Under the pieces are notes generated by a model. It made no database searches. It had not been told where the DNA came from and worked only from the letters and a program-made list of their open reading frames with translations. Source: Blastocystis sp. Blastoise (Eukaryota > Protista > Bigyra: Opalinata). Taken from it: 64,000 nucleotides of DNA. Made by a program: the position numbers and the translations under genes. Shown piece after piece: positions 1-64,000 of this stretch; the stretch's first letter is position 1; the number at the start of each line of letters is the position of its first letter. The stretch spans positions 1,054,001 through 1,118,000 of the forward strand of contig JBBPEB010000030.1 in the NCBI GenBank assembly GCA_039096225.1, read 5' to 3'.

Positions 1-3000
1 TATCTGTGATTAATACTCCATTCCAATTATCAGTATATAGTGATGTTCCTTCTTATCTCTACTCTTCTATCTCTACTATCTATTCAATTATTCCTTTATA
101 TAGAAGTGTTGATGTATATATATAATAATAATAAAAATAAAAATAATATATATAGTTTACATTAATAGTAAGAGATCGTTATTATAATTTAGTGAATCAG
201 AATAATTTTATAATAAAATTATATGTAACATCTTCAGAAGGATTTGATATTCCTTTATTTCCAGGGGAATCCGATCAATTCTTTAGTTATAGAATCACTA
301 TGGATTCTACTTCACAATATACATTATCCATTCGTTTCTTTCGTGAGATTTCTAATGGTCATTTATATGTACGTCTTCTAAATCAAGAAGAAGAAGAAGA
401 TATTGATACAATTAATTCTTATATATATTGTACTATTCAAAGTAGAATTAGTCCTAATGATTGCTCGAAAACTGAAATCTATATATCCTTTTATTAGTTA
501 TTTTATATTATATTCTCTCAATAATAATATTATATATATTTCTTAATTCTACTTTTTACAGTCCTATTAGTTTTGCAGGCACATTAACGTATATGTATAT
601 ATATACAAGAGATATATATGATGATGGATATTGTTTAGATAATCGAAGAGATAAATATAAAGTGTATATTAAAGGTGATGGAGAAGTATATATATATTTA
701 TTTAATATATTATTATTATATATAGTATACTCAGAAATCCTTTTATTCATTTTCAACATCTCCTTCTCTTGATATATATACACAAGAATATCAATATACT
801 TCTATTTGTCCTCTTTATACATTTATTCAATTACCTTCAAAAGTTAGAAATATAACTGTGAAAATAGATTGTTTATCTGAAGATAATATTTGGTCCTCTT
901 TAGAATGGAATATCACTACTATACCTTCTACTGAAATGTATATTAATTATTATTATTCTCTTATATATATATAGTACATCTACAATAAAAGTAACTCATG
1001 ATTCTCTTTATACTGCTGGTGATATTATTCCTATAAACATCAAATTCTTTGATATGTAATTATTTATTATTCTTTATTTATATATTATTTATAGATATAA
1101 TAATTCAGTAATTAATTTACAAAGTGTGTATAAAATATGTGATTATAGTTATGTAGAAGGTATATTTAAATATATATAATTTGAATATAATTTTATATAG
1201 ATCGAAATACTTATTATGATGTTATGAATCCAGATTCAATAAGTCTTCTTAGTACATGTTCTATACCTGCTAAAGTATCAGGATTCCATAAGATTTCATT
1301 GATTACATTAGTTTCTGGAAATATCTATGATTCTTATCTAAGTAAATATATTTATATTTATAATATATATTATCTATAATAGCTGTTGTTCCTGGTACTC
1401 TTTATATTGCTCATACTGATATTCATGGTACTGGAATTGAATTTGTTTCTTATTGTGATTCTACTAATATTTCTATTTGTGGAGATATCTATATGAATTT
1501 AAAAGTATTTATTTATTATTATTATTATTATATATTTATAATAGGATGAATATTTTAATTCATTGAATGCTACATATTATATTGAAGAAGGTGGATATTC
1601 AAAAGAAGATCCTTCTTTTTCTATATATAATCATGAAGGAGAATATATTGATATAGATATTCGACGAGCTGATACTTTAGAAGATACTCCTTTCACTGTA
1701 GATAAACATATACTCAATAATACGTATATTTAATATTATTATTTATATTTATTATTTATTTATAGTATTCATATTCATTATATTGTTGAAATGTCTTCTA
1801 TTATTGGTCTTACTGAATCAGAATATCCTTATTTATATATACGTCTATTCTTTCAAAATAAACAAGATAATCTATTCTCTAAAGATATTCCTGTTACTCT
1901 ATCTTCTCTTCCTTATTCTCTATTCATGTATATATATTTTTTATTATTATTTTCAATATCTGTATAGATTAACATCTCCTCTTAAATTTCATGTATCATC
2001 GATATTAAATGTCAATTTAGAAACTGATCCATTCTTTTTATTTCAAATATTTGATGAAAATCAACATATTATTACGGGTCAACAATCTAATCTTAAATGG
2101 TATTCTATTATTATTATTATATATAAATATAAATGAATATATATATATAGGATAAATATAGATGAAGATTATTATGATGGAATCATGTATATAGTTGAAA
2201 CTACATCACCTGGTACTTATAAATATCCTTTTATATATATATATATTAATAATAATTAAACACTATTATTTTCTTTAATCTATATACAACTATACCTCAT
2301 CTTCCTACTGCTCGTAATTATACGTTTATATTATTATATAATAATATGCCTATATTGGATATATCAGTGACAATTACTACATTCACATGTTTAAAGTATT
2401 CTTTATTATCAACCTATTCAGGAACATTCAGTATGGGATTTGTACCTGAAATAAGAAGAGAATTAGATGTTATTGTTAAAGATATTCATAATAATGAAAT
2501 GTATATTTATTTTTATATATTATTATTTATTATTATATAGTCCTATTCCTATAAATCAACAATTCAATTTAACTTCTTCTCCTCCTCTTCTCTATTCTTA
2601 TACTCTCAATAATAATCATATCCATGTATATATATAATCATATATAATTTATAATATTTATATAGTTTCTAATAGATTCTCCTCTTCATCTTTCTTCTTA
2701 TCGAGATCTATATACTATTACTATTTCTACATCCTTTGAAGATCAACCCTATATAGAAATACTTACTACTACTGCTTATGCTTATCCTAATTTGAGTATA
2801 TATATAATATATAATATATAATAATATTATTATATAGATCTTCTTGGATCTCCTTCTTATTTACTTTGTCCTGATGAATTAACTACAGGAATAGAATTCA
2901 ATTGTACATTTCATCCACGAGATATTTATGGTAATGATATTAACCCTACTTATATTCAACCATTCTTAAAATCAACATGTATATATATTTATTTATTTTT

Positions 3001-3940
3001 ATTATTATTATTATATTATAAAGTGATTGATTCTAAGGGTAATAATCTCAATGTATGTGATTTACCTTATTGTACAGGGAATAAGCCAGCTATCTTTATT
3101 TTTGATCATAATACTATTTATACAAAGTATATATATTATAGATATTATTATTATTATTATTATATAGAATGTATTATATTGATGCTGATACATATACTAT
3201 AACATTTTCTCTTGAACAAGTTCATTATGAACAACAATTTCAATTGATTATTTCTCCATCAATTATGGACCCTCAACAATCATTTATTCATTTCCCTTCG
3301 AATAATAATCCTATTCCTGTTCCTAATTATGAAGATTATGGAAAAAATGGTATTTATTATTTATTTTTATTATTATTATATATATAGAATTATTAGATGA
3401 TGAAGGAATTAATAAAAGTATATATTTATATTATTATAGTTATTATTTATATATATAGCTTATATAGCTGGTAATCAAATTTTCATTCATGTTCATCTCT
3501 TTGATATATCTTTTATATTATTATTTATATATATTTTATAATATAAATATTTTTTTCTTAATAATCACTCCTTTAATAATACAATAGAAGAAGATATATC
3601 AAAAGAATTATATATAGAAATATATAAGAATGAAACTCGTATAGAAACTGATAGGTATATATATTTATATTATTATTATAATTATTATATAGTTATGCAA
3701 TATTAATTTATGGAAATGTATATGTATTTTCTTTATATCATATTATATTATATATAGATAATAAATAGATCAGTTTTATTATTAACAGTATATACAAATG
3801 ATTTTATATATATTATAGGACAACAACATTTTTATATAAAGGTATGTATTTATCTATATATATATTTATTTAAATTATTCATAGTTTTATAATTAGTTTA
3901 TATAGGATAGGAAAGAGTTTCCATATATATATTATAATGA
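1..3940 (+). CDS. Multi-exon filamin/Ig-like repeat protein, 5' truncated by the window, 3' end uncertain
   Basis: Short GTA...TAG introns join open exons with recurring filamin-type motifs: AGTLTYMYIYTRDIY, YTAGDIIPINIKFFD, VVPG...LKDEYFN, GTYKTIPHLPTARNYTF, TGIEFNCTFHPRDIYGN, AGNQIFIHVHLFD-SFNN. Confidence 0.75.
483..559 (+). other. U12-type AT-AC intron
   Basis: Donor ATATCCTTTT at 483, branch-like TTTCTTAAT at 539-547, AC at 558-559. Splicing gives KTEIY|SPISFAG in frame. A weaker GT-AG alternative (497-561) is also in frame. Confidence 0.7.
2223..2287 (+). other. U12-type AT-AC intron
   Basis: Donor ATATCCTTTT, branch-like TTCTTTAAT at 2271-2279, AC at 2286-2287 (or 2289-2290). Removes an in-frame TAA and restores GTYK-TIPHLPTARNY. 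No GT or AG lies within the interval. Confidence 0.85.
3506..3568 (+). other. U12-type AT-AC intron
   Basis: Donor ATATCTTTT, branch-like TTTCTTAAT at 3554-3562, AC at 3567-3568. Removes an in-frame TAA and gives HLFD|SFNNTIEE. Confidence 0.8.
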
Positions 3941-4611
3941 TTAATTTTTTACATATTATCTATTATATTATTAAAATTGTACTATGTCATATTTAATTAT
4001 AATATTCTTCTTGTTTGGTAGATATTTAGAATTAGTTGATTTACAGATATCTTTTCTAGTAGAGAATAATAAAATATAAATAATTCAACATTAGTTTTTT
4101 ATAAAAATATAATCTTTATTATGTTAATGATAGGTTGTAAAACGTTTCAGATATTATCTATTTTATTTATATATGTATAATAATCTATAATTGATTTAAA
4201 TAAGACATGTTACACAAGAAAATGTTTATAAATTGTGAATCTCATCTTAATAAATAACTATACTGATTATATATTTTTATTCTGTATAAGATTTATATCT
4301 TAAGCAGAATGCTATTTTATTAATATAACTGACAAATATATTTAATTGAAATCATAGTGTGTTAAAATAGCACGGTTTTATCTCTGTAACATCTAAATAT
4401 ATATGTTGTAATTAAATAATTCATGCTAAAAACTATATAATATATTTATAAATTAATTGATAATCAAATAGACTTTTTGTAAAGAAAAAGAGTAATTTTA
4501 TAATTTTATTAACCTCTGAAAACAAAGAATTTTATATAGATTCTTATAATAGTAATAATATATTGACTATTATAATTCAAAAATAAAACAATACATGTAA
4601 AAAAATAAAAA

Positions 4612-4686
4612 TGCCCCAGATAAGATTTGAACCAGCGACAATAACCATTATAACTATAGCGCTGACCAACTATACCAACAATTCTC
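4612..4686 (-). pseudogene. Degenerate tRNA-derived element with Pol III A and B boxes
   Basis: Minus strand: TGGTATAGTTGG (A box) ... GGTTCAAATCT (B box) ... GGGGCA then a T-run. Acceptor and T stems do not pair. Confidence 0.55.
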
Positions 4687-4967
4687 TCAATTTTTTGTTT
4701 TTATATAATATATATAATAAATTTAAATATAGCTAAATCTTCAAATTTTTATATTCATTATCTTTCATAACATTTATGTCAGTATAGACATGCTTAGAAT
4801 AACTATTAAATAGAAATTATTAATTTTTGAAAATAAATTGTCTATTGATGTGGTGATAATGAACTCAAAAAGAACACCTCAGTGATGTAAACGTTTTTTA
4901 AATACTAAAAATGACGCAGAGTTGATTGAATCATTATAAATAGTTGTCAAAAAAATTTAAAAGAAAA

Positions 4968-5039
4968 TGTCCCCTATAAGGATCGATCCGTCGACCATGT
5001 AAAAATTTTATGCGCATAAACCATTCGACCAAATACCCC
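4968..5039 (-). pseudogene. Degenerate tRNA-derived element with Pol III A and B boxes, paralogue of 4612-4686
   Basis: Minus strand: TGGTCGAATGG ... GTCGACGGATCGATCCTTATAGGGGACA then TTTT. The 3' end resembles that of the 4612 element. Confidence 0.5.
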
Positions 5040-5526
5040 TTATATAATATTTATCATCAAGTCATATAATAATTATAAAACCAGTGACTACTAACCTTTT
5101 TTTATTTTTCCCTTTTTAAACATAAAAATAATATATTTTACAATATAAATATTATAAATGTGTTGTGTGACTTATTCTACATGTAAAATACATTTTAAAA
5201 CCATTTTTAAAGGCTATTAAAAAACATTTTGTCTGAAGTATTGTTTTTTAAAATCTGACTTTTGTTCATACTGTTGTTTTTTGTTTGGTTTTTGAAAATA
5301 ATTATTTTAATATGCTTTTCGTTTATTTTTTTTTATTACTAGTCAGGGTGTATCTGTAGAGTCCCTACAAGACTACTTCGTGATATTTAACAAAAACAAA
5401 AACTTTTTAATTACATTATTATTTTTTATAATATTATTTTAGAGTTTATTGACAATATTATTCATTATAACACATAAATAATACTATTTGAAATAGCTTA
5501 AAAAAAGTATATAAACAATTGACTAT

Positions 5527-5958
5527 TGTCACAAAATATTTTTATTTGTCACCCAACTTAACACGAATAGTCAAACATAGGAATCATACTTGTTGTTATT
5601 TGATGACTTATATACTTTTCAGTCATGTATCTGTCACAACATGTGTCACAAAAAATATTTTATTTGACTTATTTTCAAATAGTCATACATTATATATCAA
5701 AATAATACGTTTTTAGTCAAAAACTGTCACGTCATAATATAATAGTCAATGAATGAATTATCTTTTTTATGTCACCCGGTCCTTTTTTCATGAAAAGTGT
5801 GTAAATCGACGTGTCTTGATGAGCTGAGTTTGAAAATATTTTTTTTATATTTTTAAAATTAAAAACAAAAAAGTTATTTATCATTTTTCATTTTTGTGTC
5901 ACAAATTTTGCTGACAATTGCGACGCCGCAAAAAAAAAGGGCCTTTTGGAAGTCGCTG

Positions 5959-5959
<1 letters not shown>
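5527..5959. mobile_element. Possible DNA-transposon terminus or subterminal repeat region
   Basis: Seven same-strand TGTCAC motifs (5527, 5547, 5632, 5644, 5725, 5770, 5897) and a GC-richer end (GCGAC...GTCGC) abutting (TA)n. No partner TIR found. Confidence 0.3.
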
Positions 5960-6012
<53 letters not shown>

Positions 6013-6407
6013 TGGTTTAGGGTTAGGATTTAAAATGAATATAAAATAATTTAGGGTTTAGGGTTTAGGGTTAGGGTTAGGTTTAATATAAAATAATGGT
6101 TTTAGATTTAATATAAAAAAATAATAGATTAGGGTTAAATTGAATATTAAAATAATAGATTAGGGTTAATATAAAATAATTTTTAGGTTAGGGTTAGATT
6201 TTTAATATAAAAATAAATAAATAAATAAAATAAATAAATAAAAAAAAATTTGAATAAATGAATAAAAAGAATAATAATAATAATAAATAGAATAATAAAT
6301 AGAATAATAATAATAAATAGAATAATAGAATATAATAATAATAGAATAATAATAGAATAAAATAATAATAGAATAGAATAATAATAAAATAATAATAAAT
6401 AAATCTT

Positions 6408-6526
6408 GAGAACGGCCATATCAAGTGGACAACGCCCTAACCCGTCTGATCTAGGAAGCTAAGCCACTTCGAGCTAGGATAGTAGCGGTGTGGGGGACTC
6501 GCCGTGAAGTCCTAGTGCTGTTCTTT
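6408..6526 (+). rRNA. 5S rRNA copy 1
   Basis: GAGAACGGCCATATC...CCCGTCTGATCT-AGGAAGCTAAGC (box A)...AGTAGCGGTGTGGGGGAC (box C)...GTGCTGTTCTT. The 5' and 3' ends pair as helix I; an oligo-T Pol III terminator follows. Confidence 0.97.
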
Positions 6527-6753
6527 TTTTTTTTATTTTTTATTTATTATTTATTATTTTATTTATTATTCTTTTTATTATTAATATTTTTAATTATTTA
6601 TATATAACATTTTATTTATATTATTTTTATTATTATTATTATAAAAAATATAAAAAAAAAATTTTATATTATTTTTTATTATTAAATTTTTGTAAACATA
6701 TTATTTATATTATAAATAATAATAATAAAATAATATTTGATAAAATAAAATAA

Positions 6754-6820
<67 letters not shown>

Positions 6821-7215
6821 TGGTTTAGGGTTAGGATTTAAAATGAATATAAAATAATTTAGGGTTTAGGGTTTAGGGTTAGGGTTAGGTTTAATATAAA
6901 ATAATGGTTTTAGATTTAATATAAAAAAATAATAGATTAGGGTTAAATTGAATATTAAAATAATAGATTAGGGTTAATATAAAATAATTTTTAGGTTAGG
7001 GTTAGATTTTTAATATAAAAATAAATAAATAAATAAAATAAATAAATAAAAAAAAATTTGAATAAATGAATAAAAAGAATAATAATAATAATAAATAGAA
7101 TAATAAATAGAATAATAATAATAAATAGAATAATAGAATATAATAATAATAGAATAATAATAGAATAAAATAATAATAGAATAGAATAATAATAAAATAA
7201 TAATAAATAAATCTT

Positions 7216-7334
7216 GAGAACGGCCATATCAAGTGGACAACGCCCTAACCCGTCTGATCTAGGAAGCTAAGCCACTTCGAGCTAGGATAGTAGCGGTGTG
7301 GGGGACTCGCCGTGAAGTCCTAGTGCTGTTCTTT
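7216..7334 (+). rRNA. 5S rRNA copy 2
   Basis: Matches copy 1. Confidence 0.95.
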
Positions 7335-7564
7335 TTTTTTTTTTTTTTTTTATTTATTATTTATTTTTTTATTTATTATTCTTTTTATTATTAATATTTT
7401 TAATTATTTATATATAACATTTTATTTATATTATTATTTTATTATTATTATTATAAAAATTATAAAAAAAAATTTTATATTATTTTTTATTATTAAATTT
7501 TTGTAAACATATTATTTATATTATAAATAATAATAATAAAATAATATTTGATAAAATAAAATAA

Positions 7565-7615
<51 letters not shown>

Positions 7616-8010
7616 TGGTTTAGGGTTAGGATTTAAAATGAATATAAAATAATTTAGGGTTTAGGGTTTAGGGTTAGGGTTAGGTTTAATATAAAATAAT
7701 GGTTTTAGATTTAATATAAAAAAATAATAGATTAGGGTTAAATTGAATATTAAAATAATAGATTAGGGTTAATATAAAATAATTTTTAGGTTAGGGTTAG
7801 ATTTTTAATATAAAAATAAATAAATAAATAAAATAAATAAATAAAAAAAAATTTGAATAAATGAATAAAAAGAATAATAATAATAATAAATAGAATAATA
7901 AATAGAATAATAATAATAAATAGAATAATAGAATATAATAATAATAGAATAATAATAGAATAAAATAATAATAGAATAGAATAATAATAAAATAATAATA
8001 AATAAATCTT

Positions 8011-8129
8011 GAGAACGGCCATATCAAGTGGACAACGCCCTAACCCGTCTGATCTAGGAAGCTAAGCCACTTCGAGCTAGGATAGTAGCGGTGTGGGGGA
8101 CTCGCCGTGAAGTCCTAGTGCTGTTCTTT
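8011..8129 (+). rRNA. 5S rRNA copy 3
   Basis: Matches copy 1. Confidence 0.95.
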
Positions 8130-8360
8130 TTTTTTTTTTTTTTTTATTTATTATTTATTTTTTTATTTATTATTCTTTTTATTATTAATATTTTTAATTA
8201 TTTATATATAACATTTTATTTATATTATTATTTTATTATTATTATTATAAAAATTATAAAAAAAAATTTTATATTATTTTTTATTATTAAATTTTTGTAA
8301 ACATATTATTTATATTATAAATAATAATAATAAAATAATATTTGATAAAATAAAATAATT

Positions 8361-8421
<61 letters not shown>

Positions 8422-8816
8422 TGGTTTAGGGTTAGGATTTAAAATGAATATAAAATAATTTAGGGTTTAGGGTTTAGGGTTAGGGTTAGGTTTAATATAA
8501 AATAATGGTTTTAGATTTAATATAAAAAAATAATAGATTAGGGTTAAATTGAATATTAAAATAATAGATTAGGGTTAATATAAAATAATTTTTAGGTTAG
8601 GGTTAGATTTTTAATATAAAAATAAATAAATAAATAAAATAAATAAATAAAAAAAAATTTGAATAAATGAATAAAAAGAATAATAATAATAATAAATAGA
8701 ATAATAAATAGAATAATAATAATAAATAGAATAATAGAATATAATAATAATAGAATAATAATAGAATAAAATAATAATAGAATAGAATAATAATAAAATA
8801 ATAATAAATAAATCTT

Positions 8817-8935
8817 GAGAACGGCCATATCAAGTGGACAACGCCCTAACCCGTCTGATCTAGGAAGCTAAGCCACTTCGAGCTAGGATAGTAGCGGTGT
8901 GGGGGACTCGCCGTGAAGTCCTAGTGCTGTTTTTT
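8817..8935 (+). rRNA. 5S rRNA copy 4
   Basis: Matches copy 1 except the 3' C reads T. Confidence 0.93.
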
Positions 8936-9162
8936 TTTTTTTTTTTTTTTATTTATTATTTATTTTTTTATTTATTATTCTTTTTATTATTAATATTTTT
9001 AATTATTTATATATAACATTTTATTTATATTATTTTTATTATTATTATTATTATAAAAATTATAAAAAAAAATTTTATATTATTTTTTATTATTAAATTT
9101 TTGTAAACATATTATTTATATTATAAATAATAATAATAAAATAATATTTGATAAAATAAAAA

Positions 9163-9217
<55 letters not shown>

Positions 9218-9612
9218 TGGTTTAGGGTTAGGATTTAAAATGAATATAAAATAATTTAGGGTTTAGGGTTTAGGGTTAGGGTTAGGTTTAATATAAAATA
9301 ATGGTTTTAGATTTAATATAAAAAAATAATAGATTAGGGTTAAATTGAATATTAAAATAATAGATTAGGGTTAATATAAAATAATTTTTAGGTTAGGGTT
9401 AGATTTTTAATATAAAAATAAATAAATAAATAAAATAAATAAATAAAAAAAAATTTGAATAAATGAATAAAAAGAATAATAATAATAATAAATAGAATAA
9501 TAAATAGAATAATAATAATAAATAGAATAATAGAATATAATAATAATAGAATAATAATAGAATAAAATAATAATAGAATAGAATAATAATAAAATAATAA
9601 TAAATAAATCTT

Positions 9613-9731
9613 GAGAACGGCCATATCAAGTGGACAACGCCCTAACCCGTCTGATCTAGGAAGCTAAGCCACTTCGAGCTAGGATAGTAGCGGTGTGGGG
9701 GACTCGCCGTGAAGTCCTAGTGCTGTTCTTT
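9613..9731 (+). rRNA. 5S rRNA copy 5
   Basis: Matches copy 1. Confidence 0.95.
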
Positions 9732-9959
9732 TTTTTTTTTTTTTTTATTTATTATTTATTTTTTTATTTATTATTCTTTTTATTATTAATATTTTTAATT
9801 ATTTATATATAACATTTTATTTTATTATTATTTTTATTATTATTATTATAAAAATTATAAAAAAAAATTTTATATTATTTTTTATTATTAAATTTTTGTA
9901 AACATATTATTTATATTATAAATAATAATAATAAAATAATATTTGATAAAATAAAATAA

Positions 9960-10021
<62 letters not shown>

Positions 10022-10416
10022 TGGTTTAGGGTTAGGATTTAAAATGAATATAAAATAATTTAGGGTTTAGGGTTTAGGGTTAGGGTTAGGTTTAATATAA
10101 AATAATGGTTTTAGATTTAATATAAAAAAATAATAGATTAGGGTTAAATTGAATATTAAAATAATAGATTAGGGTTAATATAAAATAATTTTTAGGTTAG
10201 GGTTAGATTTTTAATATAAAAATAAATAAATAAATAAAATAAATAAATAAAAAAAAATTTGAATAAATGAATAAAAAGAATAATAATAATAATAAATAGA
10301 ATAATAAATAGAATAATAATAATAAATAGAATAATAGAATATAATAATAATAGAATAATAATAGAATAAAATAATAATAGAATAGAATAATAATAAAATA
10401 ATAATAAATAAATCTT

Positions 10417-10535
10417 GAGAACGGCCATATCAAGTGGACAACGCCCTAACCCGTCTGATCTAGGAAGCTAAGCCACTTCGAGCTAGGATAGTAGCGGTGT
10501 GGGGGACTCGCCGTGAAGTCCTAGTGCTGTTCTTT
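10417..10535 (+). rRNA. 5S rRNA copy 6
   Basis: Matches copy 1. Confidence 0.95.
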
Positions 10536-10770
10536 TTTTTTTTTATTTTTCTTTATTTATTATTTATTTTTTTATTTATTATTCTTTTTATTATTAATAT
10601 TTTTAATTATTTATATATAACATTTTATTTATATTATTATTTTTATTATTATTATTATAAAAATTATAAAAAAAATTTTATATTATTTTTTATTATTAAA
10701 TTTTTGTAAACATATTATTTATATTATAAATAATAATAATAAAATAATATTTGATAAAATAAAATAATTT

Positions 10771-10818
<48 letters not shown>

Positions 10819-11213
10819 TGGTTTAGGGTTAGGATTTAAAATGAATATAAAATAATTTAGGGTTTAGGGTTTAGGGTTAGGGTTAGGTTTAATATAAAAT
10901 AATGGTTTTAGATTTAATATAAAAAAATAATAGATTAGGGTTAAATTGAATATTAAAATAATAGATTAGGGTTAATATAAAATAATTTTTAGGTTAGGGT
11001 TAGATTTTTAATATAAAAATAAATAAATAAATAAAATAAATAAATAAAAAAAAATTTGAATAAATGAATAAAAAGAATAATAATAATAATAAATAGAATA
11101 ATAAATAGAATAATAATAATAAATAGAATAATAGAATATAATAATAATAGAATAATAATAGAATAAAATAATAATAGAATAGAATAATAATAAAATAATA
11201 ATAAATAAATCTT

Positions 11214-11332
11214 GAGAACGGCCATATCAAGTGGACAACGCCCTAACCCGTCTGATCTAGGAAGCTAAGCCACTTCGAGCTAGGATAGTAGCGGTGTGGG
11301 GGACTCGCCGTGAAGTCCTAGTGCTGTTCTTT
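11214..11332 (+). rRNA. 5S rRNA copy 7
   Basis: Matches copy 1. Confidence 0.95.
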
Positions 11333-11424
11333 TTTTTTTTTATTTTTCTTTATTTTTTCTTTATTTTTTTATTTATTATTCTTTTTATTATTAATATTTT
11401 TAATTATTTATATATAACATTTTA

Positions 11425-11458
<34 letters not shown>

Positions 11459-11568
11459 AAAATTATAAAAAAAATTTTATATTATTTTTTATTATTAAAT
11501 TTTTGTAAACATATTATTTATATTATAAATAATAATAATAAAATAATATTTGATAAAATAAAATAATT

Positions 11569-11621
<53 letters not shown>

Positions 11622-12016
11622 TGGTTTAGGGTTAGGATTTAAAATGAATATAAAATAATTTAGGGTTTAGGGTTTAGGGTTAGGGTTAGGTTTAATATAA
11701 AATAATGGTTTTAGATTTAATATAAAAAAATAATAGATTAGGGTTAAATTGAATATTAAAATAATAGATTAGGGTTAATATAAAATAATTTTTAGGTTAG
11801 GGTTAGATTTTTAATATAAAAATAAATAAATAAATAAAATAAATAAATAAAAAAAAATTTGAATAAATGAATAAAAAGAATAATAATAATAATAAATAGA
11901 ATAATAAATAGAATAATAATAATAAATAGAATAATAGAATATAATAATAATAGAATAATAATAGAATAAAATAATAATAGAATAGAATAATAATAAAATA
12001 ATAATAAATAAATCTT

Positions 12017-12135
12017 GAGAACGGCCATATCAAGTGGACAACGCCCTAACCCGTCTGATCTAGGAAGCTAAGCCACTTCGAGCTAGGATAGTAGCGGTGT
12101 GGGGGACTCGCCGTGAAGTCCTAGTGCTGTTCTTT
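12017..12135 (+). rRNA. 5S rRNA copy 8
   Basis: Matches copy 1. Confidence 0.95.
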
Positions 12136-12359
12136 TTTTTTTTTTATTTTTATTTTTTCTTTATTTTTTTATTTATTATTCTTTTTATTATTAATATTTT
12201 TAATTATTTATATATAACATTTTATTTATATTATTATTATTATTATTATTATTATAAAAATTATAAAAAAAATTTTATATTATTTTTTATTATTAAATTT
12301 TTGTAAACATATTATTTATATTATAAATAATAATAATAAAATAATATTTGATAAAATAA

Positions 12360-12408
<49 letters not shown>

Positions 12409-12803
12409 TGGTTTAGGGTTAGGATTTAAAATGAATATAAAATAATTTAGGGTTTAGGGTTTAGGGTTAGGGTTAGGTTTAATATAAAATAATGGTTTTA
12501 GATTTAATATAAAAAAATAATAGATTAGGGTTAAATTGAATATTAAAATAATAGATTAGGGTTAATATAAAATAATTTTTAGGTTAGGGTTAGATTTTTA
12601 ATATAAAAATAAATAAATAAATAAAATAAATAAATAAAAAAAAATTTGAATAAATGAATAAAAAGAATAATAATAATAATAAATAGAATAATAAATAGAA
12701 TAATAATAATAAATAGAATAATAGAATATAATAATAATAGAATAATAATAGAATAAAATAATAATAGAATAGAATAATAATAAAATAATAATAAATAAAT
12801 GTT

Positions 12804-12922
12804 GAGAACGGCCATATCAAGTGGACAACGCCCTAACCCGTCTGATCTAGGAAGCTAAGCCACTTCGAGCTAGGATAGTAGCGGTGTGGGGGACTCGCCG
12901 TGAAGTCCTAGTGCTGTTCTTT
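12804..12922 (+). rRNA. 5S rRNA copy 9
   Basis: Matches copy 1. Confidence 0.95.
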
Positions 12923-13150
12923 TTTTTTTTTTTTTTATTTTTCTTTATTTTTTTATTTATTATTCTTTTTATTATTAATATTTTTAATTATTTATATATA
13001 ACATTTTATTTATATTATTATTATTATTATTATTATTATAAAAATTATAAAAAAAAAATTTTATATTATTTTTTATTATTAAATTTTTGTAAACATATTA
13101 TTTATATTATAAATAATAATAATAAAATAATATTTGATAAAATAAAATAA

Positions 13151-13205
<55 letters not shown>

Positions 13206-13600
13206 TGGTTTAGGGTTAGGATTTAAAATGAATATAAAATAATTTAGGGTTTAGGGTTTAGGGTTAGGGTTAGGTTTAATATAAAATAATGGTTTTAGAT
13301 TTAATATAAAAAAATAATAGATTAGGGTTAAATTGAATATTAAAATAATAGATTAGGGTTAATATAAAATAATTTTTAGGTTAGGGTTAGATTTTTAATA
13401 TAAAAATAAATAAATAAATAAAATAAATAAATAAAAAAAAATTTGAATAAATGAATAAAAAGAATAATAATAATAATAAATAGAATAATAAATAGAATAA
13501 TAATAATAAATAGAATAATAGAATATAATAATAATAGAATAATAATAGAATAAAATAATAATAGAATAGAATAATAATAAAATAATAATAAATAAATGTT

Positions 13601-13719
13601 GAGAACGGCCATATCAAGTGGACAACGCCCTAACCCGTCTGATCTAGGAAGCTAAGCCACTTCGAGCTAGGATAGTAGCGGTGTGGGGGACTCGCCGTGA
13701 AGTCCTAGTGCTGTTCTTT
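13601..13719 (+). rRNA. 5S rRNA copy 10
   Basis: Matches copy 1. Confidence 0.95.
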
Positions 13720-13952
13720 TTTTTTTTTATTTTTTATTTATTCTTTATTTTTTTATTTATTATTCTTTTTATTATTAATATTTTTAATTATTTATATATA
13801 ACATTTTATTTATATTATTATTATTATTATTATTATTATAAAAATTATAAAAAAAAATTTTATATTATTTTTTATTATTAAATTTTTGTAAACATATTAT
13901 TTATATTATAAATAATAATAATAAAATAATATTTGATAAAATAAAATAATTT

Positions 13953-14007
<55 letters not shown>

Positions 14008-14402
14008 TGGTTTAGGGTTAGGATTTAAAATGAATATAAAATAATTTAGGGTTTAGGGTTTAGGGTTAGGGTTAGGTTTAATATAAAATAATGGTTTTAG
14101 ATTTAATATAAAAAAATAATAGATTAGGGTTAAATTGAATATTAAAATAATAGATTAGGGTTAATATAAAATAATTTTTAGGTTAGGGTTAGATTTTTAA
14201 TATAAAAATAAATAAATAAATAAAATAAATAAATAAAAAAAAATTTGAATAAATGAATAAAAAGAATAATAATAATAATAAATAGAATAATAAATAGAAT
14301 AATAATAATAAATAGAATAATAGAATATAATAATAATAGAATAATAATAGAATAAAATAATAATAGAATAGAATAATAATAAAATAATAATAAATAAATG
14401 TT

Positions 14403-14521
14403 GAGAACGGCCATATCAAGTGGACAACGCCCTAACCCGTCTGATCTAGGAAGCTAAGCCACTTCGAGCTAGGATAGTAGCGGTGTGGGGGACTCGCCGT
14501 GAAGTCCTAGTGCTGTTTTTT
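14403..14521 (+). rRNA. 5S rRNA copy 11
   Basis: Matches copy 1 except the 3' C reads T. Confidence 0.93.
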
Positions 14522-14750
14522 TTTTTTTTATTTTTTTTTATTTTTCTTTATTTTTTTATTTATTATTCTTTTTATTATTAATATTTTTAATTATTTATAT
14601 ATAACATTTTATTTATATTATTATTATTATTATTATTATTATAAAAATTATAAAAAAAATTTTATATTATTTTTTATTATTAAATTTTTGTAAACATATT
14701 ATTTATATTATAAATAATAATAATAAAATAATATTTGATAAAATAAAATA

Positions 14751-14807
<57 letters not shown>

Positions 14808-15202
14808 TGGTTTAGGGTTAGGATTTAAAATGAATATAAAATAATTTAGGGTTTAGGGTTTAGGGTTAGGGTTAGGTTTAATATAAAATAATGGTTTTAG
14901 ATTTAATATAAAAAAATAATAGATTAGGGTTAAATTGAATATTAAAATAATAGATTAGGGTTAATATAAAATAATTTTTAGGTTAGGGTTAGATTTTTAA
15001 TATAAAAATAAATAAATAAATAAAATAAATAAATAAAAAAAAATTTGAATAAATGAATAAAAAGAATAATAATAATAATAAATAGAATAATAAATAGAAT
15101 AATAATAATAAATAGAATAATAGAATATAATAATAATAGAATAATAATAGAATAAAATAATAATAGAATAGAATAATAATAAAATAATAATAAATAAATC
15201 TT

Positions 15203-15321
15203 GAGAACGGCCATATCAAGTGGACAACGCCCTAACCCGTCTGATCTAGGAAGCTAAGCCACTTCGAGCTAGGATAGTAGCGGTGTGGGGGACTCGCCGT
15301 GAAGTCCTAGTGCTGTTCTTT
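15203..15321 (+). rRNA. 5S rRNA copy 12
   Basis: Matches copy 1. Confidence 0.95.
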
Positions 15322-15550
15322 TTTTTTTATTTTTCTTTATTTTTCTTTATTTTTTTATTTATTATTCTTTTTATTATTAATATTTTTAATTATTTATATA
15401 TAACATTTTATTTATATTATTATTATTATTATTATTATTATAAAAATTATAAAAAAAATTTTATATTATTTTTTATTATTAAATTTTTGTAAACATATTA
15501 TTTATATTATAAATAATAATAATAAAATAATATTTGATAAAATAAAATAA

Positions 15551-15582
<32 letters not shown>

Positions 15583-15976
15583 TAGTGGTTTAGGGTTAGG
15601 ATTTAAAATGAATATAAAATAATTTAGGGTTTAGGAGGGTTAGGGTTAGGTTTAATATAAAATAATGGTTTTAGATTTAATATAAAAAAATAATAGATTA
15701 GGGTTAAATTGAATATTAAAATAATAGATTAGGGTTAATATAAAATAATTTTTAGGTTAGGGTTAGATTTTTAATATAAAAATAAATAAATAAATAAAAT
15801 AAATAAATAAAAAAAAATTTGAATAAATGAATAAAAAGAATAATAATAATAATAAATAGAATAATAAATAGAATAATAATAATAAATAGAATAATAGAAT
15901 ATAATAATAATAGAATAATAATAGAATAAAATAATAATAGAATAGAATAATAATAAAATAATAATAAATAAATGTT

Positions 15977-16095
15977 GAGAACGGCCATATCAAGTGGACA
16001 ACGCCCTAACCCGTCTGATCTAGGAAGCTAAGCCACTTCGAGCTAGGATAGTAGCGGTGTGGGGGACTCGCCGTGAAGTCCTAGTGCTGTTCTTT
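15977..16095 (+). rRNA. 5S rRNA copy 13
   Basis: Matches copy 1. Confidence 0.95.
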
Positions 16096-16325
16096 TTTTT
16101 TTTTTTTTCTTTATTTATTCTTTATTTTTTTATTTATTATTCTTTTTATTATTAATATTTTTAATTATTTATATATAACATTTTATTTATATTATTATTA
16201 TTATTATTATTATTATAAAAATTATAAAAAAAATTTTATATTATTTTTTATTATTAAATTTTTTTAAACATATTATTTATATTATAAATAATAATAATAA
16301 AAAAATATTTGATAAAATAAAATAA

Positions 16326-16378
<53 letters not shown>

Positions 16379-16774
16379 TGGTTTAGGGTTAGGATTTAAA
16401 ATGAATATAAAATAATTTAGGGTTTAGGGTTTAGGGTTAGGGTTAGGTTTAATATAAAATAATGGTTTTAGATTTAATATAAAAAAATAATAGATTAGGG
16501 TTAAATTGAATATTAAAATAATAGATTAGGGTTAATATAAAATAATTTTTAGGTTAGGGTTAGATTTTTAATATAAAAATAAATAAATAAATAAAATAAA
16601 TAAATAAAAAAAAAATTTGAATAAATGAATAAAAAGAATAATAATAATAATAAATAGAATAATAAATAGAATAATAATAATAAATAGAATAATAGAATAT
16701 AATAATAATAGAATAATAATAGAATAAAATAATAATAGAATAGAATAATAATAAAATAATAATAAATAAATGTT

Positions 16775-16893
16775 GAGAACGGCCATATCAAGTGGACAAC
16801 GCCCTAACCCGTCTGATCTAGGAAGCTAAGCCACTTCGAGCTAGGATAGTAGCGGTGTGGGGGACTCGCCGTGAAGTCCTAGTGCTGTTCTTT
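16775..16893 (+). rRNA. 5S rRNA copy 14
   Basis: Matches copy 1. Confidence 0.95.
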
Positions 16894-17127
16894 TTTTTTT
16901 ATTTTTCTTTATTTTTCTTTATTTTTTTATTTATTATTCTTTTTATTATTAATATTTTTAATTATTTATATATAACATTTTATTTATATTATTATTATTA
17001 TTATTATTATTATAAAAATTATAAAAAAAATTTTATATTATTTTTTATTATTAAATTTTTGTAAACATATTATTTATATTATAAATAATAATAATAAAAT
17101 AATAATAATAAAATAATATTTGATAAA

Positions 17128-17174
<47 letters not shown>

Positions 17175-17569
17175 TGGTTTAGGGTTAGGATTTAAAATGA
17201 ATATAAAATAATTTAGGGTTTAGGGTTTAGGGTTAGGGTTAGGTTTAATATAAAATAATGGTTTTAGATTTAATATAAAAAAATAATAGATTAGGGTTAA
17301 ATTGAATATTAAAATAATAGATTAGGGTTAATATAAAATAATTTTTAGGTTAGGGTTAGATTTTTAATATAAAAATAAATAAATAAATAAAATAAATAAA
17401 TAAAAAAAAATTTGAATAAATGAATAAAAAGAATAATAATAATAATAAATAGAATAATAAATAGAATAATAATAATAAATAGAATAATAGAATATAATAA
17501 TAATAGAATAATAATAGAATAAAATAATAATAGAATAGAATAATAATAAAATAATAATAAATAAATCTT

Positions 17570-17688
17570 GAGAACGGCCATATCAAGTGGACAACGCCCT
17601 AACCCGTCTGATCTAGGAAGCTAAGCCACTTCGAGCTAGGATAGTAGCGGTGTGGGGGACTCGCCGTGAAGTCCTAGTGCTGTTCTTT
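17570..17688 (+). rRNA. 5S rRNA copy 15
   Basis: Matches copy 1. Confidence 0.95.
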
Positions 17689-17922
17689 TTTTTTTTTTTT
17701 TTTATTTATTATTTATTTTTTTATTTATTATTCTTTTTATTATTAATATTTTTAATTATTTATATATAACATTTTATTTATATTATTATTATTATTATTA
17801 TTATTATAAAAATTATAAAAAAAATTTTATATTATTTTTTATTATTAAATTTTTGTAAACATATTATTTATATTATAAATAATAATAATAAAATAATATT
17901 TGATAAAATAAAATAATTTTAA

Positions 17923-17974
<52 letters not shown>

Positions 17975-18369
17975 TGGTTTAGGGTTAGGATTTAAAATGA
18001 ATATAAAATAATTTAGGGTTTAGGGTTTAGGGTTAGGGTTAGGTTTAATATAAAATAATGGTTTTAGATTTAATATAAAAAAATAATAGATTAGGGTTAA
18101 ATTGAATATTAAAATAATAGATTAGGGTTAATATAAAATAATTTTTAGGTTAGGGTTAGATTTTTAATATAAAAATAAATAAATAAATAAAATAAATAAA
18201 TAAAAAAAAATTTGAATAAATGAATAAAAAGAATAATAATAATAATAAATAGAATAATAAATAGAATAATAATAATAAATAGAATAATAGAATATAATAA
18301 TAATAGAATAATAATAGAATAAAATAATAATAGAATAGAATAATAATAAAATAATAATAAATAAATCTT

Positions 18370-18488
18370 GAGAACGGCCATATCAAGTGGACAACGCCCT
18401 AACCCGTCTGATCTAGGAAGCTAAGCCACTTCGAGCTAGGATAGTAGCGGTGTGGGGGACTCGCCGTGAAGTCCTAGTGCTGTTCTTT
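18370..18488 (+). rRNA. 5S rRNA copy 16
   Basis: Matches copy 1. Confidence 0.95.
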
Positions 18489-18717
18489 TTTTTTTATTTT
18501 TTTTATTTATTATTTATTTTTTTATTTATTATTCTTTTTATTATTAATATTTTTAATTATTTATATATAACATTTTATTTATATTATTATTATTATTATT
18601 ATTATTATAAAAATTATAAAAAAAAATTTTATATTATTTTTTATTATTAAATTTTTGTAAACATATTATTTATATTATAAATAATAATAATAAAATAATA
18701 TTTGATAAAATAAAATA

Positions 18718-18772
<55 letters not shown>

Positions 18773-19167
18773 TGGTTTAGGGTTAGGATTTAAAATGAAT
18801 ATAAAATAATTTAGGGTTTAGGGTTTAGGGTTAGGGTTAGGTTTAATATAAAATAATGGTTTTAGATTTAATATAAAAAAATAATAGATTAGGGTTAAAT
18901 TGAATATTAAAATAATAGATTAGGGTTAATATAAAATAATTTTTAGGTTAGGGTTAGATTTTTAATATAAAAATAAATAAATAAATAAAATAAATAAATA
19001 AAAAAAAATTTGAATAAATGAATAAAAAGAATAATAATAATAATAAATAGAATAATAAATAGAATAATAATAATAAATAGAATAATAGAATATAATAATA
19101 ATAGAATAATAATAGAATAAAATAATAATAGAATAGAATAATAATAAAATAATAATAAATAAATCTT

Positions 19168-19286
19168 GAGAACGGCCATATCAAGTGGACAACGCCCTAA
19201 CCCGTCTGATCTAGGAAGCTAAGCCACTTCGAGCTAGGATAGTAGCGGTGTGGGGGACTCGCCGTGAAGTCCTAGTGCTGTTCTTT
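19168..19286 (+). rRNA. 5S rRNA copy 17
   Basis: Matches copy 1. Confidence 0.95.
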
Positions 19287-19516
19287 TTTTTTTTATTTTT
19301 ATTTATTTTATTTATTTTTTTATTTATTATTCTTTTTATTATTAATATTTTTAATTATTTATATATAACATTTTATTTATATTATTATTATTATTATTAT
19401 TATTATAAAAATTATAAAAAAAAATTTTATATTATTTTTTATTATTAAATTTTTGTAAACATATTATTTATATTATAAATAATAATAATAAAATAATATT
19501 TGATAAAATAAAATAA

Positions 19517-19566
<50 letters not shown>

Positions 19567-19961
19567 TGGTTTAGGGTTAGGATTTAAAATGAATATAAAA
19601 TAATTTAGGGTTTAGGGTTTAGGGTTAGGGTTAGGTTTAATATAAAATAATGGTTTTAGATTTAATATAAAAAAATAATAGATTAGGGTTAAATTGAATA
19701 TTAAAATAATAGATTAGGGTTAATATAAAATAATTTTTAGGTTAGGGTTAGATTTTTAATATAAAAATAAATAAATAAATAAAATAAATAAATAAAAAAA
19801 AATTTGAATAAATGAATAAAAAGAATAATAATAATAATAAATAGAATAATAAATAGAATAATAATAATAAATAGAATAATAGAATATAATAATAATAGAA
19901 TAATAATAGAATAAAATAATAATAGAATAGAATAATAATAAAATAATAATAAATAAATCTT

Positions 19962-20080
19962 GAGAACGGCCATATCAAGTGGACAACGCCCTAACCCGTC
20001 TGATCTAGGAAGCTAAGCCACTTCGAGCTAGGATAGTAGCGGTGTGGGGGACTCGCCGTGAAGTCCTAGTGCTGTTCTTT
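19962..20080 (+). rRNA. 5S rRNA copy 18
   Basis: Matches copy 1. Confidence 0.95.
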
Positions 20081-20317
20081 TTTTTTTATTTTTTTTTATT
20101 TATTATTTATTTTTTTATTTATTATTTTTTTTATTATTAATATTTTTAATTATTTATATATAACATTTTATTTATATTATTATTATTTTTATTATTATTA
20201 TTATAAAAATTATAAAAAAAAATTTTATATTATTTTTTATTATTAAATTTTTGTAAACATATTATTTATATTATAAATAATAATAATAAAATAATATTTG
20301 ATAAAATAAAATAATTT

Positions 20318-20366
<49 letters not shown>

Positions 20367-20763
20367 TGGTTTAGGGTTAGGATTTAAAATGAATATAAAA
20401 TAATTTAGGGTTTAGGGTTTAGGGTTAGGGTTAGGTTTAATATAAAATAATGGTTTTAGATTTAATATAAAAAAATAATAGATTAGGGTTAAATTGAATA
20501 TTAAAATAATAGATTAGGGTTAATATAAAATAATTTTTAGGTTAGGGTTAGATTTTTAATATAAAAATAAATAAATAAATAAAATAAATAAAATAAAAAA
20601 AAAATTTGAATAAATGAATAAAAAGAATAATAATAATAATAAATAGAATAATAAATAGAATAATAATAATAAATAGAATAATAGAATATAATAATAATAG
20701 AATAATAATAGAATAAAATAATAATAGAATAGAATAATAATAAAATAATAATAAATAAATCTT

Positions 20764-20882
20764 GAGAACGGCCATATCAAGTGGACAACGCCCTAACCCG
20801 TCTGATCTAGGAAGCTAAGCCACTTCGAGCTAGGATAGTAGCGGTGTGGGGGACTCGCCGTGAAGTCCTAGTGCTGTTCTTT
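20764..20882 (+). rRNA. 5S rRNA copy 19
   Basis: Matches copy 1. Confidence 0.95.
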
Positions 20883-21114
20883 TTTTTTTTTTATTTTTAT
20901 TTATTTTATTTATTTTTTTATTTATTATTCTTTTTATTATTAATATTTTTAATTATTTATATATAACATTTTATTTTTATTATTATTTTTATTATTATTA
21001 TTATAAAAATTATAAAAAAAAATTTTATATTATTTTTTATTATTAAATTTTTGTAAACATATTATTTATATTATAAATAATAATAATAAAATAATATTTG
21101 ATAAAATAAAATAA

Positions 21115-21166
<52 letters not shown>

Positions 21167-21564
21167 TGGTTTAGGGTTAGGATTTAAAATGAATATAAAA
21201 TAATTTAGGGTTTAGGGTTTAGGGTTAGGGTTAGGTTTAATATAAAATAATGGTTTTAGATTTAATATAAAAAAATAATAGATTAGGGTTAAATTGAATA
21301 TTAAAATAATAGATTAGGGTTAATATAAAATAATTTTTAGGTTAGGGTTAGATTTTTAATATAAAAATAAATAAATAAATAAAATAAATAAAAATAAAAA
21401 AAAAATTTGAATAAATGAATAAAAAGAATAATAATAATAATAAATAGAATAATAAATAGAATAATAATAATAAATAGAATAATAGAATATAATAATAATA
21501 GAATAATAATAGAATAAAATAATAATAGAATAGAATAATAATAAAATAATAATAAATAAATCTT

Positions 21565-21683
21565 GAGAACGGCCATATCAAGTGGACAACGCCCTAACCC
21601 GTCTGATCTAGGAAGCTAAGCCACTTCGAGCTAGGATAGTAGCGGTGTGGGGGACTCGCCGTGAAGTCCTAGTGCTGTTCTTT
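21565..21683 (+). rRNA. 5S rRNA copy 20
   Basis: Matches copy 1. Confidence 0.95.
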
Positions 21684-21909
21684 TTTTTTTATTTTTTATT
21701 TATTTATTATTTATTTGTATTTATTATTCTTTTTATTATTAATATTTTTAATTATTTATATATAACATTTTATTTATATTATTATTATTATTATTATTAT
21801 AAAAATTATAAAAAAAAATTTATATTATTTTTTATTATTAAATTTTTGTAAACATATTATTTATATTATAAATAATAATAATAAAATAATATTTGATAAA
21901 ATAAAATAA

Positions 21910-21964
<55 letters not shown>

Positions 21965-22366
21965 TGGTTTAGGGTTAGTATTTAAAATGAATATAAAATA
22001 ATTTAGGGTTTAGGTTTTAGGGTTAGGGTTAGGTTTAATATAAAATAATGGTTTTAGATTTAATATAAAAAAATAATAGATTAGGGTTAAATTGAATATT
22101 AAAATAATAGATTAGGGTTAATATAAAATAATTTTTAGGTTAGGGTTAGATTTTTAATATAAAAATAAATAAATAAATAAAATAAATAAAAAAATAAAAA
22201 AAAAATTTGAATAAATGAATAAAAAGAATAATAATAATAATAAATAGAATAATAAAATAGAATAATAATAATAGAATAGAATAATAGAATATAATAATAA
22301 TAGAATAATAATAGAATAAAATAATAATAGAATAGAATAATAATAGAATAATAATAAATATATCTT

Positions 22367-22485
22367 GAGAACGGCCATATCAAGTGGACAACGCCCTAAC
22401 CCGTCTGATCTAGGAAGCTAAGCCACTTCGAGCTAGGATAGTAGCGGTGTGGGGGACTCGCCGTGAAGTCCTAGTGCTGTTCTTT
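22367..22485 (+). rRNA. 5S rRNA copy 21
   Basis: Matches copy 1. Confidence 0.95.
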
Positions 22486-22570
22486 TTTTTTTTTTTTTTA
22501 TTTATTATTTATTTTTTTATTTATTATTCTTTTTATTATTAATATTTTTAATTATTTATATATAACATTT

Positions 22571-22609
<39 letters not shown>

Positions 22610-22725
22610 AAAATTATAAAAAAAATTTTATATTATTTTTTATTATTAAATTTTTGTAAACATATTATTTATATTATAAATAATAATAATAAAATAATAT
22701 TTGATAAAATAAAATAATATTTGAT

Positions 22726-22773
<48 letters not shown>

Positions 22774-23177
22774 TGGTTTAGGGTTAGGATTTAAAATGAA
22801 TATAAAATAATTTAGGGTTTAGGGTTTAGGGTTAGGGTTAGGTTTAATATAAAATAATGGTTTTAGATTTAATATAAAAAAATAATAGATTAGGGTTAAA
22901 TTGAATATTAAAATAATAGATTAGGGTTAATATAAAATAATTTTTAGGTTAGGGTTAGATTTTTAATATAAAAATAAATAAATAAATAAAATAAATAAAA
23001 AAATAAATAAAAAAATTTGAATAAATGAATAAAAAGAATAATAATAATAATAAATAGAATAATAATAATAGAATAATAATAATAGAATAGAATAATAGAA
23101 TAGAATAATAATAGAATAATAATAGAATAAAATAATAATAGAATAGAATAATAATAGAATAATAATAAATATATCTT

Positions 23178-23296
23178 GAGAACGGCCATATCAAGTGGAC
23201 AACGCCCTAACCCGTCTGATCTAGGAAGCTAAGCCACTTCGAGCTAGGATAGTAGCGGTGTGGGGGACTCGCCGTGAAGTCCTAGTGCTGTTCTTT
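23178..23296 (+). rRNA. 5S rRNA copy 22
   Basis: Matches copy 1. Confidence 0.95.
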
Positions 23297-23388
23297 TTTT
23301 TTTTTTTTATTTATTTGTATTTATTTTTTTATTTATTATTCTTTTTATTATTAATATTTTTAATTATTTATATATAACATTTTATTTA

Positions 23389-23422
<34 letters not shown>

Positions 23423-23553
23423 AAAATTATAAAAAAAAATTTTATATTATTTTTTATTATTAAATTTTTGTAAACATATTATTTATATTATAAATAATAA
23501 TAATAAAATAATATTTGATAATAATAAAATAATATTTGATAAAATATAAATAA

Positions 23554-23585
<32 letters not shown>

Positions 23586-23985
23586 AGTGGTTTAGGGTTA
23601 GGATTTAAAATGAATATAAAATAATTTAGGGTTTTAGGTTTAGGGTTAGGTTTAATATAAAATAATGGTTTTAGATTTAATATAAAAAAATAATAGATTA
23701 GTGTTAAATTGAATATTAAAATAATAGATTAGGGTTAATATAAAATAATTTTTAGGTTAGGGTTAGATTTTTAATATAAAAATAAATAAATAAATAAAAT
23801 AAATAAAAAAATAAATAAAAAAATTTGAATAAATGAATAAAAAGAATAATAATAATAATAAATAGAATAATAATAATAGAATAAGAATAATAATTAGAAT
23901 AATAGAAATAATAGAATAGAATAATAATAATAAATAGAATAATAAATAGAATAGAATAATAATAGAATAATAATAAATATATCTT

Positions 23986-24104
23986 GAGAACGGCCATATC
24001 AAGTGGACAACGCCCTAACCCGTCTGATCTAGGAAGCTAAGCCACTTCGAGCTAGGATAGTAGCGGTGTGGGGGACTCGCCGTGAAGTCCTAGTGCTGTT
24101 CTTT
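23986..24104 (+). rRNA. 5S rRNA copy 23
   Basis: Matches copy 1. Confidence 0.95.
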
Positions 24105-24198
24105 TTTTTTTTATTTTTATTTATTTGTATTTATTTTTTTATTTATTATTCTTTTTATTATTAATATTTTTAATTATTTATATATAACATTTTATTTA

Positions 24199-24229
<31 letters not shown>

Positions 24230-24337
24230 AAAATTATAAAAAAATTTTTATATTATTTTTTATTATTAAATTTTTGTAAACATATTATTTATATTATAAA
24301 TAATAATAATAAAATAATAATAATAAAATAATATTTG

Positions 24338-24394
<57 letters not shown>

Positions 24395-24789
24395 TGGTTT
24401 AGGGTTAGGATTTAAAATGAATATAAAATAATTTAGGGTTTTAGGTTTAGGGTTAGGTTTAATATAAAATAATGGTTTTAGATTTAATATAAAAAAATAA
24501 TAGATTAGTGTTAAATTGAATATTAAAATAATAGATTAGGGTTAATATAAAATAATTTTTAGGTTAGGGTTAGATTTTTAATATAAAAATAAATAAATAA
24601 ATAAAATAAATAAAAAAATAAATAAAAAAATTTGAATAAATGAATAAAAAGAATAATAATAATAATAAATAGAATAATAATAATAAATAGAATAATATTA
24701 GAATAGAATAATAGAATAGAATAATAATAATAAATAGAATAAAATAATAATAGAATAGAATAATAATAGAATAATAATAAATATATCTT

Positions 24790-24908
24790 GAGAACGGCCA
24801 TATCAAGTGGACAACGCCCTAACCCGTCTGATCTAGGAAGCTAAGCCACTTCGAGCTAGGATAGTAGCGGTGTGGGGGACTCGCCGTGAAGTCCTAGTGC
24901 TGTTCTTT
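24790..24908 (+). rRNA. 5S rRNA copy 24
   Basis: Matches copy 1. Confidence 0.95.
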
Positions 24909-24999
24909 TTTTTTTTTATTTTTATTTATTTGTATTTATTTTTTTATTTATTATTCTTTTTATTATTAATATTTTTAATTATTTATATATAACATTTTA

Positions 25000-25033
<34 letters not shown>

Positions 25034-25142
25034 AAAATTATAAAAAAAATTTTTATATTATTTTTTATTATTAAATTTTTGTAAACATATTATTTATATT
25101 ATAAATAATAATAATAAAATAATAATAATAAAATAATATTTG

Positions 25143-25195
<53 letters not shown>

Positions 25196-25588
25196 TGGTT
25201 TAGGGTTAGGATTTAAAATGAATATAAAATAATTTAGGGTTTTAGGTTCAGGGTTAGGTTTAATATAAAATAATGGTTTTAGATTTAATATAAAAAATAA
25301 TAGATTAGTGTTAAATTGAATATTAAAATAATAGATTAGGGTTAATATAAAATAATTTTTAGGTTAGGGTTAGATTTTTAATATAAAAATAAATAAATAA
25401 ATAAAATAAATAAAAAAATAAATAAAAAAATTTGAATAAATGAATAAAAAGAATAATAATAATAATAAATAGAATAATAATAATAAATAGAATAATATTA
25501 GAATAGAATAATAGAATAGAATAATAATAATAAATAGAATAAAATATAATAGAATAGAATAATAATAGAATAATAATAAATATATCTT

Positions 25589-25707
25589 GAGAACGGCCAT
25601 ATCAAGTGGACAACGCCCTAACCCGTCTGATCTAGGAAGCTAAGCCACTTCGAGCTAGGATAGTAGCGGTGTGGGGGACTCGCCGTGAAGTCCTAGTGCT
25701 GTTCTTT
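25589..25707 (+). rRNA. 5S rRNA copy 25
   Basis: Matches copy 1. Confidence 0.95.
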
Positions 25708-25800
25708 TTTTTTTATTTTTATTTATTTGTATTTATTTTTTTATTTATTATTCTTTTTATTATTAATATTTTTAATTATTTATATATAACATTTTATTTA

Positions 25801-25831
<31 letters not shown>

Positions 25832-25954
25832 AAAATTATAAAAAAATTTTTATATTATTTTTTATTATTAAATTTTTGTAAACATATTATTTATATTATA
25901 AATAATAATAATAAAATAATAATAATAAAATAATATTTGATAAAATAAAATATA

Positions 25955-25986
<32 letters not shown>

Positions 25987-26381
25987 AGTGGTTTAGGGTT
26001 AGGATTTAAAATGAATATAAAATAATTTAGGGTTTTAGGTTTAGGGTTAGGTTTAATATAAAATAATGGTTTTAGATTTAATATAAAAAATAATAGATTA
26101 GTGTTAAATTGAATATTAAAATAATAGATTAGGGTTAATATAAAATAATTTTTAGGTTAGGGTTAGATTTTTAATATAAAAATAAATAAATAAATAAAAT
26201 AAATAAAAAAATAAATAAAAAAATTTGAATAAATGAATAAAAAGAATAATAATAATAATAAATAGAATAATAATAATAAATAGAATAATATTAGAATAGA
26301 ATAATAGAATAGAATAATAATAATAAATAGAATAAAATAAAATAGAATAGAATAATAATAGAATAATAATAAATATATCTT

Positions 26382-26500
26382 GAGAACGGCCATATCAAGT
26401 GGACAACGCCCTAACCCGTCTGATCTAGGAAGCTAAGCCACTTCGAGCTAGGATAGTAGCGGTGTGGGGGACTCGCCGTGAAGTCCTAGTGCTGTTCTTT
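26382..26500 (+). rRNA. 5S rRNA copy 26
   Basis: Matches copy 1. Confidence 0.95.
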
Positions 26501-26596
26501 TTTTTTTATTTTTATTTATTTGTATTTATTTTTTTATTTATTATTCTTTTTATTATTAATATTTTTAATTATTTATATATAACATTTTTTTATTTA

Positions 26597-26627
<31 letters not shown>

Positions 26628-26751
26628 AAAATTATAAAAAAAATTTTTATATTATTTTTTATTATTAAATTTTTGTAAACATATTATTTATATTATAAAT
26701 AATAATAATAAAATAATAATAATAAAATAATATTTGATAAAATAAAATATA

Positions 26752-26783
<32 letters not shown>

Positions 26784-27175
26784 AGTGGTTTAGGGTTAGG
26801 ATTTAAAATGAATATAAAATAATTTAGGGTTTTAGGTTTAGGGTTAGGTTTAATATAAAATAATGGTTTTAGATTTAATATAAAAAATAATAGATTAGTG
26901 TTAAATTGAATATTAAAATAATAGATTAGGGTTAATATAAAATAATTTTTAGGTTAGGGTTAGATTTTTAATATAAAAATAAATAAATAAATAAAATAAA
27001 TAAAAAAATAAATAAAAAAATTTGAATAAATGAATAAAAAGAATAATAATAATAATAAATAGAATAATAATAATAAATAGAATAATATTAGAATAGAATA
27101 ATAGAATAGAATAATAATAATAAATAGAATAATAAATAGAATAGAATAATAATAGAATAATAATAAATATATCTT

Positions 27176-27294
27176 GAGAACGGCCATATCAAGTGGACAA
27201 CGCCCTAACCCGTCTGATCTAGGAAGCTAAGCCACTTCGAGCTAGGATAGTAGCGGTGTGGGGGACTCGCCGTGAAGTCCTAGTGCTGTTCTTT
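27176..27294 (+). rRNA. 5S rRNA copy 27
   Basis: Matches copy 1. Confidence 0.95.
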
Positions 27295-27387
27295 TTTTTT
27301 TATTTTTATTTATTTGTATTTATTTTTTTATTTATTATTCTTTTTATTATTAATATTTTTAATTATTTATATATAACATTTTATTTA

Positions 27388-27421
<34 letters not shown>

Positions 27422-27966
27422 AAAATTATAAAAAAATTTTTATATTATTTTTTATTATTAAATTTTTGTAAACATATTATTTATATTATAAATAATAATA
27501 ATAAAATAATAATAATAAAATAATATTTGATAAAATAAAATAATTTTAATTATATATATATATATATATATATTAGTGGTTTAGGGTTAGGATTTAAAAT
27601 GAATATAAAATAATTTAGGGTTTTAGGTTTAGGGTTAGGTTTAATATAAAATAATGGTTTTAGATTTAATATAAAAAATAATAGATTAGTGTTAAATTGA
27701 ATATTAAAATAATAGATTAGGGTTAATATAAAATAATTTTTAGGTTAGGGTTAGATTTTTAATATAAAAATAAATAAATAAATAAAATAAATAAAAAAAT
27801 AAATAAAAAAATTTGAATAAATGAATAAAAAGAATAATAATAATAATAAATAGAATAATAATAATAAATAGAATAATATTAGAATAGAATAATAGAATAG
27901 AATAATAATAATAAATAGAATAATAAATAGAATAGAATAATAATAGAATAATAATAAATATATCTT

Positions 27967-28085
27967 GAGAACGGCCATATCAAGTGGACAACGCCCTAAC
28001 CCGTCTGATCTAGGAAGCTAAGCCACTTCGAGCTAGGATAGTAGCGGTGTGGGGGACTCGCCGTGAAGTCCTAGTGCTGTTCTTT
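27967..28085 (+). rRNA. 5S rRNA copy 28
   Basis: Matches copy 1. Confidence 0.95.
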
Positions 28086-28178
28086 TTTTTTTATTTTTAT
28101 TTATTTGTATTTATTTTTTTATTTATTATTCTTTTTATTATTAATATTTTTAATTATTTATATATAACATTTTATTTA

Positions 28179-28209
<31 letters not shown>

Positions 28210-28752
28210 AAAATTATAAAAAAATTTTTATATTATTTTTTATTATTAAATTTTTGTAAACATATTATTTATATTATAAATAATAATAATAAAATAATAA
28301 TAATAAAATAATATTTGATAAAATAAAATAATTTTAATTATATATATATATATATATATTAGTGGTTTAGGGTTAGGATTTAAAATGAATATAAAATAAT
28401 TTAGGGTTTTAGGTTTAGGGTTAGGTTTAATATAAAATAATGGTTTTAGATTTAATATAAAAAATAATAGATTAGTGTTAAATTGAATATTAAAATAATA
28501 GATTAGGGTTAATATAAAATAATTTTTAGGTTAGGGTTAGATTTTTAATATAAAAATAAATAAATAAATAAAATAAATAAAAAAATAAATAAAAAAATTT
28601 GAATAAATGAATAAAAAGAATAATAATAATAATAAATAGAATAATAATAATAAATAGAATAATATTAGAATAGAATAATAGAATAGAATAATAATAATAA
28701 ATAGAATAATAAATAGAATAGAATAATAATAGAATAATAATAAATATATCTT

Positions 28753-28871
28753 GAGAACGGCCATATCAAGTGGACAACGCCCTAACCCGTCTGATCTAGG
28801 AAGCTAAGCCACTTCGAGCTAGGATAGTAGCGGTGTGGGGGACTCGCCGTGAAGTCCTAGTGCTGTTCTTT
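28753..28871 (+). rRNA. 5S rRNA copy 29
   Basis: Matches copy 1. Confidence 0.95.
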
Positions 28872-28956
28872 TTTTTTTATTTTTATTTATTTGTATTTAT
28901 TTTTTTATTTATTATTCTTTTTATTATTAATATTTTTAATTATTTATATATAACAT

Positions 28957-28996
<40 letters not shown>

Positions 28997-29540
28997 AAAA
29001 TTATAAAAAAATTTTTATATTATTTTTTATTATTAAATTTTTGTAAACATATTATTTATATTATAAATAATAATAATAAAATAATAATAATAAAATAATA
29101 TTTGATAAAATAAAATAATTTTAATATATATATATATATATATATATTAGTGGTTTAGGGTTAGGATTTAAAATGAATATAAAATAATTTAGGGTTTTAG
29201 GTTTAGGGTTAGGTTTAATATAAAATAATGGTTTTAGATTTAATATAAAAAATAATAGATTAGTGTTAAATTGAATATTAAAATAATAGATTAGGGTTAA
29301 TATAAAATAATTTTTAGGTTAGGGTTAGATTTTTAATATAAAAATAAATAAATAAATAAAATAAATAAAAAAATAAATAAAAAAATTTGAATAAATGAAT
29401 AAAAAGAATAATAATAATAATAAATAGAATAATAATAATAAATAGAATAATATTAGAATAGAATAATAGAATAGAATAATAATAATAAATAGAATAATAA
29501 ATAGAATAGAATAATAATAGAATAATAATAAATATATCTT

Positions 29541-29659
29541 GAGAACGGCCATATCAAGTGGACAACGCCCTAACCCGTCTGATCTAGGAAGCTAAGCCAC
29601 TTCGAGCTAGGATAGTAGCGGTGTGGGGGACTCGCCGTGAAGTCCTAGTGCTGTTCTTT
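29541..29659 (+). rRNA. 5S rRNA copy 30
   Basis: Matches copy 1. Confidence 0.95.
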
Positions 29660-29748
29660 TTTTTTTATTTTTATTTATTTGTATTTATTTTTTTATTTAT
29701 TATTCTTTTTATTATTAATATTTTTAATTATTTATATATAACATTTTA

Positions 29749-29785
<37 letters not shown>

Positions 29786-30328
29786 AAAATTATAAAAAAA
29801 TTTTTATATTATTTTTTATTATTAAATTTTTGTAAACATATTATTTATATTATAAATAATAATAATAAAATAATAATAATAAAATAATATTTGATAAAAT
29901 AAAATAATTTTAATTATATATATATATATATATATTAGTGGTTTAGGGTTAGGATTTAAAATGAATATAAAATAATTTAGGGTTTTAGGTTTAGGGTTAG
30001 GTTTAATATAAAATAATGGTTTTAGATTTAATATAAAAAATAATAGATTAGTGTTAAATTGAATATTAAAATAATAGATTAGGGTTAATATAAAATAATT
30101 TTTAGGTTAGGGTTAGATTTTTAATATAAAAATAAATAAATAAATAAAATAAATAAAAAAATAAATAAAAAAATTTGAATAAATGAATAAAAAGAATAAT
30201 AATAATAATAAATAGAATAATAATAATAAATAGAATAATATTAGAATAGAATAATAGAATAGAATAATAATAATAAATAGAATAATAAATAGAATAGAAT
30301 AATAATAGAATAATAATAAATATATCTT

Positions 30329-30447
30329 GAGAACGGCCATATCAAGTGGACAACGCCCTAACCCGTCTGATCTAGGAAGCTAAGCCACTTCGAGCTAGGA
30401 TAGTAGCGGTGTGGGGGACTCGCCGTGAAGTCCTAGTGCTGTTCTTT
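30329..30447 (+). rRNA. 5S rRNA copy 31
   Basis: Matches copy 1. Confidence 0.95.
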
Positions 30448-30545
30448 TTTTTTTTTTTTATTTTTATTTATTTGTATTTATTTTTTTATTTATTATTCTT
30501 TTTATTATTAATATTTTTAATTATTTATATATAACATTTTATTTA

Positions 30546-30576
<31 letters not shown>

Positions 30577-31120
30577 AAAATTATAAAAAAATTTTTATAT
30601 TATTTTTTATTATTAAATTTTTGTAAACATATTATTTATATTATAAATAATAATAATAAAATAATAATAATAAAATAATATTTGATAAAATAAAATAATT
30701 TTAATATATATATATATATATATATATTAGTGGTTTAGGGTTAGGATTTAAAATGAATATAAAATAATTTAGGGTTTTAGGTTTAGGGTTAGGTTTAATA
30801 TAAAATAATGGTTTTAGATTTAATATAAAAAATAATAGATTAGTGTTAAATTGAATATTAAAATAATAGATTAGGGTTAATATAAAATAATTTTTAGGTT
30901 AGGGTTAGATTTTTAATATAAAAATAAATAAATAAATAAAATAAATAAAAAAATAAATAAAAAAATTTGAATAAATGAATAAAAAGAATAATAATAATAA
31001 TAAATAGAATAATAATAATAAATAGAATAATATTAGAATAGAATAATAGAATAGAATAATAATAATAAATAGAATAATAAATAGAATAGAATAATAATAG
31101 AATAATAATAAATATATCTT

Positions 31121-31239
31121 GAGAACGGCCATATCAAGTGGACAACGCCCTAACCCGTCTGATCTAGGAAGCTAAGCCACTTCGAGCTAGGATAGTAGCG
31201 GTGTGGGGGACTCGCCGTGAAGTCCTAGTGCTGTTCTTT
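31121..31239 (+). rRNA. 5S rRNA copy 32
   Basis: Matches copy 1. Confidence 0.95.
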
Positions 31240-31332
31240 TTTTTTTATTTTTATTTATTTGTATTTATTTTTTTATTTATTATTCTTTTTATTATTAATA
31301 TTTTTAATTATTTATATATAACATTTTATTTA

Positions 31333-31363
<31 letters not shown>

Positions 31364-31907
31364 AAAATTATAAAAAAATTTTTATATTTTTTTTTATTAT
31401 TAAATTTTTGTAAACATATTATTTATATTATAAATAATAATAATAAAATAATAATAATAAAATAATATTTGATAAAATAAAATAATTTTAATATATATAT
31501 ATATATATATATATTAGTGGTTTAGGGTTAGGATTTAAAATGAATATAAAATAATTTAGGGTTTTAGGTTTAGGGTTAGGTTTAATATAAAATAATGGTT
31601 TTAGATTTAATATAAAAAATAATAGATTAGTGTTAAATTGAATATTAAAATAATAGATTAGGGTTAATATAAAATAATTTTTAGGTTAGGGTTAGATTTT
31701 TAATATAAAAATAAATAAATAAATAAAATAAATAAAAAAATAAATAAAAAAATTTGAATAAATGAATAAAAAGAATAATAATAATAATAAATAGAATAAT
31801 AATAATAAATAGAATAATATTAGAATAGAATAATAGAATAGAATAATAATAATAAATAGAATAATAAATAGAATAGAATAATAATAGAATAATAATAAAT
31901 ATATCTT

Positions 31908-32026
31908 GAGAACGGCCATATCAAGTGGACAACGCCCTAACCCGTCTGATCTAGGAAGCTAAGCCACTTCGAGCTAGGATAGTAGCGGTGTGGGGGACTC
32001 GCCGTGAAGTCCTAGTGCTGTTCTTT
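31908..32026 (+). rRNA. 5S rRNA copy 33
   Basis: Matches copy 1. Confidence 0.95.
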
Positions 32027-32119
32027 TTTTTTTATTTTTATTTATTTGTATTTATTTTTTTATTTATTATTCTTTTTATTATTAATATTTTTAATTATTT
32101 ATATATAACATTTTATTTA

Positions 32120-32150
<31 letters not shown>

Positions 32151-32693
32151 AAAATTATAAAAAAATTTTTATATTATTTTTTATTATTAAATTTTTGTAA
32201 ACATATTATTTATATTATAAATAATAATAATAAAATAATAATAATAAAATAATATTTGATAAAATAAAATAATTTTAATTATATATATATATATATATAT
32301 TAGTGGTTTAGGGTTAGGATTTAAAATGAATATAAAATAATTTAGGGTTTTAGGTTTAGGGTTAGGTTTAATATAAAATAATGGTTTTAGATTTAATATA
32401 AAAAATAATAGATTAGTGTTAAATTGAATATTAAAATAATAGATTAGGGTTAATATAAAATAATTTTTAGGTTAGGGTTAGATTTTTAATATAAAAATAA
32501 ATAAATAAATAAAATAAATAAAAAAATAAATAAAAAAATTTGAATAAATGAATAAAAAGAATAATAATAATAATAAATAGAATAATAATAATAAATAGAA
32601 TAATATTAGAATAGAATAATAGAATAGAATAATAATAATAAATAGAATAATAAATAGAATAGAATAATAATAGAATAATAATAAATATATCTT

Positions 32694-32812
32694 GAGAACG
32701 GCCATATCAAGTGGACAACGCCCTAACCCGTCTGATCTAGGAAGCTAAGCCACTTCGAGCTAGGATAGTAGCGGTGTGGGGGACTCGCCGTGAAGTCCTA
32801 GTGCTGTTCTTT
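32694..32812 (+). rRNA. 5S rRNA copy 34
   Basis: Matches copy 1. Confidence 0.95.
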
Positions 32813-32905
32813 TTTTTTTATTTTTATTTATTTGTATTTATTTTTTTATTTATTATTCTTTTTATTATTAATATTTTTAATTATTTATATATAACATTTT
32901 ATTTA

Positions 32906-32942
<37 letters not shown>

Positions 32943-33485
32943 AAAATTATAAAAAAATTTTTATATTATTTTTTATTATTAAATTTTTGTAAACATATTA
33001 TTTATATTATAAATAATAATAATAAAATAATAATAATAAAATAATATTTGATAAAATAAAATAATTTTAATTATATATATATATATATATATTAGTGGTT
33101 TAGGGTTAGGATTTAAAATGAATATAAAATAATTTAGGGTTTTAGGTTTAGGGTTAGGTTTAATATAAAATAATGGTTTTAGATTTAATATAAAAAATAA
33201 TAGATTAGTGTTAAATTGAATATTAAAATAATAGATTAGGGTTAATATAAAATAATTTTTAGGTTAGGGTTAGATTTTTAATATAAAAATAAATAAATAA
33301 ATAAAATAAATAAAAAAATAAATAAAAAAATTTGAATAAATGAATAAAAAGAATAATAATAATAATAAATAGAATAATAATAATAAATAGAATAATATTA
33401 GAATAGAATAATAGAATAGAATAATAATAATAAATAGAATAATAAATAGAATAGAATAATAATAGAATAATAATAAATATATCTT

Positions 33486-33604
33486 GAGAACGGCCATATC
33501 AAGTGGACAACGCCCTAACCCGTCTGATCTAGGAAGCTAAGCCACTTCGAGCTAGGATAGTAGCGGTGTGGGGGACTCGCCGTGAAGTCCTAGTGCTGTT
33601 CTTT
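33486..33604 (+). rRNA. 5S rRNA copy 35
   Basis: Matches copy 1. Confidence 0.95.
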
Positions 33605-33697
33605 TTTTTTTATTTTTATTTATTTGTATTTATTTTTTTATTTATTATTCTTTTTATTATTAATATTTTTAATTATTTATATATAACATTTTATTTA

Positions 33698-33728
<31 letters not shown>

Positions 33729-34271
33729 AAAATTATAAAAAAATTTTTATATTATTTTTTATTATTAAATTTTTGTAAACATATTATTTATATTATAAAT
33801 AATAATAATAAAATAATAATAATAAAATAATATTTGATAAAATAAAATAATTTTAATTATATATATATATATATATATTAGTGGTTTAGGGTTAGGATTT
33901 AAAATGAATATAAAATAATTTAGGGTTTTAGGTTTAGGGTTAGGTTTAATATAAAATAATGGTTTTAGATTTAATATAAAAAATAATAGATTAGTGTTAA
34001 ATTGAATATTAAAATAATAGATTAGGGTTAATATAAAATAATTTTTAGGTTAGGGTTAGATTTTTAATATAAAAATAAATAAATAAATAAAATAAATAAA
34101 AAAATAAATAAAAAAATTTGAATAAATGAATAAAAAGAATAATAATAATAATAAATAGAATAATAATAATAAATAGAATAATATTAGAATAGAATAATAG
34201 AATAGAATAATAATAATAAATAGAATAATAAATAGAATAGAATAATAATAGAATAATAATAAATATATCTT

Positions 34272-34390
34272 GAGAACGGCCATATCAAGTGGACAACGCC
34301 CTAACCCGTCTGATCTAGGAAGCTAAGCCACTTCGAGCTAGGATAGTAGCGGTGTGGGGGACTCGCCGTGAAGTCCTAGTGCTGTTCTTT
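34272..34390 (+). rRNA. 5S rRNA copy 36
   Basis: Matches copy 1. Confidence 0.95.
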
Positions 34391-34488
34391 TTTTTTTTTT
34401 TTATTTTTATTTATTTGTATTTATTTTTTTATTTATTATTCTTTTTATTATTAATATTTTTAATTATTTATATATAACATTTTATTTA

Positions 34489-34519
<31 letters not shown>

Positions 34520-35062
34520 AAAATTATAAAAAAATTTTTATATTATTTTTTATTATTAAATTTTTGTAAACATATTATTTATATTATAAATAATAATAAT
34601 AAAATAATAATAATAAAATAATATTTGATAAAATAAAATAATTTTAATTATATATATATATATATATATTAGTGGTTTAGGGTTAGGATTTAAAATGAAT
34701 ATAAAATAATTTAGGGTTTTAGGTTTAGGGTTAGGTTTAATATAAAATAATGGTTTTAGATTTAATATAAAAAATAATAGATTAGTGTTAAATTGAATAT
34801 TAAAATAATAGATTAGGGTTAATATAAAATAATTTTTAGGTTAGGGTTAGATTTTTAATATAAAAATAAATAAATAAATAAAATAAATAAAAAAATAAAT
34901 AAAAAAATTTGAATAAATGAATAAAAAGAATAATAATAATAATAAATAGAATAATAATAATAAATAGAATAATATTAGAATAGAATAATAGAATAGAATA
35001 ATAATAATAAATAGAATAATAAATAGAATAGAATAATAATAGAATAATAATAAATATATCTT

Positions 35063-35181
35063 GAGAACGGCCATATCAAGTGGACAACGCCCTAACCCGT
35101 CTGATCTAGGAAGCTAAGCCACTTCGAGCTAGGATAGTAGCGGTGTGGGGGACTCGCCGTGAAGTCCTAGTGCTGTTCTTT
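35063..35181 (+). rRNA. 5S rRNA copy 37
   Basis: Matches copy 1. Confidence 0.95.
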
Positions 35182-35274
35182 TTTTTTTATTTTTATTTAT
35201 TTGTATTTATTTTTTTATTTATTATTCTTTTTATTATTAATATTTTTAATTATTTATATATAACATTTTATTTA

Positions 35275-35308
<34 letters not shown>

Positions 35309-35853
35309 AAAATTATAAAAAAATTTTTATATTATTTTTTATTATTAAATTTTTGTAAACATATTATTTATATTATAAATAATAATAATAAAATAATAAT
35401 AATAAAATAATATTTGATAAAATAAAATAATTTTAATTATATATATATATATATATATTAGTGGTTTAGGGTTAGGATTTAAAATGAATATAAAATAATT
35501 TAGGGTTTTAGGTTTAGGGTTAGGTTTAATATAAAATAATGGTTTTAGATTTAATATAAAAAATAATAGATTAGTGTTAAATTGAATATTAAAATAATAG
35601 ATTAGGGTTAATATAAAATAATTTTTAGGTTAGGGTTAGATTTTTAATATAAAAATAAATAAATAAATAAAATAAATAAAAAAATAAATAAAAAAATTTG
35701 AATAAATGAATAAAAAGAATAATAATAATAATAAATAGAATAATAATAATAAATAGAATAATATTAGAATAGAATAATAGAATAGAATAATAAAATAATA
35801 AATAGAATAATAAATAGAATAGAATAATAATAGAATAATAATAAATATATCTT

Positions 35854-35972
35854 GAGAACGGCCATATCAAGTGGACAACGCCCTAACCCGTCTGATCTAG
35901 GAAGCTAAGCCACTTCGAGCTAGGATAGTAGCGGTGTGGGGGACTCGCCGTGAAGTCCTAGTGCTGTTCTTT
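35854..35972 (+). rRNA. 5S rRNA copy 38
   Basis: Matches copy 1. Confidence 0.95.
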
Positions 35973-36068
35973 TTTTTTTTTTATTTTTATTTATTTGTAT
36001 TTATTTTTTTATTTATTATTCTTTTTATTATTAATATTTTTAATTATTTATATATAACATTTTATTTA

Positions 36069-36099
<31 letters not shown>

Positions 36100-36648
36100 A
36101 AAATTATAAAAAAATTTTTATATTATTTTTTATTATTAAATTTTTGTAAACATATTATTTATATTATAAATAATAATAATAAAATAATAATAATAAAATA
36201 ATATTTGATAAAATAAAATAATTTTAATTATATATATATATATATATATTAGTGGTTTAGGGTTAGGATTTAAAATGAATATAAAATAATTTAGGGTTTT
36301 AGGTTTAGGGTTAGGTTTAATATAAAATAATGGTTTTAGATTTAATATAAAAAATAATAGATTAGTGTTAAATTGAATATTAAAATAATAGATTAGGGTT
36401 AATATAAAATAATTTTTAGGTTAGGGTTAGATTTTTAATATAAAAATAAATAAATAAATAAAAAAATAAATAAAAAAATTTGAATAAATGAAAAAAAGAA
36501 TAAATAATAAAAAGAATAATAATAATAATAAATAGAATAATAATAATAAATAGAATAATATTAGAATAGAATAATAGAATAGAATAATAATAATAAATAG
36601 AATAATAAATAGAATAGAATAATAATAGAATAATAATAAATATATCTT

Positions 36649-36767
36649 GAGAACGGCCATATCAAGTGGACAACGCCCTAACCCGTCTGATCTAGGAAGC
36701 TAAGCCACTTCGAGCTAGGATAGTAGCGGTGTGGGGGACTCGCCGTGAAGTCCTAGTGCTGTTCTTT
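36649..36767 (+). rRNA. 5S rRNA copy 39
   Basis: Matches copy 1. Confidence 0.95.
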
Positions 36768-36860
36768 TTTTTTTATTTTTATTTATTTGTATTTATTTTT
36801 TTATTTATTATTCTTTTTATTATTAATATTTTTAATTATTTATATATAACATTTTATTTA

Positions 36861-36891
<31 letters not shown>

Positions 36892-37438
36892 AAAATTATA
36901 AAAAAATTTTTATATTATTTTTTATTATTAAATTTTTGTAAACATATTATTTATATTATAAATAATAATAATAAAATAATAATAATAAAATAATATTTGA
37001 TAAAATAAAATAATTTTAATTATATATATATATATATATATTAGTGGTTTAGGGTTAGGATTTAAAATGAATATAAAATAATTTAGGGTTTTAGGTTTAG
37101 GGTTAGGTTTAATATAAAATAATGGTTTTAGATTTAATATAAAAAATAATAGATTAGTGTTAAATTGAATATTAAAATAATAGATTAGGGTTAATATAAA
37201 ATAATTTTTAGGTTAGGGTTAGATTTTTAATATAAAAATAAATAAATAAATAAAATAAATAAAAAAATAAATAAAAAAATTTGAATAAATGAATAAAAAG
37301 AATAATAATAATAATAAATAGAATAATAATAATAAATAGAATAATATTAGAATAGAATAATAGAATAGAATAATAAAAAATAATAAATAGAATAATAAAT
37401 AGAATAGAATAATAATAGAATAATAATAAATATATCTT

Positions 37439-37557
37439 GAGAACGGCCATATCAAGTGGACAACGCCCTAACCCGTCTGATCTAGGAAGCTAAGCCACTT
37501 CGAGCTAGGATAGTAGCGGTGTGGGGGACTCGCCGTGAAGTCCTAGTGCTGTTCTTT
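37439..37557 (+). rRNA. 5S rRNA copy 40
   Basis: Matches copy 1. Confidence 0.95.
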
Positions 37558-37650
37558 TTTTTTTATTTTTATTTATTTGTATTTATTTTTTTATTTATTA
37601 TTCTTTTTATTATTAATATTTTTAATTATTTATATATAACATTTTATTTA

Positions 37651-37684
<34 letters not shown>

Positions 37685-38236
37685 AAAATTATAAAAAAAT
37701 TTTTATATTATTTTTTATTATTAAATTTTTGTAAACATATTATTTATATTATAAATAATAATAATAAAATAATAATAATAAAATAATATTTGATAAAATA
37801 AAATAATTTTAATTATATATATATATATATATATTAGTGGTTTAGGGTTAGGATTTAAAATGAATATAAAATAATTTAGGGTTTTAGGTTTAGGGTTAGG
37901 TTTAATATAAAATAATGGTTTTAGATTTAATATAAAAAATAATAGATTAGTGTTAAATTGAATATTAAAATAATAGATTAGGGTTAATATAAAATAATTT
38001 TTAGGTTAGGGTTAGATTTTTAATATAAAAATAAATAAATAAATAAAATAAATAAAAAAATAAATAAAAAAATTTGAATAAATGAATAAAAAGAATAATA
38101 ATAATAATAAATAGAATAATAATAATAAATAGAATAATATTAGAATAGAAATAATAGAATAGAATAATAAAAAAATAATAAATAGAATGAATAATAATAG
38201 AATAGAATAATAATAGAATAATAATAAATATATCTT

Positions 38237-38355
38237 GAGAACGGCCATATCAAGTGGACAACGCCCTAACCCGTCTGATCTAGGAAGCTAAGCCACTTCG
38301 AGCTAGGATAGTAGCGGTGTGGGGGACTCGCCGTGAAGTCCTAGTGCTGTTCTTT
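38237..38355 (+). rRNA. 5S rRNA copy 41
   Basis: Matches copy 1. Confidence 0.95.
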
Positions 38356-38453
38356 TTTTTTTTTTATTTTTATTTATTTGTATTTATTTTTTTATTTATT
38401 ATTCTTTTTATTATTAATATTTTTAATTATTTATATATAACATTTTATTTATA

Positions 38454-38484
<31 letters not shown>

Positions 38485-39034
38485 AAAATTATAAAAAAAT
38501 TTTTATATTATTTTTTATTATTAAATTTTTGTAAACATATTATTTATATTATAAATAATAATAATAAAATAATAATAATAAAATAATATTTGATAAAATA
38601 AAATAATTTTAATATATATATATATATATATATATTAGTGGTTTAGGGTTAGGATTTAAAATGAATATAAAATAATTTAGGGTTTTAGGTTTAGGGTTAG
38701 GTTTAATATAAAATAATGGTTTTAGATTTAATATAAAAAATAATAGATTAGTGTTAAATTGAATATTAAAATAATAGATTAGGGTTAATATAAAATAATT
38801 TTTAGGTTAGGGTTAGATTTTTAATATAAAAATAAATAAATAAATAAAATAAATAAAAAAATAAATAAAAAAATTTGAATAAATGAATAAAAAGAATAAT
38901 AATAATAATAAATAGAATAATAATAATAAATAGAATAATATTAGAATAGAAATAATAGAATAGAATAATTAAAAAATAATAAATAGAATAATAAATAGAA
39001 TAGAATAATAATAGAATAATAATAAATATATCTT

Positions 39035-39153
39035 GAGAACGGCCATATCAAGTGGACAACGCCCTAACCCGTCTGATCTAGGAAGCTAAGCCACTTCGAG
39101 CTAGGATAGTAGCGGTGTGGGGGACTCGCCGTGAAGTCCTAGTGCTGTTCTTT
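39035..39153 (+). rRNA. 5S rRNA copy 42
   Basis: Matches copy 1. Confidence 0.95.
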
Positions 39154-39246
39154 TTTTTTTATTTTTATTTATTTGTATTTATTTTTTTATTTATTATTCT
39201 TTTTATTATTGATATTTTTAATTATTTATATATAACATTTTATTTA

Positions 39247-39277
<31 letters not shown>

Positions 39278-39832
39278 AAAATTATAAAAAAATTTTTATA
39301 TTATTTTTTATTATTAAATTTTTGTAAACATATTATTTATATTATAAATAATAATAATAAAATAATAATAATAAAATAATATTTGATAAAATAAAATAAT
39401 TTTAATTATATATATATATATATATATTAGTGGTTTAGGGTTAGGATTTAAAATGAATATAAAATAATTTAGGGTTTTAGGTTTAGGGTTAGGTTTAATA
39501 TAAAATAATGGTTTTAGATTTAATATAAAAAATAATAGATTAGTGTTAAATTGAATATTAAAATAATAGATTAGGGTTAATATAAAATAATTTTTAGGTT
39601 AGGGTTAGATTTTTAATATAAAAATAAATAAATAAATAAAATAAATAAAAAAATAAATAAAAAAATTTGAATAAATGAATAAAAAGAATAATAATAATAA
39701 TAAATAGAATAATAATAATAAATAGAATAATATTAGAATAGATAATAATAGAATAGAATAATAAGAATAGAATAATAAATAGAATAATAATAATAGAATA
39801 GAATAATAATAGAATAATAATAAATATATCTT

Positions 39833-39951
39833 GAGAACGGCCATATCAAGTGGACAACGCCCTAACCCGTCTGATCTAGGAAGCTAAGCCACTTCGAGCT
39901 AGGATAGTAGCGGTGTGGGGGACTCGCCGTGAAGTCCTAGTGCTGTTCTTT
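39833..39951 (+). rRNA. 5S rRNA copy 43
   Basis: Matches copy 1. Confidence 0.95.
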
Positions 39952-40047
39952 TTTTTTTTTTATTTTTCTTTATTTGTATTTATTTTTTTATTTATTATTC
40001 TTTTTATTATTAATATTTTTAATTATTTATATATAACATTTTATTTA

Positions 40048-40078
<31 letters not shown>

Positions 40079-40634
40079 AAAATTATAAAAAAATTTTTAT
40101 ATTATTTTTTATTATTAAATTTTTGTAAACATATTATTTATATTATAAATAATAATAATAAAATAATAATAATAAAATAATATTTGATAAAATAAAATAA
40201 TTTTAATTATATATATATATATATATATATTAGTGGTTTAGGGTTAGGATTTAAAATGAATATAAAATAATTTAGGGTTTTAGGTTTAGGGTTAGGTTTA
40301 ATATAAAATAATGGTTTTAGATTTAATATAAAAAATAATAGATTAGTGTTAAATTGAATATTAAAATAATAGATTAGGGTTAATATAAAATAATTTTTAG
40401 GTTAGGGTTAGATTTTTAATATAAAAATAAATAAATAAATAAAATAAATAAAAAAATAAATAAAAAAATTTGAATAAATGAATAAAAAGAATAATAATAA
40501 TAATAAATAGAATAATAATAATAAATAGAATAATATTAGAATAGATAATAATAGAATAGAATAATAAGAATAGAATAATAAATAGAATAATAAAATAGAA
40601 TAGAATAATAATAGAATAATAATAAATATATCTT

Positions 40635-40753
40635 GAGAACGGCCATATCAAGTGGACAACGCCCTAACCCGTCTGATCTAGGAAGCTAAGCCACTTCGAG
40701 CTAGGATAGTAGCGGTGTGGGGGACTCGCCGTGAAGTCCTAGTGCTGTTCTTT
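40635..40753 (+). rRNA. 5S rRNA copy 44
   Basis: Matches copy 1. Confidence 0.95.
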
Positions 40754-40848
40754 TTTTTTTTTATTTTTCTTTATTTGTATTTATTTTTTTATTTATTATT
40801 CTTTTTATTATTAATATTTTTAATTATTTATATATAACATTTTATTTA

Positions 40849-40879
<31 letters not shown>

Positions 40880-41439
40880 AAAATTATAAAAAAATTTTTA
40901 TATTATTTTTTATTATTAAATTTTTGTAAACATATTATTTATATTATAAATAATAATAATAAAATAATAATAATAAAATAATATTTGATAAAATAAAATA
41001 ATTTTAATTATATATATATATATATATATTAGTGGTTTAGGGTTAGGATTTAAAATGAATATAAAATAATTTAGGGTTTTAGGTTTAGGGTTAGGTTTAA
41101 TATAAAATAATGGTTTTAGATTTAATATAAAAAATAATAGATTAGTGTTAAATTGAATATTAAAATAATAGATTAGGGTTAATATAAAATAATTTTTAGG
41201 TTAGGGTTAGATTTTTAATATAAAAATAAATAAATAAATAAAATAAATAAAAAAATAAATAAAAAAATTTGAATAAATGAATAAAAAGAATAATAATAAT
41301 AATAAATAGAATAATAATAATAAATAGAATAATATTAGAATAGAATAATAATAGAATAGAATAATAATAGAATAGAATAATAAATAGAATAGAATAATAA
41401 TAGAATAGAATAATAATAGAATAATAATAAATATATCTT

Positions 41440-41558
41440 GAGAACGGCCATATCAAGTGGACAACGCCCTAACCCGTCTGATCTAGGAAGCTAAGCCACT
41501 TCGAGCTAGGATAGTAGCGGTGTGGGGGACTCGCCGTGAAGTCCTAGTGCTGTTCTTT
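41440..41558 (+). rRNA. 5S rRNA copy 45
   Basis: Matches copy 1. Confidence 0.95.
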
Positions 41559-41654
41559 TTTTTTTTTTATTTTTCTTTATTTGTATTTATTTTTTTATTT
41601 ATTATTCTTTTTATTATTAATATTTTTAATTATTTATATATAACATTTTATTTA

Positions 41655-41685
<31 letters not shown>

Positions 41686-42253
41686 AAAATTATAAAAAAA
41701 TTTTTATATTATTTTTTATTATTAAATTTTTGTAAACATATTATTTATATTATAAATAATAATAATAAAATAATAATAATAAAATAATATTTGATAAAAT
41801 AAAATAATTTTAATTATATATATATATATATATATTAGTGGTTTAGGGTTAGGATTTAAAATGAATATAAAATAATTTAGGGTTTTAGGTTTAGGGTTAG
41901 GTTTAATATAAAATAATGGTTTTAGATTTAATATAAAAAATAATAGATTAGTGTTAAATTGAATATTAAAATAATAGATTAGGGTTAATATAAAATAATT
42001 TTTAGGTTAGGGTTAGATTTTTAATATAAAAATAAATAAATAAATAAAATAAATAAAAAAATAAATAAAAAAATTTGAATAAATGAATAAAAAGAATAAT
42101 AATAATAATAGAATAGAATAATAATAATAAATAGAATAATATTAGAATAGAATAATAATAGAATAGAATAATAATAGAATAGAATAAAAATAAAATAATA
42201 AATAGAATAATAAATAGAATAGAATAATAATAGAATAATAATAAATATATCTT

Positions 42254-42372
42254 GAGAACGGCCATATCAAGTGGACAACGCCCTAACCCGTCTGATCTAG
42301 GAAGCTAAGCCACTTCGAGCTAGGATAGTAGCGGTGTGGGGGACTCGCCGTGAAGTCCTAGTGCTGTTCTTT
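42254..42372 (+). rRNA. 5S rRNA copy 46
   Basis: Matches copy 1. Confidence 0.95.
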
Positions 42373-42468
42373 TTTTTTTTTTATTTTTCTTTATTTGTAT
42401 TTATTTTTTTATTTATTATTCTTTTTATTATTAATATTTTTAATTATTTATATATAACATTTTATTTA

Positions 42469-42499
<31 letters not shown>

Positions 42500-43081
42500 A
42501 AAATTATAAAAAAATTTTTATATTATTTTTTATTATTAAATTTTTGTAAACATATTATTTATATTATAAATAATAATAATAAAATAATAATAATAAAATA
42601 ATATTTGATAAAATAAAATAATTTTAATTATATATATATATATATATATTAGTGGTTTAGGGTTAGGATTTAAAATGAATATAAAATAATTTAGGGTTTT
42701 AGGTTTAGGGTTAGGTTTAATATAAAATAATGGTTTTAGATTTAATATAAAAAATAATAGATTAGTGTTAAATTGAATATTAAAATAATAGATTAGGGTT
42801 AATATAAAATAATTTTTAGGTTAGGGTTAGATTTTTAATATAAAAATAAATAAATAAATAAAATAAATAAAAAAATAAATAAAAAAATTTGAATAAATGA
42901 ATAAAAAGAATAATAATAATAATAAATAGAATAATAATAATAAATAGAATAATATTAGAATAGAATAATAATAGAATAGAATAATAATAAATAAAAAAAA
43001 AAAAAAATAAAAAAAAAAATAATAAATAGAATAGAATAATAATAGAATAGAATAATAATAGAATAATAATAAATATATCTT

Positions 43082-43200
43082 GAGAACGGCAAAATCAAGT
43101 GGAAAACGCCCTAACCCGTCTGATCTAGGAAGCTAAGCCACTTCGAGCTAGGATAGTAGCGGTGTGGGGGACTCGCCGTGAAGTCCTAGTGCTGTTCTTT
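43082..43200 (+). rRNA. 5S rRNA copy 47 (three substitutions to A, possibly consensus error)
   Basis: GGCAAAATCAAGTGGAAAAC versus GGCCATATCAAGTGGACAAC in the other copies. Confidence 0.85.
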
Positions 43201-43293
43201 TTTTTTTATTTTTATTTATTTGTATTTATTTTTTTATTTATTATTCTTTTTATTATTAATATTTTTAATTATTTATATATAACATTTTATTTA

Positions 43294-43324
<31 letters not shown>

Positions 43325-43869
43325 AAAATTATAAAAAAATTTTTATATTATTTTTTATTATTAAATTTTTGTAAACATATTATTTATATTATAAATAATA
43401 ATAATAAAATAATAATAATAAAATAATATTTGATAAAATAAAATAATTTTAATTATATATATATATATTAGTGGTTTAGGGTTAGGATTTAAAATGAATA
43501 TAAAATAATTTAGGGTTATGATTTAGGGTTAGGTTTAATATAAAATAATGGTTTTAGATTTAATATAAAAAATAATAGATTAGTGTTAAATTGAATATAA
43601 AAATAATAGATTAGGGTTAATATAAAATAATTTTTAGGTTAGGGTTAGATTTTTAATATAAAAATAAATAAATAAATAAAAAAATAAATAAAAAAATTTG
43701 AATAAATGAATAAAAAGAATAATAATAATAATAGAATAGAATAATAATAATAAATAGAATAATATTAGAATAGAATAATAATAGAATAGAATAATAATAG
43801 AATAGAATAATAAATAGAATAGAATAATAATAGAATAGAATAATAATAGAATAATAATAAATATATCTT

Positions 43870-43988
43870 GAGAACGGCCATATCAAGTGGACAACGCCCT
43901 AACCCGTCTGATCTAGGAAGCTAAGCCACTTCGAGCTAGGATAGTAGCGGTGTGGGGGACTCGCCGTGAAGTCCTAGTGCTGTTCTTT
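43870..43988 (+). rRNA. 5S rRNA copy 48
   Basis: Matches copy 1. Confidence 0.95.
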
Positions 43989-44084
43989 TTTTTTTTTTAT
44001 TTTTCTTTATTTGTATTTATTTTTTTATTTATTATTCTTTTTATTATTAATATTTTTAATTATTTATATATAACATTTTATTTA

Positions 44085-44115
<31 letters not shown>

Positions 44116-44672
44116 AAAATTATAAAAAAATTTTTATATTATTTTTTATTATTAAATTTTTGTAAACATATTATTTATATTATAAATAATAATAATAAAA
44201 TAATAATAATAAAATAATATTTGATAAAATAAAATAATTTTATATATATATATATATATATTAGTGGTTTAGGGTTAGGATTTAAAATGAATATAAAATA
44301 ATTTAGGGTTATGATTTAGGGTTAGGTTTAATATAAAATAATGGTTTTAGATTTAATATAAAAAATAATAGATTAGTGTTAAATTGAATATAAAAATAAT
44401 AGATTAGGGTTAATATAAAATAATTTTTAGGTTAGGGTTAGATTTTTAATATAAAAATAAATAAATAAATAAAAAAATAAATAAAAAAAAATTTGAATAA
44501 ATGAATAAAAAGAATAATAGAATAGAATAATAATAATAAATAGAATAATATTAGAATAGAATAATAATAATAGAATAGAATAATAGAATAGAATAATAAA
44601 TAGAATAGAATAATAAATAGAATAGAATAATAATAGAATAGAATAATAATAGAATAATAATAAATATATCTT

Positions 44673-44791
44673 GAGAACGGCCATATCAAGTGGACAACGC
44701 CCTAACCCGTCTGATCTAGGAAGCTAAGCCACTTCGAGCTAGGATAGTAGCGGTGTGGGGGACTCGCCGTGAAGTCCTAGTGCTGTTCTTT
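44673..44791 (+). rRNA. 5S rRNA copy 49
   Basis: Matches copy 1. Confidence 0.95.
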
Positions 44792-44887
44792 TTTTTTTTT
44801 TATTTTTCTTTATTTGTATTTATTTTTTTATTTATTATTCTTTTTATTATTAATATTTTTAATTATTTATATATAACATTTTATTTA

Positions 44888-44918
<31 letters not shown>

Positions 44919-45468
44919 AAAATTATAAAAAAATTTTTATATTATTTTTTATTATTAAATTTTTGTAAACATATTATTTATATTATAAATAATAATAATA
45001 AAATAATAATAATAAAATAATATTTGATAAAATAAAATAATTTTATTATATATATATATATATATATTAGTGGTTTAGGGTTAGGATTTAAAATGAATAT
45101 AAAATAATTTAGGGTTATGATTTAGGGTTAGGTTTAATATAAAATAATGGTTTTAGATTTAATATAAAAAATAATAGATTAGTGTTAAATTGAATATAAA
45201 AATAATAGATTAGGGTTAATATAAAATAATTTTTAGGTTAGGGTTAGATTTTTAATATAAAAATAAATAAATAAATAAAAAAATAAATAAAAAAATTTGA
45301 ATAAATGAATAAAAAGAATAATAATAATAATAGAATAGAATAATAATAATAAATAGAATAATATTAGAATAGAATAATAATAGAATAGAATAATAATAGA
45401 ATAGAATAATAAATAGAATAGAATAATAATAGAATAGAATAATAATAGAATAATAATAAATATATCTT

Positions 45469-45587
45469 GAGAACGGCCATATCAAGTGGACAACGCCCTA
45501 ACCCGTCTGATCTAGGAAGCTAAGCCACTTCGAGCTAGGATAGTAGCGGTGTGGGGGACTCGTCGTGAAGTCCTAGTGCTGTTCTTT
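45469..45587 (+). rRNA. 5S rRNA copy 50 (C95T variant)
   Basis: CGTCGT instead of CGCCGT at 45563. Confidence 0.93.
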
Positions 45588-45683
45588 TTTTTTTTTTATT
45601 TTTCTTTATTTGTATTTATTTTTTTATTTATTATTCTTTTTATTATTAATATTTTTAATTATTTATATATAACATTTTATTTA

Positions 45684-45714
<31 letters not shown>

Positions 45715-46261
45715 AAAATTATAAAAAAATTTTTATATTATTTTTTATTATTAAATTTTTGTAAACATATTATTTATATTATAAATAATAATAATAAAAT
45801 AATAATAATAAAATAATATTTGATAAAATAAAATAATTTTATATATATATATATATATATTAGTGGTTTAGGGTTAGGATTTAAAATGAATATAAAATAA
45901 TTTAGGGTTATGATTTAGGGTTAGGTTTAATATAAAATAATGGTTTTAGATTTAATATAAAAAATAATAGATTAGTGTTAAATTGAATATAAAAATAATA
46001 GATTAGGGTTAATATAAAATAATTTTTAGGTTAGGGTTAGATTTTTAATATAAAAATAAATAAATAAATAAAAAAATAAATAAAAAAATTTGAATAAATG
46101 AATAAAAAGAATAATAATAATAATAGAATAGAATAATAATAATAAATAGAATAATATTAGAATAGAATAATAATAGAATAGAATAATAATAGAATAGAAT
46201 AATAAATAGAATAGAATAATAATAGAATAGAATAATAATAGAATAATAATAAATATATCTT

Positions 46262-46380
46262 GAGAACGGCCATATCAAGTGGACAACGCCCTAACCCGTC
46301 TGATCTAGGAAGCTAAGCCACTTCGAGCTAGGATAGTAGCGGTGTGGGGGACTCGCCGTGAAGTCCTAGTGCTGTTTTTT
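46262..46380 (+). rRNA. 5S rRNA copy 51
   Basis: Matches copy 1 except the 3' C reads T. Confidence 0.93.
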
Positions 46381-46477
46381 TTTTTTTTTTTATTTTTCTT
46401 TATTTGTATTTATTTTTTTATTTATTATTCTTTTTATTATTAATATTTTTAATTATTTATATATAACATTTTATTTA

Positions 46478-46508
<31 letters not shown>

Positions 46509-47055
46509 AAAATTATAAAAAAATTTTTATATTATTTTTTATTATTAAATTTTTGTAAACATATTATTTATATTATAAATAATAATAATAAAATAATAAT
46601 AATAAAATAATATTTGATAAAATAAAATAATTTTATATATATATATATATATATTAGTGGTTTAGGGTTAGGATTTAAAATGAATATAAAATAATTTAGG
46701 GTTATGATTTAGGGTTAGGTTTAATATAAAATAATGGTTTTAGATTTAATATAAAAAATAATAGATTAGTGTTAAATTGAATATAAAAATAATAGATTAG
46801 GGTTAATATAAAATAATTTTTAGGTTAGGGTTAGATTTTTAATATAAAAATAAATAAATAAATAAAAAAATAAATAAAAAAATTTGAATAAATGAATAAA
46901 AAGAATAATAATAATAATAGAATAGAATAATAATAATAAATAGAATAATATTAGAATAGAATAATAATAGAATAGAATAATAATAGAATAGAATAATAAA
47001 TAGAATAGAATAATAATAGAATAGAATAATAATAGAATAATAATAAATATATCTT

Positions 47056-47174
47056 GAGAACGGCCATATCAAGTGGACAACGCCCTAACCCGTCTGATCT
47101 AGGAAGCTAAGCCACTTCGAGCTAGGATAGTAGCGGTGTGGGGGACTCGCCGTGAAGTCCTAGTGCTGTTCTTT
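47056..47174 (+). rRNA. 5S rRNA copy 52 (last)
   Basis: Matches copy 1. Confidence 0.95.
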
Positions 47175-47270
47175 TTTTTTTTTTATTTTTCTTTATTTGT
47201 ATTTATTTTTTTATTTATTATTCTTTTTATTATTAATATTTTTAATTATTTATATATAACATTTTATTTA

Positions 47271-47301
<31 letters not shown>

Positions 47302-47577
47302 AAAATTATAAAAAAATTTTTATATTATTTTTTATTATTAAATTTTTGTAAACATATTATTTATATTATAAATAATAATAATAAAATAATAATAATAAAA
47401 TAATATTTGATAAAATAAAATAATTTTAATTATATATATATATATTAGTGGTTTAGGGTTAGGATTTAAAATGAATATAAAATAATTTAGGGTTATGATT
47501 TAGGGTTAGGTTTAATATAAAATAATGGTTTTAGATTTAATATAAAAAATAATAGATTAGTGTTAAATTGAATATAA

Positions 47578-47604
47578 GGGTTAGGGTTAGGGTTAGGGTT
47601 AGGG
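47578..47604 (+). repeat. Interstitial telomeric tract GGG(TTAGGG)4 at the right array junction
   Basis: Read directly; follows the truncated spacer ...GTTAAATTGAATATAA. Confidence 0.9.
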
Positions 47605-47878
47605 AAATGATAATATAATGTGGTAGAGTTTCTCTTTTTTTTATATTTATATAAGGGTTATCTTTTTTTAATTGGATAATTTTTTTTTAAACCAATAAAA
47701 ATAGGTTTTTAACTTTGGATTTTCTGTATTTTTAATATTTAACTTAGGAAAATAGGAATGTAGGATTCTAGGAATATAGAAATATAAAAATTAACCAATG
47801 AAATGAATAATTTTTATATTTAGAGAAACTAGTGACCAAAGTAGTCTTAGGGTAAAATCTGTAATTTGATTGGTTCGT

Positions 47879-47941
47879 GGATTCTAGGAATCTAGGATTC
47901 TAGGAACCTAGGAACCTAGGATTCTAGGATTCTAAGAATTC
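47879..47941. repeat. 8-bp period near-palindromic minisatellite, (W-Y-CTAGGA) x7
   Basis: CTAGGA at 47884, 47892, 47900, 47908, 47916 and 47924; CTAAGA at 47932. Related TAGGA copies occur at ~47745-47773. Confidence 0.85.
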
Positions 47942-49946
47942 TTTAATATGTTTTAGTAAAACCCTTGACTTTTGTCAATTCATTTTTTATTTATTTTAAA
48001 ATTTATGAATTAATTTTTATTAAACCTAATGATTTTTATATATTTATTTTTATATTTACAAGTTAGTATTATGTATATAAAAAAGTAAGGAGACGCCATT
48101 GTTGGAATATGTTTGAATTGGTGGTTACGTATAGTGTATGGATTCTTGTAAAAGGTGAGAATGTGGTGCTATTCATGGATCTGCTTGAAATTTTGCGTTT
48201 TAAGAAGTTTAAGGTAAGAATGGGAAGATTTCCAATTAGGTTAGGTGTTGTGTTGTTGAAGGTGATGTTATTGAATAAAAATTCGTAGCATCAGCATTTC
48301 CCATTGTCTTTGAGGTTGTTCCTTTGGTCTAATTTATTGTTGGTGATGCTATTTGTGAGTTTCTATATGAATAGGTGTTGTGAGTGGAAGTTGAGGTTTT
48401 TCAAAGGTATGTAAAAACTAGACAATTAACTTAATTGTCTAGAAATATTTTATATTATATATATTTTTTTATTTATAAAGTTTATATAGGTGGTCCTAAA
48501 TGATAATAAGTAAAAAAAGTATGTATATAAGTGATATTTATTGTTGAAACTATTTAAAATAGATAAAAAAAATATAACAAAAATTCAAAATTCTTTTCAT
48601 TATGCTTTCAACTAGAGGGTGTTTCACCCATCAAATAGGTATATATTTTTTATTTTATTCTATATTATTATTATATAGGTTGTGTGTGTATTGGATATAT
48701 ATATAATATATAATAAAAATGAAAAAATGATAATAAAAAAAGAAAAATTGATTGAATATCAATTTTTTTTTTTTAATTTTAAAATTAATTTTTTAATATG
48801 TTTAAAAGATAATTATAATATAGTATGAATACAATTAATGTGAATTGACATATAGACACTATTTAAATAAATAAAAGTTAAATTTAAAGACATTTTGTAA
48901 AAAACTATGAATTCACTCATGTTGACTTGAAGAAATAAAAATGACTTTTATGAAGTTATTATAGACTAATAAACATATGTGTATGATAATAACTTGTTTT
49001 CTAAACAAAATAGTTTAATAATGTTAAGAATTGTGTGTATAAAAGAATATTTTAAAGAAAAATGTCACAGTCTATTAATAATAGAGTACTAAAGTCATTA
49101 AAAAGTTGAGTCATGAACAGTTTGAAGATAGTTGAATGAGAGACTTTGACAAGATTTGTTTTAAATATTTTATAAAAACATGTTAAATGAATTTATAAAG
49201 TGATTATTAATAAGAATTAAACATAATAATAACTTTAAGAAAATAATTAATAAGAATGAGAAGATAATGTTTTAGTAAAGTATAAAATAAAAAATATATA
49301 TGATGACTAGAGATCATAATAAGTATAAAAATGAATAAATAATGAATATTAAGAGTATCAAAATAAATAAATAAATAAAAAGAAGAATTTTGAAAAGAAA
49401 GATAAAGTTCTTATTGTAATTTTTCTTTTTATTCTTATTTTATTATTTTTAAATAACATATATTATTATTTTGAATTAAAATTGATACTATTCATTGAAT
49501 AATAGTCTATAGTATACACTAGTATGACTAAAAGTTGAAAAATAGACTAAAATATTTTTTAAGAATGGATGAATTGTGTGTAAACATAGTTATGTAGTAT
49601 GCTTATATAAGTTTAATATGTTATAGTGAATATTTATAATTGAAAACATATGATAAATTAGTTTATTTTATATAATAATTTTATAATTACAAAAGTAAAA
49701 GTGTAAATATTGAGATATCAAGATGATATTTGTAATAAGAGTTGTAAATAAAGGTAGAAAAGAAAGAAATATTAATTAAAAGACTATATTACTATTTGAA
49801 TATTTTTTAATTTCTTTCTTTTATAAAAAGCAATGAAACCTTTGATGATTCACTAACTGAATATATCTATATATATATATATAATAATAAAATATATTTG
49901 ATTATTTTGAGAGTATAGATACTTGAAATCTATATATAGAATAATA

Positions 49947-50019
49947 ATTTAAGTCAGGAATTGAACCTGAAATATATATATATATATATATATATTCTAT
50001 CCATTTATAGAACTTAAAT
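49947..50019 (-). ncRNA. Non-canonical tRNA-like cloverleaf, copy A (73 nt)
   Basis: ATTTAAG / TTCTAT-AAATGG-ATAGAA / (TA)n arm of 24 nt / TCAGG-TTCAATT-CCTGA / CTTAAAT. Confidence 0.65.
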
Positions 50020-50161
50020 AATAAAATAATAATATATTTTAATATATTAAATTCATCTTCTATATATATATATATAATAGAATTATAATATAATTTAATA
50101 GAAAGAAAAATAAATATAAATAATATATATACATAATAATAGAATTATAATAAAATATAAG

Positions 50162-50231
50162 ATTTAAGTCAGGAGTTGAACCTGAATATATATATATATA
50201 TATATATCTCCATCCATTATGGAGCTTAAAT
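50162..50231 (-). ncRNA. Non-canonical tRNA-like cloverleaf, copy B (70 nt)
   Basis: ATTTAAG / CTCCAT-AATGG-ATGGAG / (AT)11 arm / TCAGG-TTCAACT-CCTGA / CTTAAAT. Confidence 0.7.
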
Positions 50232-50349
50232 ACAACCAAAAAAGGGTACTAATAAAGTTCAATAGAAGTATATATTAATATAAAACAATATATATATATA
50301 AATAATATAAACAAACAAATATATATAAAAAAATAATATATATAGAATA

Positions 50350-51163
50350 AAATGTAGCCCATACGACCAAGAACAATCCCAAAACATATAATAATGACTA
50401 AAGAGAGATATAAATAAATAGTATCATATATGAAGAGAAAAAAATTACTATAAAATAGAAATAATTATATAGTTGAATAATAATAATTATATATATATAT
50501 ATATATATATACCTTTTAAAGAATGAATAAAATAATATCCAGGTACTAACTGCACTATAGAGCCTATATAAAGAAAAAATAAGAAAGAATTAAAATAAAA
50601 ATAAAAATATATATATGATATATCTATATACCTTTAGCCTCAAAAGGATGACGACCATCAGTAGAAGACTTATTAACAACAGAAGAACCTATATATAAAT
50701 AAAAATATAAAAATAAAAACAAATGAATGACAACATACCTTCAAGACCATGAGTGGAGTTCATATCATCATCAATGGCACCAGCAACAGAATCCACAACA
50801 ACAGAAGAACCTATAGATAAATAAAAATATAAAAATAAAAACAAATGAATGACAACTTACCTTCAGGACCAGACGATAACCTTACACCGTCATCAATACT
50901 GGACACCATGGACATAGAAGAGTCTAAGATAATATAAAATAATAAAAAAAAGAAAGAAATGAATAAATATATACCTTCAAGACCATATTGATAAGGACCA
51001 TCACCATCAACGACATCCATACTTGTATTCATTTGAGTAGAAGAACCTATATATGAATAATAAAAAAATAAATACAATACATACTTGACCTTCTCCGAGA
51101 AAGGTAATTTTTTTTGTTCAAGGACCTCCGCCTTGATGACAATCAGCCTTTTCTAGGCATCAT
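50350..51163 (-). pseudogene. Spliced gene built from tandem phase-1 mini-exons (Ser/Gly/Asp-rich), with an in-frame TGA at codon 7
   Basis: MMPRKG*LSSRRRS..., then exons SSSTQMNTSMDVVDGDGPYQYGLE, DSSMSMVSSIDDGVRLSSGPE, GSSVVVDSVAGAIDDDMNSTHGLE and GSSVVNKSSTDGRHPFEAK, separated by GT-AG introns, two of which are nearly identical. Confidence 0.55.
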
Positions 51164-51409
51164 ATTTATTAATTTAATAAAAAATAAGTATTTTTATATA
51201 GAAAACGAAAACACATTCATATTTGAACTTTTGTAAAATAGGGTCAATATTTAAAATATGCATCTTTAAAAATATTAGGAATCATAATTAACCTTGAATT
51301 TTCATTAATTTTATTGCTAAACTGATAATTGGGTCATTTTTTGTTAAAAACATTTTGGGTACCCAAAAACTATAGTTTTTTACATTTTTTAATTATTTGT
51401 TTATATTAA

Positions 51410-52560
51410 ATAACTAAGTATGTTTTATTCATTAATTTGTTGTTGTATAGTTATATTTTTTATATTTATTTATATATATATATTTATTTATTTAAAATAA
51501 TACACTTTTCTATAGGATTCTCTTGTCTTTGCCTTGGTTGTGGTGTTAAGTGGTTCTTGAAGTGGTCCTGGTTGTGTCAAATGGATTATTTCGTGTCAGG
51601 TATACAAATATATTATTTATTTCTTAACCTCTGCTTATTTTTTACTAATTGTTTTTTGTTATTATTTAATTTTATTATCTATTTTATTTATGTGTGTATT
51701 TATATCATTTATTAAATTATTTATTATCTATTTTTATTCTATAGGAAAAAGAAAAGTAATGGATGTGTTGAGGTCTTCATTTCTCGATGTTTTTTTATTT
51801 ACTCTGTGGTATAAAGTTTATCTATTAGGTATATATTTATTTATCTATTTATTTATTTACTTATTTATTTATTTATTTATATATATATATATTTATTTAT
51901 CTATTTATTCATTTATTTATTTATTTTCTATTTTTTATAGGTTTAATAGTCTTCTTATTTTTCTTCCTTCTTTCTTTTTCCTTCTTCCTCATACTTCATC
52001 CTTTCTTCTTCTTACTTCCTGCTTCCTACTTCATTCTTCCTTCTTCTTCATTCTTCCTTCTTCTTCCTTCTTCCTTCTTCCTTCTTCCTACTTCCTACTT
52101 CCTACTTCCTACTTCCTATTTCCTACTTCCTACTTCCTACTTCCTAATTTCTACTTCTTCTTTCTTCCTTCATCCTTCCTACTTCCTACTTCCTACTTCT
52201 TCTTTCTTCCTTCATCCTTCCTTCTTCCTACTTCCTACTTCCTACTTCCTACTTCCTACTTCCTACTTCATTCTTCCTTCTTTCTTCCTTCATCCTTGAT
52301 TTTTCCTACTTCCCCATCTTTGATTCTTCTTACTTCCTTCTTCCCCATCCTTGATTCTTCCTTTTTCCTCCTTTCTTCTTCTTCATCTTTGATTCTTCTT
52401 ACTTACTTCTTCCTTCTTTCTTCTTCTTCCTTCTTCCTTATCCTTCCGTCTTCCTCCTTCATTCTTCCTTATCCTTCATTCTTTCTTCTTCTGACTTCTT
52501 TCTTTCTCATCCTTCATTCTTCTTTCTTCTTCTTCCTTCTTCTTCATCCTTCATTCCTAT
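51410..52560 (+). other. Putative spliced unit with low coding potential, ending in a polypyrimidine tract
   Basis: Three GTAT...TATAG intron-like segments separate G-richer exons (~51515-51599, ~51744-51827) and a final C/T tract. No clear start codon or recognisable domain. Confidence 0.4.
51950..52560 (+). repeat. ~600-bp polypyrimidine tract with CTT and CTTCCTA repeats
   Basis: (CTTCCTA)n runs at ~52084-52147 and ~52223-52268; almost no G on the + strand. Confidence 0.9.
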
Positions 52561-52602
52561 TATATATATATATATAATTATTATTATTATTATTTAAATT
52601 CC

Positions 52603-52669
52603 CTTTATGCTCTAGAAGGAGAGAAACAATCATTATAGATTGTTTTCAGGTTCAATTCCTGACATGAAG
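52603..52669 (+). ncRNA. Non-canonical tRNA-like cloverleaf, copy C (67 nt), followed by T-runs
   Basis: CTTTATG / CTCT-AGAAGG-AGAG / AAACAATC-ATTATA-GATTGTTT / TCAGG-TTCAATT-CCTGA / CATGAAG, then TTTTATTTTTC. Confidence 0.75.
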
Positions 52670-54001
52670 TTTTATTTTTCTTTTTTTAAATAATTTATTT
52701 ACATATTATATATATATATATTATCTTTTTGACTTTATTTTCTTTTTTTTTTAAATTAAAATTTTAATTATCAATAATATATACATATATCTAACTTTAC
52801 ATAGTTTTTTTAACAAATTATCCCAACAATCTTCAGAATGAGTAACAATCCATTCAAGCATAAAGTATTACTCATCATCAAGACTGCTTTTATCAATCAA
52901 AATACATGTGTAAAACTTGATTTATTGATTTAAACTCAATTTTAACTATTAAAAGTAAACAAACCAAACACACATGTTGACTTTAAAACTTTAAATTCAA
53001 TGTTAAAAGCTTATTTTTATAGAGTGGACATGAAATACTAATTTAAACAAAAAGCAATGAAAACAATCAACTCTTGATACAACTTTACCATTTGACAAAA
53101 CACTTATCCACAATATTTTCCAAAGTTCTTTTGTTAAAGTGTTTATATAGACATATTATGTATAAAATGAAAGTCAACTTCTTGAATCTCTTTGTTTAAG
53201 ATAGTCTTTAAAACATTTTGGCAAATTGACAACCTTTAACTTATTATTTAAAGCTAATATTTTAATATTAAACTTGATTTAAACACTTAAACACAACTGT
53301 CATCATCATAACACTTTTAAAGACACTTTACCATTTGCTCATACACTTTGATCAGAATAGTTTCGTCTCTGAGTTTAACATAATATAGGTCATACACTCT
53401 AGTTTAATGAATAAACACTCTTATTTTGAATCTCGTCCTCTAAGTCACTCATTTGTACATTTTTTAAATTTAGACAGACATCTAGCTTTTTAAGAAAGGA
53501 TAAAATTTGAAAAATTAGAAATGAATTATGAATTCATATATATTTTTTTAAATTTGTTGTTTATATGAACATACTAGAACTGATTACAGTGATTATAGAT
53601 GTTTCTAAGCAGTGTTCATGATGTGTTAGTATTTATTTATAAAATTTATCATAGTGTTTTACATCATTCTTATAGGTTTTCCATTCTGGATATCCTCTTC
53701 CTTTCAGACATTCTCCTTGACCAGTTTTAGAAAGGTACATAACATGGACGCGTTGTTTTATTTATTATAAGGTATTTTATTACATTTCTTTTTTAATTCT
53801 CTTAGATTTCTTGGTTATTCTCGTCAGTACTTCTTCTAAATAACAAGTCAAGACAATATAGAGCGTATATAAATATATCTATTTAATTTTTTATTGCATT
53901 GGCACATTTCTCTTTTTTCTCTTTTCCTATCAAAAATATTCATTTGATTTTTAGTTACTCTATTCATATTTTATATATATTTACAATTTATATATTATAT
54001 A

Positions 54002-54439
54002 GAAAAGTTATTTCTTACTCCATTCTTGAATCTTGTGGTTTCTCTGATATTTACAAATACCAAATACGATATCAGTTGTAAAATAGTTTGTATATATATA
54101 TATGTTTATTTATATGTATTTAATTATTTATTTTTATCTATTTAATTATATTATTAATATAAGAATTTATTTATTTGTATATAGAATATATGCATTATAT
54201 ATATAGATGAGAAATGAGTTGGTATTCGTGATTATAATATTCATTATACAGATAATTTTATTACAAAACAACCTTCAAATTATCCAAAGTATATATTTAT
54301 ATTATATTTATTCTATTATTTTATATATATAGATATATATATTCAAATTTATATTCAAAAGAAGATAGAGTAGAAACAGTATGTGATAAAGTGAATGATT
54401 ATGCTGATAATAATATTCGAGCTTTTGTTGCTACTTCTC

Positions 54440-54483
<44 letters not shown>

Positions 54484-54911
54484 TTATATCTTCTAGTCCT
54501 ACATATTTTCCTTTAACCGATGTAAAAGGAGGATATGCATTAAGTCCAATAGAAGAATATATTGGTAAGAAATGCTGGCTTACTATGAAAACAAATCTAT
54601 TCTTCTTGTATATTATTATTTTATATTTATATAATATTATTATTATATATATAGATATGAGAATAGAACAGATCAATTTATAGATTTTGAAACCAATAAT
54701 GGATTATGGGTTTTTATTAATAAACATTTATTCTTAGATTATGGAGGGTATTTATATTATATATATTATTATTATTATTTATATAGTTATAATACTCCAG
54801 TTGGTTCTCATATTAATATAACGAATTATGCAGATAAATTAGGTCTTATTCCTGGAATCACCTATTCTATATCTATATTCTTTGCTTCTAGAACATGTGG
54901 AACTCAATCAA
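54002..54911 (+). pseudogene. PA14/fibro-slime domain gene fragment, apparently frameshifted
   Basis: Exons encode DFETNNGLWVFINKHLFLDYGG and NITNYADKLGLIPGITYSISIFFASRTCGTQS, the fibro-slime PA14 pattern. A WYRD-like motif is broken by an extra T near 54225, and exon phases do not match across the 54440-54496 intron. Confidence 0.6.
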
Positions 54912-55245
54912 GTATATATATGTTTATATATTATTATATATTATAATCTTTATTATTATACGTTTAATTATAATTATATTTTAGTTTATTAGTATATATA
55001 CAAAAACTATAAGAATATTAGTTTCTATATCTATATCTATTCATTGATATATATATATATATATGTTTAGAATATGAGATACAACTTGTTTTATGATTAG
55101 AATTATATGTAAGAATAGCTATTGAACTTATTTCAATTGATATAAATATGTGAAGATTTATAGATAATAGAATATTCAAGTAAATATATATATTATTATT
55201 ATAATTATCTTTTAGTTTATTATTCTATTAATTATCAATCTATAG

Positions 55246-55728
55246 AATGAAGCTATTTTGTTACCTGATGTATCATTTCTTTTCGTCATTTATTCGTACA
55301 ATATACATTCGAAATAACTACTTACTTATTACTATAAGAATAAAAAGTATATTATTTATATTATATATATATATGGTATTTATATAATAACATATTTTTT
55401 AATCCTCCGTTTCTAATTAATATTATGCACTTATATATAATAATCATAATAGGCTTTATATAAATATTTATTTATAGTTTCGATGTACATCCAGATATAT
55501 AGAAGATTCTAGATGTTTCATCATGTGATTATCTCGTGGCTCCCTCAATTCCCCCTTTAACGGACACTATTCTCTGTATGTACCTCAAGTTATATGTTGA
55601 GGTATATAGAGATAAACAATATTATTATTAATATTATTACTCTTTATATAAATCTATAGAGGCTTCTTTATATGAATATATAACTGTATTACAACTATTA
55701 TTGGCAGATGTTAACCTTGGAAAAGATG

Positions 55729-55776
<48 letters not shown>

Positions 55777-56762
55777 GTTATTACTGTTATTACATATATA
55801 GTTTGAATACTTATTTTCTATGTATAAATTAAGCATATATATATATATATATAGTTACTCTCTTCCTTCACTTGAAACTATTTGTAATGAAAGGTGTATA
55901 CATATATATATATATATATATATTATGGTGTATTTATTATTATTATATATATAGTTATTAAAATTTTTTACCAAGTGATTTTCCCCGCCAAATTGATGTT
56001 GATGAATATATTAATACACTGAAATTTGCTGAAAAACGAAAAATGTAATTATTATTAGTTTTTATTATGATTTATTTATATATATATATAGTTATCAAGA
56101 TCCTTATGATTATCAAAAATTATATATTAATATATATATATATATTGATGAGATCAAATATTTAAAATAGAATTGATGTATATAATAATTTTATATATAT
56201 ATATATATATAGGGAATAACTAATTTAACTACATTATTTCATGATCTTCAAACGATAAAGAAATCTGCTATTTATAAATCACTTGTTCAATACATACGAG
56301 ACAGAGTATATATATATTACTTATAATTATATATATATTACTTATTATATATAGGATATATTAGATGTGTTATTCCAACAGTGTTTAAATACACAAACGT
56401 TACGATTGTCTCTCTCTCTTCTTCAACATATATGCACTGTTATCCTTGTATTTACTTATTATTATTATATTCTTTATTATTATTATATATATACATATTC
56501 TTATTCTTATATATATAGTTAACAAATAAGAATATTGATATATTTTATGAGGCTGCTCATAATAACCGTATATATGAATCCATTCAAGCAACTACCATTA
56601 TATGTCAACTACTCCCTCTCTTCCCTAATCAACGTATATATATATATAACATTATGCTTTTTATTATTATATATTCTTATATATAGAACGTGAATATTTA
56701 CAAAGTTTATTATTGAATACATGTGATAATATATGTACAGAACAAGTATATATATATATACT

Positions 56763-56795
<33 letters not shown>

Positions 56796-58507
56796 ACTTA
56801 TACATATATATAAATACTTATATTCATATTATATATAGAGTATTAAGGTATAAGTAAATTGCTAGTATTATATTTAAATGACATCCCTGAATCACAACCT
56901 ATTCCTGATTCTATTCGAAATTCTATTGTATATATTATGTATTATAATAACATTCTTATTATTATTATAGAAAACAGTTGGTGAGTATATTTTCCGTTAA
57001 GGATGTATTTGTACTCCCGAATCAAATGAAGAAAAGCACGTGATATTCCATTGATTCCACTTTATAAATCAGATAGCTTTGTATATATATATATATATAT
57101 ATATATTATTATTATATATTATCATAGACTTCTTAACAACATGGTTTAAGAATGCAATATATTTAAATGATGGTTATAAATCATTCTTCAATTTATTATA
57201 TACTTTTGAACCTTCTCTGAAATCCATTTTAATTTATATACTTTATTATCTCGTTTTTTACTTACAATATTATATCATCAATTGACATATAATACAAAGA
57301 AGAGAAATAATATTTGTAAGTATCTATCTGTATATAAAGAAGTCTATAAATATGAATCGAATTATATTCCTCAAGATATTATGTATACATTATTAGCAAG
57401 AATAGCTGATATTATTCAAATAACTCATTGTCCTTCTTCTTATATACCTCCTCAACTACATATATTAAAGAAGATAAATAGTCATTCTATTTCCTTTAAT
57501 ATGAGTCATAATAGTTTAGAAGAAGTATATAGTTCTCCTTTTCCTCCTCCTCCTCCTACTACTAATTATTTCATAGGTGCATATAAAGATATAGAAAATG
57601 ATTTAATGGATGATAATGATATGGAAGTACCTGAAGAAGAAGAAATAGGATTAATGAATACTTATGAAGAGAAAGAAAGAGGAGAAGGGGAAGAAAAACC
57701 TACTGGAGAACTGATTTATGGATTAAGTTATATACTGAATACTGTTGAAATTGAAGGTGAAGAAGAAACAGGAAAGAAGAAAGAAAAAGAAATGATAGAT
57801 ATGTTTACTTATATAGGAAAAGGAGAAGAAGAAGATGATCATTGTATGTTTGTTATGTTTATTATAGTTTTATTATATTTATTATGGTTTTATTATGTAT
57901 AATATATAGCTATTGATGTTCAATATGTATATTCTCTTCTTCGTAATCAACTGAAAACCGCGAATAAAGAAGAAAAATATGATGTGAATATGATTTTGTA
58001 TATATATATATATATATATTATTATATACAATCTATAGATATGTGAATCTCTCTTCATCTACTTATGTTATATGATCTTCTTAGTAAATATTTTATTAGG
58101 TATATATATATAATATTTAATACTTATATCTTTAGATATACTTAATTATTCCCGTGGTTATATACTACTTTCCTCTTATCTTCTACTTCATCTTCCATCC
58201 TTACAGTGGCTTGTTGTCTTTATAAATCAATAATCGCGGGAAATACTTATTCTCAAGAATATTTTAATTATGTATATATATATTCACTTTATATTACTTT
58301 TGATGTAGCATATTATATATTATTTACTCTTTTATATTTGTTATTAATTATATAATATATATATATATAGATAGATATTAGACATACTACAAACAAGGCT
58401 TATTATATACTTATAAACTACAGATACATCAATATATATACTGCTACATACCTCCTATAATACCAGCGTTTTATATCCCTCATTGAGAGCCATAATTATC
58501 AAAATAT

Positions 58508-58552
<45 letters not shown>

Positions 58553-58630
58553 AGTAACCATCTTAACCACGTTATATATTATCTTGCTAATAATAAAGAA
58601 ATCAACTGTTTAGAATCATATGTTTAGTAT
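55246..58630 (+). pseudogene. Intron-rich gene of unknown family with several nonsense codons
   Basis: About 20 GT-AG-bounded exons, including an acidic exon (track ORF 57282-57902). In-frame stops: TAG 55500, TAA 56998, TGA 57052, TAA 58143. Confidence 0.55.
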
Positions 58631-59045
58631 ATATATATATATATATTTAAATCATTTTAAAGTTTTTTATTTTAGTAGTGTATGTACATATAAATATCAA
58701 AAGAAGTATGAAAAAAAAAATATTAACAAAATATATCATTATTGAAATTTTTTTATAATTAATAAGAAGATATGTGTTTTTATATTAAGAACAATATATT
58801 CATATATTATAAGATAAATAATAAGATTTTCGAAAGATATTATTAGAATATATAATGTTCATTTGTATTGTTATTATAAAATAAATTATTATATAGTTTA
58901 TATTAGAATAAAAAAAAAAATATGTTATATACAGTATGAATAAATAAATAGTTTGTAAATAAGATAAATTAGTATTATAATTAAAAGAATTTAAATATAG
59001 AAAAGGTTTAAATATATATATATATAAAATAAAAGAATAATATAG

Positions 59046-64000
<4,955 letters not shown>

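What the first reader, a model, noticed from the sequence alone, without database searches (positions are those of the whole stretch)
49947..52669. Family of three non-canonical tRNA-like cloverleaves with covarying stems and a replaceable anticodon arm
Seen: three 67-73-nt elements (49947-50019 -, 50162-50231 -, 52603-52669 +). Each has a 7-bp acceptor-like stem, a D-like hairpin whose loop ends in GG, a 22-24-nt middle arm, and the T arm TCAGG-TTCAA(T/C)T-CCTGA. Pairing is kept while sequence changes: D stem TTCTAT/ATAGAA vs CTCCAT/ATGGAG (two compensatory pairs) vs CTCT/AGAG; acceptor ATTTAAG/CTTAAAT vs CTTTATG/CATGAAG. There is no U8-N9 linker, variable loop or 7-nt anticodon loop. In A and B the middle arm is a self-complementary (TA)n microsatellite of about the length of the true 8-bp hairpin in C. 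Known: the D-loop GG / T-loop elbow and acceptor-T stack are what RNase P, RNase Z and CCA-adding enzyme recognise, as in mascRNA/menRNA. Inference: these are structurally selected, non-decoding tRNA mimics.
Basis: partly seen in the sequence, partly recalled or inferred. Interest (0 to 1): 0.85.

Follow-up and report, generated by a model that had tools for sequence, protein, structure and literature searches.

The report
Transposon-borne tRNA-shaped RNA mimics
The three small tRNA-shaped elements are real members of a family of about 270 copies carried by transposon-like repeats of a gut protist; selection keeps their shape, they cannot decode, and they most likely recruit the cell's tRNA-cutting enzymes.

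Summary
A, B and C are at the stated coordinates, fold as four-arm cloverleaves and share an exact 17-nt T arm, where chance predicts none. They are not a family of three: the genome has 239 exact T arms and at least 270 copies, in 7-8 repeat contexts that share nothing else.

Across 28 distinct sequences, 96.7% of stem cells pair, against 36-42% when partners are slid, and 15 of 24 pairs change on both sides. Neither ARAGORN nor Rfam calls any copy a tRNA.

The architecture matches the published mascRNA/menRNA structure: no junction linkers, a small D arm with GG, a long middle stem with a compact loop, and a canonical acceptor/T stack. There is no sequence homology to that family.

The (TA)n middle arms of A and B are microsatellite expansions, 12-30 nt long across at least 22 paralogues. 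They show the arm is tolerated, not that it covaries.

In the window, each cloverleaf lies sense-downstream of one of two divergent spliced units. The commonest subtype elsewhere sits antisense, 210-700 nt inside a Helitron-like 3' end.

No RNA data could be obtained, so the choice between RNase P/Z processing of Pol II transcripts and a Pol III mini-gene stays open. Earlier follow-ups of this scan found the same family on other pieces of this genome.

The parts
49947..50019 (-). Cloverleaf A. It has a 7-bp acceptor, a 6-bp D stem with a loop ending in GG, a 24-nt (TA)n middle arm, a T arm with the TTCAATT loop, and the 3' acceptor strand.
   Evidence: Sequence reading. Fold (z -2.05). Covariance model R1 scores it 51.1 bits, E 1e-11. 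Paralogues carry (TA)n arms of 12-24 nt.
50162..50231 (-). Cloverleaf B, 143 nt upstream of A on the same strand. Its middle arm is a 22-nt (AT)n and its T loop is TTCAACT.
   Evidence: Sequence. Fold (z -3.46). R1 scores it 62.3 bits. The B-then-A pair recurs at the same spacing elsewhere in the genome.
52603..52669 (+). Cloverleaf C, of subtype 1. Its middle arm is a true 8-bp hairpin with a 6-nt loop, and a T4 run starts directly after the 3' acceptor strand.
   Evidence: Sequence. Fold (z -3.42). R1 scores it 91.4 bits. It is identical to more than 20 other copies. It is 68/68 identical to the L014 copy, whose neighbouring sequence is 59-76% identical.
50510..51165 (-). Apparent gene of repeated ~70-75-nt mini-exons on the minus strand. 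Its last exon lies a few hundred nt upstream of B, so B and A follow it in sense orientation.
   Evidence: GT..AG introns read on the minus strand. The paralogue L075/L076, about 95% identical, carries five consensus introns in sense upstream of its cloverleaves. Coordinates are approximate and coding capacity was not tested.
51353..51368 (.). Palindrome TTTTGGGTACCCAAAA in the region between the two divergent units. It presumably belongs to a bidirectional promoter.
   Evidence: Read. The same palindrome lies in the same place in the paralogous unit at L031:3720-3735. Its role as a promoter is inferred.
51516..52560 (+). Plus-strand spliced unit with no convincing ORF. Its exons are 51516-51599, 51745-51828 and one starting at 51941, which runs into a ~600-nt polypyrimidine tract (51950-52560) that ends 40 nt before C.
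   Evidence: Splice sites read. The intron at 51829-51940 was found by the motif scan. The exons are conserved in paralogues L008 and L021. The only ORFs are low-complexity translations of the CT tract.
52670..53472 (+). Tail of the repeat downstream of C. Homology to paralogues stops at about 53472, whereas other copies continue, so the window copy is truncated.
   Evidence: BLAST against the fetched loci. Boundary alignment. Conservation profile, with a block at +300 to +620 that is 0.9-0.96 identical.
48554..49946 (-). Repeated sequence downstream of A, as read on the minus strand.
   Evidence: The stretch 48554-50350 is 86.5% identical to L073. The stretch 48800-49946 is 92% identical. Places 48692-48730 tripped the reads filter and were not sent to any search tool afterwards.

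Best explanation
A, B and C belong to a portable, transposon-borne RNA module: a 60-76-nt linker-less tRNA mimic of the mascRNA type.

Shown here: selection acts on the folded strand. It keeps a 12-bp acceptor/T coaxial stack, a canonical T loop (TTCRA..) and two D-loop guanines that can form the tRNA elbow. The middle arm is free to vary, up to being replaced by a (TA)n microsatellite.

Inferred mechanism: the element is transcribed as part of a longer RNA and recognised by the tRNA-processing enzymes. In the window those longer RNAs would be the two divergent spliced units, which end in B/A and in C. RNase P would cut at the 5' edge and so make the 3' end of the upstream transcript. RNase Z would cut at the 3' edge, followed by CCA addition, releasing a small tRNA-like RNA. 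Transcription and both cleavages are inferred; no RNA data were available.
For: Structure:
- 28 distinct sequences pair in 96.7% of stem cells, against 36-42% when partners are slid.
- 15 of 24 pairs change on both sides, and 0 of 500 shuffles reach the observed covariation score.
- Non-Watson-Crick cells are G.U 15 times and A.C 5 times, which favours the sense strand.

A module distinct from its hosts:
- The flanks fall into 7-8 clusters with no other similarity.
- Between the two subtype-5 host families, homology starts 6-26 nt before the cloverleaf.

Conservation:
- C is 68/68 identical to a paralogue whose adjacent sequence is 59-76% identical and whose best tail block is 92% identical.

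Architecture:
- It equals the one described for mascRNA/menRNA: a small D arm with two G, a longer anticodon-like stem with a compact loop, and no junction linkers, with the elbow recognised by RNase P and RNase Z (PMC11693755).

Position:
- In the window, both transcription units run into a sense cloverleaf.
- Consensus intron motifs across 41 loci number 27 sense-upstream, 0 antisense-upstream, 0 sense-downstream and 1 antisense-downstream.
- The base before the acceptor is a pyrimidine in all 9 classes, and T in 8.

Against an autonomous Pol III gene:
- Real tRNA genes of this genome carry T4-7 runs 1-6 nt after the discriminator.
- A and the main subtype-2 copies have no such run within 30-45 nt.
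Against: - No RNA evidence of any kind exists.
- Subtype 2, the commonest, has no element-encoded transcription unit upstream. It has only a minisatellite and the Helitron-like terminus, so it would depend on read-through from outside.
- No A-rich tract or triple-helix element like that of MALAT1 was recognised upstream.
- C, subtype 1 and subtype 5 do have T runs that could be Pol III terminators. Several classes have TA-rich repeats just upstream that could serve as TATA-like elements.
- The intron-orientation counts include paralogous copies. For subtype 2 they concern DNA outside the element.
- RNase P RNA and PRORP were not detected in the genome, but the control genomes gave nothing either, so this says nothing.
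Confidence: 0.45

Rival explanations
1. Autonomous Pol III mini-genes. Each cloverleaf would be its own small gene, driven by its intact internal B box (GGTTCAAYTCC), with TA-rich DNA upstream acting as a TATA-like element. It would be terminated at a nearby T run and then trimmed like a pre-tRNA into a stable small RNA of unknown function that transposons carry.
For: - The B box is invariant across all classes.
- C has a T4 run at +1, subtype 1 has T5-7 at +5/+6 and subtype 5 has a conserved T6-7 at +13. This is close to real tRNA genes of this genome.
- (TA)n or (TATATTA)n repeats lie directly upstream in several classes.
- Subtype 2 has no upstream gene within its host element.
Against: - The A-box region is short and matches the consensus poorly (read).
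- A, the main subtype-2 variants, and the classes represented by L013 and L078 lack a T4 run within 20-45 nt.
- T runs and TA repeats are common anyway in a 23% GC genome.
- Pol III genes would not need to sit sense-downstream of spliced units, as seen in at least 4 independent contexts.
Confidence: 0.3
2. A DNA-level TFIIIC (B-box) site. The conserved T arm would work as a protein-binding site in chromatin, like the extra-TFIIIC sites of yeasts, acting as a boundary or as a landing mark for the transposons. The RNA fold would be incidental.
For: The T arm, which contains the B box, is the only invariant helix. Copies cluster near contig ends and in repeat arrays.
Against: A DNA site does not explain compensatory changes in the acceptor, D and middle stems, the conserved D-loop GG, or the G.U over A.C bias. 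In B' variants the outer T-stem pair is exchanged for an extra acceptor pair, which keeps a 12-bp stack. That is a property of a folded strand.
Confidence: 0.08
3. A single-stranded DNA structure used in rolling-circle transposition. The cloverleaf near the Helitron-like 3' end would fold in the displaced DNA strand and help to end or regulate transposition.
For: Subtype 2 sits at a set place, 210-700 nt from the hairpin+CTAG terminus, in nearly every copy.
Against: The cloverleaf reads as sense on the strand opposite to the 5'..CTAG-3' strand, where its G.U pairs would be A.C mismatches. The same module also occurs in contexts without this terminus, including the window. It also copies tRNA-specific loop sequences that a DNA hairpin would not need.
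Confidence: 0.05
4. Decaying relics of a tRNA gene or of a tRNA-derived SINE head, copied passively with their host repeats and having no function of their own.
For: - The elements are repeat-borne.
- Many copies are near-identical recent duplicates.
- One paralogue of B is degenerate.
- A and B carry microsatellites.
Against: - Stems covary instead of decaying.
- C is perfectly kept while its flanks are 59-76% identical.
- The module is the only thing shared by 7-8 contexts.
- No poly(A) or simple-repeat tail was seen after the copies, which instead sit at fixed places inside larger repeats; target-site duplications were not looked for.
- Ordinary tRNAs with the same T arm score at most 35.5 bits on the family model, against 51-93 bits for the family.
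Confidence: 0.04

Closest known systems
mascRNA / menRNA, the tRNA-like 3' modules of vertebrate MALAT1 and NEAT1 (MEN beta); structure in PMC11693755
   Same: - A tRNA-like acceptor stem and T stem-loop.
- A reduced D arm with two conserved guanines for the elbow.
- A longer anticodon-like stem with a compact loop.
- No single-stranded junction linkers.
- No decoding.
- C and subtype 1 sit at the end of a spliced, apparently non-coding unit.
   Different: - No sequence homology: Rfam gives nothing at E<=10.
- Hundreds of copies instead of one or two.
- Carried by transposon-like repeats of a stramenopile.
- No upstream triple-helix or A-rich element recognised.
- Some copies follow an apparent coding gene, and others lie antisense near a Helitron-like end.
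- Processing has not been shown.
Arabidopsis GUT15 tRNA-like RNA (PMC6152437, abstract seen)
   Same: A non-decoding tRNA-like molecule released from an RNA polymerase II non-coding transcript.
   Different: The GUT15 element is a single locus encoded in an intron. The present family is multicopy, transposon-borne, and lies after the last exon rather than in an intron, as far as can be read.
tRNA-derived SINE heads
   Same: Multicopy, repeat-associated, tRNA-related sequences with an intact B box.
   Different: - No poly(A) or simple-repeat tail was seen; target-site duplications were not looked for.
- The elements are embedded at fixed places inside larger DNA repeats.
- The stems covary instead of decaying.
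- The junction linkers and the anticodon arm have been remodelled.
Viral tRNA-like structures (plant virus 3' TLS, gammaherpesvirus 68 tRNA-like/pre-miRNA genes); from general knowledge, not tested here
   Same: Selfish genetic elements that copy the tRNA shape to use host tRNA enzymes such as RNase P, RNase Z and the CCA-adding enzyme.
   Different: The viral structures are aminoacylatable 3' ends of RNA genomes or Pol III genes of a DNA virus. Here the carriers are cellular DNA transposons, and neither aminoacylation nor Pol III use is known.
Extra-TFIIIC (B-box only) sites of yeasts; from general knowledge, not tested here
   Same: B-box sequences outside true tRNA genes.
   Different: Those sites have no conserved cloverleaf and no covarying stems.

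Membership tests
Canonical tRNA (Rfam RF00005 / ARAGORN) | Recognised by tRNA detectors | tested here: not met
   ARAGORN calls none in the window or in 12 family loci. Rfam gives no tRNA hit at the gathering threshold, or at E<=10 or E<=1. Real tRNAs of the same genome score 60-75 bits.
Canonical tRNA (Rfam RF00005 / ARAGORN) | U8/N9 and N26 linkers, a variable loop, and a 5-bp anticodon stem with a 7-nt loop | tested here: not met
   The helices abut directly. The middle stem is 8-9 bp, with 5-7-nt loops of variable sequence.
Canonical tRNA (Rfam RF00005 / ARAGORN) | A 7-bp acceptor, a 5-bp T stem, a T loop TTCRANN, and GG in the D loop | tested here: met
   The same 17-nt T arm occurs in ordinary bacterial tRNA-Arg(CCT) genes.
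mascRNA/menRNA-type tRNA mimic | Architecture: a tRNA-like acceptor and T arm, a reduced D arm with two G, a long anticodon-like stem with a compact loop, and no junction linkers | tested here: met
   Direct reading of 28 distinct sequences, compared with the description in PMC11693755.
mascRNA/menRNA-type tRNA mimic | Sequence homology to the Rfam mascRNA-menRNA family | tested here: not met
   No Rfam match of any kind to the cloverleaves.
mascRNA/menRNA-type tRNA mimic | Lies at the 3' end of a Pol II long non-coding RNA, just after a stabilising triple-helix or A-rich element | tested here: inconclusive
   C and subtype 1 follow a spliced unit with no ORF plus a polypyrimidine tract. No A-rich tract or ENE-like element was recognised. 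Subtype 2 has no upstream unit in its element.
mascRNA/menRNA-type tRNA mimic | Cut by RNase P and RNase Z, followed by CCA addition | not testable with these tools
tRNA-derived SINE | Retroposition hallmarks (A-rich or simple-repeat tail, target-site duplication) and neutral decay of the tRNA-like head | tested here: not met
   The copies sit at fixed places inside larger repeats, such as 210-700 nt from a hairpin+CTAG terminus. No A-rich tail was seen after them, and target-site duplications were not looked for. The stems covary.
Helitron (host of subtype 2) | A 3' GC-rich hairpin followed by CTRR, with T as the next host base | tested here: met
   16 of 16 independent loci read A|CTAGGG... 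on the cloverleaf strand, which is ...CCCTAG|T on the other strand. The genome has 105 copies of this terminus. None lies in the window, so A, B and C are not shown to sit in such an element.
Helitron (host of subtype 2) | A 5' TC end and a Rep/helicase gene in autonomous copies | not tested
The PIF1-like helicase ORFs seen lie in DNA flanking the terminus, not inside the copies examined.

The most novel reading that the evidence does not exclude
DNA transposons of a stramenopile have evolved, independently of vertebrates, a mascRNA-type tRNA mimic. They pass it among unrelated transposon families as a portable cassette. The cassette hands transcripts to RNase P and RNase Z, giving poly(A)-independent 3' ends to transposon-borne genes and non-coding RNAs, or cutting read-through transcripts that enter the element, while releasing a small tRNA-like RNA.
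Probability: 0.35. Interest if true: 0.85.

Novelty: new variant of a known kind. Interest (0 to 1): 0.7.

Why it matters
tRNA-shaped processing signals at the ends of nuclear RNA polymerase II transcripts are known from very few cases: MALAT1 and NEAT1 in vertebrates and GUT15 in Arabidopsis.

This family has about 270 covarying copies spread over 7-8 unrelated repeat contexts in a protist. If it works the same way, the trick arose convergently and is used by mobile DNA. That would be a new way for transposons to use host RNA enzymes.

It would also give a large natural set of sequence variants showing what RNase P and RNase Z need from a substrate. That set includes arms replaced by microsatellites and a shift of the acceptor/T register that keeps 12 bp.

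In the searched open-access library, the papers that mention both Helitrons and tRNA-like elements, judged from titles and abstracts, describe nothing of this kind, and none concerns Blastocystis. The paper on the probable source genome does not use the words tRNA or Helitron at all.

Tried and rejected
Nothing was laid, so nothing can be said about expression.
- Metagenome scan. These score at most 35.5 bits on the family model, so no relatives were found. The scan served as a specificity control.
- RNase P. Searches of the genome for RNase P RNA (RF00009) and PRORP (PF16953) found nothing, but the control genomes gave nothing either, so the result is uninformative.
- Terminal inverted repeats. 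A search around the window module gave only low-complexity noise.
- Organism. I first took it for a dictyostelid because of its AT richness and poly-Asn ORFs. I dropped this.
- Helicase, DUF659 and TLDc ORFs. I first read the ORFs upstream of subtype 2 as genes of the host element. The boundary analysis shows they lie outside the Helitron-like terminus, so they are insertion-site flanks.
- Further loci.
Full report
**1. The observation**

The 17-nt T arm TCAGG-TTCAAYT-CCTGA occurs three times in the 64-kb window, against 0.00 expected.

Each element folds into a four-arm cloverleaf with a 7-bp acceptor, a short D-like hairpin whose loop ends in GG, a middle hairpin and a canonical T arm. Folding energies are better than shuffles, with z of -2.05, -3.46 and -3.42.

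The helices abut without the 8/9, 26 and variable-loop linkers of tRNA. ARAGORN finds no tRNA in the window. Rfam finds only the 52-copy 5S rDNA array at gathering level, and nothing tRNA-like or mascRNA-like at the three sites even at E<=10.

**2. The family is large**

- The window's genome (33.34 Mb, 34 contigs) has 239 exact copies of the T arm and none in the reversed control.
- When copies are drawn through the D arm and acceptor instead, subtype 2 has 88 copies and subtype 1, which is C-like, has 67. The T arm is exact in 147 of these 155.
- A further 49 exact-T-arm copies belong to other classes.
- The A/B class has at least 22 copies when drawn without the T arm, many with variant T arms. 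Another 10 A-like copies have the T loop TTCGATT.

The total is therefore about 270 or more.

A covariance model was built from 12 sequences that did not include A or B. It scores C at 91 bits, B at 62 and A at 51. Ordinary tRNAs from metagenomes that carry the very same T arm score at most 35.5 bits.

The genome also has normal tRNA genes scoring 60-75 bits on the Rfam tRNA model. None of them lies at a family site.

**3. The fold is under selection**

The loci were fetched by the T arm alone or by the model. They yield 28 distinct sequences.

| Measure | Observed | Control |
|---|---|---|
| Stem cells forming standard pairs | 96.7% | 79% in shuffles; 36-42% with 3' partners slid by 1-3 columns |
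| Pairs changed on both sides | 15 of 24 (5 of 7 acceptor, 2 of 4 D, 8 of 8 middle) | |
| Shuffles reaching the covariation score | 0 of 500 | |

The T stem never varies in this set, partly because it was used to draw the loci.

Part of the middle-helix signal comes from the (TA)n copies and is trivial. The acceptor and D stems and the non-microsatellite middle arms carry the rest. An example is the middle stem TAGCAATC/GATTGCTA, which also appears as TAACAATC/GATTGTTA and as TAGCAATT/AATTGCTA, with G.U intermediates present.

Non-Watson-Crick cells are G.U in 15 cases and A.C in 5 (about p=0.02). This points to the sense strand as the folded one.

For the window's own copy, C is 68/68 identical to the copy in L014. 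The 126 nt after it are 76% identical, the 96 nt before it 59%, and the best-kept tail block 92%.

**4. A and B: the 'replaceable' arm**

The B-then-A tandem, about 213 nt from T arm to T arm, is itself a repeated module. The middle arm is a TA microsatellite in every A/B copy, 12 to about 30 nt long depending on the copy.

One relative with B's T loop (L078) has a true hairpin instead. The arm was therefore probably an AT-rich hairpin that slipped into a microsatellite. It stays self-complementary by construction, so it shows that the arm's content is tolerated, not that it covaries.

A is 48/49 identical outside the repeat to a paralogue whose neighbouring spacer is 75% identical. In that paralogue, however, B has lost part of its D stem to the repeat and has a changed T stem. 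Copies of this class can therefore decay.

Ten or more B-like copies elsewhere read as an 8-bp acceptor plus a 4-bp T stem instead of 7+5. That keeps the 12-bp stack that RNase P and RNase Z measure (read by hand, not folded).

**5. Context in the window**

The stretch 48554-53472 is a repeat:
- 49650-51677 is about 95% identical to a copy on another contig.
- 48554-50350 is 86.5% identical to a third copy.
- 50702-53468 is 74-79% identical to many others.
- Homology ends at about 53472, whereas other copies go on, so the window copy is truncated.

The module is symmetric around a short region holding the palindrome TTTTGGGTACCCAAAA (51353-51368), which is also present in the paralogue L031.
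- Leftwards runs an apparent gene of repeated mini-exons, followed in sense by B and then A.
- Rightwards runs a spliced unit with no convincing ORF. It passes through a ~600-nt polypyrimidine tract and ends 40 nt before C.

**6. Context elsewhere**

With the cloverleaf masked, the flanks of the 91 fetched loci fall into 7-8 clusters that share nothing else. Between the two host families of subtype 5, homology begins only 6-26 nt before the cloverleaf and runs 200-330 nt after it.

Subtype 2 has a sharp upstream boundary in every locus. Unique DNA comes first, then A|CTAGGG followed by a GC-rich hairpin, then a (TATATTA)n minisatellite of variable length, then the cloverleaf. Read on the other strand, this is a hairpin followed by CTAG and a host T, which is the 3' end of a Helitron. 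The genome has 105 such termini.

Subtype 2 is thus antisense, 210-700 nt inside a Helitron-like 3' end. This agrees with earlier notes of the scan. The window has no such terminus.

The PIF1-helicase, DUF659 and TLDc ORFs that I first took for host genes lie outside that boundary.

**7. Mechanism**

The architecture is the one reported for mascRNA and menRNA: a small D arm, a longer anticodon-like stem with a compact loop, and no junction linkers. In those RNAs, two D-loop guanines make the elbow with the T loop, and that elbow is what RNase P and RNase Z recognise (PMC11693755). What is conserved here is exactly that part. What is free is the arm those enzymes ignore.

Points favouring release from longer transcripts:
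- Both window units run into sense cloverleaves.
- Consensus intron motifs lie upstream in sense 27 times, upstream antisense 0 times, downstream in sense 0 times and downstream antisense once across 41 loci. The sense-upstream cases come from at least four unrelated within-element contexts.
- The base before the acceptor is a pyrimidine in all nine classes.

Points favouring a Pol III mini-gene:
- The B box is perfect.
- TA-rich repeats lie just upstream.
- C, subtype 1 and subtype 5 have T runs close to those of real tRNA genes, which here carry T4-7 within 1-6 nt.

Points against a Pol III mini-gene:
- The match to the A box is poor.
- A and the main subtype-2 copies have no T run within 30-45 nt.

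I put 0.45 on processing of Pol II transcripts and 0.30 on Pol III genes. In both cases the same enzymes would trim the element.

A pure DNA-level B-box site or a Helitron single-strand structure fits poorly with the covariation, the G.U bias and the strand. Passive decay is contradicted.

**8. Limits**

- No RNA data could be obtained.
- The reads filter tripped at 48692-48730, and those places were left out of all later searches.
- The shuffle controls do not correct for relatedness. The slid-partner control does.
- The organism is inferred. The contig number (34 here, 33 scaffolds in the paper), size (33.3 Mb) and GC content fit Blastocystis sp. Rus-B from a Russian tortoise (PMC12129017), a lead taken from earlier scan notes.

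**9. Novelty**

In the searched open-access library, 13 papers mention both Helitrons and tRNA-like elements. Judged from their titles and abstracts, none describes a tRNA-like element carried by Helitrons or other DNA transposons. The one paper that mentions both Blastocystis and tRNA-like elements is unrelated. The genome paper does not use the words tRNA or Helitron.

The same family was reported by several earlier follow-ups of this scan on other pieces of this genome. None of them had RNA evidence.

Noticed in passing
window 52833-52886 (-): A C/D-box snoRNA-like match (RF00145 snoZ105) with clear C (UGAUGA) and D (CUGA) boxes. It scores 28.7 bits, below the gathering score of 45, with E 0.063. 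It lies in the conserved tail 165 nt downstream of C, on the opposite strand.
   Followed up: no
G000:C13:1318412-1318472 (-) and about 10 like it: B-like copies in which the outer T-stem pair is lost and the first D-stem base pairs with the base after the T arm. This gives an 8-bp acceptor and a 4-bp T stem, so the coaxial stack stays at 12 bp.
   Followed up: partly
G000:C13:1318194, C14:22991, C17:17962 and others: A-like copies with the T loop TTCGATT, which has G57 instead of A57. Each lies about 220 nt downstream of a B-like copy, so the A/B pair module has an older, more widespread branch, often near contig ends.
   Followed up: no
loci L012, L015, L021, L049, L051, L052, L055, L059, L060: In 9 of 9 loci where the DNA outside the Helitron-like 3' terminus carries an ORF or intron motifs, that gene runs in the cloverleaf's sense, which is antisense to the Helitron. 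In L015 and L051 the ORF runs right up to the terminus, so the element is inserted into other transposon genes.
   Followed up: partly
L002-L061, between the terminus and the subtype 2 cloverleaf: A (TATATTA)n minisatellite whose length differs widely between copies, from about 100 to more than 600 nt.
   Followed up: no
window 6408-47174 (+): A tandem array of 52 5S rRNA genes with a period of about 800 bp. It is followed by degenerate and then perfect TTAGGG repeats at about 47450-47605, just left of the cloverleaf module. Many family copies elsewhere also lie within a few kb of contig ends.
   Followed up: no
L031:249-7083 (G000:C1:119249-126083): A 6.8-kb unit repeated head to tail. It holds subtype 1, the divergent promoter module, the mini-exon gene, subtype 2 and the hairpin+CTAG terminus. 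It looks like a tandem array of a non-autonomous Helitron-like element.
   Followed up: partly
genome-wide: Nuclear tRNA genes of this genome are almost always followed by a T4-T7 run starting 1-6 nt after the discriminator, often with a second run. This is a useful baseline for Pol III terminators in this AT-rich genome.
   Followed up: partly
window 61787-62977 (-) and 60146-60880 (-): Two ORFs. One has a long poly-Ile and poly-Tyr run, and the other is very Asn-rich. They lie in the region that another first-stage note reads as a tyrosine recombinase gene.
   Followed up: no
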